Source: Mytilus trossulus (lineage: Eukaryota). From it: a DNA stretch of 64,000 bases. The notes under the pieces were generated by a model. The model saw nothing but the letters and a program-made list of their open reading frames with translations. It did not search any database and was not told the origin of the DNA. Made by a program: the position numbers and the translations under genes. Location: contig NC_086382.1 in NCBI RefSeq assembly GCF_036588685.1, positions 21,266,001-21,330,000 of the forward strand, read 5' to 3'. Below are positions 1 to 64,000 of the stretch, piece by piece (positions within the stretch are counted from its first letter, which is position 1; every line of letters starts with the position of its first letter).

Positions 1-1409
1 CGTAGCCTGACCATTGTCTTCAGTATTTGCATAGATTGGGATAGCTACTAGTTCTTCGGTGATTTTAGCAATGACTTAGAATAAGAAAAACATAATGAGA
101 ATAGATAAGATAACATCAGATCAGATACAAATGTTTTATTTTACTTTGGCACTCTATTTTGTAAAAGTATGCGACACAATATATAATAAGACAAGAATAA
201 TAGCATTAACACAACATAGAATAACAATTACAATAACAGCATGCATTACGTGCACAATTTGATTTGCACACAGTAAATAATAACGATAATGCACTTCAAA
301 CAAAAAAAAACGTCCCATTACAGACCAAGGGTTTGACGTTAATGCTAACATTTTCTCCGCCAATAGTTTCCATAATACGATGAAAGTTATCTCATACATC
401 TTACTTTAATGTGAAAGTAAAATGTTTAATATCATTAAGATGATCTTCTTTGACTGCCACGATTGTTCGCATAACTCATTCTAGTCATTAAGAAAAGGGT
501 TATAAAAAAAAGCTTCATTAGATAAGAATGTTTTCCTAAGTAATTAAAAAAATAAAAATCATTTGAATATTGACGTTTTTATGATATAATAAAAATATAA
601 GATCTTGCATATTTATGTAGCTTTATATCACCATGTTTTTTCATAGATTTAAGAACTTGAATTGACCTGATAATTCAAAACATGACTTTTGGCAAACAGT
701 GTATGAACATTATATTTACCGAAATGTAAATGAACTCATCATAGATACAAGGATTATAAAAAGATACTTAAGTTACCTCTACATCTTTGTATAAAACACA
801 TCTTAGCAAAATAGATTTTGGAATGTACTTATCTAAATAATTATTCTTTACATGTTTAAAAAGATTTTGATATAAAATATATCATGCATACAAAAAAGAA
901 ACAATTCAAGTGATATTCTAACAACTTCGCTTTTGTCGATCCGCATTTTTCATTATATTCTTAGAAGCCCCCCAACATATTTTTTGGTTTGGAAGAAATC
1001 CATACTTTTTGTTGACAAAGCCATCTTTCATGACATCAGAAATTGTTTTTCCACCAGATGCTGTTTTTTCTCCTGTTTTTGTCCATCTGAAATACAAAGC
1101 ATTATTATTAAATGTGTTGCAGTAAAATTGATACCTCCGCCGATGGATCTTGCTCGGGTTACGAGAATAAAAATAGTTGGTATTAAATCTGAAACAACAA
1201 CATAGCATTTCATTCATAATCATTATGCAGGAGATTGAGCGTGTAATATGATTATGTATTAATCTTTTAATAGTTATCAAAGGTACCAGAATTATAAATG
1301 TGTGGTTAGCGGGATAACATATATCTGTAAACCACACAAGAACCTCATAAATGTATAGCATCTAAAATATTTAACATGTTAAAAGATATGTTGTTTCGTA
1401 GATCATTCA

Positions 1410-2289
1410 CACAGGCACTTGTCTCAGAATTTTCCCCCTATATACCTTAATATAACGCAAGGTACTTAACTCGCGATTAAGAAAATGTCAGGCGGTGACG
1501 AAATTCCGTTATATGTCAATTTATCGACTGTCAACCCCATTAAGAGTTGTCATGCCGTAAATCTAAATTGATTTATCTTCACTATTGTGTATAACACGCC
1601 TACTTTTGTTGTCAGAATCATCCGTAGCAATCCTACTCAAGTATGTCAATCGTAATTATTTCGTCTACCGACACAAAATTAGCAATAAACGTCTCGCAGT
1701 AAATGATTAATTATAAAAATTGTTTTAGAGAAAACTGTTAGTTTTCGTATGAATAGAACATATCATCCAGTTAGTACAATTGTATAAGATACCTTGAAAA
1801 AACCTCACAAGTGTTATGTCTAATAAGTTACGAGTTTCCTTTTTTAGATACAAATTTCCCCATGACGTCAATGAAATGCAGACTCTCTCTTGACTTTACG
1901 TATGAAAATGAAAAAAGATCAGATAACTCCGATAATCATTTAGACTTTCCCATAAAATTGACCAATCGGAAACCGAGATATATAAGGAGGCGTGACGCGT
2001 TTATTGCCAATCCCTCAGCGGTTGGCAAAAATATTACGATTAACATACTTTGGTAGGACTGCTACGGATGATTCCGACAACTAATGTAGGCATGTTATAC
2101 ATCGTTGTAAAGATAAATAAATTTAGATTTACGATATAATAAGTTTTAGTGTGGTTGACAGCATAGAAAGCGGCAAATAACTGAATTTCGTCAACGCCTG
2201 ACATTTTTACTAAAATGCAAGGAAAGTACCGTGTGTTATATTAAGGTACAATGTATATAGGAATATTTTTTCTGAGACAAGTGCCAGTG
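1410..2289. mobile_element. Non-autonomous DNA transposon with ~250-bp imperfect TIRs and 8-bp TSD (P-element/hAT-like)
   Basis: Termini CACAGGCACTTGTCTCAG / CTGAGACAAGTGCCAGTG; inverted similarity extends over ~1410-1660 vs ~2030-2289; exact flanking duplication ATCATTCA at 1402-1409 and 2290-2297. Confidence 0.9.
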
Positions 2290-4989
2290 ATCATTCAGAC
2301 TCATTATATACAACAGTCTTTTATATCTGCCGCGAGTTATTTTGGTTTGTGTTTATTGTGCACAAAAAGTAAACAATAAATTATTACACATATGAGATAT
2401 GAATTAAAGCCATTAAGCAGCATATCAATAAAAATCCGCACATAAAATATTTCACCAAAATCTAATAAGTTTTGTTTTCAGTCAAATTATAAATGTTTAT
2501 AATGCACTATTTTATGATTTTTTTTAATTATAAAGAGACGTCGGGTGAAACTGATTAATCAATAAGTCAAATAAAAGCTACTCAACAACCAACATGACCA
2601 CAAAATAACGATTAGACAAACAACAGTTACCAAATATGACGCATATAAAACAAAACAAAAATAGCAATACGTGACCTATAAAAACAGGAAGTGAACTCGG
2701 GCGCACTGAAAGTGTAAGCAGGTTCTGTTCCACTAAAGGCACCATCCTTGTTACGTTTTCAGATACGGAGATCTTCGAATTCGGAATTGTAACAATAGAC
2801 AAATCGATAAGTGACATGACAAAATCAAAATTATACCGATAATCAAAACAACAAAGGTGGTAGTAAAACACGTTCCCTGAAAATAAGCAAATTACATATG
2901 ACAAATGCAGAATACAAATTCTTACTTGTTTGACATATGTTTGGCGTTGACAACGACTGTACTTGAAGACTTCCCATAACCAGGGCCTTTGTGGACCAGA
3001 AACCTTCCACCATTTTTAGTAGTAGCTACAACTCCAGTATGTTTTATTCCAATTTTCCCTAGAAATCCGTTCAATGGTCTGGAAAAAAATGATTACATTA
3101 GTTTTACTGAAAATATACACAAGTCATATAACTACGTTAACAAATAGTCAATACATGGAGTTTATATTGAATAAAGAATCAGATTCAGTGTTGTATCTGT
3201 TACGATTCAACTTTCAGCAAATTGAATTACAAAGTATAAGGTTCAATCAATAAGTAATGCTCCAAACATGGCGTCCATAGATCGAAAAACATTTCTAAAT
3301 TTGTCCTTTGCCTCACGCATTTTTTTGTGTATCTAAACTCTGATATCATTCTCCGTAGAGCTACAAGTATATTGGTTGCTGTAAATTATCAAAACGTTGT
3401 TTTTGTGATCAAGGTTATCGTTATTTTAACATATCTATCATGAGCCAATGAGCAAGCACTGTCGACAAGGACGACCTGATGTAACTTTCAATGCTGCTGA
3501 AAAATGGCTGATCAATAGCAAGCATAATGTCGCAGGCATTGCAAATGAAACACATAGACCCGTCAGGCTTTTCTCCATTATTGAAGGTTGTACTATTGCC
3601 TGTAATATCCACTTCATTTGACCTTTCCGACTATGCAAGACCATCATTGATAGTCAAGGTCGTTTGAAAATTTTCCTCGTCTTTGATTTGACCTTTGATG
3701 GTTAATCGTCTGACTGGCAATAACATCTGATTTTCATATGCGATGAAGATAGATTCTAGCAACACATGACAATGGGTTTCGGTAATGACGTAGGTACTTC
3801 ATAAATACCGTATAGTAAAAAACAATCAAAACCTAGTTATAAGTATTTTAGTAGTACGATATAGACTTAAAAAAGGGTTGTTTTCTAAACAAGTTAACTA
3901 GTTTCATTCTGTTGTTTGGTATAATATGACAGTTACTACAAAAGGTATAATGTCCATTTCTTTGCTTAAATAGATGACATACCTTGAAACACTTTCAACT
4001 TTCGTAACTTTGCTGTTGTATAGATTTGTAAGACCTTTCTTGTTCATATCATGGGGGAGCTGTAAATAAAAATTCAATTTGAAGGAAAAATAATGAAAAC
4101 TCTTACATTGAATTGGTATTAAAAACACTTTCCGCCATGACAAAAAACAGTACGATATAGTTGAACTAAAAACTGGGTTTCAAGATGTTTTGTTTTCTGT
4201 TTATTTGACATGCATATGTATTTGCGCAGAGGAATAATATACCGTTTTTCGTGCGCGCGATAATGTCTCTGAGTTAATTCTAAACGGGAACTGTTGAAAC
4301 CTAAAAGTTTAATTACAAAAATACTTCGTTCGAAAGTTTTGAATCTAAAGTGCCTAAACAGAACGACCTGTCCAAAGTCAACCTGACTGAGGTTTTAGCA
4401 ATGAAGTACAGTTACTTAATTGAAAATGTACATGCATAGTACATCTTTTAAATAAAGCTTGTACTGAATCAGTAATTACTCTGTAGATATTCCCCCTGCA
4501 AACAGATATAACAGAATATCATTTTTGCAATAAACACCTTCAATATGTAAACTACTTGTAGTCAGTGTTAGACCCCTTGATAATTTTAATTGGGAGCAAT
4601 AATTGAACTCTTGAGGTAGTGATTTGTTTTGCCGATTATCTTATAAATTGGATAAAGATGCACACAAGAAATAACCTTTTCATAAGAAACAGACAAAATT
4701 CGGCTTTTGTGTTTCAAAAATAATTAAAACCACGACCGATGATAACCATTTTACTCTTTTACGTATAATAGTCATAGCGATAACAGGCCACGCAGGATAT
4801 TACATTTTGTAATTTACATAGATAGAATTTAGCTTCCATCATTCTAAAAATACATTGTGTCGCATTATTTACATTACTTACCCTTTTAACATTTGATCCT
4901 CCTGATCCACTAGATTTCTAAAAATAAGATTGTATTTGTTGTTAAAAACAGGAATAATGTTTTACGATGACGTTTTTTTTTATATAATT

Positions 4990-5216
4990 TTTGAAATACT
5001 AACTTAAAGGCTTTTCTATCTCATAGTTTACCTTAGCTATATTTGGCAAAACTATTAATAATATTTGGTCTCAAAATGAATGATCTTCAAATTTGTAACT
5101 TATCTGGCCTTCTTAATAATTTTTGATTGGAGTGTCGCTGATGAGTCTTTTGTAGACGAAACGCACGTCTGTCGCAAATATAATGTGTCAATCCTGTTAT
5201 CTATCATGAGTTTATT
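4990..5216 (+). mobile_element. Retrozyme-like repeat fragment carrying a hammerhead motif
   Basis: Same repeat recurs at 10037-10570 (+) and 17191-17476 (-). Confidence 0.75.
5132..5175 (+). ncRNA. Minimal type I hammerhead ribozyme motif
   Basis: GTGTCG-CTGATGA-GTC ttttgta GAC-GAAA-C gcac G-TC-TGTCGC: core intact, 3-bp stem II, minimal stem III, imperfect stem I. Confidence 0.75.
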
Positions 5217-6939
5217 GTTTAAGTATATGTTTTATAATAAAAAAAAAAAAGAATAACAAATATCGTTACATCCAGATTTACCTATCTATAGCTAGATATA
5301 GGGAATTGTTTGTTTGGACAGATTGTCTGCATGATAATGTAGTATACAGAGTTACTGTCACCTACCAAAACGAACATATATATTATCAAAAAATATTTGC
5401 CATAATCAATTCGTCAAGAACCATCAGATGCCTTTCACACACTTTTATTGTGGTGTTGTCTGCAGTATTAAATAAATTGATTATTGTGTACAGCAAGTTC
5501 TTTTCCCCTTTTACATCTTAATTTATACATACACTTTTATTACGACGGAAAAGCCATGCATCACTGATAGAAACCAGTATCAGAATAACTAAAATACTAC
5601 TGCAGCGCATGATAAGTTCCTGTGGCAAAATTTCTTTATTCTGAAAAATAAAAATAAAACATGACGAGAACAAAAAACATAATAGACGTTTATGTTTTGT
5701 ATCGTTTAATTGATATTTCTACTTTTTCAAAAGTATGATATGATTTTATATTTTTTACTAAATCTAACTTTATTGTTATCAAACTGAAGTCATTCTAAAG
5801 AAGTACATAGAAGAATAAAAATAATTTGAATCTTGAATTACAAGTTCTGGTAAGCAAAACTTAGAAAAATAATGCTAATCTGATTATAGAATTACATGTA
5901 TGCTTTATGTATATAATTATTTACATTAGATACAAATATGCAAATGATATGCATGTGTTATAACATCAAACTTACATTTATAGGTAAATACTCCTTATTC
6001 GATGTGAGCCTATCACTAAAAAAGATAATTTCCTTGTATATATACCTCTCAGAAAATAGGATAATTCAAAATGACTAAACCTATCCTTCTTTATTATTTA
6101 TGCTAATTTTGTATTCGAAATAATGACGTAAATATTGTTTTTAGAGATGAAAATTTATGACAACTGATTTCACAGGACATTGACTGGAACACCCTATACA
6201 TGTAATATATGTGACCACAAAGAATGTTTGCATGGAATAATAATAATATTGACTGTCTTTTTAGACGAGGTAAAATTCCACACGTTTAATTTGCAACGAA
6301 GTTATAAGTAAGCGTAATATATTTTATATTTTCTGTTTAAATCATGTAAACTGACTAAGTATATCAGCTAGGAAAGTTTAACATGTTGAATGGTATATCA
6401 TATGAAATTCATTTCTGCAAATTAGGGTTAGCTAGTTTTTGTTATCCCCTTTAGAAACGTTCAAATCCCTGTTTCTGTGGTGTCGTGGCAACATCGCCTA
6501 TATAGTCCCCGCGCCATATACCATTCGGTTTATTACTACAACAAAAAATATAGCCGAAAATATAGCCTTTGTTAATAGTCAAGTTATGCATTTTGTCGTC
6601 AGCTGTATCTAGGGCTATAACACAGAACATGCTGTATTGTAGCAAAGCTGGTATAGCCTTGCAGATCAACTGTTTTTGCAGTTTGTTAAGGATGATAGTA
6701 CTAACAATACAGTCACACTAATATTGTTTTATAATTGAAGACTAAATATGTGACAACTTTAGGACATATATTCACATCTTTCTGAGACATCGTGTCAACG
6801 ATTCTTGAACTATGCCCAGTGTCCTAGCCCAAACTATTGCTTTAGTAAAAAGTGCTGTTCAAAATTGAAAATAGTACATGTTAATAATTACATTACAAAA
6901 TGGTCATTGTAATTATATATGTATCAACTACTTGTAAGA

Positions 6940-7120
6940 TTTGTTTGGTTCTTGACGTCACTCTTAACACACTTGCATGGCTGTATCGTGGTGGTCTTTT
7001 GTCATTGCTGTATGAAGCAGGAGTACTCGGAGAGAACCACCGACCTTCGACAGGAAAACTAGAAATTAAAGTCAGTCAAAATGTAAGTCGAACGCAAATG
7101 ATTCATGTACGACTCGGCAA
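6940..7120 (-). mobile_element. Degenerate SINE fragment
   Basis: Minus strand reads GGTGGTTCTCTCCGAGTACTCCTGCTTC, resembling the GGTTTTCTCCGGGTACTCCGGTTTCC core of widespread metazoan tRNA-derived SINEs. Confidence 0.45.
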
Positions 7121-7439
7121 CAGAATCCTCTAATTATTTTGGTGCACAGATCTTTATCATATATGATGAAGAATATAATTCTGAACCAACTAATGTAAGC
7201 CTTTTCACACTGAAACATTTGCTATAGAATTTAAGTAAGTTATGTTGCAAAGATTTATCTATTATATGATATCGCTTTACATCAGATTTACTACTATATT
7301 ATTGTATGCAATTTTTATAGACTAGTGTTAATTTTATTTATCTAATTGGATCCGATTCATGAGGTTGTCAATTTTCTCTAATGTAAACGTCTAGGTGTCT
7401 TTTGTTGTGATTTTCGTGATTATTATTTGTCATAAGCGA

Positions 7440-8395
7440 ACATCCCTAATTAACTGGGCTTTTAAAAAGTCAGAATGCGAGAACATATGTTCAAACTCTT
7501 TTAGGTAATTTTTTAGTAGCAATAAACAAAAGAACTATGTCAATTGGACATGCTTTGATACTATATATGCGCTTGAATTTTTACTTGATAACATCTTTGT
7601 TCGCTTTGGAGATTCCGTATATCGTCATGTTATTGGAAAACCAATGGGGACTAACTGTGCACCACTTATTGCGGACCTGTTTTTGTATTGTTATGAGTTA
7701 CAATTTATTACTAAAATTAGCAAAGACCCATCGAAACAACATTTGATACAAAAATTTAACAATACTTTCAGATATTTGGATGATATTTTGGCTCTAAATA
7801 ATGACGACTTCAGTATGTATACTAAAGAAATTTATCCTGTTGAACTTACTTTAAATAAAGCTAATACTAACAATGACCACTGCCCTTTCCTCGATCTTGA
7901 TATCTATATCACTAACGGAAAGCTTAATACTAAAATCTATGATAAAAGAGATGATTTTTAAATGGTGACGTTCCCTTGTCACCATGTTATGGTGTTAAAA
8001 TATCTCAACTTGTACGATTCGCTCGTGTTTGTAACAACGTATTAGATTTTAGCGAGAAAAATTTATGTATTACTGAAAAATTATTACACCAGGGTTTTCG
8101 ATATCACCAACTAGTCAAAACATTTACTAAATTTTATCATCGGTATAAGGAAATAATTCGTAAATATAACTCAACATGCAGACATCTTATACGTTCAGGT
8201 ATTTCACATCCAATAGTTTATGGTAATATTCTTTACAAAGCACAAAAATGTCAGCATTCACCTCAAAAGCTTACAAAACCTTTAAACAGACTTATAAAGA
8301 AGGGATATAGTTACGATACTGGTGTCAGGTCATTAAAGATTTCATATTTTGGCGTTAATATTGATTCACTTATAGGGTCTTTGCATCGGAACTAA
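7440..8395 (+). pseudogene. Penelope-like reverse transcriptase, disrupted
   Basis: Motifs G(K)PMGTNCAPLIADLFLY, FRYLDD, PFLDL, IYDKRDDF, YGV.ISQLVRFAR; a deletion/frameshift near 7960 splits ORFs 7644-7961 and 7976-8395. Confidence 0.85.
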
Positions 8396-8707
8396 ACACA
8401 TTTATTTAAAAAACAGTTGTTGGCATGACACGGGTTATGTTCTTCTCATATATTTTATGATAGTATGATACTAAACCCCTAACGGGAGGGATTGTGCCTG
8501 ATATTCATATAATGAAGACATAATCTTTCAATCAGTTTAATTGAGGTCTGGAGCTGGCATGTCAGTAAACTGCTAGTAGTCTGCTGTTATTTATGCATTA
8601 TTGTCATTTTATTTATTTTCTTTTGTTTCATCTTCTGACATCGGACTCGGACTTCTCTTGAACTGAATTTTAATGTGCGTATTGTTATGCGTTTACTTTT
8701 CTACATT

Positions 8708-8798
8708 GGCTAGAGGTATAGGGGGAGGGTTGAGATCTTATGAGCATGTTTAACCCCGCCGAAATTTTGCGCCTGTCCCAAGTCAGGAGCCTCTGGCC
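8708..8798 (+). ncRNA. Putative type-P5 (circularly permuted) twister ribozyme
   Basis: P5 GGCTAGAGGT(8708-17)/GCCTCTGGCC(8789-98); P2 GGGG(8721-24)/CCCC(8754-57); GAGGG 8725-29; U^AA 8751-53; GCC 8758-60; P4 CCTG/CAGG enclosing TCCCAAGT. Confidence 0.8.
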
Positions 8799-9779
8799 TT
8801 TGTTAGTCTTGTATGATTGTTAATTTTAGTTTCTTGTGTATAGTTCGGAGTTTAGTATGACGTCCATTATCACTGTACTAGTATACATATTTTTTAAGAG
8901 GCCAGCTGAAGGACGCCTACGGGTACGGGAGTTTCTCGCTACATTGAAGACCCATTGGTGGCCTTCGTTTATGTTGTCTGCTCTATGGTCGGGTTGTCGC
9001 TTTGACACATTCCCCATTTCCTTTCTCAATTTTATTGTGTTATATAAATCTTCAATTCATAGTAAACGAATCAAATCCCAGGTAATTTGTTTATATAAGT
9101 ATATTGAAAAGAAAGAACCTTCCTCTTCAAAACAATGTGCATTACAACAAAGGATCAAAATGTCCATATACATTCATACATTCTACAAACAGGTAAATAG
9201 AAAAGGACCACCACATTTGTTAAATTATGTGGTAGCCAAGCAAAACATCATCGTATGTATGATGGAGTGATTGATGGATATTACATGTTATTATTATATG
9301 ATTAATGATATATCTTGATTTGTTTTGTTACTTTTTTTGCAACAGCTCACCTTGTTTCAACCTCAAACAGTATTTTAATGAACGTTCATATTACATAATA
9401 TGATATAATTGCGCATGTTTACATGTCAGTATGCAGGTTTATCCCTGAATGACTTTTGGATTTCCCGAAATTGATTTGGAAAAATGTTAGTTAAGAGGCA
9501 GATGTTTTTTATCCGAAACTCCTGCTATACCACTAACTGAAATACAATTGAATAATCACAGATGCTATCGTATCAGTTAGTTTCTTTTAGCTTTTATAAT
9601 TCTAAAGACTTTTGGGATTTTCTTTTGCTAAAAAATTGACTTATTAACTTTTAATTAGAACCAGGGTACTCACCCAGGATTATTTCTTTCTAAAGAACAT
9701 TTAGGTTTTGGTTGTTGTTTTCATTTCATTTCATCTCTCGTTCAAAAGGCTGAATTCAAAATTGATTTCCAGTGTTTCC

Positions 9780-9936
9780 CAGAGGCGGATTTAGGGGGGG
9801 AGGGGGGGGCAGGGCCCCGCTTTTGAGAAAAAAAATTGGTTGCTTACATAGGGATTCACTGAAGCGTGAAGCGATCGGGCCTCCTCTTAGGCAGCTAGTG
9901 GGCCCCCAATTATGAAAATTTCTGGATTCGCTACTG
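9780..9936. mobile_element. Short MITE, CAG..CTG termini (same family as 14253-14400, opposite orientation)
   Basis: CAGAGGCGGATTTAG ... CTGGATTCGCTACTG; flanks TTTCC/TTTTC (4/5 match). Confidence 0.75.
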
Positions 9937-10036
9937 TTTTCGATGTTTGCAACAGCAATTGTTACCGACTTCCAAAGAGACATCCTTGTTGAAGTTTGTG
10001 TTCCAATTGTTAAAACTGAACCAAAAGAACATAATT

Positions 10037-10570
10037 TTAGAAATACCTCATGAATAGATTACCTTAGCTGTGTTATGCAAACCTTTAGGTTTTTTTTATG
10101 GTCCTGAATGCTCTTCAACGTCGTACTTTTTTTGGCCTTTTAATTTATCTATTTTTTATGTTTTTGTTCGAGCGTCACCGATGAGTCTTTTGTAGACGAA
10201 ACGCGAGTGTGGGGCAAATACTTAATTTCAAGTTTATATAATTAGTTTATTTACAACCACTTGGTCGATGCCACTGCTGGTGGAGTTTTAAATCCACGAG
10301 GTTATCTCCAACCTAGTAGTCAGCACTTAAGTTGTCATTGGTATGGTCATAATTAAAAATCAACTGTTAACAAAACTTTGAATTTTAGAAATACTAAGGC
10401 TTTTCCACCTCAGGCATATATTACCGGGGCTGTATTTGGCAAAACATTTTTCCTCAATGCTCTTTAATTTCGTACTTTATTTGGCCTTTTAGATTATTTT
10501 TTTATTCGAGCGTCACTGATAAACATGTCTTTTGTAGACAAAACATGCGTCTGGCATGATTAGTTTATTT
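10037..10570 (+). mobile_element. Tandem retrozyme-like repeat with two degenerate hammerhead motifs
   Basis: Hammerhead-like cores start at 10178 (CCGATGA..GAAA..GTG) and 10516 (CTGATAA..), 338 nt apart; the sequence upstream of each is repeated. Confidence 0.75.
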
Positions 10571-10719
10571 TTTGGCATACTGAAGTAATTTTTGACTTTT
10601 TATCTTAACAAAAGTATAAACACTTGTTTAATAATTCTTTAATCTTTTCTGCATAGTCCAAATGCAATTAAATCGCTTATAAACTCTATGGAACGACATA
10701 TCAAGAACAATTTATGGAA

Positions 10720-12310
10720 CGACCTATCAAGAACAATTATATGTTGACCAATGAACCCTGAAAATGAGATCACGGATTGATGGACCCTGACAGACGAACG
10801 TTCAGTTAAATCTTGACAGACGGACTCGTTCACTTTATAGTCTTTCCATATACCAAATCTAGTTGACCTGTTGACTTTAGTGTCCGAAAAACAGATCTAA
10901 CCAGGATAAATAAAAAGTGATCAATATTCCCTGAAAATGAGGTCAAGGTCAGTTGAACCTTGCGAGACGGACATGGTCACTTAACAGTTTTTCAATATAC
11001 CAAATCTAGTTGACCTATTGACTATAGTGTCTTAAAAAATAGATCTAACCAGGATAAATAAACAGTGACCCATAAACCCTGAAAATTTGATCAAGGTCAG
11101 CTGTACCTTACCAGACGAACATGGTCACTTTACAGAATTCCATACACCATGTCTAGTTGACCTATTGACTATATAAAGTGTCTTTAAACAAACTTGATCA
11201 GAATAGCTGAAAATTGACCAATAAACCCTGACAATTGGGTCAAGGTCAGATGAACTTTGCCAGACGGACAAATTCACTTTACTGTCTTACCATCTATTAA
11301 ATCTAGTTGACCTATTGACTATATATATATTTGTAGGATCCTTTACTATAGATAATTTAGCTGATCTGTAAAAATAATATCTTCATGCCTTATATACCAT
11401 GTACTGTAATACGACGCTAGATTAAAACTGACGTGGAAAGGTAACATCCGGCCACCGGAAGCTTCATTTTGAAGCCCAGGTGGTCGTGTGGTCTAGCGCG
11501 CCGGTTACAGTGCAGGCGATTTGGTGTCACGATATCTCAGTAGCATGGGTTCGAATTCCGGCGAGGGAAGAACAGATTACAGATCTAACATTGTTTGGTT
11601 GATGTTTAGACGAGTTGTATATACATAATGTACGCAGCCATGTATCACCATCACTGCTGGTGATCCGATGGATAAATTTGTTGTAGAGTTGTCACTGGCT
11701 CAGACGTACTTATAAATATAATTATTATCTGTGACTGTATCTTATATTAATTTGTAGGATCCTTTAGCTGATCTGTAAAAATAACATCTCCATGCTATAT
11801 TTTAGAAACAGACCTAACCAGGATAACTCAAGAGTGTTCAATAAATCCTGGAAATGGGGTCAAGGAGAGTTAAACCTTGACAGACGCACATTTTCACTTT
11901 ACAGTCTTTACATATACCAAATCAATGTTACCATTTGACTATAGTATCTTAGAAACAGACCTTATAAAAATAACTAAAAAGTTACCAATAAACCCTGTAA
12001 ACGTTGTCAAGGTCAGATCTTACTTGCCACACATCCATGTACACTTTACAATCTGACATTCCATACAACATACACAAAAAATTAGTTGACCTATTGCTTA
12101 TAGTATCTGAGAAAGAGACAAACATGAAACCTAAAACGTGTTCAATAATCTTTGAGATGAGGCCAAGGTCAGGTTGACCCTGTATGATATACACGTAGAA
12201 CTTTCAAGGCTCTTATATACATTAAATATAGTTATCTTCTATTCACAAAATGTGAGAAATTTACAAGACAAAAAACAAAACAGTTTATTAACAAAACCAC
12301 ATTGATCCAA
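10720..12310. repeat. ~148-bp tandem array typical of Helentron-associated (HINE-like) elements, interrupted at 11329-11795
   Basis: Recurring AAATCTAGTTGACCTATTGACTATAG and GGTCAAGGTCAG near 10855, 11002, 11150, 11299, 11920 and 12080. Confidence 0.7.
11329..11795 (+). mobile_element. Terminally redundant 421-bp repeat with an internal tRNA-like Pol III promoter, inserted at (TA)n
   Basis: ATTTGTAGGATCC...TTAGCTGATCTGTAAAAATAA at 11329 and 11750; A-box-like TGGTCGTGTGG 11481-91; B-box GGTTCGAATTCC 11548-59. Confidence 0.75.
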
Positions 12311-12649
12311 GAAATTATATTTTTATATTTATCATTCATATATATATGCACTAGTATTTTAATATGCAATAATCAGTTGCTATTTGTCAGAAGAATGCAA
12401 TGAGTGATCTCAACAACATCAAAAGATTTGTCACTTTTTACTCAAATCTAGAGTATCAAAAGAATGTATACTAGGTCTGGTAATGTGCCTTTTTAAGAAC
12501 AGCTTTAAATTATGCTTTTTTTTATAAAGTGCCAATGATATGAAACAGTATCCGTCTGTCTTTAATCTGTTTCTTCACTGAGAAACGATGTTTAAAGTTG
12601 TATTTATTGATTTGGATTCATGTTTGATTGTCCTAGATGATAAATGCAT

Positions 12650-13293
12650 TCAGGGTGAAAGAGTTTGGAAATGCACCTCAAATTCCTTTTTCTCTGGTGG
12701 ATAAAACCATTTTGTCATTTGTAAAGTTTCTTCAATGTCTTTCAATTTATCCTTTGTCAATTTTGAGAGGAAGCCACAACTTCCAGACAAAATCTCAATG
12801 TCCTCTTTTCTAAGCTGCAATTGCATCGATAAATAATTAATAGTCATCCAAAGTTGTAGCACAGATGATAGGTTTAATTTTGCAGGATTTTTTCTTATTG
12901 TGTCATCTTCCCATAATGGAATAGGTGGTCCATTATTACGCAAAAGAATATCATTCTTGGAATCGTACAAATAAATATCAAAATGTCTTGCATTGGCAGC
13001 AATAATTGGAACCATGAATGCCGACTGAGTCTGTTCAAGTTTTAATGCTGGTTTTGATACTTTTTGATACATAGAAAATGTTATCGCCATAGATATTATC
13101 CTTTGTACAGTATTTTCTCCACGAAGAGATGAAGTGTCTCCATTTTCTATAAATGTTTTCAGATTTGTGTCAAGATTGTAACTCTCTAACATTAATTCAT
13201 TGTCCTCGCTATCTTCTGGTACTACAATACCACAGACTCCTCCATAGGGAAGCATCATTATATCTGGACTTCCATACCATAAACACTCACTTC
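12650..13293 (-). CDS. Exon 3 (terminal) of uncharacterised 414-aa protein with degenerate PD-(D/E)xK-like core
   Basis: Acceptor tttactttcag before 13293, phase 1; (G)SECLWYGSPDIMM... open to TGA at 12652-12650; AATAAA on the minus strand at ~12603-12608. Confidence 0.8.
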
Positions 13294-13696
13294 CTGAAAG
13301 TAAAATACATTATTCTACCATAAAGGCTCTTGTCTGGTGATATAAAAAATCAAAGAGCAGAATGCTCTGAGGGATACGATTGCCATAGTTTTCATTGACA
13401 CATGTATAGCAGTTCTGCCAAATTTTCATTAAACAAAAGCATGAGATTTGGCCAAAATTGAAAAGATCAAAGAGGAAAAAAATAGATCCAAGAATACTGC
13501 CACAAAAAAGCATGAACATGCGTGAGTCTCAAGCATTTTTGGCCTGTAACCCTGGTATAGCTGGATAGTATTATTCCCATAACTAATTCGACTGCACATG
13601 CAAAATGTAACAATCTGAATAGTCACTCAACTTAAAGAATAGCCAATCCCCGTTACAAGTGTATGAGCCATGTACTTATTGTGTTTCATCGAATTA

Positions 13697-14638
13697 TAGT
13701 TATCCTGTACCATTGTAAACTCGTACCACTAAAAAAACTTGTACCAATGCAAACTCGTACCATTGCTAACTCGTACCAACTTATTTAAATGCATTCAAAT
13801 GGTGAATATACATGATATACTTTACTTTCACCCAATACCTCTTAAGACTGTAAAATGTATATAATTTGAAAGTACAATTAATGACCAATTTGTAGCTAAT
13901 GTTCCTTGTATATTGGATAGAAAATACTTTGGCAGATGTAGATAATTAAAGTATAAACAGTTTCACCGGAAGAAAATTTTTCATGAATAATTAAATCTTA
14001 GCAGTTAAAATGATTGCCAAAATTATTTTTACTGTCTATAAATAACAATGAAATGTAACTGATTCATGTTAAGGGGGTCCGCATTTTCCCCGCAAAAAAA
14101 GCACATGGCTTTCAACAATTGTAAACATAGCATTCAATTTGCGATCATGGATTACAGCTTTAATTAACTTAAATTGGATATATATATATTCAACATGTTT
14201 TAATAAGGTACAGTTAAAGCAATGTTTTAACTTTCCTCTGGATTAAGTTCTACAGTGGCAGATCCAGAACTTTTCCTAAGGGGGAGCCCGCTGACTGACC
14301 TAAGAGGGGGCCCGCTCCAGTCATGCTTCAATGATTCCCTTTATAATCAACCAAATTTTTTCCACGAAAAAGGGGGGGGGGGGGGCTGGATCCGCCTATG
14401 TTCTAGTTTGAAAGATCAGTTAAAACATTAATGCTTTAATACATTTTTATTTTTGTCTAAGTTTTCATTTAACTCCTGTGTAAAATTCAAGTAATTCAAC
14501 TTTATTTCTATTAAGTTTACAAACAGAAACCCATGAAACATCATATTTTTTAATATATTTTTCTGAATGGTACGACTTCCCAGTAGTACAAGTTAACTTT
14601 TTTGGTTCCAATGCCGTGGTACGAGTTAACTTGCTTCC
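13697..14638. mobile_element. Degenerate Mutator-like non-autonomous element with CTCGTACCA subterminal repeats
   Basis: AACTCGTACCA repeats at 13700-13780, inverted TGGTACGAG repeats at 14568-14630, right end AACTTGCTTCC; left boundary and TSD unclear. Confidence 0.55.
14253..14400. mobile_element. MITE with 5-bp TSD (hAT5-like)
   Basis: CAGTGGCAGATCCAG ... CTGGATCCGCCTATG; TSD TTCTA at 14248-52 and 14401-05. Confidence 0.85.
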
Positions 14639-14669
14639 GTATCTTATCACCGTAATTCTAGAAGGAACC

Positions 14670-14754
14670 CTAAACTGGACCCCTGTTGTGTTCACTTATC
14701 GCTACACTGACCTTCGGTGCGAAGCTATATATATAGAACGACGGACCAGTTTAG
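14670..14754. mobile_element. Tiny (~85 bp) MITE-like insertion
   Basis: CTAAACTGG ... CCAGTTTAG flanked by AAGGAACC/GAGGAACC (7/8 match). Confidence 0.5.
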
Positions 14755-15142
14755 GAGGAACCCCATTTCTTTCTCTTTAATTATTGAAGTTCCTTTGGGT
14801 CAGAGGGCAGGACTCCTTTCCGTACACACTCCTCTGTTTACATTGAGATCGTTCTTAATATAATACGACGTTTATCGGCATTAACGAGTTAATTCTTCTT
14901 GACGAATACTTCGAAAAGGGAGACAACTCGAAACGATAATATGGAAGATTCCATTTCTGCTGAAGGGGTGTTATAGGTAATTTTTACGATGAAACATTTA
15001 TTTTAATTTAAATTATGCAACAACAATAGCCCTCCATATGCAGACAGACATAGAAAGAATCCCATGAGTTTCAAATTAATCAATGAAGCGGGGAACCACT
15101 CAATCTGATACCCCTTGAAATCAGGAAAACTACACGCATGTG

Positions 15143-15446
15143 GGGTCTCACTAATTAGCGACAAAAAGCGTCAAGAAGCGACAAGAAGAAAAAAAAAATA
15201 GTGACAAAAAGCAACAAGAAGCTAATTAAACAAGAATACATTTTGTTATCACATACATCAAAATATTTTTTAGGATGATATTGAAAGATGAGAAATAAAA
15301 AAATTTCGAGGAAGAGATTGTGTACTTTTTATTATCATATTGATAGATGAAGAAATTAAACATGTGTAAGAGCAAAGGAAATGTTCTTGTCGCTTCTTGA
15401 CGCTTTTTATCTCTACAATTCTTTTTGTCTCTAATTAGTGAGACCA
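15143..15446. mobile_element. ~300-bp MITE with 8-9 bp TSD
   Basis: GGTCTCACTAATTAG ... CTAATTAGTGAGACC, plus inverted AAAAAGCGTCAAGAAGCGACAAGAA; flanks (A)CGCATGTG/(A)CGCATGGG. Confidence 0.75.
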
Positions 15447-17190
15447 CGCATGGGCATTAATACATAAACAAACCGCGACTTGCGATTTGGAACAAGAACT
15501 TTTATTAAATGATATGATGAATGGTTCTCCATTTCTTTATGAGAGTACAGTATCAAATATCAGTTTCATAACGGTAAAATATAGAAATACTCCACTTCAG
15601 TTCTTGTGACAGAAATAGAATTATCGATCGGCTTTCAGAGAACTCTCGCAAGTTATCAAAATTTGGGAATTCCCTCTGACGTGTTTCTAAATTTATAAAA
15701 ACACTAAATATAAATACTGTTTAATTCTGATTTTCCGTATTGTTAAAAACACGCATATAAGTCAAGGAAAATATCACACATGAAGATTATGAGTAAAACA
15801 TTACAGCAAAGTTGTTTATGTTCAATTGTTTTGCTTGTTTTTACCTTTTAAAGCAAGACAATCATAAGAATCTGAGATGTTGCTGAATGTTTCGAATAAA
15901 ACGAATGACGTGAGGGAGTGCATCATAGGGTCAACGGTAAAAGTCTACAGATTGCTTGACAGCAATCGTATCCCAAAAATGAATTCAAAATTGAAACGTT
16001 AAATCAAAAGAGCATTAGTTTAGGAAGAAAATAGGCTAAAATTATTGATAGATCAGAAGTCCTTTTTGTGGGATTTAGATTAAAAAATGGCAGGACTCAG
16101 ACTTTTAACTAATATTTAACATTGATATTACATTGTAATTGGGTCTAACTTCTAGGCCATTTAGTATCCAGTGGAGAGGTTTTTCCCATTGGCAATTATA
16201 CCTCATCTTATTTTTATTAACTGTTAAATGTTATTTGACTGGAGGCTAAATTCCAAGGCAGTAACATAATTAGGTGCAGACCTAGATTTTTTTTAAATGG
16301 GGGAGGCCTTAATGGCAAAATAACATCAGGAGTGGCACATTTAAATATGTAGCTCTATAAGGAGGCTCCAGGTCCCCACACACTTCTAAATAGAAATATA
16401 GTTTGACATGTTGAAAGTCATGAAACTTCAAATCAAATAAAAAAATGTTTTTTACAACTAAATGGCTAATTTTTATTATAAAACTTATGTACATATTCTG
16501 GTTTCTCAGCAAATTGAAAATACAATAATTTGTCAAAATTTAGAAGAACTCTACTTTTTTTTAATTGTTTGCTTTCAGTGAAACAATTTGCTGATATGTT
16601 TTCTGTATGCTGTTATCTGAGTGTGACCTTTCTATTAAAAAATCGAAAGATCGCAATAAACATGGATCTGTCATTGAAATAAACTTTTATCTTATTGTAC
16701 ATGTTATACTGAATATCCATAATGCTTCTTTGTTGATTGTTTACAAAAGGTGACAATCAGTTAACTACAGCTTCAAAACACGACAATCAATTAGCTGCCA
16801 TGGCCAAATTTTCATATCATATCAGACTGAGAGAAATATTTTTCTTAATGATTATACAATATGCATTCCTTAAAGATGATAAAACGGTGCACAGAAGACT
16901 AAGTTTATGATATATATGTTACAGGCATTTTCTAAATTTAGGCATTTTGTAAAATGCCTGAAAACTTTAGGCATTTTCTATAATGCCTGCAAGATTTAGT
17001 CATTATACATAATGACTAAATTTTCTAGGCATTTTACAAAATGCCTAAAATTATTTTATCGAATAAAATGTTAAGAAAAACAATTGAAAGCTTTGAACAC
17101 CAGAGCTGTTTTATTTATGATAATTACTGAATTAAAAAAGAAGAGCTTTTATAAAAAATAATCCAGAATACATTTTACTGAATTATTACA

Positions 17191-17476
17191 AATAAACTCA
17201 TCATAGATACCAGGACCAACATTTTATATTTACGCCAGACGCGCATTTCGTCTACAAAAGACTCATCAGTGACGCTCGAATAAAAAAAATGAAAGCCAAA
17301 TAAAGTACGAAGTTGAAGAGCATTGAGGACCAAACATTCCTTAAAGATTTGCAAAATACAGCTAAGGTAATCTATTCCTGAGGTAGAAAAGCCTTAGTTT
17401 TTCAAAAATTCAAAGTTTTGCTAACAGTTAATTTATAATTATGAGCATATCTCATTGATAACTCAAGTCAACACAG
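17191..17476 (-). mobile_element. Retrozyme-like repeat nested in the Ginger-like element
   Basis: Reverse complement of the 4990-5216 / 10037-10570 repeat. Confidence 0.75.
17232..17275 (-). ncRNA. Minimal type I hammerhead ribozyme motif (best-preserved copy)
   Basis: Minus strand GCGTCA-CTGATGA-GTC ttttgta GAC-GAAA-T gcgc G-TC-TGGCGT; 6-bp stem I, palindromic GCGC loop III. Confidence 0.8.
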
Positions 17477-17899
17477 TTGACTACAATTCACACAAGCACA
17501 GAACTTGACATTTTTGTTTATTTCCCAAACAGTTTGCACGACAGAACTGTACACAATATTTCACCTGTTTTTAGGCAAATACATTGTTTGGCGTAAAATC
17601 TGATTTAGCATTCCGACCACATTAGGAAAAATCGGGATCATCACACTTTTAATTCTTTCATTACCTTTAATGATATAACACTTAACGTTAGGCAACATAA
17701 GGTTTTGCAATAAGCACACACGTCACCAATGCATATCTTCTTTTTCATATGTTCCCAAAAAAATCAAACTATTTTATCCGCATCTTTTGACTTATAGCTT
17801 TAGACGGACTCAAACAGATCTGCCAATGAAGGGTGATCCCTCTTTTTTTTGAAATGCTGCTCCTCTCAATGCACTGTTATTTTTCTTTTCGTCGTCAAT

Positions 17900-18060
17900 T
17901 TTTAGCTTTCCTAGCCAAAGGACTCAAGTGAGCTAAAATTCCCTTCTGGGCGGCTGTCTTCTGTCTTCGTCTGTTAACTTTTACGAGCATGATATCATAT
18001 GAACTACTAGGTTAAATTTAACCAAACTTGGCCACAATCATCCTTAGAGTATCTTGTATA
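17900..18060 (+). mobile_element. 5' fragment of a HINE-like element
   Basis: TTTTAGCT..GTGAGCT hairpin, degenerate GTC microsatellite and GAACTACTAGG unit similar to 25325-25520. Confidence 0.55.
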
Positions 18061-18709
18061 AAAAAAACAGCAATCCGTCAATTAAAAACGAACTTTTCTC
18101 TACTTCAAATGTTTCACTTTACTGTTTTGAATCTACATTTTCTAAACATGTGATTGTAAATGTTGTTCTATTGACAGAATAATTTGTCTTTTTGCCATTT
18201 TGACAAAATAATCATAAATTCACAGTTGGTATCATAAATACAGAGGAAGTACATGTACGTACTTAACACATGTACATAGTTTCACTAAAAAGAACATATC
18301 ATAAAGCATAAAAAAAAATTCGATCTGGTTTTTGGAGAATAACTTAGTTCTACCGAACTATTAGTTATTTTCTTTGCAAGATATTGTGCTTTTGTCAAAT
18401 TTTGCCATACGCATCTCAATGATATCCTCCTTCTACAAATTGCCTGAAACTCAACAGGCAATTTGTGGAATTTTGCTTCAAAATTTTAGTCATTTTACAA
18501 AATGACTAGGTTTTTTTAGTCATTTTGTATAATGCCTGTCAAGGTTAGGCATTTTCTAAATTGCCTGAAAATTCAGTCATTTTACAAAATGCCTAAATTT
18601 AGAAATTGCCTGTAACATATACATGCATTGGTTCAAGAATAGGATAAACATTATTTTTACCAGTCACTCGTTTCATATGACTACATGTTAACAAAAATAA
18701 ACAAATTAC

Positions 18710-18922
18710 CTATTCCAATATTATCATAAATGATTTCCTCTCCACAGTTCCTGGAACAAGGACAAGTTACAAGATCCAATTTGCTAGTTTTTTTATTCGT
18801 CACAAAATGATTTCTTCCAAAGTTTGCTGTCAGTCTTGAGAACAAGTGATTCACCATAATAACACTAATATGACCTTGATTCTGTAATCGTAAAACAGCT
18901 TGAAGACGGCTTTCATGATAAT
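18710..18922 (-). CDS. Exon 2 of the same uncharacterised gene (CPC-x3-C motif)
   Basis: atttcag acceptor, G|gtaatt donor, 213 nt, phase 1-1; ...NHLFSRL...TCPCSRNCGEEIIYDNIGI(G). Confidence 0.8.
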
Positions 18923-20570
18923 CTGAAATAGAAATAATGTGGTTGTTTCCTACATACACGTTTTAGTTTATTCATTAGACAATGTACAGGATTATACTAT
19001 AGCTGTTAATTTCTGTGTCAATTTGGTCTTTTGTGGTGAGTTGTCTCATTGGCAATCATACCACATCTTCTTTTTTTATATGACCATGGTGACATTCTGC
19101 AGTGTTATTATTTTTTTACTAGTTAAAGTAAATTATTTTGGAGGTAAGTATTATTCCCAAATGACAGTTAGAAAAAAATCTTAATTTCTTATTTTCTTCT
19201 TTTTTCAATTTTTCTCAACTACATATTGTACATTGGTCAATTGGGTGTCTTAGTGTCTGTCATTAATAGGTTTAACATGTTGAAATATAATAGGTACATG
19301 GCCCACTCAAGGAAAACCGGCATCATAGACTATCTTTTTTTCTTGTAAATCCAATCTGAAGTCCATCTTTTAAAAAAAATTGATAAACATCATGATCATA
19401 GAGCAGTTATGAGTGACTCATATAATTTATAAAGGCTAAAAAACTTTTAATTTCAACTTACGAATATAATTGTTATATTGTCATGATTGTTCTATGCATT
19501 TTTAAATATGCATTATATGCAGCTATTTAAATTCTTTATCTCCATGATCTTTATTTTAAGTTATGTATTTTGATTCAGTATGTTTGTGTTGCTATATGTA
19601 AACCAAATCAATTTTATCATGATTATGATGATTATTTTTTAATGAATTACCAGACTAAACAGATCTGGTTTGGCTTGTGGTCCAGGCTCACAGGTATCAT
19701 GTTGGATGTACAAGCTTTATTTATAACGATCTTTATGAACTAACCTGCTTTCTATGTATCATTTTTTAAGTTATAAAAGTACATTTATAATATACTATTA
19801 TTAAGAAGTCACTGACATTACTGATATCATGAGTATTTGCTATTTAAAAAAAAAATTAAAAGTGTTATTTGGAATGGTCATTTCAAGAGTAATTTCGGAT
19901 AATCAGATAATAAAGGTGTTATTTGGCCAAAGGAGGTACCGCTGGCTGACTGTTTGACAGTAGAGCTAGGCAGAATACAAGACAAGTACGAGTATTTGTT
20001 TATTCAATATTAGAACAATGCATTGTGGATAGCACCATTTCTTGTCATATCATGTCATGCATATTATATGGTAGGAAATTCAAATATGTATATTGCCATA
20101 AATATTGAAAATCTTTTCATTCATAAAAAAGACCATTTTAGAAAAACACAGCAATTAAAATAATTCAAACATTATAGCATTGTTAATCACTAGTTGAATT
20201 ATATGAATAACAATCCAATATACATCTTTCGAGTTTTATGCGTTTCCGTCAAAAAGTTCCGTCATTTAGGGGCGTCATCACTTCTGTTCCAATGTTGAGC
20301 AAGTGGTTGGAAAATATATGATGCTATATTGCATGAATTTTTCAGCAAAGTGAATTCTCATAATTGACAAACTAGAAAGTGGTCTATTTGTTCATGTTTA
20401 TATTCATTGTTTATAGAACACCCACATACATAAGTCCATATGCAACTAATTATGACATCCAAAAAGGCTATTATATTTTGAGCTTTCATAAAAGACTCCT
20501 TACAGCGACGAAGTAAGGCATCAAAGCCAAAAAATATAACATCCTTTCATGACGTCATTATTATTTGGAC

Positions 20571-21529
20571 GGTATCAGGTCCGTCAGCGTCCAATACACT
20601 TTCGCACCCTACACATTCGCACCTTGCACGTTCGCACCAAAGGTCCATTCGCACTCTACACATTTGCGCCCAATTTTATTTCAAATTCCAATTGAATAAT
20701 TTGAAAATCATGATTGTTGTTTTATATTGCTTTGGTGTAAGTACTGAATGTATTATAGCTTGGTATGGGTGAAACATTGAAGATTTTAAATGAAAAACAC
20801 AAAAGATAATTGTTTTTAACAGCTTGGTCCCTTTGATCTGAAACAATGAAACAATGAAATATAGCAATACAATATTATGACCAAAACATGATAAAATTTA
20901 TTGAACACACAAAAAAACCATAGTCAGAATCTCACTTCATTTTGAAACAAGTCAATGAAACAAAGTTATAGCAATACACTAACCAAAACTAGCTGCGGAA
21001 CCGTAGCTCATACTGTACTTATGTTATTTCTTGACTATTTGCGGACCATAGATGGTCCGCAAATAGTCAAAAAATAACATAAGGACCTATGAGCTACGGT
21101 TCTGCAGCTAAATCTATGGTCCGCAAATAATCAAAAAATAACATAAGGACCTATGAGCTACAGTTCCGCAGCTAAACTAAAACATGATGAAGAGTTATTC
21201 AACATAAAATAAAACATTGACAGAATTCCACTTTATTTAGAAAGAATTAATTTTTTTTTAACAATACACTATTCAAAATATGATTAAGATTTATTCAACA
21301 CAAAAAAAATGCTTTCTCACTTTATTTTGAGACATTGACAACAATTATACTTATAAGAATACATTTGCAAAAACTTGATTACAAAGTTATTCAACACAAA
21401 ACCAATTAAAATTGGGCGCGAACATGTAGATGCGAACGGATTTTGGGTGCTAACATGTAGGGCGCGAAAGTGAAAGGGGGCGAACATGAGTGGGTGCGAA
21501 CGTGAATTGGCACGAACGGACCCCGATCC
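20571..21529. mobile_element. Mutator-like non-autonomous element with 9-bp TSD
   Basis: Exact TSD TATTTGGAC at 20562-70 and 21530-38; GG..CC termini; TTCGCAC / GTGCGAA subterminal repeats. Confidence 0.9.
20990..21174. mobile_element. Palindromic TAG...CTA element with 3-bp TSD (Academ-like), right arm duplicated
   Basis: TAGCTGCGGAACCGTAGCTCATA..., inverted copies ending CAGCTA at 21110 and 21174; AAC at 20987-89 and 21175-77. Confidence 0.75.
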
Positions 21530-21667
21530 TATTTGGACTGACACATATATATATGCAGTTATTCAGTCCTTTTTAGCACCAAAAAGAGGTTCATGGATTG
21601 GATTATACCTGGCTGTACTGAAAGAAGGGTTTGGCCAGGTTGAATGAAAGTAAAATTTGATACTAAC

Positions 21668-22055
21668 CTTTTCTATATAAAAACCCAGAAACAAGTGTTT
21701 CAGTTGCATATGAGAGCAAGGATGAATCAATGTGTCTTTTATCAATTTTCTTTTGTAAAGCATCAAATCCGCTGTGGAACAATGATTTGAATGGAATCAG
21801 ATATGGTTTCACACTTCTCGGGCATGTATCATTGTTTGTTATTGTTTGTGAATTTCGAAAATACTGATCAACATCCAAATAAGCATGTGTAAAATTCGTC
21901 CCTAATATGAAATCCTTCAGGCGAAGAGGCATAAACCATATATCTCTGTATCCATCCAAAGAATTCTTCATAATTTTCCATATTTGTTTATCATGACATG
22001 TCGAATAATTTCTATGATATCCTATAAAGACTTGACGGGGTAGAAAACTTCTCAT
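21668..22055 (-). CDS. Exon 1 (first coding exon) of the same uncharacterised gene; start codon uncertain
   Basis: Open frame MRSFLPRQVF...GFLYRK with phase-1 donor G|gttagt; 388+213+644 = 1245 nt = 414 aa + stop. Another in-frame ATG lies at 22133. Confidence 0.65.
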
Positions 22056-22180
22056 TCTTGAAAAGATATGTTTTGTGAGAGGGAAAGAAACGAGTATGGT
22101 TGTTCTTATTCGTGTAAAGTATTTGCACCGCATCGAACTGGTGCACCTCCGATATCTATAGGGCCATAGGAGCAAGAGTT

Positions 22181-23052
22181 GAATTAGGAAGATTGCCTAT
22201 AGAATGTTTTATTAAAACACAAACCCTTTTATATTTAGCTAGACTATATAATACTAATATTAATCCATTGTTAAAGGAAGCTTTTTCTCTAGCACAGTCT
22301 CTAGATTTGACAGGAACTTAGCGTCATGGTATACATATGCTAAAAATATTGTTAAAGAGACTAACGTTGACCTTAATATTCTTTCTACTTGTAAGGACAT
22401 AACAGATGTAAATAAAATAAAAAACGATATAAAGTTAAAAATGAAAAATAGATATGAAGATTTAATTCAAAATAAATTTCAAAACATCGATGATAAAAGT
22501 AATTTTTTTCTCTATAAAAAACTTAAAAAAGATTACAAACTAGAATATTATCTAAATACATCTAATTTTCAGATAAGGAGATTAGTCACTAAATTTAGAA
22601 TAAGTGATACCTCCCTCTTGATTGAAAAGGGGAGATATTTTAAAATCCCAAGTTGAAGAGAGGAACGTCTTTGCCATAAATGTAAAATACAAGAGGATGA
22701 GAAACATTTTTTACTATATTGTGAGTATAATAAAACTCTAAGAAATGCATTTTTTCATCAAATATGTGCAGAAAATAATAACTTTCATAATTTAAATGAA
22801 GAAGAAAAAAATCATTACTTACTAAATCCATCATCGCCTTTACAAACAAATAAGTTAGGATCCTTCTTGAAAAAGTCATTAGAACTGAGGGCAGGGGACT
22901 CTTAACAACTTGTTTGTTGTTATAAATTTTAATGCTGTTGATATTTTGTATGTTTAATATGTATGTATATATGTTTATTGTGTTTATTGTATTAATATAT
23001 GTTGGTCACAAACTGTAAAGTTTATATGACAATAAAATATTTGATTTGATTT
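22181..23052 (+). mobile_element. 3' end of a non-LTR retrotransposon (RTE-X/CR1-group-like), frameshifted
   Basis: ELGRLP..., TKFRISDTSLLIEKGRY, RLCHKC..EDEKHFLLYC zinc knuckle, stop 22903-05, AATAAA at 23031, (TTTGA)n tail. Confidence 0.8.
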
Positions 23053-23461
23053 ATATGGTATCGGACCCGTTTGCCCTTATTACAGGTTCGCCCTGGGAAT
23101 CTTTTTGCCCTAGGGATCTGTTCGCCCTGAGTTAGTTCCCCAATAGAGCCAGTTTGCCCTGGTTAAGAAGGTTTTTCGGTAATTCTATGAAAGATGTTTA
23201 TTCTCTATGACTCGAATGGCTATTACTAATGTTACCTTTTTGATTGAGAATTTTTAAAAGAGGATCTTTATTATTCTTTTTTATATGCACACTCAGATAT
23301 ATCTCAGTTAACATTTTATGCATCATCAAAATAATATTCATTGTTGATTCAGAAAACTACTTATACTTGAGGTTTTGTATTTTAGTGGATAAAATTGGCA
23401 TTGTGCACTTCTCTTTCAAGTACGGGACTTATGTTGAAAGCAAAGAACAGACAGGTAGAGT

Positions 23462-24004
23462 TATCTTCGCTAGCCAAGGGTTACGATCCACTCCCGCTCT
23501 CTTCACCCTTGGCGGATTGAGATAGCATTTCGGAGACACAAGGTAAGGATTTTTATTGGTTGCAGTCAAAACTCACTGCATCCAATCAAAATGCGCCTAT
23601 AACATGATCACGTGTAAATGTAGAAAGTGTTTGTAAACAATTGCCACGTGTTTTTTGTGCAACAAGCCTTTAAATACCTAAACATACGACTATATTTAGT
23701 GAAAACTTGAATGTTTTTAATCAACAAATAGAAGTTCCTGTGTATGTTTCATGCACAAATGCATGAATGTTGACGTATGCTTCTATTTCCGGCTTTACCA
23801 AGTGTGTAGAATCTAGACGCTACCGTGTTTTTACCTCCAAATTGAAGAGTTCAAGTGCTACCATTGGTCAAGACTAATGTATTCAGAATTGGCGTGATTT
23901 TTATCTTCCGATAGATGGCGCAACATTGTTATCACAAATGTTGGCTCAATCCGCCAAGGGTGAAGAGAGCGGGAGTGGATCGTAACCCTTGGCTAGCGAA
24001 GATG
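23462..24004. mobile_element. Young MITE with 59-bp perfect TIRs and 9-bp TSD
   Basis: 23463-23521 is the exact reverse complement of 23945-24003; TSD AGGTAGAGT at 23453-61 and 24005-13. Confidence 0.92.
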
Positions 24005-25115
24005 AGGTAGAGTATGAGTCTGGCTACAACGGAATAATGTCCAAATACAAATTTGAAATCATTGGAAAAAAAATATTTTATCTGTAGTACGTATCAGATG
24101 CATATCCTCGATATTGTTTGTGGGAGATGCTTCATTAGAATAGGTTTCTGTTACCTAGTTTTCTCATTGGAAATCATATGCCACAAACAATAGGCACAAT
24201 ATTAGTTATCAGCCACTCACGACTACAGCGCAAACTCTGTGTGATGTCTAATGACTTTGCTTTCAGAATAAATGAGTATAGTTTTACATAATTCATTTAG
24301 TATTTCATATTCCCAAATTTTTGATGACTTTTCTTTAAAATTTCTCCTCTTTAAGGTTTGGTGACCGACGTTTTAATTTCATATGGTTTTAATACAAATA
24401 CATTCTATTGGATATTAAAAAAAGTATCTTGGCTGTCTTCTATCGTATCATTTTTCAATTTCAGACTATTTAAAAAAAAAAGTGATTGAAACATATATGC
24501 AATCATAGACACCTTAGAGTCATGTAAAGCAAATGTTGCGGGTTTTGCAAAGACTTTCACTCTAAAAACAATTATCGATTAGGTGCTGGTTAGCAATACG
24601 ATTGATCGCTATGTCTACTATGTTTCTGATAGCCAAATCATTAACAGTGAACGATGTAGAACTGTTCCGCTACTATTGAGTCTTTAGAATGGTAACGAAT
24701 CTTGTATTTTTCTGCGTTGCAACTTCTTCTATGACATCTACCCTGAGAAACAGGGATCGTACATCGACTGTAGGACAGAATGATTTTATAGCAGCCAGTT
24801 GAGTACTTTGGGATGGTAAACAGTTATAACGAATATTCTGTGTTGGGGAAACATTATCCTTGGTTTTTTGGTTACCGTCTAGAGAAAAATATGTACCTTC
24901 TTATCGTACATATCGTACACATAAATATGTTCCGGACCATATGAACATATACTGATTTGTCCATTAAGTGATTTGTCCCCTACCATCATTAGGTAGCACT
25001 CTACAGATAGAAAATAAAATATAAAATTAGCCACAAATGTTTTATCAACTTCTTTTCCATTTTTTCGTAAAATCTAATCACAAAGTTCGTGCGACAAAAA
25101 GTTGGAAAAAAAACC

Positions 25116-28100
25116 CGCAGCTGACTAAAGTTCTCGTCAATTTATTTCCCTGAGAAACAATTTCCCCAGGAAACAATGTATTTTTTTTTTAAATCCATAC
25201 GCACAAAATAGTTCAACGTACTTCTATTTTCGCAGACACTGTATACTGGTTACATTACGTAACACAAATCACAGATAATTTATCAATAATGTTTAAATTC
25301 TAAGAAAAGGGGTCATATTCATTTTTAGCTCACCTGTCCCGAAGGGACAAGTGAGCTTATGCCATCACTTGGCGTCCGTCGTCGTCCGTCGTCCGTCGTC
25401 TGTCGTCGTCGTCTGTCGTCGTCTGTCGTCGTCTGTCGTCGTAAACTATTTCAAGAATCTTCTCCTCTGAAACTACTAGGCCAAATACTTTCAAACTTTA
25501 ACTGAATGTTCCTTAGGGTATCTAATTTATAAATTGTATCCGAAGTTGTGATCTATCAACAAACATGGTCGCCATTGCTAAAAATAGAACATAGGGGTCA
25601 AATGCAGTTTTTGGCTTAAAACTCAAAAGCCAAAGCATTTAGAGCAAATCTGACAGGGGATAATATTGTTTATCAGGTCAAGATCTATCTGCCCTGAAAT
25701 TTTCAGATGAATCAGACAACCTGTTGTTGGGTTACTGCCCCTGAATTGGTAATTTTAAAGAAATTTTGCTGTTTTTGGTTATTATCTTGAATATTATTAT
25801 AGATAGAGATAAACTGCTGTAAACAGCAATAATGTTCAGCAAAGTAAGATTTACAAATAAGTCAACATGACGGAAATGGTCAGTTGACCCCTTTAGGAGT
25901 TATTGCCCTTTATAGTCAATTTTTAACCATTTTTCGTAAATCTTAGTAATCTTTTACAAAAATCTTCTCCTCTGAAACTACTGGGCCAAATACTTCCAAA
26001 CTTTAACTGAATGTTCCGTAGGGTATCTAGTTTGTAAATTGTATCCGAAGTTATGATCTATCAACAAACATGGTCGCCATTGGTAAAAATAGAACATAGG
26101 GGTCAAATGCAGTTTTTGGCTTATAACTCAAAAACCAAAGCATTTAGAGCAAATCTGACGTTGGGTAATATTGTTTATCAGGTCAAGATCTATCTGCCCT
26201 GAAATTTTCAGATGAATCAAACAACCTGTTGTTGGGTTGCTGCCCCTGAATTGATAATTTTAAGGAAATTTTGCTGTTTTTGTTTATTATCTTGAATATA
26301 ATTATAGATAGAAATAAACTGTAAACAGCAATAATGTTCAGCAAAGTAAGATCTTCAATTAAGTCAATTTGACCAAAATTGTCAATTGACCCCTTAAGGA
26401 GTTATTGCCCTTTAAAGACTTTTTTCACAATTTGTTCATCATGTTGACTTACTTTAAAAAATCTTCTCCTTTGAAACGGCTGTATCAATTTCAGCCAAAC
26501 TTAGGCTAAATGAGTTTCAGAGTATCTAGTATAAATTTTATATTTTATTTCCTTGTAGAAAATAGGAGAAAATGATTATTTTTTTTGGCTTTTGAAGAAA
26601 ATAAATTCCAAAAAACCATTTAAATAAATTGAAAAGCCAGAATAATCATTGATGAGAGATTTAACCAAAAGAATTAAGGTGAGCGATTCAGGCTCTTGAG
26701 AGCCTCTTGTTCATAGAATGATTAATTATTTTCTTAATGATTCTAGTATATAGTAGGGGAAACATTGTTTATGTCAAACAAGTTTGCATTCACTAGTGAT
26801 CACTAGTTTGTCATTCTGTCCGTCAGGACAATTTTCTAAAAGTTTTATCCTCATGTTTGAATTTATTTATTAGATATGAACTATGAACATTTCATAATAT
26901 TATTTAAGGGGTTGGGGGGGGGGGGGTCAAATTTTTTGTGTGTTTCCAGTGGAAACATTTTTTTGGTTTTCCAGGGGAAACATTTTGTTATGTTTCCAGG
27001 TTTTTCTAAAAAAAAATTAACTACTTGTCAATGTTTTCCCCCTCCTAGTATGGGGTTATCATAGACAATTTTCATGTTTCCAAGGAATACGTTTCTTTAG
27101 TACTTCTACAGTTGTCTGGTAATTATTTTTTACCTACTTGTTAATTTATAATTATGTCGCCTAGTATGGGGTCTCTTAGGAAAGATATCATTTTTATGTT
27201 CTCAAGGAACAAATTTAATTTTCGTGTTTCCAGGAGGAACATTTTTTTTTTGTGTTTCCAGGGGAAACGTTTTTGTTGGTGTTTCCAGGGGAAACTTTAT
27301 TTTGTCTTTTATAGGGGAAACATTTTTTTTTGTGTTTCCAGGGGAAACTTTTTTTGTTAGAGTTCCAGGGGACACTTTATTTTGTGTTTCCAGGGGAAAC
27401 ATAGTTTTTTGTGTTTCCAGGGGAAACTTTTATTTTTGTGTTTCCACGGGAAACATTTTTTTTAAAATATTTCCAGGGGAAACATGTTTGTTTGTGTTTC
27501 CAGGGGAAACATGTTTTTTTTTGCGTTTCCAGGGGACACTTTATTTTGTGTTTCCAGCGGAAACATAGTTTTTTGTGTTTCCAGGGGAAACTTTTATTTT
27601 TGTGTTTCCACGGGAAACATTTTTTTTTAATTTTTCCAGGGGAAACATGTTTGTTTGTGTTTCCAGGGGAAACATGTTTTTTTGTGTTTCCAGGGGAAAC
27701 TTTTATTTTTGTGTTTCCACGGAAAACATTTTTTTAATGTTTCCAGGGGAAACATGTTTTTTTGTGTTTCCAGGGGAAACTTTTATTTTTGTGTTTCCAC
27801 GGGAAACATTATTTCAATGTTTCCATTTTTGTCTAGTAATTTTTTTTAACTACATAGGAAAGATTTCATGTTTCCAAGGGACACATTCAATTCTTATTAT
27901 TTTTTGTGCTTCCAGGAGAAGCATTTTTTTGCTTTTCAAGGGAAACATTATATTTTGATGTTTCCAGGTGAATCTTTTTTTTGTGTTTCCAAGGGAAACA
28001 TTTTTTTTATAAGTTTCCAGCGTTGTTTAGTAATTATTGTTTAACTACATGTCAATTTATAATTCTGTCGCCAAGTATTGGTTTCTCTTACAGGGGAAGC

Positions 28101-29921
28101 ATATTTTCAAAGTTTCAAGGGAAATCTTTTAAACTAACGGCACTAAACCAAAACTGATTTGTGTTTTATCCATTGATTGGTACGCTTTTTGGATAGCTCT
28201 TCGGTTGTCTACAATTATTTGTTTTAATGCTTTCTTGAGTATTTTAGCAATTTCATAGATTTTTTCATAATAATAAAAGCATTATTTTGCCTCCATTTTT
28301 TAAATAAACATGTCGTTAAACAACATTTACTAAACATCGCTTGAAATAAATAAAATGTTTCCCTTTGAGACACAAAATAAAGTTTTCCCTGGAAACAACA
28401 AATTAAAATGTATCCCTTGTAAAAGCAAAAAGAAAAGGTTTTCCTGGAAATACCCAAAAAAAATCGAATTGAATGTGTCCCTTGGAAACATGAAATGAAA
28501 TCTTTCATAAGTAGTTAAAAAAATATTACTAGACAAAAATGTAAACATCAACAAAATGTTTCCCCTGGAAAAACACAAAAACAGTTTGCCCTGGAAACAC
28601 CATAAAAGAATGTTACCCCTGGAAACACCAAAAACAAATGTTCCTCCTGGAAACACGAAAACACGTATATAATTTAATGTCCAATGGAAACATGAAAATG
28701 AAATCTTTCCTAAGTAGTCAAAAAATTCTTACAAGACAGACATGGAAACATTAAAAAATTGTTTCCCCTGGAATACCAAAAAAAAATGTTTCTCCTGGAA
28801 TACAAACAAAAATGTTTCCCCTGGAAACACAAAAAAAAATGTTTCCCCTGGAAACACAAAAAAAAATGTTTCCCCTGGAACACAAACAAAAATGTTTCCC
28901 CTGGAAACACAAAAAAAAATGTTTCCCCTGGAAAAAAAAAAATATTTTCCCCTGGAACACAAACAAAAATGTTTCCCCTGGAAACACCAAAAAAAAAATG
29001 TTTTCCTTGGAAACAAAAAAAAAAGTTTCCACTGGAAAAAAAAAAAAAGTTTCCCCGGGAAAAACAAAAAAAATGGTTTGCCCTGGAAACACACTAAAAA
29101 ATGTTTCCCCTGGAAACAAAGAAAAAATGTTCCTCCTCGAAACACGGAAAATGATTAGAATTAAATCTGTTCTTAAAAACATGAAAATGAAATCTTTCAG
29201 AAGCAGAGAAACCAATACTAGGCAGCATCATTATAAATTAACAAGTAATTAAAAAATAATTACTAGACAAGTCTGGAAACACAAAAAAAAATGTGTTCCC
29301 CCTGCCATACACATAAAAAAGAATGAAATCAAATGTGTTCCTTTGAAACATTAAAAATTTCTAAGATAAACCCATACTAGGAGGGGGAAAACATTGACAA
29401 GTAGTTATTTTTTTTTAGACAAACCTGGAAACATAACAAAATGTTTCCTCTGGAAACACAAAAAAAAATTTTTCCACTGGAAACACCAAAAAAAATGACA
29501 CCCCTCCTAGTAATATTATGAGTGTTCATAGTTTATACCAAATATCTAATGAATATATTCAAACATGAGGATAAAATGTTTGAAAAATTGTCCTGACGGA
29601 CAGAATGACAAACTAGTAATCACTAGTGAATGCAAACTTGTTTGACATAAACAATATTTCCCCTACTATATACTAGAATCATTAAGAAAATAATTAATCA
29701 ATCTATGAAAAATGAATATGACCCCTTTTCTTAAAATTTAAACATTATTATAAATTATCTGTGATTTGTGTTACAAAATGTAATCAGTATACCGTGTCTG
29801 CGAAGATAGAAGTACGGTGCACTATTTTGTGCGTATGGTTTTAATCTTTTTTAAATTACATTGTTTCACTGGGAAATTGTTTCTCAGGGAAATAAATTGA
29901 CGAGAACTTTAGTCAGCTGCG
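25116..29921. mobile_element. Foldback-type element: long modular inverted arms with internal ~28-bp tandem hairpin repeats
   Basis: CGCAGCTGACTAAAGTTCTCGTCAATTTATTTCCCTGAGAAAC at both ends, inverted; TGTTTCCAGGGGAAACA arrays at 26930-28125 and inverted at 28355-29490; flanks AAAAAACC/AAAAAACA. Confidence 0.9.
25325..26709 (+). mobile_element. Complete Helentron-associated non-autonomous element (HINE/DINE-1-like) inserted in the left foldback arm
   Basis: 5' AGCTCAC..GTGAGCT inverted repeat, (GTC)n/(GTCT) microsatellite 25374-25442, ~505-bp tandem units at 25456/25961/26460, 3' AGGTGAGC subterminal repeat and AGGCTCTTGAGAGCCT stem-loop; inserted in a T-run and absent from the right arm. Confidence 0.88.
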
Positions 29922-31345
29922 AAAAAACATTTCAATAATTGCCGGACCAAAGTATGATATGGGCATGCAAATACGAACTGTCAGACAGAAAACAGCCTAT
30001 ATTACATGCATTACATAATCTTGATGTTCATATAAACCCAATACGAATGCTGTTTTAGTACTCAGCTATCCAAAAATGAATTTTATTTCACACTAGCCAC
30101 AGGGGCCAAAATGCGAAACTACACACCTAACTGTGGAGTGCTTCCTTATCATCACAATGTTCAGGACACACTATAATGCATGCTGATTTGAACATTTTAT
30201 TGAAATACAACTTACAACCGTTGAACTTATGTCTGAAAAAAAGGAAGAAAACGTAATGGAAATGAAAATTGTTCTGTCTCTTTCCTTGCTTGGAACATTT
30301 GTCGTATTAGATGAAATTATAGGAAAAATCAGATACACTGTTTTGCTTGTGTAACTGTACCACATGTTGATGTGTTTCATTTTTTTTTATTAAACATGCT
30401 CAATATGTTTAATAGAACTTTTAAGTACAAGTCTGTCTAAGATTCAGACAGTGGTGAAAACATGACAAATAAAAAAAGACACTGAAGTTAACATTGATTT
30501 AAGTTCATAATGCACGAGAATAACTTTCTTTTCCGTTTCCTGTTCTGGTGACAGAAGATACAATATGCATTTAAAGGGAAATAACTCCGTAGTTTGCTTT
30601 TAAAAGTCTAACTAAAACTTATCTTTAATTATTTGGAATTACCAGTCATACAGAAACGAAAGACATACTATATCTAGTTCAGGATGATGGCAACTTCAAA
30701 ATAGAATATTCATGCTGGCGTTTTTTTTCTTACCATGTTTTAATTTTTAATTGAAATTTCTGATCCTTACAAAGACTGGCACTTATTACCATCAAATTTG
30801 AGTCCACAACTAGCTAATCTAAAGTAGCTTAACACTTGATGATTCACTTTAGCCTTGATTTTATTCCAATAATTCATTTCTATAATTGCAAAATTTGATA
30901 ATTTCAAATGAACCACGAACGATTTTTTTTTTAAATCAAAAGTAGTAATAATGATTAACAAATAAAAACAACTCAAAGATTTGAGTTTTAACTTTTTAGA
31001 TTTTTGAAACTATCCCAAAAGCTTGAATTATGGAATATGACATCGCATTTTTAGTTATCTACTATATTTTGCGAAATCGTGTTCAGCCAAACTGTTCATC
31101 AAATTTTGAAATCTTCTTTAAATTGCCAACATTTTCTTTTTAGTACATCTGCTATATATAATGTCAGCCAATACCCCTTTGGAAGACCCCGTTTAAATGA
31201 AAAATTAAAAAGAATGCTTCTACAATACGTATTATTTGTAGTGTAATATAATATTACCATGTTTTGTTATGAAACATTGTATTAACTTGTGTGCATCTGT
31301 ATCTAATAAATAGGTGAACAGGAAGGTTACAATTTAATATTTAAA

Positions 31346-31631
31346 ATGTCGACGTCACACACAAAGGACACGAATCATTTTAAGATCTTTTAACGATGCA
31401 TTAACGTGTTCTATTTGTCTTGAAACTTCCAAAGTTCCGAAGTATTTGCCATGTCTACATACTTTCTGCGAATCGTGCATTAAATTTTACATTGTATCAT
31501 TTACGCAAACGGACTAGCAGTCTGAGGGATTAAAATGTCCGGTATGTTGTACAGGTGTTTCACCCGACAAAACACAAGGAAAACAAGAAACAAGGGCATG
31601 TAATCTACAGACGAACTATATTGAGAAGTCG
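31346..31631 (+). pseudogene. Disrupted RING-coding 5' part of TRIM copy 1
   Basis: [26 protein letters not shown]...KCPVC with in-frame TAG at 31515-17, a frameshift before the RING and another just before 31632. Confidence 0.85.
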
Positions 31632-33296
31632 ATGCTGGATAATCGAGCAATTCAAATGTCTGAACAATTGTGTAACTCATGTCAAATAAACAATGAGACA
31701 AAAACGGCAATTTCTTGGTGTACTATTTGTGAAGAGGCATTTTGTGAACAGTGTGATAAATGTCACAAATCTTTCAAATTTACAGCAAAGCACAAAGTTA
31801 TTTTAATGCAGGAAATTCAGTCAGGAAATTCCAATTTGAAAATATCGGAAGTGCTGAAATGTGAAGAGTATTCTTCAAAGATTGTTGAGGTTTACTGCGT
31901 GGATCATTCACAACCATGCTGCAACCTATGTGCACAACTTTCACATCGCAAATTTGAAAACGTGACCTCCATCGAAAATCCTGCCAAAGGTATAAAGCAA
32001 TTTAATCTTACAACTACTTTGATTAAAAAACTTGACGAAAGGAATAAGGAACTTGATGAAATTATTGCGAAACGGAAAGATAGTATGACTATATTTGAAG
32101 GCACCTCTGAAAACATTATTCAAGAAGTGTCAACACTAAAAATGGTAGTTATAGATCATTTAAACAAACTAGAAGAGAAAATAAAGTTCGATCTGGCCTC
32201 TTCAAAGAAACATGTGGTTATGAAATTTACCGATGAAATTAACACTTTTTCGAGTTATAAAAGTGTATCGGCTAACTGGCAGTCAGTTCTCAATGTTTCC
32301 ATAGAACAAGGATCAGATCAACAGTGTTTAATGGAAGTCAACAGGATCGATTCAAAAATGACTATACTTGAGAAGGAAATTGAAGAAACTATAAAAAAGA
32401 TGAAGGAAATGACTATTAAGTTTGTCCCGTCTGACCTGATTGAGAAATTTAAAAGCATCGTAGAGTCGTTGGGTTCCGTAGATATAATAGAAAACAAGTT
32501 TCCATGCACACTATATATTGGGGGATATAGAGAAAGGTTAAATTTTCGAAGCGGTGACATTAAAATTTTGCATAGAATTAATGCTGCAGAAAGTGGTTTA
32601 ATGAGTGCAATATTCATTGCTGATAACCTAATTATAACAAGCTATTACAAAAGTAATGTTGCAAAATACAGCCTCAATGGTGAATTACTGCAAACTTTAG
32701 CTGTAGAAAAGTATCCACTAGATATAACACAAGTTGATAGAACTCAAGTCGCTATTTCTACGTATAAAAGTAACAAAATTTTGTTTGTGGATATTTCAGA
32801 AATGAAGTTAATACGAAAATTGGATTTTTCAGATTTACCCGTCTATGGATTATGCTATGCCGACGGAAACTCATTCGTTATATCCGATGGATCCACACTG
32901 ACATGGGTAAGTTCAAAAGGGGAGATAATTAAACAAAAACCAACACGTGGTAATTCGTTTTATGTTTCAACATCGGATATGAAAGATTGTATATATGGAG
33001 ATGGGGATAATTCTGTGTCATGTGTAGTAGGGGACAGAACCAATTTTACGTATACAAATGAACAATTGTCCTCCCCACGGGGAATCGGAATAGACTTTGA
33101 GGGAAATATCTTTATTGCTGGATGGAGTTCTAAGAACATTCATCAAATAACGGATGACGGAAATTTAATACGGACAATTCCGATTGACACTTTTGGAATT
33201 AGAAGACCATGGACGATACGTTTTGCTCCTAATAGTAATAAATTTGTCGTGACATGTAGTTCTTCTGGAATAGTGGTACTGTGTGAAATAAGTTGA
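31632..33296 (+). CDS. RING-less TRIM ORF (B-box, degenerate B-box2, coiled coil, NHL-like propeller), 554 aa; may be a pseudogene
   Basis: Collinear and highly similar to 39633-41579; LSSPRGIGIDFEGNIFIAG NHL-like repeat; B-box2 ligand losses (CEEY, HRKF). Confidence 0.6.
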   Translation: MLDNRAIQMSEQLCNSCQINNETKTAISWCTICEEAFCEQCDKCHKSFKFTAKHKVILMQEIQSGNSNLKISEVLKCEEYSSKIVEVYCVDHSQPCCNLCAQLSHRKFENVTSIENPAKGIKQFNLTTTLIKKLDERNKELDEIIAKRKDSMTIFEGTSENIIQEVSTLKMVVIDHLNKLEEKIKFDLASSKKHVVMKFTDEINTFSSYKSVSANWQSVLNVSIEQGSDQQCLMEVNRIDSKMTILEKEIEETIKKMKEMTIKFVPSDLIEKFKSIVESLGSVDIIENKFPCTLYIGGYRERLNFRSGDIKILHRINAAESGLMSAIFIADNLIITSYYKSNVAKYSLNGELLQTLAVEKYPLDITQVDRTQVAISTYKSNKILFVDISEMKLIRKLDFSDLPVYGLCYADGNSFVISDGSTLTWVSSKGEIIKQKPTRGNSFYVSTSDMKDCIYGDGDNSVSCVVGDRTNFTYTNEQLSSPRGIGIDFEGNIFIAGWSSKNIHQITDDGNLIRTIPIDTFGIRRPWTIRFAPNSNKFVVTCSSSGIVVLCEIS

Positions 33297-33597
33297 CGCA
33301 AGATTGATAATGATCAAATAGGAAAATAGTAATATGTACCCTAATCAACCTATTATAGTTACTTTTTAGACAATATTTGCCTTATATTCAATGTTTTTTT
33401 TATTAACTGAAGTCCTGTCTATTTTATTTCCTTAATGCTATACTCAAAGCGTCATAAGTAAACGACCATACAAATAGATTTAGAAATTAAGATGTGTTGT
33501 TTTCCCACTTTAGTTTCAATTTGGAATTGCAATTTTGGGATTTCAAAGATAAAAAAACAGTAAGAACTGCTTTCCCCAAATCATATTTAGGATTATG

Positions 33598-33850
33598 TCT
33601 GTTTTGTTCACGCATCGTTGTAAAAATAACGGAATTTGATGCGACTGTCATAAAAGTGAGAGGTTTCGCGCTATAAAATCAGGTTCAATACACCATTTTC
33701 TACATTTGAAAATGCCTGTACCAAGTCAGGAATATGACAGTTGTTGTCTATTCGTTTGATGTGTTTTATCCTTTGATTTTGCCATTTGATGAGGGACTTT
33801 CCGTTTGGAATTTTCCTCGGAGTTCAGTATTTTTGTGATTTTACTTTTCA
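33598..33850 (+). mobile_element. ~250-bp non-coding interspersed repeat carrying a twister fold
   Basis: 3' half repeated at 34520-34657 (+); degenerate copy at 44115-44365 (-). Confidence 0.75.
33642..33743 (+). ncRNA. Putative type-P5 twister ribozyme (second family)
   Basis: P5 CGACTGTCATA/TATGACAGTTG; GAGGT 33660-64; C^AA 33686-88; ACC 33692-94; P3 ATTTTC/GAAAAT; P4 CCTG/CAGG enclosing TACCAAGT; P2 imperfect. Confidence 0.72.
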
Positions 33851-35021
33851 CTTGCTGGGTAAAAAATCGAAAAATGATTGAAACCTTTCTGACATTAAAT
33901 GGGCTTAATCTTTCGAAAAACTAAATAGTTCTACTCCAGGAATAGATGATCTAAGCTGTAAAGTATCTTGAATCCTCTAATAGTTCGTACTTTATTTCGC
34001 CCTTTTCACTTGATGAAAGACATTCCAAACTAGGATGAATTGATTAGTTTTAAAAAGTCAAAAGAACTTTTGCGTCTAGTTTTTTCAACATAAACTTTGT
34101 TATGATCTATAGAAAATTCATTGCAGGAATATAGAATTTGGTAACATATTATATATATATATACGTAATTTTGTTGGAATATCATAGCGCACGTACATGT
34201 GTATCTTGCGATGCTGTGACATTTTGAAAAGATTGCAGATGATTTTTTTAAAAGCATTAGGCGAAATAAAAAGAGTAGGTTGGCCGGGCCTCTTTGTTAA
34301 AGTCTAAGGTTATATAAGATTTATTTAAGTTTTGTTTCTTGTCCTTTCAATGTGTTATTTAAGTGTTTAATTAGGTACAATTCAATTTTGATAGTTTTCT
34401 ATACTTCCTAAAGTTGTAACATTGTTCTGGCTCATAGCGACTTTCTCATTTATCAGTTGTGCTTCGTGGCAAACAGGCAATCGTTGGATTACCCGACTTT
34501 TAAATCGCATGAATATGTTCTACATAGGAAAATGCCTGTACCAAGTCAGGAATATGACAGTTGTTATTCATTCGTTCGATTCGTTTTAGCTTTTGGTTTT
34601 ACATTTGACTGTCCGTTTTGAACTTCCTCGGAGTTCATCATTTTTGTGATTTTACTACACTATTTCTATGAACGTAACACTTAAATTCACAATGCACAGA
34701 ACCTTCATGAGTGACCAAACATAAGTTTCTGTTATAGATAATTATAATGCACATTTTAAGTATTTTTTTTGTCGTAGAACACACCGAGGGGTGTCAGGAT
34801 TGATCAAATGAAAGACCGACCGTATGGATATACTGACACCACGATATCATTTTCCTTACACTTGTGATTCACCATTAACTAGACCTAAGTACACATGAAA
34901 ACATTGTTGACGACAATACCGCCAACGCCGGAAACAATATAGCGATTTCTCGCTTTGTTTAAATCAAATATCAATGATAAGAAAAACAGGTAACCAGGAA
35001 GGATCAAGTCCAATTTTAAAA

Positions 35022-35975
35022 ATGGCAACACCTTTAAACGACATTTATCAGTTTGACGATTCATTGACGTGTACAATTAAAGTTCCAAAATACTTGGCAT
35101 GTCTTTCTGCGAATCCTGTAAAAAAAAATCTACATTGTATCTTCTACCGAAAAGGAAACGAAATTTGACGGATTCAAATCCGGTTTGTCAAAAAATTTGT
35201 TTCATAGAGTAAAACAGCAGAAAAACCAGAACCATGGGTTTCCACATTATCTATGAAGTCGATGTTGAATAAGCGAGTAATCCAGAGGTCAGAAAAAGTT
35301 TACAACTCGTGTCAGATAAACAATGAAACAAAAACGGCCATGTCTTTGTGTACTTTTTGTGAAAAGGCATTTTGTTAGCAGTATGAAAATTGTCATTAAT
35401 CTTTCAAAGTCTCAGCACAAACGTAAGTCGATCAATGAAATTCAGTCTGGAAATTCCAAGTTGAAAATATCTGGAGTCTTGAGTTGCAAATAACATCAAG
35501 AGAAGATTGTAGAGGTTTATTGTGTCGATCATTCGAAGTTTGTTTTTTTATATTTTTTTGATGTACCTTCGCAAATGTTAAAACTTGATCTCAACCGAAA
35601 ATGCAACAACAGGCTTAAACAATCCAAACCAACCACCATCCTAGTAATAAACTTTAATAAAGGAAAGAAGGCAATTAATAAAATAGTATGGTTAGTTTGA
35701 AGTCTGCTAGTTCTCTTAAAGAAAATGCTAATTTCCGAAGGCGGCAACATAAAAATTTAGCACGAAATAAATACTGATTACTTTGTCATATTAGATCCGG
35801 TCACGTGTGAAGTTTCAAAATACATTCTGGATTGTCAATTTGTTAATGCTTTGGCTATCGAAAAGTATCTAACGGACATAACACAAGTTAATCAGATTAA
35901 AGTTGCTATTTCCAATGATATTATTATTGTTGACATTTAAGAAATGAAATTAATACGAACATCGGATCTTTTGAA
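35022..35975 (+). pseudogene. Decayed TRIM copy 2
   Basis: Shares the AGGTAACCAGGAAGG leader and MAT start with the intact gene; RING, B-box and part of the propeller are recognisable but carry many deletions and stops. Confidence 0.85.
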
Positions 35976-37377
35976 TATTGTATTTCCTACATTCAAACTG
36001 TTTATGCTTTTAATCTATTGTAATTGATAAGTTTTCATGAGACGAGACGCGCTTTTAGTGTAGCGAATTTAAACCCTGGTCTTTTCACGAATTTTTTTAC
36101 ATAATATAAGATCCAAATGGAAAAAGTATTCTGGAATATTTTTTCTATTGGAATAAGTATTACAGTATATGTTCCTATAGGAATGAATTGTATATAATAT
36201 TTGTTCCAACAGGAACAGATATTATGATATTGTTTATAATAAAGTTTCTAGTGGAAGCCTCTGCTCCTTCTCGAATGAATCAATACCTCAGTGGTGGTCT
36301 GTTGTGTGCTGACGTGACATATCTTCTTTCATTTAAAACAATGTAAAGGGGAAAAACTAAAGTGAAAAATATGTATGTACGGTGAGATAACCAAAAGTTT
36401 CATCATTAGGCAAGAAGAATATGTATCTGAATCTCACGCAGTTATAATAACAACAATAACAACAATCCTTATTATAGATAAATCACCAGGAAAGTGATTT
36501 TGTTTCTTTTAACTTGTACACTTTCTCCTTCTTGGCCTCTACATAAACAAAATGATGCCCGCCTTTTGGTTAAGGATTTAAACTAATCCTACTTTAGTTT
36601 TTTCCCCTTAACATTGATTATTTTTGTTTATTTTTTTTTGTTTACTTCAATAGTTGAAAATTACTTAAATTACAACATAAAAGATATGCAAAGATAAGAC
36701 CACATTTTTTATCTTAGGATGCTAGATTATCAACTGAACAGTTGGTACCAACAGATAATTGAAAGATTAACTCCTCTCATATGCATTTGTATAGAGAATA
36801 TTTGCCATATACTTTTATTTACATATTAGTTTAATCAGTATTTTACTCCCTGTTGTGACATGATACTGTCTCTGGGATTTTTACAAAATGTTCATATAGA
36901 TAAATACTTTCAAATGATTAAAACATCATTCACAAATTATTTTATGTCCGAAGCGATACATTTTAAGAAAAAAATCAATACAACTCAAGTGTAAACATTT
37001 TATATAAGTAAAAGAAAACTTTCCTCATCCAATGAATGAGTCATTAGAATACTGTAATTTTCAAAATCGTCAACAGTTATGGAATAAACCAAATGATTAT
37101 CTTGACTCTTTCTTTATTTTATCTCTGTAGAACGGCATTTATCTCAACAATACAATATCTGGAGTGTTGGCACATATTAGTTTACAAATATTCTCAAACA
37201 GGGGTCGGTTAATGTGCACTGAAAGATAATTAATTGTTGACTTCCAAAGAGTTCATAGTTTTGTTTAATCGTTTTTTAACAAAAACTTTGCGAATGTTTA
37301 ATGTCATAGCATCTGCGAGATCATTACACGCGATACAAGGAGCTAGCTTTTATAATGTGCATGTAACACATTGGAAT

Positions 37378-38369
37378 CAGGGGCGGATTTAGGCGGGGGC
37401 GTGGCGGGCGTGCCCCCCCCCCCTAATAAAATTTGCAAAGTATGGGTTGACTTCAACATATTTAAGTATCAAAAGAGAACATTGAATCAATCTTTTTTAA
37501 CATTCAAAGTATATAAAACAGTCAGTTTAACCGAATCAACGTGACTACTAATCAAGTGACCTACGCTTTATAGAAGTTCTAAAATAATTTCAAAGGAAGG
37601 TGTCAAACGCGGAGCTGCGTTTGATGACAAATATAATAGGTTTTTAGCAGTTACAGTAAAAACAAATGTTACATTGTATTTGCGGTTTTTATAATCAATT
37701 TGTTTGATAATCGAAGTTCCAAAACATTCCTTACTTACTTTCACAATTTCATCATGACACGGTCAAGAAAACAGTCGGCAGGTGAGATTCTTTTATAGTA
37801 TCCGTAATGAAAGATAGAAATACTGTTTCAAGCGACAGGTTAGTTTATTAATTAGTATCTCTGTGTCTGTATTTATTTCTCACTTGCAACCTAAATATTT
37901 AGCCGAATTTTGTACCGTATTACTGTATGCTTGAGATCCCAAGAAAATAAATGTAACTGCGTAAATGTATCTCATTCTGATTTTAGTTGTTTGAGGCGAA
38001 CACAGTAAAGTCTGGCACGACCTCCGAAAATTAAAAAAAAACCCAAACCAGCTAGTATGAAAGGACAATTAAAAATCGCTGGTAAAAGTAGAACTTTTCG
38101 TTTGAAAAATATATTGCTCAGGTGAGCAATTGTGATCTGTCTCGTCTCACTTTGCGTCCTTCTGTCCGCACGTCTATCTGTAGATTGTTGTCAGGTGTGG
38201 ATTAAGGTGGTTTCAGCTTGAAACTTTATTCCTCGCTAATTTTAACACACATTAGTTCGAGATATCTACATTTCACTCCTTGAGAAGAATATTTCAATGA
38301 TTTTACCTCGCTCCCCTCGGCGAAAAAAAATTGCGCCCCCCCTAACTGGAAATCCTGGATCCGCCCCTG
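37378..38369. mobile_element. ~1-kb non-autonomous element with 5-bp TSD (hAT5-like)
   Basis: CAGGGGCGGATTTAGG ... CCTGGATCCGCCCCTG; TSD GGAAT at 37373-77 and 38370-74. Confidence 0.88.
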
Positions 38370-39632
38370 GGAATTCCTTCCAATCGTCGTTGTTCAGCGG
38401 TGAACATTTCTTGATGTAGAGGGAAAGTCAATGTAGAATGATAAAATTGTTTTTCTACGTACTCTTACTTGACAATGTAGTCGTCTTCCAAAACATTTTT
38501 CCAAACGCATATTTCCTTTGAATTCATCTCAAGGATATGTAATCCAGGCATAAATTAAACATGAGATAGCTGATGAACCATATCGCAATTGAACAATTTT
38601 ACACCTTAAAGGATGTAGACAACTGTGTTCACCACGAGACGTTTCTTTGAAATTCCCAAGGTTCAATTCTTTGGGTACTAAAAGGTCAAATATTTCTTCC
38701 AAAAATTGTTTTAAACGACAAGTCTTTTACAAGACACCATTAATACAAGTCTACATTGATAAGAACCTCATCTTCGTCTAGACGGAACCCATATTCTGAA
38801 ATGCATTTTGTCGGCTTTGTATTGTATTTAATTTTTGTACCACTTTTATATACGATGATCATCTCACCGAGAACTGCTCCGCCATCTCAATCTACATACC
38901 AAAGAGAAATCTTTCTGTGCCTGTCATTTACATCTCTATTTATTTCATTACATACATGATCAGTAACTTTGCCTACTTCAAAATCAGAATATTTCAAAAC
39001 CGAGTTTAGGTCAATGTGAACACGGCCTTATGTAGACGAAACGCGCGTACGTCTGGCGTACTAAATTATAATCCAGATACCTTTGATAACTATTAAGGTG
39101 TACTTAGTCTAACAAAAGTTCATAGTTTTATCCATCTCTTTCCTTTCTAAGAACACGCCTATTGTTCTAGGACAGAACGATAATTTGTCTACGGGTTTCG
39201 TTTTCTTTAACCATGGTCCAAGTTTTTTAATTAATATGTAGGATCATTATAATGAGGTCAATTTCTGGATGATGACAAACTAATTAAAATTCGTCAACAA
39301 GTAAAAAACCCCGAATTAATGACTTAAATTCATTATAACCATTTTAATAGAAATAGATTTCAGTTGACGAATTCCTGACAAACATGCACGAGTCCCTTAA
39401 TTTTACATTGTAATTAACATGGGTACACAATTTTCGTTTTTTCTTATGCATTCTAGTTTAAACTGTAAATACTAATCCAAAAGCCTGAATTATGTGGTTT
39501 GCTATGCTATTTTTGTATCTGAATTAAATTGAACAATCCATTACGTAAGCCTCGTTTGACAATTTATAAATACTATCTAAGTTATCGACACAATCTATTT
39601 ACATCAAAGGTAACCAGGAAGGAGAAAGTCCA

Positions 39633-41579
39633 ATGTTTAAAATGGCGACATTTACGAATGATTTGGAACATTTTGATGATTTATTAACGTGTACAATTTG
39701 TCTGGAAACTTTTATAGTTCCGAAATATTTGCCATGTCTCCACACTTTCTGTGAATCGTGTATTAAAACTTACATTGTATCATCTACAGAAAAAGACAAT
39801 CAGTCCGAGGGATTCAAGTGTCCGGTTTGTCGAAAGTTTGTATCATACGTCAACAGACCAGATAAACCAGAAGCATGGGCTTCCTCATTACCGATGAACC
39901 ATTTTGTGAGGTCGATGTTGGATAAGCGATCAATTCAAAGGTCTGAAAAATTGTGCAACTCGTGCCAATTTAATGATAAGACCAAAAAGGCAATATCTTG
40001 GTGTACATCTTGTGAAGAGGCTTTTTGTGAACAGTGCGATGAATGTCACAAATCTTTCAAAATTTCAGCTAAACATAAACTTATTTCAATCAAAGAAATT
40101 CAGTCAGGAGGTTTCGATTTGAAAACATCTGAAGTCCTGAGTTGTGAAGAACATCATGAGAAGATCGTAGAGGTTTATTGTGTGGACCATTCGAAGCCGT
40201 GTTGTACCCTTTGTGCAACTCTTTCTCATCGCAAATGTGAAAACGTAATCTCAATCGAAAATGCTGCTAAAGGTATAAAGCAAGCCAAACTTACAACTTC
40301 TTTGGTTACAAAACTTGACGAAAGGAATAAGGAATTCCATCAAATAATTGAAAATCGGAAAGATAGCATGACTAAATTCGAAACCATATCTGAGAACATT
40401 ATTCAAGAAGTGTCAACACTGAAAATGGCAGCAATAGTTCATTTACAAAAGTTAGAAGAGCAAATAAAGGTCGAAGTGGCCTCATCAAAGAAGCGTTTTT
40501 TCATGAAATGTACAGATGAACTTAACACTTTTTCGAGCTATAAAAGTACCTCGGCTAACTGGCATTCAGTTCTTAAAGGGTCAATAGAACATGGATCAGA
40601 CCAACAGTGTTTAATGGAAGTCAACAAGATTGGTCCAAAAATGAGTATAGTTGAAAAGGAAATGGCAGAAGAAATGAAAAAGATGAAAAATATTACTTTT
40701 AAGTTTGTCCCATCTGAACTGATTGAGAAATTTAAATCAAACGTAAAGTCGTTCGGTTGTCTAAATATAATTGAAGACCAGTTTTCTAGTATGCTGCCAG
40801 TTATGGGTATCAGACAAAGGGTTAATTTTCATAGTGGCGACATTAAAATATTGCATAGAATTAATGCTGCTGAAAACAGTCAAACTAGTGCTATTTTCAT
40901 TGGTGATCACCTTGTTATAACGAGCTTTATTACATGCAACGTTGGAAAATATAGCCTCGATGGAAAATATATAGATTCTTTAGCTTTGGAAAAGTATCCA
41001 AATGATATAACACAAGTTGATCAGTGTCAAGTCGCTATTGCGATTTATAGTAGAAACAAAATTGTGTTTGTTGACATTACGAAAATGAAATTATTACGAA
41101 CATTGGATTTACAGGATATAACAATATATGGATTATGTTGTGTCGAAGGGAACAATTTAATCATATCGAGTAGATCGAATTTAACATGGGTTGACTCATC
41201 AGGGAAGAAAGTAAAACAAAAATCTACAAGTGGTTGTTCATATTTTGTGTCTAAATCGGAGACGAAACATTATGTATATGGAGAAGGAGATAATTCCATA
41301 TCATGTCTAGAAGGGGACACAGTCAAGTTTATGTATACAAGTGAACAGTTGTCCCATCCGCGGGGAATTGGAATAGACTTTGAGGGCAATATCTATATTG
41401 CTGGACAAAGTTCTAAGAACATTCACCAAATTACTAATGATGGAAAATTAATACGTATAATTCCGGTCAACACGTTTGGAATTATACATCCATGGACAAT
41501 ACGTTTTGCTCCTAACAGTAATAAATTTGTCGTTACATGCAGTTTTTCGGGGAAAGTTATACTGTGTGAAATAAGTTAG
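39633..41579 (+). CDS. Tripartite-motif E3 ubiquitin ligase (RING-Bbox1-Bbox2-coiled coil-NHL-like propeller; TRIM56/TRIM71-like), single coding exon
   Basis: C3HC4 [21 protein letters not shown], two B-boxes, helical middle region, LSHPRGIGIDFEGNIYIAG; 648-aa intact ORF. The ATG at 39642 is the one conserved in copies 1 and 2. Confidence 0.93.
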   Translation: MFKMATFTNDLEHFDDLLTCTICLETFIVPKYLPCLHTFCESCIKTYIVSSTEKDNQSEGFKCPVCRKFVSYVNRPDKPEAWASSLPMNHFVRSMLDKRSIQRSEKLCNSCQFNDKTKKAISWCTSCEEAFCEQCDECHKSFKISAKHKLISIKEIQSGGFDLKTSEVLSCEEHHEKIVEVYCVDHSKPCCTLCATLSHRKCENVISIENAAKGIKQAKLTTSLVTKLDERNKEFHQIIENRKDSMTKFETISENIIQEVSTLKMAAIVHLQKLEEQIKVEVASSKKRFFMKCTDELNTFSSYKSTSANWHSVLKGSIEHGSDQQCLMEVNKIGPKMSIVEKEMAEEMKKMKNITFKFVPSELIEKFKSNVKSFGCLNIIEDQFSSMLPVMGIRQRVNFHSGDIKILHRINAAENSQTSAIFIGDHLVITSFITCNVGKYSLDGKYIDSLALEKYPNDITQVDQCQVAIAIYSRNKIVFVDITKMKLLRTLDLQDITIYGLCCVEGNNLIISSRSNLTWVDSSGKKVKQKSTSGCSYFVSKSETKHYVYGEGDNSISCLEGDTVKFMYTSEQLSHPRGIGIDFEGNIYIAGQSSKNIHQITNDGKLIRIIPVNTFGIIHPWTIRFAPNSNKFVVTCSFSGKVILCEIS

Positions 41580-42239
41580 ATATAGATCAATTAGAAAAAC
41601 AGTACTTTATATGTACCCTTATCAACATAAACTATAATAGCTCGTGGCTTTTTAACTAACCAAAGTCTTGTCTGTTTTAGTTAGTGCTTTAATTAAATCA
41701 TCATTAGCAATCATTCGACTTCTGCTTTTATAAACGATCATGCATATAAATAATTAAGAAATTTGTTATTGTTGTTGGAATTTCACACTTTATTTATTTT
41801 GATTTTACACCCAAAATTTTCAATATAAAACCAAAGCTAGAAATAGTATCAAACAATATCAAATTAGATTTCTCTATATAAAGATATAGAATAAAATGTA
41901 TGATCATAGATGCTTTCTTTTACATTTAATAAATTATTAGTATACCATGAGGTGTGCTGTCTAATAAAGGGACCAGAGTAACAGACAATAGGTCATATTA
42001 TATTATATATATATATTTATTATTACAAATTGCTTACTTCATTTGATTTGACATTTTATAGAATTCAATTCAGTCAAAATCAATCATATTATGTACTTTG
42101 TTTAACCTATTTTTGATGTTTGAAAATTATATTTTAATTATTCTGTTCATTTGGGGCGCAATGATAGGCAAATAAAATATGTGTTTGTTTGTTTTGTGTT
42201 GTTTATGACAACACAGAAGGATAAACTTCAGTATTTATT

Positions 42240-42635
42240 ATTGCGACACCCACAAACGATATAGGTAATTTTGGCGATTTATTAACATGAACTATTTGTC
42301 TTAAAAATTTCAAAATTCAAAAATAATTGCCATGTCTCCATACTTTCTGTCAATTGTGTATTAAAACTTACATTGTATCATCTACGAAAAAGGAAAATGA
42401 GTCCACGGGTTTCAAGTGTCCGGCTTGTCGAAAACCTGTTACATATAGCAACACTGCAGTAAAACAAGACAAATGGGCATCCACGTTACCGACGAATCAC
42501 TTTGTGGTGTCAATGTTGGATAAGCGAGCAATTCAGAGGTCTGAAAAGGTGTACTATTTGTATTTAAAAATATTTGGAAAATGTAAGTTGTGAAGAAGAT
42601 CCTGCGAGGATTGTGAAGGTTTATTGTGCTGACCA
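42240..42635 (+). pseudogene. Truncated TRIM copy 4 (RING remnant)
   Basis: PCLHTFCQLC...FKCPAC...LPTNHFVVSMLDKRAIQRSEK; start lost, stops upstream, B-box1 deleted. Confidence 0.85.
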
Positions 42636-43519
42636 GAACTGTATTAATCTATAATACATTTGTCTCGCCTTTCCTTGGTATAGATATTTTTTCGTGTTTT
42701 TTTGTTAATGTTCTTTCAAAAAAATGTTAAATAGTTGTTCATACAAATAAATATATAAATTCATATTTCGAGATATATGTTGTGTTTCGTCAGTATAGTT
42801 CATTTGATCTTACTTCAGTATTGATACTAGGAAATATTGATACTGATAAAGTAAAAAGATAAAATCGAAGATGTTAATAAGGTCGGATATACTCATCCGA
42901 CTATATTTGATTCACAGGGTCAAAACAAACCAAAAAATGTGAACCCTATAATTTGAATCAGATAAATCGAAAAAGTGTTAACTTCATCAGTGAATTTCAT
43001 TACCACATGCCTCTTCAATATTTGTTTCTTAATGTATCCTTCCTCATAAATGCTACAAACATATTATCAAGAACTAGTATTTGATGAGTCCCTGAACAGA
43101 ATCAAACCTACGATGTTCATGTCCTCGATAATGAGATGTACATTGTAGCAAGTCCGTCAGAGACAGTAAAGTCAAATCACATGTCGCAGATTCAAGTTAA
43201 ACTTTATTTCAATGAAAATACTTACAATAATTTCTCTAACTATCTTATATTTAACAAAATGGTTTTGTTCAAGATACACATGTATGTAAATCTCATACTC
43301 CACATATGGCAACCATGATGTTGCTAACATAAGAAAAAAACAATGATAATTCTTATTTCGTATGGCACATCAGAGGAAAAAAGTACGGGATTATGGTTCC
43401 ATTTGGAACATATCCGTCGTCATCCGTAAAACAAATATTGCAGTACGGTCAACCTCTTCATTTGATTGATTGGTGTTCATTATTTCAGCGCTATTGGTAA
43501 TTTCTTGTCAATCAGTTTG

Positions 43520-43739
43520 ATTTTTAATCTTAGTTTCTTGAGTATAATTCAGAGTTTAGTATGACGTCCATTATCACTGTACTAGTATACATATTTTAAG
43601 GGGCCAGCTGATGGACACATACGGGTGCGAAAGTTTTTCGCTACATTGAAGACCCATTGGTGGCCTTCGGCTGCTGTCTGGTCTCTGGTCGGGTTGTTGT
43701 CGCTTTGATGCATTCCCCATTTCCTTTGTCAATTTTATT
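43520..43739 (+). repeat. 3'-terminal fragment of the Penelope-like family
   Basis: Close match to 8815-9035. Confidence 0.8.
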
Positions 43740-45359
43740 CATTGGTTGAGAAAGCCGGAGGTCAATAAACTTGTGAAAGCGTCCGTAAAATGTTCGATGG
43801 GGTGATATTTTAACTCCCTCAGGCAGAGTTGGTCTCAAAAGGATTTACATGCTTCATCAGTTTAATATTATTTAGCTCTTTAGCTGTTTCGGTTCTTATT
43901 CGTCCTTGGCTTTCAAATATTCGGCATTGAGCATTCCGTATGGAGGTAAAGCCAGGTAATCGTTTCAGACGCATGCAATTTATAACGCGTTATTTCATTT
44001 TTTTTTCAACTACACTACCTTGAACTCATAGTTTATTAGAGTCCATGTAACCAGAAACCCTCTATCAAGGAAATTAAGATAGGAAAATGCAATCTCAACT
44101 GGAACATATATAAAATAGAATTACAAAAAAAAAACGAACTCCAAGGCAAATTCAAACTGGAAAGACTTTTATCAAATGGCAAAATCAAAAACTGAAGCAC
44201 ATCAAACAAAGGGAAACGGATATCATATTTCTGCCTTAGTATAGGCATTTCTTAATGTGAAAATGTTAGATTAAACCTGGTCTTATAGCTAGCTTAAATT
44301 CTCGCATGTATGATAGTCGCGTATAATTCTATTTTATTGAGAACAATGTGTGAGCACAACAACAAAAAAAGTCAAATTTTGTTTTTGTTTGTAAAGTTTG
44401 TTTTAAATAAAGGAAAAAATTGGCAAGAAGAGGAGCACTGTTGGTTCCTATGGGAAATGTCGATTGGTTGTTGAAAAATTCGTTCGTCATTCAAAAGAAA
44501 CAAATATTCAAATTATCATTTTATGTATGTCCACAAATATATTTGACAAGTGTGATTGTAAAACAACGGTATAATTAAGCGTGAATCATCATGCAGTTTT
44601 TATTCAAATGATTTGTTGGTCATGATTTTAGACAGTATTGTCAATGACTAAGCTTAATTTGAAAAAAATCAACAATACTGGCTGTTAAAAACGAATTGTT
44701 ATTTTACTATTTCACCTTCATTCAAGAGGCACTAGCTACGAGATATATAACAAAATCTGAAGTAAGATTTTTTTTTCTGTTCAATCGATAATGAAAGTGA
44801 AATAGTGAAATAATAATTCGCTTTTAGCAGTCAGAATGGTTCAATTTTGTCAAATTAAGCGAAGAAACATTGATAATTACTTATTCACTTGCAAGTGAAT
44901 AACTCGACCTCATTAAATCCGTATTCATGTGAACTTCACTTTAACCCTAGCTACAGATTAACAACGCATACATTGTACTGTACTGGTTATTTAAAGAAAA
45001 AGAATGTCAACAATGAAAAGGAAACTACGGTAAATCATTTGATTACTGGTTCGATCCATATAAAATCATTCTTATATGTTTTAAAACAAAGAGAAGCATA
45101 TATTTTTAATCTTTAAAAATAAAATCAAACAGACCTATAAAAATCCAATGAGGGACATTGGTGAAGATTATCCCCACTTAATTACAGATGGCGCTGTGGT
45201 AGATCAGGTCCAACCACATCTGTTGTATGATAAGAAAGCCAGCATGCATTCATTGATACTATATACAAACATTTTTATACTGATAATTTAGATATTATAA
45301 ATTCCTTTGGTTCATTATTATTTATTATAAACTGTTTAATAGTCAATTTCACTACCAAT

Positions 45360-45457
45360 ATGTCAAATTATGGAAGCTGGACACTGCCTGAGCTTTAAAA
45401 AGAATTAAAAACAAGAGGTGCACGTGTATCAGGAAGAAAAAGAGAATTAATTGAAAG
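45360..45457 (+). pseudogene. SAP-domain exon 1 of the YqaJ gene, with an in-frame stop
   Basis: MSNYGSWTLPEL*KELKTRGARVSGRKRELIER; TAA at 45396-98; donor AG|gtatg at 45457/8; acceptor ttag at 45774. Confidence 0.75.
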
Positions 45458-45918
45458 GTATGTTTTTAATGTTCATTTGATTAATTTAAAGTCTAATATA
45501 TATTTGTCTTCTATGTGTTTAAATTGAAATATTGAAGTCTCTTTTAGATATAATTAAATTTATTGAATATTCAAACATATTACAAGAGAATTGTATATTT
45601 CAGACAATAAATTACTATTTAGTAGCTAAATATACATGTATATTTAAAATAGATATTAGGCAATGTCTAAAGTAGCTATTTGCAAAATTGTATTAGGCAA
45701 TGTCTAAAGTAGCTATTTGCAAAATTGTACGGATTTTCCAACTATTCAATGAATATATTTTTACTTATTCTTAGATTGGAATCATATGACAGAAATCAGA
45801 ACTTTGGAAAAGAAACTGCTGAGGATGAATTTAACATGACATTGCCATCTTCTTCTATATATAAAGATGTGAATTCAGAGACAGACTTTTCAAATCAATA
45901 GACATATATCTGGAACCA

Positions 45919-47190
45919 ATGGGAAAAACACTGGACACTAAAGCTAAGCAATTGTATAATAACAGATTTTTGAAATACTTGCGACTGGGGACTGAAAATG
46001 ATTTTTTTTTTGTAAAATCGGAGTGTCATGCTGAGATGAAAAGAAAAATCACATACAAGGTTGATGTTTGTATTAATAAAGAACTAACTATCATGGAGGC
46101 CCAGTGTGAATGTGCTGCAGGTATGGGCCCAACAGCTCATTGTAAACATGTATGTGCAGTCCTCTTTGGAATGACCCAGTTTTCTTGTTTCAAGGAGTTG
46201 AGGACAGAAGAGACTTGTACACAACGGTTACAAACTTTTCATCAATGTAAGCCATTTTCTGGTTCACCTATAAAAGCTCAGAAATTGCCAATTTCGAACG
46301 AGGGTTTGAATGTAAGTTTTGATCCACGGCCGGAAAAGTTTAGAAGTGTTATTGGATATAATGACTATTTTAGGAATATTTGTTTGAACCATTCAAACAT
46401 TGGTTCATTTCCTATATCACACCTTTTTCAACCAGCTAATCTGTATGCTGTTGCAGTAGATCATGATTATTTCAAGCTTTCACCTGAGGATCACTGGCTA
46501 AAAGACAACAAATTATTTCAAATTTCAGATGAAGACATAATTTCAATACAGGCATTAACAGTAGATCAATCCAAGAGCAAACAATGGCTGAATGAGAGAT
46601 GCAAGCGTTTGACATCTTCAAATTTTGGCAGAATATGTAAAGCAACAGACAAGACAGACTTTCACAAACTTGCTTTATCATATACGAGAAGTTCTGCATT
46701 ATATACAGCAGCTATCAAGCATGGTAGACAGTATGAACCAGTAGCAATAGAGAAATATGAATCGATTACGAAGCTAGAAACTGTTAAATGTGGATTATTT
46801 GTGTCAAAAATGCATCCTTTTCTAGCTGCTTCTCCAGATGGATTAACAGAAAACAATACATTGTTAGAAATCAAATGTCCGTATACTGCACGAAATGAAC
46901 TGATCACACCTAAATTTGTTCCTTACTTGTCTGAGGTAAATGGGGAGTTGATTTTAGACCCAAAACATGACTATTACTATCAAATACAGGGACAACTGTT
47001 TTGCACTGGAAAACAAACATGTGACTTTTTTGTTTACACACATGAAGATCACAAATTAATAACAATTGAAAGAAATGACAGATTTATTGTTGAGATGAAA
47101 GGTTCTTTAACTTCATTTTATGAAAAATATTTTAAGCAGGTTGTTCTTGACAAATTTATGTACAACAGTTATGATAAGTATTCCTGGTGA
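45919..47190 (+). CDS. SWIM zinc finger + YqaJ (lambda-exonuclease-like) nuclease; main part of exon 2, which starts at 45775 and is frameshifted near 45890
   Basis: SWIM CECAAGMGPTAHCKH; YqaJ motifs W..R..RLTSSNFG, HGRQYE, ASPDG, EIKCP, YYYQIQGQL. Confidence 0.85.
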   Translation: MGKTLDTKAKQLYNNRFLKYLRLGTENDFFFVKSECHAEMKRKITYKVDVCINKELTIMEAQCECAAGMGPTAHCKHVCAVLFGMTQFSCFKELRTEETCTQRLQTFHQCKPFSGSPIKAQKLPISNEGLNVSFDPRPEKFRSVIGYNDYFRNICLNHSNIGSFPISHLFQPANLYAVAVDHDYFKLSPEDHWLKDNKLFQISDEDIISIQALTVDQSKSKQWLNERCKRLTSSNFGRICKATDKTDFHKLALSYTRSSALYTAAIKHGRQYEPVAIEKYESITKLETVKCGLFVSKMHPFLAASPDGLTENNTLLEIKCPYTARNELITPKFVPYLSEVNGELILDPKHDYYYQIQGQLFCTGKQTCDFFVYTHEDHKLITIERNDRFIVEMKGSLTSFYEKYFKQVVLDKFMYNSYDKYSW

Positions 47191-47348
47191 CACGGGTGAT
47201 TTCAATGTATCAATAGAAGAATATTAACTTTATTTACAAATGTATATTGAATTATATTCATACACTAAGGCTTTAAATATTATTTATATGCATTCATTAT
47301 GTTTTAAAATACAAGTTCAATTACACTTTGATTTTGTCATTTTTAGGT

Positions 47349-48550
47349 TTACGCATGTCTTGGTATGATACATTGCCTAAAGTTGCAAAGCATGAAAACT
47401 ACAAAAATTATATCACTTGAAAGTTTTGTTTCTGTTCTATTCATTGCAACAGTAAGGATTTTAAATGTCTTTGCTAATCCTATGATTCGTTCAATGTGGA
47501 CACGCTTACTGGATATTTTTCTATCTCTTAAAACTGTTTTCCCAGTCATTCTGTTACGTTTCTTAAAAAATGTTGGAATATTAATAGTTACGTCGCTTGG
47601 TGCAAATAAGTCCTGAATGTTGAAGCCTTTATCTGCCATAATGGAATCCCCAGGATCACATAAGTTAATAAGATTACTCCTTTCCACTATTTGACGGTCA
47701 CTTACTGATCCGCCGTATGAATCAGAAACATAAGACACCAGACCACTGGGTGAGCATCCTACCAAGACTTTAACTGTGTTTCTGTTCTTGTATGTAGAAT
47801 AAGTAGACTGTTGAGCGATTGGAGACTTCGGTTTCTTAACAGGCATTTCTGTCCCATCTACAAGCAGTCTAGTTGATGGAAATTTCAGCTTGAAATCAGA
47901 TGGACTAAAAAAGCGGACTAAATCTCGACTTGGCCACAAATCTAACTCCTTCCATTGTCTAGACATAAAGTTCAGCCATGTGATCCATATATTTGTCACT
48001 GAATGTTCAGAAATGCCAAACAGTCTACTAAGTTCAAAATTGGTTTTGTGTCTTCTTAGCTTGATAAGGGTTAAAAAAAATTGATTTTCAATATTAAGTT
48101 GGTCCACCCTGTTATACAAGTAGTTCATGTGGTATATTCCCTCTCCAAAAGAAGCCAAGACAAATATAAAGTCATTGTAATTTGCCAACCCTGTATAAAA
48201 CAATACACCAGCATCATCATGCCTAAAATTTTCTATAGAAAGGGAAACCCAGGATGGCGTTTGACAGCTAAATTCACTATTCAGTGGAACAGCAGTATAT
48301 AATATGTGCGACTCTGCATCAGGTACTATGGGTGCTGTTGTAGACTCGACACATTCTTCCCGTCCTATATCAGAAGTACATGGATCATTTATTTCAATAT
48401 TTTCTTCTGTGAATGATAGTTCAGATTTTGTTTTGTTTCTTTTAAAAAGTCGATCACTTCTGTCTGGGGTGTTTGAGGATAATTTTCTTTTCCAACAAAA
48501 TACAGATGGAACTGATCCTTTTTTCAACTGTTTTCTGCTAACATCTGTGC
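47349..48550 (-). CDS. ISL2EU transposase exon 2 (THAP tail, HTH, DDE_Tnp_4-type catalytic domain)
   Basis: Acceptor cttgtag before 48550; LKKGSVPSVF; catalytic VDGTE, MADKGF, RVHIERIIG; with exon 1, 1410 nt = 469 aa + stop. Confidence 0.92.
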
Positions 48551-48980
48551 CTACAAGAATAAATACATAATTAATCATTAATATTAAAAAGATGACCTGA
48601 TATTTTTTTTTATCTGTTTATCATACACTGTTTTCATTAATCCAGCTTACTTTGAACAGATTAAACAAACACATTAGAAATCATCACAGCAGGGTATGAC
48701 ATGTGAAAGTACATTATCTGTATAAACATTGATAATTAACAAATTATGCTACATGTAATAATGACACATTAAAAATAAATCTTTCTATCATGAGTTAACA
48801 AAATAAAATAAAGAAAATATTCTATTTACATTTCTATTGCAACAAATGTTCTCGTCTTATTCTTCCCTTTATGAGGTTAAATAAGAATTAAAAAAAAATA
48901 TCATAAGCATATTTTAGACTTTTTTTAAATTATTTTTTTAAGTATTAAATCTTTGGAATTTAATTTCAATATACACTTAC

Positions 48981-49188
48981 CAAAACTTGTAATTGATGTA
49001 TAATCATTTTGCAAAAAATGATCCTGACAAACAACACTGCTTTTGCTTGGTGTCCATTCTTTGTGTTTTTCTTCATAAGAGTTTCTTTTGATTGCATTTA
49101 ACCATTTCTTTTTTAATTCCCCATTTTTTGGGAAAAGATGTCCACCTCTGTTAGAACATCCAGGTACACAACAACAAGTAAATGGCAT
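48981..49188 (-). CDS. ISL2EU transposase exon 1 (THAP zinc finger)
   Basis: MPFTCCCVPGCSN..HLFP..W..AIKR..VCQDHF (C2CH); phase-1 donor G|gtaagt joins exon 2 in frame and completes the AVPTIF-like box. Confidence 0.9.
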
Positions 49189-49832
49189 TTCAATTAACAA
49201 AACTTATAATTATTTATATGTAAAGAAATATCAACACTGTAAGTTTATATAGGATATAGATAAGAGATGCTGTGTGTGTTGGACCTGAACTACAGCACTG
49301 CCACCTGGGTTATCATTAAAGGGGAATAATTGACCAATGTCCCTCATTGCCGTGTTGGTTTAATCTATTCATATCTTTATTTATGTTTACATCGCTTATA
49401 TAGTCATCTGAGGTCAAATTGATAGTTAATTAGTTGGCGTCTGGACTAAAATACACCCGAAACGAACCTACACATTATCTACCCCATGCTCTGTAAACTG
49501 TTTATTTTAGACTTTTGGTAGTTTAGATAAATGTTTTACATTGTTATCAAACAAATATGAAAATTTGAGTAAAATCGGCGACCATGGATTTGACAGCTAG
49601 TGCCACTTTTATGATTGAACAAAACAAATCAATCTTAAGATTATTTTTTTTATATATATCTCGTAGCCAGTTACCCTTTAAATATGACCACATATCCAAG
49701 TAAGAATGAAATCTTTGCATGATATCATGATATATAAGTCTCAATTTGTTTCAACATCAAAGTAATGTCTCTTGACATAAGATATTTGATTTAGTATAAG
49801 GAAATAAAGATGATCGACGACTTATGAGTCAA

Positions 49833-50530
49833 AATAAAATTGAGAATGGAAACGGGGAACGTGTCAAAGAGACCGTAACCAGACAAAGACCAGATGAAGG
49901 TCACCAATGCAATGGGGTTTTAATACAACGAGATCCCGCACCCAGAGTCGTGCGTCCGTTGGCCAATTAACAAAATTGTGTACTAGTTTGGTGAAAATGG
50001 AAGTCATACTTAACTTCGAAATATATAAATGAACTAAAATTCAAAATCATACAAGACTCACAAAGGCCAGAGGCTCCTTGTATTAAACAGGTGCAAAAAA
50101 TGCGGCGGTGTTAAACAAAATTTTGAGATATCAACGCTACCCAATACCTCTAGCCAATGTAAAAAAAAATACACATCAACACGCACAATAAAACTCAGTT
50201 CAAAAGAAGTCCGAGTCCGATGTCAGAATAGGTAACAAAGGAAACATCTCGCTACATTGAAGACCTGTTGGTGACCTTCTGCTGTTGTTTTTTTATTTGG
50301 TCGGGTTGTTGTCTCTTTGACACATTCCCCATTTCCATTTTCAATTTTATTTACTTATTATATATAAATGACAATGATACATAAATTAAGAAGGATTACT
50401 AACAGTTACTAACATGCATGCCAGCTCCATCTCAATTAAACTGCTTGAAAGATTATTTCTTCATCATATGAATATGAATATCATGCACAATCATTTCCAT
50501 TAGGGGTTAAGTATCATACGATCATGAAAT
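49833..50530 (-). repeat. Penelope-like 3' region copy with a decayed twister (50065-50155), interrupted by an inverted fragment of the same family at 50246-50352
   Basis: Reverse complement matches ~8455-9035. Confidence 0.8.
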
Positions 50531-51359
50531 ATCTTATAAGAACATTACCTGTATCATGACAACAACAATTGGATTTTGAATACAAATGTGTAATTCCGAT
50601 GCAAAGAAAGTATAAGTGAATTAAACTAAATGTATCCGTAGGAAGTAACATTAAATATTGTATGGTTTTAGTTGATTCAATTAAAATTCTGGACAAAGGA
50701 CTCCAATTTCTAATTATGGCTCTTAAAACGAAATCAAATATATTTTAAGAACAGATATTAGATATTAGATGCACCTTGCAAAAGTTGTGAAATTGTATGA
50801 AAACGTGTAAAAGCATTTTCTGAGCATATACAAGGTTGATAAATTTCTGGAAATGTTCATTGAGAGGATGTATAGAAAGTCATAATCAATGCATTATATT
50901 TTGTTTATCAAAAAAGTAGTGATAAGTCTTGGAAGAGCTGTAACATAGTAGGGTTTTAAATGCATTTTATGCAATCTTTACCCAAATACTATATATCTAT
51001 TGCTTCAGTATGGGTTAAATTTAAAACTTTAATAATAAATAGGTCTTATTCAAAGAGGAGGATTTTAAGGAATATTTTCAAACTGATCAACTTTTTAACA
51101 ATTATAATTTTCCAGTTAAAAGCTTGAAGCGAGATACAGCTTTTCATTCCAACATAAATTTCTATTTTTCAGATGAAAATAAGCATTTTTATGACAACTA
51201 TTTTTTTGGTTGTCAAATACTTTGAAATGAAATTACTTATTGGTGATGTTCCTTTTCAAGATTGATATACAACCACGTCAATGGTGACTTTTAAACTCAC
51301 AGTTCTGTTAGTTTGCATTATGCATTGTTATCCAAAAAGTTATAACACATTAGTCTTAA

Positions 51360-51975
51360 GGGCATACGATACAGTTTTGAACCTGTATTTACAAGTTGAT
51401 GAAAAGCATATAGGCTATTTTTTACCTGATTAAATCAAATATGTAATAAAAAATATACCCTCATGTGCTACTTTTTTTAGTAAAATGAGGTAGAAATTTT
51501 GTTTATTTGATCAAAATTCAGATTTGAATCCGTATTTCCTTTTTCGAAAGAAAGACATAACTTTTTTGTTTTAAAAGATAAACACAAATTGTTTTTTTTT
51601 GTTAAATAATCGGTAATTTCTGGATTTTATAAGTATCATTAAAAATTATACAATTTTTATTAAGAAATAACTCATATTTATCAAATTTTCATGAATAGAG
51701 GGAAAAACGTAATTTTTTGCTGCTTGTTTATCAAATTAAAAAAAAATTCCATTTTGTTTTATAAAATTTGGGTCTCAAAATCTCCTTGCAAAATGAAAAA
51801 AATTACTGTTATAAAAAATTGGCGTCCATGCACTCGTTTTCAAATTAAGTCAGTTTAAATGATAAAAATCAATTGAAAAATGCATCTTTTCCCGATATGT
51901 CATAATTTGATGTTGCGAAAATAACATTTTAAGTTAGTAACATCATTACCTCCCTTGTAACTGTGTCGTATGCCC
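51360..51975. mobile_element. TTAA-target MITE (Kolobok-like)
   Basis: TTAA-GGGCATACGATACAGTT ... AACTGTGTCGTATGCCC-TTAA. Confidence 0.85.
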
Positions 51976-52217
51976 TTAAAAATGGTGATGACTGCTTAGT
52001 AATTGGCAATTAGGTAGATTTTATAAATGTTTTAAATATTGATATCTACATGCAACAATAGGATGATCCTGGAAGTAGACATAACAATTTATTAAACAGT
52101 CAATCACCTAAGTTTTGTTACCTCAAACAAATAACAGGCTTTACTTTCTTCAATTTTGTTATAAAGAGGGAAATCTTATGTGTCACTTTGAATCTTGATT
52201 TTGCTGAAATGTCATTA

Positions 52218-53050
52218 ACAACAAGTATTCTGTGAGTATTGCATTGTAATACATATTCCCCAACAAGTTAAATATACTTTGTATTGGAACAAAATTCTAA
52301 CTTGATCTATAACTTGTCATGGTATAAACTATATCACAAATATCAAGTCAACATCTTCAATAGGAGGAAAGAAAGTCCAAGGACTATTACTCTGCACAAA
52401 ATCATAAGGCCGAAACAAAATTTGAACTTGATCTGTAACTTGTACTGATAAAACTATATCTCAATTTTCAAATTAATATCTTTAAGCATGTGGAAAAAAA
52501 GGTGTGGAAAACTGATGATTCTAAGTAAATTTTTTTTTAAGTCCAAGGACCATAACTGTGCACAAAATCGTCAGACCAGATAAAATTCAAATCTGATCAG
52601 TAACTTGTAATGATAGAAATATATAACAAATTTCAAATCAATATCTTCATGCCTGACCCAAGAAAGGGTGGAAAACAGATTATTTCAGTGATTTTTTTAA
52701 GTACAAGGACCATTACTCTGTACCAAATCATCAGACCAACTCAAAATCCAAGTTTGATCTCTAACTTGTCATGATTAAACTATATAACAAATATCAAATC
52801 AAAATCTTTAGAATGATGGGGAAAAAGTGTGAATAACTGAATATTTGAGTGAATTTTCTAAATCCAAGGACTATTACTCTGCACAAAATCATCAGACTTG
52901 AACAAAATTTGAAATTGATATGTAACTGTTCATGATAAAAAAAATACACCAAATATTATATCAATATCTTCAACCATGAAGAAAAAGGTGTAAGAGTGGA
53001 AAACTGGTTTGTTGGACTGATGGATGGACAGACAGTCAGACAGGAGCATA
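52218..53050 (-). mobile_element. HINE-like element with ~160-bp tandem units
   Basis: AACAAG plus stem-loop at the left end, repeated AAGTCCAAGGACCATAACTCTGCACAAAATC units, GGAC/AGAC microsatellite at 53013-53043. Confidence 0.7.
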
Positions 53051-56000
53051 AAGAGGCATGAACAAAGTTTTAATTGATAAAAGATGGTGACTTGTCAATA
53101 ATTGAAATAATTTCCTTGTAAGCAGCATTTATTATTACAGCACAAGTCTATACAAAATGTACAAATTTAATGTACAATAACATTCATATATAATTTTAAT
53201 GTTATGGCCACATATAGCAACTAATTACTTATTCAATAATAATGATAACTACAGACATTTTAAAATGAACAACTGAAAGCCTCAGACTGAAATGATTCCC
53301 AATTTCAACCTTAATAGGCTTCCTGCAAGAAAAAGGTTTAAGTGTTCTTACAAGCACATACCAGAATATCAACAATAGTCAAATAAAAGTATAAGCTGGC
53401 AGCTGTTCTATCCAGTTTCAAAAACATGCATCTCAGATATTGATATTGGTGAAAGCTTGGTAAAGCAATTGTAGACAATACTTGTTTTTATACTTAATGT
53501 GAATTTGAAAAGTTTTTAAATTCTTGGTTTCTGTGAAATTGAATTATAAAACCACAGAAAATAATATCCTTTTTATAATAATCTATATATTATATAATAT
53601 TACTTAAATATCCTTATTCAGTGTAAAATATATTAAATAGTACAAATACATGTAAGTCTGATTATGAAAAATGTATATGTCATTTTAACATCTTGTATGA
53701 ATATTTTGAAGTATGAAGAAAATACTGTCCCAGAATTTTTTAATTGTTGGGTCCTGATTTTTTTTGCTCCTGGTTATTCATCACTCTATAATTTTAGGTT
53801 TATTCCAAATATTTAAAATTATGGTAGATTATCAAACATAACTAAGTTGTAGGCAACGCATTCTTAGAATTTAAAAAACAAATTTACACTTGAAATTGAA
53901 AATTGCAAAGTATTATGACAGAAAACCTGCTATTTTTGTGTAAATACAAGTATAATTTAATATAATACTATTATAAAGGTGAGCAAATATGCAAAACGAA
54001 GAAAAAAAGATATACCATGTTTATTCCATGGTAGATTGAATTGTGTTATTATTAATGCTACACTAATATCACAATAAATTTTCACAAAATTCACAGGGAA
54101 TGATTTGCAAAATCTATGATTAGATGATATGAATGATACAAATGATTTCTTATAAGATATGACTTTGTAATGATGGTATACTAAACCACATGGACAAGTT
54201 ATCTCTGATATAGGTATGTGCTAACTAAATTATAACATATCTGTATTTTTATTATATCAGAAAATTTCAATTTTAAATCTACACTGGAAATGTCTTCCCA
54301 CATGAAAATTTCCGTAAATTCATATCCATTTAAGTATGGTTTGCACAATTCATTAATTCAATTTGTATTTTTTTAAATTCAAAATGAGATTTCAACTTTT
54401 TCAAATGTGTATGTCAAAAATCAAAATACATGATTCAAATACAGAGCCTCCAAATATTAAATAATCAGGAAAGATAGCACACAATTATCTATTTACTTGT
54501 ATGGAAAGGGGTGGTACAAGATAGGGGAAAGAAGCTGGTATTATGCTTTAACCTACAATACAGAGACAAAATTCTGTTATTCATAGATTGATTTCTTTTT
54601 ATATCTTCATATTAACCAACTGCAGGGGTGCGGTTCCTCTGTGGTTTTGTGTTTGTTTCTTAATTAAGACTTAAATAATGTGATTAAAACATCCTGTGAA
54701 AGTGTGTAGTTATTTGATAGAGTCATAAAACAACACCACCATGGATATAATTTATAAAGCACACACCTACAACTGTTTATTGAAAATTAAAAAAAAATGA
54801 ATACACATGATAACTTTTTTATAATATTTCCAATTGACACTGTTTTTAGGAATCCTTCTCCTTAAATCTTTGATATTATAGTACCAAAAAAAATGTAGGT
54901 CTCAAAATTATGGAAAAAAAATTTTCTCACAAACTTAAGTCTCTATTAGACTTCTTTCGAGTCTGTGCTTTTTAACTTTATTTCAATTCAAAACTTTACA
55001 ATAATAAAACATTCCTTGTAAGAAAAGTAAAGAAAATGTAAAAACTAAAACTATAGCATGAATGTATGAAAAGGACTGACTGATGGAAACATTATAGAAA
55101 AATACAATCAAAGTGCTGGAAATTGAATTGAACAATTAAATGTATATTATTGCAAAAGTAAATATTCTTTTAAACATTAAATTAACTATCAAAGTAAACT
55201 TTTCTTAGATAAACCTCATATAATCGAGAAAAAAATTGCTTGTAATTAAAATAAACAATTCTGTGTCCGTATTTTATTTCAATAAATCATGTTATTGGTT
55301 TTGTTCCTTATCAAATTTATTAGTTCATACCTTCCTTTTTATGTAAGGGAAAATTAACTTACACAGATTTGACCTTTGCACTATGAAAGTTAGACTTCTA
55401 CAATTTCAAATCTAACATCTTTATTAATGTACACATCAATAAGACAAATATTGCACATGACTTGTTAAATAAGATGTTTTATATATATATATATCTATAT
55501 CTATACTTCTCTATATATACAACTTTGTACAATGAAGGAAGACTCTAGTGTTCACTTGATAAGCAGCAGTAAACAAAACAATGCAAACAAACAAACAAAA
55601 CAATTGAAACGGAACAAAATTCAAAACAAGTGACATGGAATTATAAGACGGCTGCTCAGTTCTATTGAATATAAAAAAAAATTGAGATTGTGATATCAAT
55701 TTTTCAGAAGAAACTAAACAAAATAGAAAAAAAAAATGTAAGTACTTCCAAAGTTATTGAGAGAGTAAAAGACCTATAAAAGACACAACTCAGTATAATC
55801 TATAGCACAAAGAATGGAAATTCAGACTTTAAAGGGAAGTTATAAAGTTAGTTTCTAATAGAGTTATCTCTTTGTTTTTTTTTAATTGCACAATGCCAGA
55901 GATCTTTAATGTTATTCTATAAATAGAATTAGAATCTTTAAAAAGTTATATAATAGATTTGTTTTTTGTAGGGTAAAAAACAATTGCCTTCTTTATTTCT

Positions 56001-58633
56001 CTGTTTTCTTACTAAACAACATTGCTGATCGGTCCCTTTTATCAAATTATTATCTAAATATTATACATTATAAAGATTATTGGAAATGTTCCATTTTGAA
56101 ATTCTCCTTCAGAAATATGTCCATGGAAAAAAGAACCCTGGGACACTATAGAGGAAAACTTGCTCTCATATTGAAAATATTTTTAATGAAAGAAAATGAA
56201 ATCAATCAGTATTTAAAAATAGAGAAATAAGCACCAATGTATAACAAACAAAGGAAAAACACAAAAAAATAGGTAGAAATAATTAGTGTATTTACTAAAT
56301 CAGTAATAAATGTTAAGAGTTTTCTTTATCTTTCACAGTGTTAATTAAAAATTTGAAGTTTGTGGAAAATATTTAAATCCTTTACCTAAATCAATTAACT
56401 ATAGTCTTAATTAGTACCATTACATAACAGTAGCACTTTGCATATATAAATCACACAATTTTCACACATTACACACATATATCACTCAATTTTATGACAA
56501 AACGATGAGCATGCACATTAACTCAACAAAAATACAAATTTGGAGAGATGAAAATGACAATTAGCCCTACTTTCTGGCCAGTGAAATATAAGAACATTCC
56601 ATGAGACTACTATTCTTAATAGACATAGAACCATGACTTAAGACACTTATTCTATCCACTAATCTATAGTATTTTTCCTTTATTGTAAGTGCTTTTCCTA
56701 AAGACAAAAAGATATCCCCTGAGTTTTTTCATTAATACTTTCCAACTGAAATCACAATTTTTATGAGATATAACAACAGACATTTGTAGTATGATGAAAA
56801 TATGACAGTAATACATGTACATTGCAACAAATCATCCTATACTGTAGGGTTACTGCACTAAAATCAAGAAATTACAGTACTGTATTTGAAGATTTGCAAT
56901 CATCAATGGACGACCTAAATGGAGTTTAATTATCATTTTCAAACGATATTGCATCATTACTGTTGTTTATGTTTTACAGAGAAAGTTATTCTGCACTTAC
57001 TGTTACAGATGTACTGATGCGTTTGAAGGATTTTAAACATCTAAGAATAAAATATGTGTAAACCAAGGCCAACATAAACCAGATTTTCATGAATTTTTGA
57101 ACCAAAACTTAAAACAACTATATTTAAGTACTTCAACTTGTGTAAAAACATCACTTGTATAATTTGAACTAGTCATATACGTTTTAGTATACAAAGACAA
57201 TATTTTGGCTACATATGATAATAATGATAGTACCCTTGCAACGTTAAGCTTCTACTGGCAGGAGCATTTTCATGCATTTATATTTATTTTTATTTATCAA
57301 AAAAAGGCAAAAAAAAATTAATAACAATAAGCTTCATGGCAATGTTTAAAATTTATATAACTTGTATAAATAATTTTAACTGTATACATCTAGTTGGGTT
57401 TAGTTATAAATGTACAGAGTAGGTCTATATAAAACTACATTGTAGTTGCAATACATGAACTTAATAACTATATATCAACATGCCCTGTTTACACAATTTT
57501 ATATAAAATCCACTTTAGATATTTTCTGTAACAGAAATATAATAATTATAACATAGTTTAAACAATTCTTTTGTTAAAGGGTTAAGAACAGACATCTGGA
57601 CTTCTGAGCTTCAAAAATTACATATATTCATCAATTTATTACCTCTGCCATTCATAATTATCAAGAAATATTATCTGTTTAAAAAAAATCAAGTGTACAT
57701 AAGTACCATTTAATAGGGGTCTACTATTTAGTAACTAGGAGTTTTTTTTAAAAATTGCTTTTGTCTTTCTTTGCAAGTTTGGTACAAATGAGAGCATAAA
57801 TTCACATTCAAACTACAATTGAGGAAAACAACTATCACATACACAAGGCTTATTAAATAGAATGACTGTAAAAGCCAACTACTTTAATAATTCTTTACAA
57901 CTAACTGTATTTGAGCAAACTCTTAGGGCTAAATAAATGACAGCAATTCTTTCTACATTTGCTGAAATCTTGAAATATTGACACTTAACCAATATTTTCA
58001 AAGAAAGTCAACCATATTTTGATAATTCTATTTTCAAGTCAATTTCCCTATTCAGGTTAAATTTTGATAAAAAAGTATTAAATTTCTAAATTTTCCTTGT
58101 CATCAGAAAGGGACTCAACATATTATTTTGATACATTATTCAATGAAGAGAAAATAATCAGATAATCATGACTTTTAACTTTCCGCTCGTACATTCACAG
58201 TACATAGTCTTTCAATAATATGCTTTCAAATTCACAATATTGCAAAGACATATTTCAGATTAATAGCTACCAGACAGATAAGGATGAGAGGCATTGTATT
58301 GGCAGAAAATCACATCCCTTTACAATTAATGCTTCTCATATGCAAGTCAATTAATCTGACAGCTCTTCAACACTACTTTCATACATGCATTAGACTTCAG
58401 AGCTAACCATTATCTACGAATTTACAAATTTTAGGCAGAGCTTTTCATGCGTCCTTTGTACCTACTTATTCAAATATCTCAACAAGACAGGCTTGATAGT
58501 TCACATGTATACACATCTCATTTACACTTCCTACCAGGTGCATCTATAGTATATCGTTTAAAATAATTCCATGACAATTTCAAAGAATTTTCACAAATTT
58601 CATTAAAAATTTCTAATTTCACATTTTTTTTTA

Positions 58634-58830
58634 TCAATCTTCGTCCCATTCATCTTCCCCGTTATCATCTGAGTCCTCTTCCCCACCCTCACTATCACTA
58701 GCTTCCATTGCTTTCCTTCTCATTTCAAATGCCCGGTTCATAATTGAATGCACATCAAATCGTCCTGATGGTGTTTTCTTTTGTTCTTCTTTTCTCTTTC
58801 TCTCTTCTGTTTTTCTTAACTTTGACATCC
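58634..58830 (-). CDS. WASF: WAVE/SCAR (WASF) terminal exon: WH2 end, central and acidic regions
   Basis: (W)MSKLRKTEE...DVHSIMNRAFEMRRKAMEASDSE...DEWDED*; phase-1 acceptor cttcag. Confidence 0.9.
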
Positions 58831-59677
58831 CTGAAGAAGAAAATATATGTTTAATTCATTTCTCAAGCATGATCATACTTTATCCCCATTTTGTACAAAT
58901 CAATTACAAAACACCACAATAAATTGTTTTGATTTCACTGAATTCTCCCATAATTCTTGTAATTATAGTTAGGACAATTTTTCACATTTAATGTTTAGCT
59001 AAAAAAATAAACCAAATACATGTATAATACTATAGTACACAATGATACAGTTACTATTGCAAATAACTAGAAAATAATTTAACTTTTTTAGGAATGTTCT
59101 TTTTCACGGGAGCCACTGTTTGTTTTTTGCAGTTTCTTGTATCAGTATTTTTTAAGTAAGTTCTGCTACAATGTAAACAATGGCACAAAGACTACAGATT
59201 TGTATGGTATGGAAATAGTGCCTTTCACCAGTTGCAAGTAAAAAAATGCCAGAAGTATTCCAAAATGTTTCTCCTAAAAAATGCTCTCAAATTAAATACA
59301 GCCTACAATTTAAAACAATCAAAGTTATCTTTCTTTGCTCTTCATTAAGTTGCTAATGTAAAAAAAATTCAAAAACTATTAAATATCAAAAATTTGTATT
59401 ACTGATAACTCATATTAATGACTTTAAAACATGTTACCTCAATTTTTTGTTTTCTGCATATTTTGGTTGCTGTCTCATTGACACATTCCTTATCTGTCTT
59501 TTATTCATATATTTTGGTTGCTGTCTCATTGAACAAAACCTCACCAATCAATGCTGTCTTATTGCAGTTACTAAATTAATCTTTAATCCCTATTGTCTCA
59601 AATTTAAACAAAAATAAACGTCTAAATGGCAGGCATTCCAAAACAAAATCTTTACTGCAACATTTAGAAATACTTAC

Positions 59678-60458
59678 AATCCCCAATTCTAATTTCTGAT
59701 AATAAAGCACTTCTTTCCGTTTCCACTGGTGCAGGGGGTTGCTCAACTTCTGTCCTTCCTATCGTTGACGAACTATTAGTTGATGATATGGACACCCCAT
59801 CAGAAGGTGCTCTCACATGTCCATTAGGCATTGACATTGCTGGGGGTGGTGGTGGAGGAGGGGGAGGAGGAGGAGGGGGTGGGGGAGCACCTCCATCCAT
59901 TGGTGGTGGAGAAATTGGAGGTGGGGGCATAATTTCTATTGGTGTGTCTGGCATGAATTGAGGAGGAGGGGGTGGCGGAGGTAGATGATCTGGTGTTCGC
60001 CTCGAGGGACTAGAAGAATAACTACTAGGCTGTCGTACTGGTGAGCCTCCTTGCGGTGATTCCCCTCTTGCGTCATAATTCATTTGTTGGTTTCTAGTCA
60101 TCTGCGGACTTGGCGTGTATGACTTATGATTATAACTGTCAGAATCCAATGGGGGCGGGGGAGGAGGAGGTGGCAAACTGTCTCTTTGCCCTCTCATCCT
60201 GTCACTGTTTGGATCAAAAGGCGGAGGAGGAGGAGGAGCTTGCTGCGGTCTAGCAGGACTGATCATTGACGGTGCTCGTGATCCTCTTTGATGTTGCTGC
60301 TGAAGGTGTAGATGACTGGGATGTTGTTGAGGATGATCTGGTAAGTTTGGATCATAATATTGTTGATGCTGCTGTGACATCTGACTAATTCGTGGGTCCT
60401 GAGGTGATGGTAATTCGTTTGGACCATTCATATACTGTGACTTTTTGTTCGCATGTGC
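59678..60458 (-). CDS. WASF: WASF proline-rich exon and start of WH2
   Basis: Poly-Pro tracts, ERSALLSEIRIG; 781 nt, phase 0-1, tttcag / gtaagt. Confidence 0.9.
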
Positions 60459-61413
60459 CTGAAAAAAGATTTATAAAAAGTTAAAAAATTTCCAAGTGAA
60501 GGAAAAGACAAGATAAAGATGTATTATGACACAATTTTTACATAATTTTCACTTTACGTCAGGATCTGTTCACGATATTTTTTTCTGATAGATTTGAGAT
60601 AATTCAATTTGAACCATATTCCAACTCCCAAATCTCTTACAAATACAGCCTTTAAGTCTGTAGGTTTTTAGCAAGTACATCGAAATTTTCTTTGTTTTCC
60701 TCTTAAGTTCTTAATGGCAATTTTAAGTTAAAACCATAAGCATGATATAATTACAGCAGAAGCTTTTTTTGTAATACTATAATGTGCAACAGTTAAATAT
60801 AGGGGTTGACATATAACCAGTAATAGGTCCTAACTTTAGTGACCTTCATATAATCTTCTGAGGAACTTGTGCTTTAATTTATGTGTGTGTAGTTCTTTTT
60901 CTCTTCTTTTCTTTCTGAATGGAGAGTTGTGTGATGATATTTGCTGATAATTAAAATATATGTGCTAATTGTAGAAAAAAAGAAAATTTTGCTTTATCCA
61001 AGCTCTTGGAATTAAATAGTTGATGCAGGTGTTCTATTGAAAAAGCCATATGATATTCTTTATTTATCGCTATTTTGTGCATTTTTCCTTTGATCTTTTT
61101 TTGTGATAATTTTCAGATCATGCTTCTCGCTTGAGATGGAAAAATTATCGCTAGAAACTAAGGAGGCCACTTGGCGTTGCTAACGAAATTGACATGAAAC
61201 TGACAACGTCGTCATAGGTACCAGCGAAAGTGAGAAAAGCAATAGAGTTGAGATGACCAATGATAATCTATAATTATTCTTCCCTTGTGTAAATTTTAGA
61301 AAAGAATTATTTTGCTTTATCCATGTTCTTATGCTGTCTGTTATCTTCTATTTGGTAGGGTTGTTGTCTCTTTGGCATATTTCCCCATCTCCATTCACAA
61401 TTTTATTACTTAC

Positions 61414-61659
61414 CTGTGAATATCTAGGATCTATATCATTCTGTTGCTGTGGCGATGAAACATGGTTTTGAGAAGGTTTATTTTGAATGTCAGCACTAGA
61501 TAAAGAAGTCGCATTAGAGGAAGGTAATCCTTTCAATATTTGTTGGGGATTCTGATATTCTGAACTAAATTCTATTCCTTGTGCTCTGTCTTTATATTTT
61601 TCTTTGATTAATTTAATTTCTTTAGGTTTTGCTCTTGTTTTCGTTTCTTTAGGCCTTTG
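61414..61659 (-). CDS. WASF: WASF basic/linker exon
   Basis: 246-nt open exon QRPKETKTRAKPKEIK...AQGIEF...YSQ; ttttag / gtaagt, phase 0-0. Confidence 0.85.
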
Positions 61660-62493
61660 CTAAAATATAGAAATAGTACTATGAAAATGAAATTTACATG
61701 ATCAACAACAAAACCAAGCAATAACTAGTAACATGATTAAAATAAATAAACATTTTTTTTAAATACATGTTTGATGTTCTGTTGACATAAGACAGTCAGG
61801 GATACTACTTGTACAAGTTATTTTCATCTACTTGAAGAAGTAAATTATTATATAATTACACAAGTAAATTTGTTAAAATTCATACTTTCTTATCAGGTTT
61901 GAATAATCTACGCTTATTTTTTTCTAAAAAAAAATTAAGAGGTTTCTTTGTTTGTGATAAGGTCCCTAAAATTAATTTGATTAAACAATGTTCAATGTAT
62001 AAAAAAAGCGTTTAAATTTCAGGCATGATCAGGTAAAATAGATGAACTAATTTTTCTCATTGTTGAATATGGTTATATGGTTGTCTTCAATAGTTTACAT
62101 TCACTTCATTTGAACTTTATTTGATAGTTGTTTGGATGGCAATCATACCAATTTCCTTACTTTTTATAAACTAAGGCTTTAGTGTTTGCATTCGGTTATG
62201 AGATATCTTTTTATGTGTTTAGTTGAAAAGAAGAAAAAATCATGATGATCATATCTAATCATAACATAAATATTATCACACTAATAAAGTGAAATTTACA
62301 TGACTATTTAGCATTCTTCAATTGGATAGTCATTTAGGAAATTTCCAAACTGGAGAAAGTAATAGAGTAATTAAAAATAATGACATATCAGTGAAACATA
62401 GCAAAGAAATTGCCAATCAGGTGATATTAGTTTAGTACATGTAATAGCAAATAATGATACACAAGTTGGAAAAGAAATGTCACAGATGATAAC

Positions 62494-62617
62494 CTTCTTT
62501 CGTTTTGCTTTGTATTCTGTTTTCTTTTGTTCTATATCTTTCTGTATATCTGAGAACCATAACTCAAAGAAGTATCCAGGATCTGTGTAAAACTTCATAC
62601 TGTCCTTGCCATCCTCT
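62494..62617 (-). CDS. WASF: WASF exon at the end of the WAVE homology domain; upstream exons not seen in this window
   Basis: REDGKDSMKFYTDPGYFFELW matches the WAVE signature RDDGK..LKFYT.P.YFFDLW; ttgcag / gttatc. Confidence 0.92.
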
Positions 62618-63800
62618 CTGCAAAAGAAAAACATATATTGAAAATAATCTTGTGAACCTACATATTGACCCTATAATCTCAATGAATCTACTGTGATAAC
62701 TGAAAATTCAGAAATGTTATTGTGCATTTCTTATTGAGTTCAAATGTGAGATTTATTATTGCATTTGCAGGAAATTCTCAATCCATTTTATAAAGCCAAC
62801 AAAATTCAAAATGCCAGTTTTTTTAATTTTTGTCCTGACGCTATTTTCACAACATGCCAAATAATTTTTGTATTTACAGTACTGAAAATATACTCCAAAT
62901 ATCATCAGTTACAGCTGGACAACAGCTGGGTATAATTAATAAAATAGACTATTTCCAATAAGCTTCATCTTTTCAATGTTCTTGGCCTGAATCTTTAAAA
63001 TGTTAACTAATTTGAAATAAATTAAATAATATATATCAGTATTTAAATTTTAATTGCAATGCACATCAAGTATGATGTTACCATCAAGGAAGTCCTCAAA
63101 ATATAAATATTTGTATAAAAATATGTGAAAAATTAATTAACAAAACGCTAGTTTCAATAGACTCTCTTGACAATCATGACAATGTGATTATGTCATCTAA
63201 GTAAACAAATAGATAACTGACAAAGCATGAACACTCAGATTGAAAGGAATGTTCTTCCTTCTTTGTAAAGCATTTACTTCTACATGTTCTATATCTATAA
63301 CAATATATATTTACTTAAGGTGATAAAAAAAGATCCAAAAGTACATTATTTCCTTTTTTTATGTTCATGTCATGATGACTGAAAGAATACAAAGATTTCT
63401 CATTTTCTTTGTTAATACCAATCCAATATAACCATGATAACAGCACATTCAAAGGAGTAGGTCCGGTAAGGACCATTTTTGACCTCAAGTTTCAAGTTCA
63501 TCTGACGAAAGATTTTGACCACTTTTTAAGCACTTAATTGTCTATTTCATTTGATTTGATTAGTTTATGTGAAAGATTTTAACACATTATACATTAAAAA
63601 ACGATCCAATTCAGGCTCAGTCAAATATGAAAAATCTACCAAATATGCAGAAAAAATGCCACTTTTCAGATGGTTTTTGTCAAAAATGAAAGTGGCCGCA
63701 TCCGTGTTCATTCTCAACCTTTGTATATGTTATGTCTTATTGTAAAATACAACTTGCGTTTCAATATTATGGATGAACATGAATGCGGCCACTTTTGTTT

Positions 63801-63954
63801 CAGTCTGCACGGTTAGCCACTAGTCCGATGCCCCAGACTAGTAAAATTTCATTTGGACTAGTAAGTTTTTGCAAAACTTTGTTTGGACCAATAAGAAAAA
63901 TGTCATGATATTGGTCTTCGGACTAGTAGTTGAAAAAGTTTTTGGTGCAGACTG
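63801..63954. mobile_element. MITE with 6-bp TSD (hAT6-like), nested in another repeat
   Basis: CAGTCTGCAC ... GTGCAGACTG; TTGTTT at 63795-63800 and 63955-60. Confidence 0.8.
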
Positions 63955-64000
63955 TTGTTTAACACGGAAACCGTCTAAAAAAATAACTAAAATGCTAGAA

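Follow-up and report, generated by a model that had tools for sequence, protein, structure and literature searches.

Here we describe a fossil copy of a twister-class RNA in the 3' UTR of a Naiad-type Penelope-like element, lying on the forward strand at positions 8708-8798 of the window—the whole 64,000-nucleotide stretch of DNA that we analyzed. Judged from its sequence, the copy belongs to a conserved fold of the twister class, in the permutation that is open at P5. Live copies of the element most likely self-cleave, probably as a dimer, and would in this way process tandem or read-through transcripts; we give this reading a probability of roughly 70%. The fold, together with its conservation, covariation, and linkage to the reverse transcriptase (RT) gene, was computed here; cleavage, dimerization, and role are what we infer.

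When positions 8500-9200 are read base by base, all of the core pieces that an earlier sequence-only reading had listed are found in place on the forward strand. P5 encloses the chain ends and leaves the P1 region internal, which is the arrangement that characterizes type-P5 twisters; its 5' strand (8708-8717) is the complement of its 3' strand (8789-8798) over 10 pairs, of which two are G.U. Next comes the 3' strand of P2 (GGGG, 8721-8724), paired with CCCC at 8754-8757, and then GAGGG (8725-8729), which holds the putative general base G8725 and, at 8727-8729, one strand of pseudoknot T1. A spacer with two self-complementary tracts (8730-8750) replaces P1, and it leads to the predicted cleavage site, U8751/A8752, followed by A8753 (8751-8753 in all); this site was placed from the twister consensus. 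The 5' strand of P2 (8754-8757) runs into the T2 strand GC (8758-8759), and the GCC of the consensus occupies 8758-8760, with C8760 opening the P3 hairpin (8760-8771). Finally, P4 (CCUG at 8772-8775 with CAGG at 8784-8787) closes an 8-nt loop, UCCCAAGU (8776-8783), that carries the partners of both T1 and T2.

The consensus used for comparison was the Rfam twister-P1 consensus, taken from cmscan matches elsewhere in the same genome. Against it, the sole core departure of the window motif is a C to U change at the last loop base, because of which one pseudoknot pair of this copy is G.U; the three-pair pseudoknot T1 is GGG/CCC, and the loop matches the general form N-CCC-A-A-G-N of 8 nt. Twisters belong to a class reportedly defined by Roth et al. 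in 2014, and seven of its nine defining features are present here, the two departures being P1 and the Rfam model score. The G that follows P2' acts as general base in twister and A1 as general acid (PMC11662667); in the window copy these positions are G8725 and A8752. It has also been found that P1 is dispensable for catalysis and that G.U is tolerated in the two-pair pseudoknot (PMC11662667, PMC6154101). P3 had been called degenerate in this copy and intact elsewhere, and so it proves: a C-to-A change breaks the helix here, and young copies have a 4-bp hairpin. The description of P1 as weak was correct in that we found no credible helix, but it missed the systematic replacement of P1 by two palindromic tracts. 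One other candidate in the neighborhood, a hammerhead reading of the downstream CUGAAGG (~8907), was ruled out by core requirements that the sequence lacks.

The closest known relative is the type-P5 twister (RF02684), with which the motif shares the order of its parts—P5, P2', GAGGG, the P1 region, N^AA, P2, GC, P3, P4 with a NCCCAAGN loop, and P5'—as well as the same two pseudoknots and the same positions of the catalytic A and G. The two differ in several ways: P1 is represented here by two palindromic tracts, the RF02684 model gives no score, several clades have GAGGU, GAGGA, or GAAGG with matching changes in the loop, and the setting is the UTR of a eukaryotic retroelement.

The identity of this retroelement agrees with the lineage that the sequence-only reading had suggested: it is a Penelope-like element of the Naiad type, with an upstream GIY-YIG-like domain, DKA, CxC, and no C-terminal endonuclease. 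Naiads are described as having DKA in place of DKG, an upstream CxC motif, and an N-terminal GIY-YIG domain with none at the C-terminus (PMC8557442). The window holds a 5'-truncated, decayed copy at 7445-9036 (+), with ~89% identity to young copies and a sharp 3' end near 9036; homology to genomic copies begins at 7440-7445 and ends at 9034-9036. What is left of the RT ORF is its C-terminal half, at 7644-7961 and 7976-8395 (+), with the motifs PMGTNCAP and RYLDDIL and a stop codon at 8393-8395. With its 5' truncation and broken ORF, this copy is a dead fossil. Its 3' UTR includes a SECIS-like hairpin at approximately 8447-8511 (+), which matches positions 5989-6053 of the young copy L055, and the 3' tail of the element follows the motif at 8799-9036 (+), so that the predicted cut would release 285 nt (8752-9036).

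The repeat that carries the motif has hundreds of genomic copies that are 94-97% identical to the window copy; they share the sharp 3' end (window 9034-9036) and have scattered 5' truncation points. A full unit measures ~4.0 kb, as seen from 99%-identical copies 4,021 bp apart on one contig. The young copy L055 has an intact 435-aa RT ORF at 4630-5937, with PKLHK, PMGTNCAP, and RYLDDIL, that ends after the RT thumb; upstream in the RT frame are ADKA, a TGA exactly eight codons after DKA, and the CxC motif, here CNC. In its endonuclease region, TGA codons at 7204 and 7237 (7204-7239) flank the GIY strand, and the in-frame translation upstream of the RT shows the GIY-YIG-like pattern YVGET...R...EH...N; on the piece that follows the UGA, the Pfam GIY-YIG model scores no higher than 15.3 bits (E 0.025), and a 269-aa N-terminal ORF matches nothing in Pfam or the protein atlas. 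The SECIS_1 model scores L055:5989-6053, which lies 52 nt after the stop codon, at 30.4 bits (E 6e-4), below its gathering score of 35. Selenoprotein-encoding Naiads of clams have in-frame UGA codons eight residues after DKA and before the GIY-YIG motif, and a SECIS just after the stop codon (PMC8557442); the element described here likewise has in-frame TGAs and a SECIS-like hairpin. The same paper reports Naiads as being without canonical hammerheads, and twister is unmentioned in it (PMC8557442).

Existing covariance models do not recognize the motif. The sequence-only reading had looked to the Rfam twister models for a match on this segment, but these returned none, either at the gathering threshold in the 64-kb window or at E<=10 on 301 nt; the same models found nothing in 20 genomic copies and the young master copy, and no Rfam family of any kind reached its gathering score in the 64-kb window. 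Searched genome-wide, RF02684 reached at best 24.9 bits, at unrelated places, and the twister-sister model gave nothing relevant. This silence is a property of the motif and not of the tool, because the same genome contains canonical type-P1 twisters (RF03160) whose best score is 73 bits and which have a normal P1 as well as covariation in P2 and P3. These type-P1 twisters occur at L059:1501-1561, at L061:1501-1560, and at about 60 other genomic places, in several repeat families.

The lack of an Rfam match could be taken to mean that the twister likeness is a chance feature of one repeat family, spread by transposition. Agreement within that family is uninformative on this point because its copies are 85-99% identical, and we therefore searched unrelated contigs: a sample of 80 marine-metagenome contigs that encode Naiad-like RTs at 38-99% identity, found with an RT-relative alignment. 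A strict descriptor, applied after a hairpin scan, gave 27 sense-strand matches in the 80 contigs and none antisense. An initial regular-expression descriptor missed L136, L073, L074, and L081 and produced false parses at window 33584 and at L115 1807, which were settled by a covariance model. This model, R1, was built from 19 representatives with only P2 and P4 marked as pairs; it identified the motif in 35 of the 80 contigs (42-99% RT identity) at E < 0.01, all on the RT sense strand, with no credible antisense match.

The motif flanks the RT gene, in most cases on its downstream side. Where RT identity is 52% or higher and the contig extends far enough downstream, the motif is present in all but L087; the more distant clades are mixed, with the motif found in L115, L119, L121, L126, L128, and L136 and absent from others even with filters off. 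Eight contigs have at least 900 nt after the RT match and no motif; seven belong to clades whose RT identity is 47% or less, and a filters-off search of seven of these eight contigs found nothing. On the RT tree, motif-bearing contigs are spread over most deep lineages. One contig, L078, has motifs at 1-83 and 4181-4264, which are 4,180 nt apart and flank the ORF, and two others have a motif upstream of the RT (L099:418-501 and L126:622-703). The placement in these three contigs is the pseudo-LTR layout, that is, the hammerhead position of canonical Penelope-like elements.

On the window motif itself R1 scores 67 bits (8718-8789), and in the genome of the window all 150 scored candidates fall between 62 and 80 bits. 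The window contains further members of the class. The same fold occurs in a second Naiad family at 33653-33732 (+; R1 52.6 bits), where the loop UACCAAGU pairs with GAGGU; the R1 score and this ACC:GGU compensation confirm the site. A motif cut to its P4 half lies in another Naiad family at 34501-34552 (+), and a decayed copy of the motif class at 44228-44308 (-) scores 17.3 bits (E 0.044). The old, diverged tail copy at 49835-50244 (-), which is 75% identical, contains a motif at 50065-50155 in which P5 and P3 survive and the catalytic core is eroded; R1 found no match in 49835-50244. This tail adjoins another at 50247-50349 (+), two 5'-truncated tails thus lying head to head, and the pair at 49835-50349 is the inverted arrangement that has been described for Penelope-like insertions.

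Compensatory changes are found in all six structural elements—P2, P3, P4, P5, T1, and T2. In alignment A3, where P2, P4, T1, and T2 were marked, 89.5% of cells are paired versus 75.4% after shuffling, and the covariation score of 0.374 (versus 0.118) was exceeded in none of 500 shuffles; two rows of A3 are misaligned, the effect of which is only to lower the counts. Alignment A5, made with R1 and containing 35 distinct rows, gave similar figures: 86.7% of cells paired versus 71.5% shuffled, and a score of 0.365 versus 0.121, again exceeded in 0/500 shuffles. Slid controls on A5 reached at most 52% paired cells and a score of at most 0.069. The MAFFT alignments A2 and A4, with one clade one column out of register, were left out. 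The covariation of T1 and T2 is an independent test because the pseudoknots are absent from R1. The proposal of a twister fold opened at P5 is thus borne out on two sides: P2, P4, T1, and T2 covary in 35 distinct sequences, and the P3 and P5 helices differ in sequence between families.

The individual helices vary in the following ways. The closing pair of P2 occurs as UA, GC, AU, CG, and UG, and one large clade has a conserved internal P2 mismatch that is repaired in L116 and L103. In T1 the compensations are GAGGG:CCC, GAAGG:CCU, GAAGA:UCU, GAGGA:UCC, and GAGGU:ACC, with GC changing to AU and to UA at two of the three pairs; the third position is a non-pair in 11 of 33 rows, being U.U in the clade with the P2 mismatch. 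T2 shows the pair types CG (13), GU (6), AU (4), GC (1), and UG (1), and the strand combinations GC:GC, AC:GU, CC:GG, and UC:GG, into which the GC:GU of the window family fits. P4 is paired in 97-100% of cells and has two pairs changed on both sides, while P3 and P5 have their own complementary sequence in each family, P5 ranging from 6 to 21 pairs. Almost every aligned row retains NAA, A1, A2, and loop A6, and every complete row has the G after P2'. Chance is excluded in practice because there are hundreds of copies and because the architecture recurs with compensatory changes in unrelated contigs; one repeat family could hardly have produced the same architecture with different helix sequences in dozens of such contigs, always on the RT sense strand, together with compensatory changes in six structural elements. 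We consider this explanation scarcely credible.

The alignments also bear on a different pairing (GGKU/AMCC), between the G-rich strand that follows P2' and a segment made up of A1, A2, and the first bases of P2. If this nested helix were the functional structure, the twister likeness would be secondary. RNAalifold, run without pseudoknots, prefers it on A3 (columns 10-13 with 39-42; window 8727-8730 with 8753-8756), one of its positions shows the pair types GC, UA, and UG, and it is used in the single-sequence minimum free energy (MFE) structure of the window copy. However, the helix fails in several families where the twister P2 pair holds, it accounts for neither the conserved P4 loop nor the T1 and T2 compensations, and the window copy has an MFE z-score of just -1.9. 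We regard it as improbable that this is the functional fold; it may instead be an inactive conformer, or off-state, of the same ribozyme.

The P1 region sets the motif apart. A P1 helix in cis was sought by hand and by folding, and no conserved helix was found that joins the strand following GAGGN to the one preceding NAA. In its place every family has two covarying self-complementary tracts—perfect palindromes of 6-12 nt whose sequences differ. The first tract is 6-12 nt long and begins one or two positions beyond GAGGN (for example, GAGAUCUC, GGGAUCCC, GAGCGCUC, GGUGCACC, GGGGCCCC, GCAGCUGC, and GGCAUGCC); the second ends at the predicted cut site (AAACAUGUUU, AACUAGUU, AACCGGUU, and AAACGUUU). 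In the window these are Pal1 (8731-8740, +) and Pal2 (~8741-8752, +), both with G.U in this decayed copy. The central bases of the palindromes are always self-complementary, which a hairpin would not need. Folding gives the spacer monomer 0 to -3 kcal/mol; the spacer homodimer is predicted at -13 to -23 kcal/mol, versus about -5 to -8 for shuffled sequences. Two near-identical elements, L073:4164-4236 and L074:2121-2193, have GGGCCC and GGAUCC, respectively, as first palindrome, a symmetric central double change that keeps self-complementarity. One genomic copy (L032, at ~1204 on the minus strand of the locus) has its two tracts separated by a 43-nt insertion within the palindromic spacer.

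In Penelope hammerheads, a palindromic loop stands at the expected closing point of stem III, and these ribozymes are considered to function as dimers (PMC6765202). It is because the palindromes resemble those of the dimeric Penelope hammerheads that we infer dimer-dependent action, by analogy: the active form would be a dimer of two motifs. One caveat is geometric—with a 2-nt linker, a simple antiparallel dimer cannot have the two palindromes paired at once. A stronger version of the idea is that Naiads carry a dimerization-dependent twister, in which palindromes replace P1 and two motifs, supplied by tandem copies or by separate transcripts, would have to pair before either cuts, convergent with the dimeric Penelope hammerheads; we offer this version tentatively, with somewhat less than even confidence.

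Under the self-cleaving reading, transcripts of live copies would fold into P2, P3, P4, and P5 plus the pseudoknots T1 and T2, two motifs would dimerize through the palindromic tracts, and the RNA would cut itself between N-1 and A1 (U8751/A8752 in the window), so that the upstream product would end in a 2',3'-cyclic phosphate and the 285-nt tail would begin with a 5'-OH. A partial-tandem layout would put a motif on both sides of the ORF, in the hammerhead slot of canonical Penelope-like elements, and cutting would serve the processing of tandem or read-through transcripts. The sequence-only reading had suggested that the ribozyme may define the RNA ends of the element, but the DNA copies lend this no support: in a sample biased to motif-bearing copies, 0 of 55 copies with an intact 3' end begin within 5 nt of the cut site. 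Among these copies, any cleaved RNA thus leaves no visible mark. In addition, efficient cleavage would sever the ORF from the 3' end where copies terminate.

These observations on copy ends could also be explained by a twister-derived fold that no longer cuts and is kept as a structural 3'-UTR module, such as a site of RT recognition, dimerization, or RNA packaging. Such a module would have no cleavage footprint in the copy ends, and it would keep the ORF connected to the 3' end that insertion uses. The missing P1, the one clade with weakened P2 and T1, and the silent Rfam models point the same way, and the palindromes alone would suit RNA dimerization. However, RT lineages that are 42-55% identical retain the residues needed only for chemistry, with A1 and A2 in almost every row and the G in every complete one; the scaffold of the active site (T1, T2, and loop A6) is also kept, not all of which a purely structural role needs; and cleavage is known from natural twisters whose P1 and P2 are imperfect (PMC11662667, PMC8501958). 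We therefore judge the non-cutting module to be unlikely and continue to favor self-cleavage in live copies.

Three known systems help to place the motif. The type-P1 twisters of the same genome (RF03160) have a core that is nearly letter-identical—UAA, GCC, a UCCCAAGC loop, and GAGGG—and are also highly repeated; they differ in being opened at P1, with a normal 5-bp P1 and a length of ~60 nt, and they belong to other repeat families with unrelated flanks and no adjacent RT gene seen in 3-kb loci. The hammerheads of canonical Penelope-like elements are said to have been described by Cervera and de la Pena in 2014 and by Lunse et al. in 2017. Their ribozyme class differs from that of the Naiad motif, but like it they lie in the 3' part of the element from which the pseudo-LTR arises, and they too have a palindromic tract where the closing helix should be; dimer action and a role in processing tandem transcripts have been proposed for these hammerheads (PMC6765202). 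Finally, the Schistosoma element Perere-3 carries T-variant twisters at its 5' end, with the cut site coinciding with the boundary of the element (PMC8501958). Like the Naiad motif, these variants have a relaxed or absent P1, are integral to a retrotransposon, and allow any base at N-1; in contrast, they are type P1 and lie at the 5' end of a LINE-like element, whereas the Naiad motif lies in a Penelope-like 3' UTR, and the ends of copies do not coincide with the cut site.

A large survey of natural twisters was confined to type-P1 forms. The combination of twister and Penelope-like element had been suspected to be undescribed, and a literature search found no paper with both 'Naiad' and 'twister'. 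Twisters inside retrotransposons are thus already known, as are ribozymes of Penelope-like elements, the latter being hammerheads; what is new, on the sequence assignment made here, is a twister with an altered P1 in a new host and position, the 3' UTR of Naiads.

Naiads dominate the genomes of bivalves and other invertebrates. In 2021 they were reportedly singled out as a clade of Penelope-like elements that proliferates without a hammerhead, and the ribozyme was read as a possibly dispensable passenger. If true, a conserved twister in the hammerhead position would turn this view around: it would suggest that the whole Penelope-like class needs some self-cleaving RNA in its pseudo-LTR, and that the kind of ribozyme in the slot is interchangeable. 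Known natural twisters would moreover gain an architecture that escapes current covariance models, and rough first-look counts suggest that it is present in very many copies in one genome. The exchange of P1 for palindromes amounts to a directly testable concentration- or tandem-dependent twister—and, should the dimer reading be true, a pseudo-LTR ribozyme would be a general requirement of Penelope-like retrotransposition.

Follow-up and report, generated by a model that had tools for sequence, protein, structure and literature searches.

We consider it likely that positions 33642-33743 of the window, the 64,000-nt stretch of Mytilus trossulus DNA analysed here, hold a conserved RNA core from the 3′ tail of a dead, 5′-truncated Naiad-type Penelope-like element (PLE), that this core has a permuted twister fold, and that live elements of this kind cleave themselves at N^AA, probably as dimers. 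Read from 5′ to 3′, the core would consist of the 5′ strand of P5, the 3′ strand of P2, G-A-G-G-N with the T1 strand, two palindromes in the place of P1, and the N^AA site, followed by the 5′ strand of P2, the pseudoknot dinucleotide, a P3 hairpin, a P4 hairpin with a CCAAG loop, and the 3′ strand of P5. Rather than an RNA of a new kind, the motif is a variant of the twister class, permuted and with P1 replaced by palindromes, whose host, the Naiad tail, is new.

The copy in the window that contains this core (33591..33848, +) is the 5′-truncated tail of a C-type Naiad PLE, comprising its last 260 nt. By blastn, it is 87% identical over 260 nt to positions 6676-6935 (reverse strand) of locus L052, which form the end of a copy bearing an 804-aa EN-RT open frame. 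It starts ∼300 nt past a TRIM-like ORF (ORF end 33296) and is a relic flanking this gene, with no role of its own. The gene is one of two paralogous TRIM-like ORFs in the window (31632-33296 and 39633-41579, both +), which have RING and B-box domains and a C-terminus with weak, mostly sub-threshold matches of beta-propeller type; between the two lie 300-nt repeats that are ∼77% identical. The window also contains extended arrays (27164-29545) of a tandem repeat whose 27-bp unit has the core TTTCCAGGGGAAAC, and a YqaJ-like recombinase ORF (45919-47190, +) adjoining a PIF/Harbinger-type DDE transposase ORF (47349-48578, −).

All parts of the core in the window copy lie on the plus strand. The 5′ strand of P5, the outer stem of the permuted twister, spans 33641..33652 and pairs with the 3′ strand at 33733..33744, forming 11-12 pairs. 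Next come the 3′ strand of P2, GTGA (33656..33659, columns 1-4 of the MAFFT alignment A4), and a stretch that begins with G-A, the putative general base G and its neighbour A, and ends with the T1 strand GGT (33660..33664). The T1 strand itself (33662-33664) can pair with ACC of the loop (33720-33722), and all three pairs form in this copy. The segment in the place of P1 (33665..33685) holds the remnant of palindrome 1 and a near-palindrome adjoining the site; palindrome 1 is damaged here, and no palindrome of at least 6 nt was scored in the segment. The predicted cleavage site, C^AA (33686..33688), aligns with the UAA of ordinary twisters. A preliminary description of this DNA had placed an N^AA site between 33686 and 33687, which is confirmed as C33686^A33687.

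Downstream of the site are TAC, the 5′ strand of P2, and AC, the pseudoknot dinucleotide (T2/PK1), which together occupy 33689..33693; the AC pairs with G33725 and T33726. The P3 hairpin (33695..33713) has 6 pairs, between 33695-33700 and 33708-33713, and is followed by the P4 stem, CCTG/CAGG, with the 8-nt loop TACCAAGT (33715..33730). P5 and P3 still pair in this copy, as the preliminary description had stated. The minimum-energy fold of 33642-33746 (z = −3.45) consists of the 11-pair outer stem, a 7-pair hairpin, which is P3 plus one extra pair, and the 4-pair P4 hairpin. P2 had been called imperfect in this copy, and GTGA does pair weakly with 33689-33691, with 1 to 3 pairs depending on the register. 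The AA, the G-A, the loop, both pseudoknots and P4 are intact, while P2 and the first palindrome are damaged; the intact elements are those reported to be sensitive in tested twisters (PMC11662667).

Copies of the core are found elsewhere in the window and in large numbers in the genome. The 17-mer GCCTGTNCCAAGTCAGG has three matches in the window compared to 0.01 expected, located at 8771-8787 (N = C) and at 33714-33730 and 34534-34550 (N = A), and 26,605 matches in the 1.30-Gb genome compared to 0 for the reversed control. The claim that P4 is invariant between the first two copies holds, with CCTG/CAGG identical within 8771-8787 and 33714-33730. Loop TCCCAAGT goes with the partner strand GAGGG in the 8708-8798 copy, and loop TACCAAGT with GAGGT in the 33642-33743 copy. 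The former belongs to a 5′-truncated A-type Naiad copy of ∼1.6 kb (7445..9036, +; tblastn, cmscan), which contains the C-terminus of an RT (7524-8203), a SECIS-like element (8449-8511) and the twister core (8708-8798), and is 89% identical over 1627 nt to an A-type copy in L051+L005. The further copies reported at 34520-34657 and 44115-44365 are present, but neither is whole. The first (34515..34656, +), a second C-type copy, is truncated within P3 and has thus lost the fold's 5′ half, including P2′, the T1 strand and the site. The second (44099..44376), a third C-type copy that is 75% identical, is on the minus strand and has decayed in P4, the loop and the T1 strand.

Families were defined from 50 loci around GCCTGTNCCAAGTCAGG (30 and 20 more). 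Majority profiles were made of the non-coding tails alone, for repeat boundaries, with broken frames left unmended. Family A has the loop TCCCAAGT, as does family B, where P5 and P3 are different; families C1 and C2 have the loop TACCAAGT, and 33591-33848 represents a third, older C variant. Each family has a common fixed 3′ end and variable starts (5′ truncation), the pattern left by reverse transcription that begins at the 3′ end. Part of the interior of the Naiad tail has also been amplified as a tandem repeat. This is seen in a satellite array of ∼54 copies of 37-39-bp units (L050, G000:C1:1156300-1158700) and in a similar array at G000:C1:4566548-4566989; the units consist of the P4 hairpin and the P5 3′ strand of the C-type core and are too short for the fold.

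The host of the core had been described as a ∼250-bp non-coding repeat; it is actually the 3′ end of a ∼4.3-kb coding element, a Naiad-type PLE. Upstream of the A-type core lies an open frame of 217 + 480 aa, split by one TGA, with the motifs CxC, DKA, LPKLHK and YLDD. The open frame upstream of the C1-type core (804 aa) begins with the end of a GIY-YIG domain, continues with CxC, DKA, IPKLHK and YIDD, and stops ∼30 aa past the RT, with no C-terminal endonuclease. At least 56 copies in the genome are 91-100% identical to the C1 frame, with frames of up to 1056 aa, and several C1-type copies are paired ∼4277 bp apart, that is, in tandem.

The Naiad classification is based on these motifs, on the GIY-YIG domain that Pfam finds in relatives, and on a protein alignment that puts the GIY-YIG block ahead of the RT. 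Pfam gave almost no matches on the ORFs themselves, and database neighbours carry GIY-YIG and RVT_1. The diagnostic features of Naiads are an N-terminal GIY-YIG, CxC, DKA in place of DKG, and an RT at the C-terminus; units measure 3.4-4.4 kb and occur in tandem, 3′ ends are present in very large numbers in bivalves, and some members code for selenocysteine (PMC8557442). The elements described here agree with that clade in these respects. Mobilisation by a Penelope-like RT had been proposed for the repeat, and the RT is indeed Penelope-like, but the motif lies in the tail of the autonomous Naiad elements themselves.

Within the element, the core is on the sense strand, 0.2-1 kb past the ORF. 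It starts ∼320 nt (A) or ∼940 nt (C1) past the stop codon, and from its end to the 3′ end of the element there are ∼230 nt (A) or ∼105 nt (C1). The A-type and C1-type RTs are 37-42% identical, yet 16 of the 17 letters of P4 and its loop are the same, which argues that the core is under selection within the elements. No hammerhead was found at E ≤ 10 in six metagenome loci or at the gathering threshold in the window. Naiads have been reported to be without canonical hammerheads, and the ribozyme was therefore taken as possibly dispensable; the description of the clade does not mention a twister (PMC8557442).

Two features of the A-type element, a SECIS-like element and an in-frame TGA, fit the selenocysteine-coding Naiads of clams (PMC8557442). 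The former (8449-8511, +) matches SECIS_1 with 30.0 bits, compared to a gathering score of 35 (E 6.5e-4 on a short stretch). The TGA (L051:8830-8832) is just past DKA in the A-type ORF and stands opposite a Cys of the C1-type ORF. Sub-threshold SECIS matches (26.6-28 bits) are also present in Naiad loci from metagenomes (L097:1913-1977, L076:3318-3385 and L089:2319-2380). Among the metagenome contigs, the first 123 nt of L081 repeat the end of the contig (unit 5628 nt), the first 239 nt of L069 repeat a later stretch (unit 4181 nt), and L072 and L084 are colinear, with an ORF, the core and the next ORF. The assemblies of these Naiad relatives are therefore tandem or circular, with an ORF on either side of the core.

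The twister ribozyme class was reportedly defined by Roth et al. in 2014. The parts of a twister are UAA, a 4-pair P2, GC, P3, P4, the loop UCCCAAG and GAGGG (PMC8501958), and each is present in the A and B types after permutation at P5. In these types, the P2 3′ strand GGGG is followed by GAGGG, a 21-nt segment, T^AA, P2 CCCC and GC, and then by a short P3, P4 CCTG/CAGG with the loop TCCCAAGT, an A, and P5. The core is like the type P5 twister (RF02684) in the order of its parts, opened in P5, in CCAAG, G-A-G-G-N and N^AA, in the two pseudoknots, and in the optional P3 and P5. Unlike the type P5 twister, it is without a P1 hairpin, its third P2 pair is usually mismatched, the covariance model is silent on it, and it is eukaryotic and located inside a retroelement. 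Type P5 twisters are mostly bacterial.

Twister variants with a weak or absent P1 have been described at the 5′ end of Perere-3/RTE non-LTR retrotransposons (PMC8501958; PMC7761336). These resemble the Naiad core in that a weak or absent P1 occurs within a retroelement, but they are of type P1 and are found at the extreme 5′ end, where cleavage sets the 5′ end of the RNA, whereas the Naiad core is permuted and lies in the 3′ tail. Twisters of that kind are also present in the genome, with AAAAAACAATAA-CTCC-GC... and ...GGAG-GAGGG-TT. These ordinary P1-type twisters have ∼70-80 copies in two families, with CCGG/CCGG stems and the P4/loop CCGGTCCCAAGCCCGG (for example, G000:C1:18096318-18096375 and G000:C1:47477816-47477873). 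In the family with P3, the G of G-A and one P2 letter have changed to A in most copies, and the other family is preceded by an A-rich run, like the RTE 5′-end variants of Schistosoma. A few Naiad-type cores also have a CCGG stem.

The Rfam twister models gave no match at the gathering threshold or at E ≤ 10 in the window (cmscan), and none at E ≤ 10 in six metagenome loci. A search of the whole genome with RF02684 also gave no match, though the controls were equally silent. The failure of the Rfam models to score the motif explains how it could be overlooked, but it also counts against membership in the class. Full-text literature on twisters and Penelope-like elements, of which our coverage is incomplete so that prior publication is possible, yielded no report of a Naiad twister, and a 10-mer of the loop retrieved primer noise only.

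Comparison across lineages provides the main support for the fold. Metagenome contigs were scanned with an alignment of Naiad proteins, giving 80 loci, and the core is present in only ∼15 of the 33 Naiad-like contigs that have at least 700 nt past the ORF. In these contigs, the P4/loop hairpin lies 160-650 nt downstream of the ORF on the same strand, and the other parts are upstream of the hairpin. G-A-G-G-N, N^AA and CCAAG are unchanged throughout the 18 lineages compared, with G-A-G-G in columns 5-8 of A4 and loop NNCCAAGN in all 18. P4 occurs as CCTG/CAGG, GCTG/CAGC, ACCG/CGGT and ACTG/CAGT, and is 100% paired with two covarying pairs (A-U/C-G/G-C; U-A/C-G). P3 and P5 are paired in every one of the 18 lineages, with unrelated sequences. 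For P2, 73.5% of cells are paired; the first pair covaries (U-A/G-C/C-G/U.G), the second is always formed (G-C; G.U in three rows), and the third is mismatched in most lineages.

The letter after P2 covaries with the last letter of the loop, ∼50 nt away, with G or A opposite T and C opposite G. The two-pair pseudoknot (T2, PK1) is 100% paired in A4; its second pair is an invariant C-G, while for the first pair 8 lineages have C-G, 7 have A-U and 2 have G.U. For the window copy there are two registers, of which A4 gives AC, with 2 pairs to GT, and the gapless alignment gives CC, with 1 of 2 pairs. The AC register, already assigned to T2 (with GU) in the preliminary description, is judged likelier because the pseudoknot is then complete in every lineage. 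In T1 (PK2), two G-C pairs are invariant, and the outer (third) pair is formed in 10 of 17 lineages; at that position C2 has A.G, most of the metagenome lineages have U.U, and two have G.U.

The change of this outer pair from C-G to A-U is real in the window copy and in C1, but the pair is not kept across lineages. The preliminary description had regarded covariation within the window, with the T1 change as its main argument, as the strongest evidence for the fold; with the outer pair unpaired in 7 of 17 lineages, the T1 change is the weakest. Maintenance of T1 and T2 across copies, which had been suggested as a check, therefore holds for T2 but not for the outer pair of T1. The claim that the twister fold is real stands on other pairs, namely P4, P3, P5, the first P2 pair and the two-pair pseudoknot, which covary across lineages from the genome and from marine metagenomes.

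Pairs were counted in A4, a plain MAFFT alignment of the 18 lineages made with no structure fitting, over the four elements that can be aligned by column. Standard pairs account for 88.7% of cells, compared to 74.9 ± 1.8 in shuffles (reached by 0 of 500), and the covariation score is 0.368, compared to 0.142 in shuffles (0 of 500). When the partners are slid, 33-45% of cells are paired. Relatedness alone can beat shuffles, and the weight rests on the slid controls and on the number of pair types. The same pair count on copies from the mussel's own genome alone is much weaker. Together, these alignments support a twister fold for the core, circularly permuted and opened in P5, and they show that this predicted fold and the letters at its putative catalytic positions are kept by selection in the tails of Naiads whose RTs are 37-48% identical.

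None of the 18 lineages can form a P1 hairpin in the interval from the T1 strand to the site. In its place, 16-17 of the 18 have two palindromes in a segment of 20-25 nt. Palindrome 1 (6-10 nt) lies one letter past G-A-G-G-N and has at least 9 different sequences, and palindrome 2 (6-11 nt) ends at or beside the letter before the site and has at least 6; both keep their palindromy while the sequence changes across lineages. Homodimers are predicted to be favoured over two separate monomers by 7-17 kcal/mol. In the monomer, a competing helix forms between the T1 strand plus UU (GGGUU) and the AA plus the P2 strand (AACCC). The minimum-energy fold, which has this competing helix, is better by 3.5-6.8 kcal/mol than the nested fold compatible with a twister, with pseudoknot energies left out of the comparison.

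The absence of P1 does not exclude the core from the twisters, as P1 has been reported to be dispensable. Among 2,600 natural twisters tested, P1 was dispensable and flaws in P1, P2 and P4 were tolerated, and the sensitive elements were the two-pair pseudoknot, the two A's and the G (PMC11662667). The elements found to be sensitive in that study are exactly those that are invariant or covarying in the Naiad cores. A precedent for ribozymes in related elements is the hammerhead found in PLE pseudo-LTRs, which is thought to cleave as a dimer (PMC6765202, reviewing Cervera and de la Pena 2014; Lunse et al. 2016), and to do so slowly, with a weak helix III (PMC6765202, PMC7761336). PLE hammerheads occupy the same position in the element as the Naiad core, in the 3′ region from which the pseudo-LTR arises when copies are in tandem. 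They likewise have one weak closing helix and self-complementary letters that permit a dimer, and the ribozyme class is different.

The palindromes and the parallel with PLE hammerheads suggest, by analogy, a dimer-activated twister. RNA of a live element would cut itself at N^AA, but probably not as a single unit: pairing via the palindromes, between separate RNAs or between units within one tandem transcript, would be needed to supply the P1-like helices, and the competing helix GGGUU/AACCC would keep monomers uncut. The role would be that ascribed to the dimer-dependent hammerhead in other PLEs, the processing of tandem or read-through transcripts. We advance a further idea tentatively, as something that may well prove wrong: that Naiads carry a P1-less permuted twister in the place of the hammerhead that is active only as a palindrome dimer, and that the same dimer holds two template RNAs, uniting ribozyme activation with template switching into tandem and inverted copies.

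Signs of cleavage were sought in RNA ends and in genomic ends. RNA-seq reads came from four runs of two studies, whose species label is that of the DNA runs containing the window stretch, and were placed on locus L040, which holds near-consensus A and C1 copies. Judged against a cut-off of one fifth of the local depth, neither T487^A488 nor C1229^A1228 was enriched for read starts or ends in these standard RNA-seq libraries, which are poorly suited to capturing cleavage ends. Cleavage of one fifth or more of these RNAs is thus unlikely. The two strands are about equally covered, as in passive read-through, and the depth climbs toward the 3′ ends, parallel to copy number. The fixed 3′ end of the A type is visible as hundreds of reads continuing into unrelated sequence. 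Most reads over the cores probably stem from copies inside host transcripts.

In the genome, three of the ∼92 A copies among the matches listed lose homology within 2 nt of the site, and none does so elsewhere in the 21 nt shown. Of the C copies (∼92 among the matches listed), homology ends between −5 and +2 relative to the site in five to seven, and at the base of P3 in six. This clustering at the site is weak and was judged by eye without a control region. At one of the three A-copy breaks, the 3′ end of a copy runs straight into the site (TAACCCC, G000:C1:7915361-7915384, −). Such a junction occurs once in the genome for the A type and is absent from the whole genome for the C type. Tandem copies, or 5′ ends piling up at the site, had been proposed as a check on cleavage; no site-bounded tandems were seen, and the clustering of ends is weak.

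These data bear on an alternative that we regard as unlikely but worth weighing, in which the core has the ancestry or fold of a twister and cleavage has been lost. The core would then be a structured element of the 3′ tail, recognised by the Naiad RT to start reverse transcription, or a palindrome link of two RNAs that favours the template switches from which the tandem and inverted copies of PLEs arise. The RNA-seq reads, with no cleavage signal, fit such a role, as do the strong conservation of both palindromes and the common tandem units. Full-length copies spanning both sides of the site are the rule, so the template RNA is mostly uncut. However, the invariant letters are those that twister catalysis needs (AA, G-A and the pseudoknot pairs), and not all of these catalytic letters would be required if the core served purely for binding or dimer formation, which counts against the loss of cleavage.

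The preliminary description had instead proposed that the ∼250-bp repeat is a non-autonomous twister retrozyme/SINE mobilised by a Penelope-like RT, and had suggested looking for circular RNA; this reading, in which cleaved circles would spread the repeat, we now consider very improbable. The thousands of short copies, the Penelope-like RT partner, and the one junction of a copy 3′ end directly to the site would agree with it. The short copies, however, are dispersed and 5′-truncated to variable extents, and they grade continuously into long ones that bear the ORF. Their 3′ end is fixed and lies 135-240 nt beyond the core, and the junction of 3′ end to site is unique in the A type and missing in the C type. 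In place of site-bounded tandem units, the arrays seen are the 37-39-bp satellites of part of the core.

Chance resemblance, with the core being a conserved stem-loop domain of a repeat such as the tRNA-like B box GGTTCAATCC of a SINE (33683-33692), which we take to fit the pol III B-box consensus, would agree with the lack of an Rfam model match but is scarcely credible, as the B-box-like letters vary between lineages while the twister positions are constant, the element reaches far upstream into the ORF, and the long-range pseudoknot pair covaries. The tRNA-like B box was rejected on this variation of its letters, and a SINE with a conserved central domain or LINE-derived head (PMC4758252, PMC11481361) was dropped on finding the upstream ORFs.

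The self-cleaving, dimer-dependent reading is directly testable on 100-nt transcripts. If it is true, the core would represent a naturally occurring permuted twister that lacks P1, and tens of thousands of twister-fold copies per bivalve genome would have been missed by current covariance models. Canonical PLEs carry a hammerhead of unclear role, and Naiads dominate bivalve genomes (PMC8557442). The twister fold in Naiads matters because they have been described without the hammerhead that other PLEs carry. If Naiads carry a twister in its place, self-cleaving RNA would be common to at least these PLE clades, and the same task would have fallen to two unrelated classes of ribozyme, each with a weakened closing helix that points to dimers.
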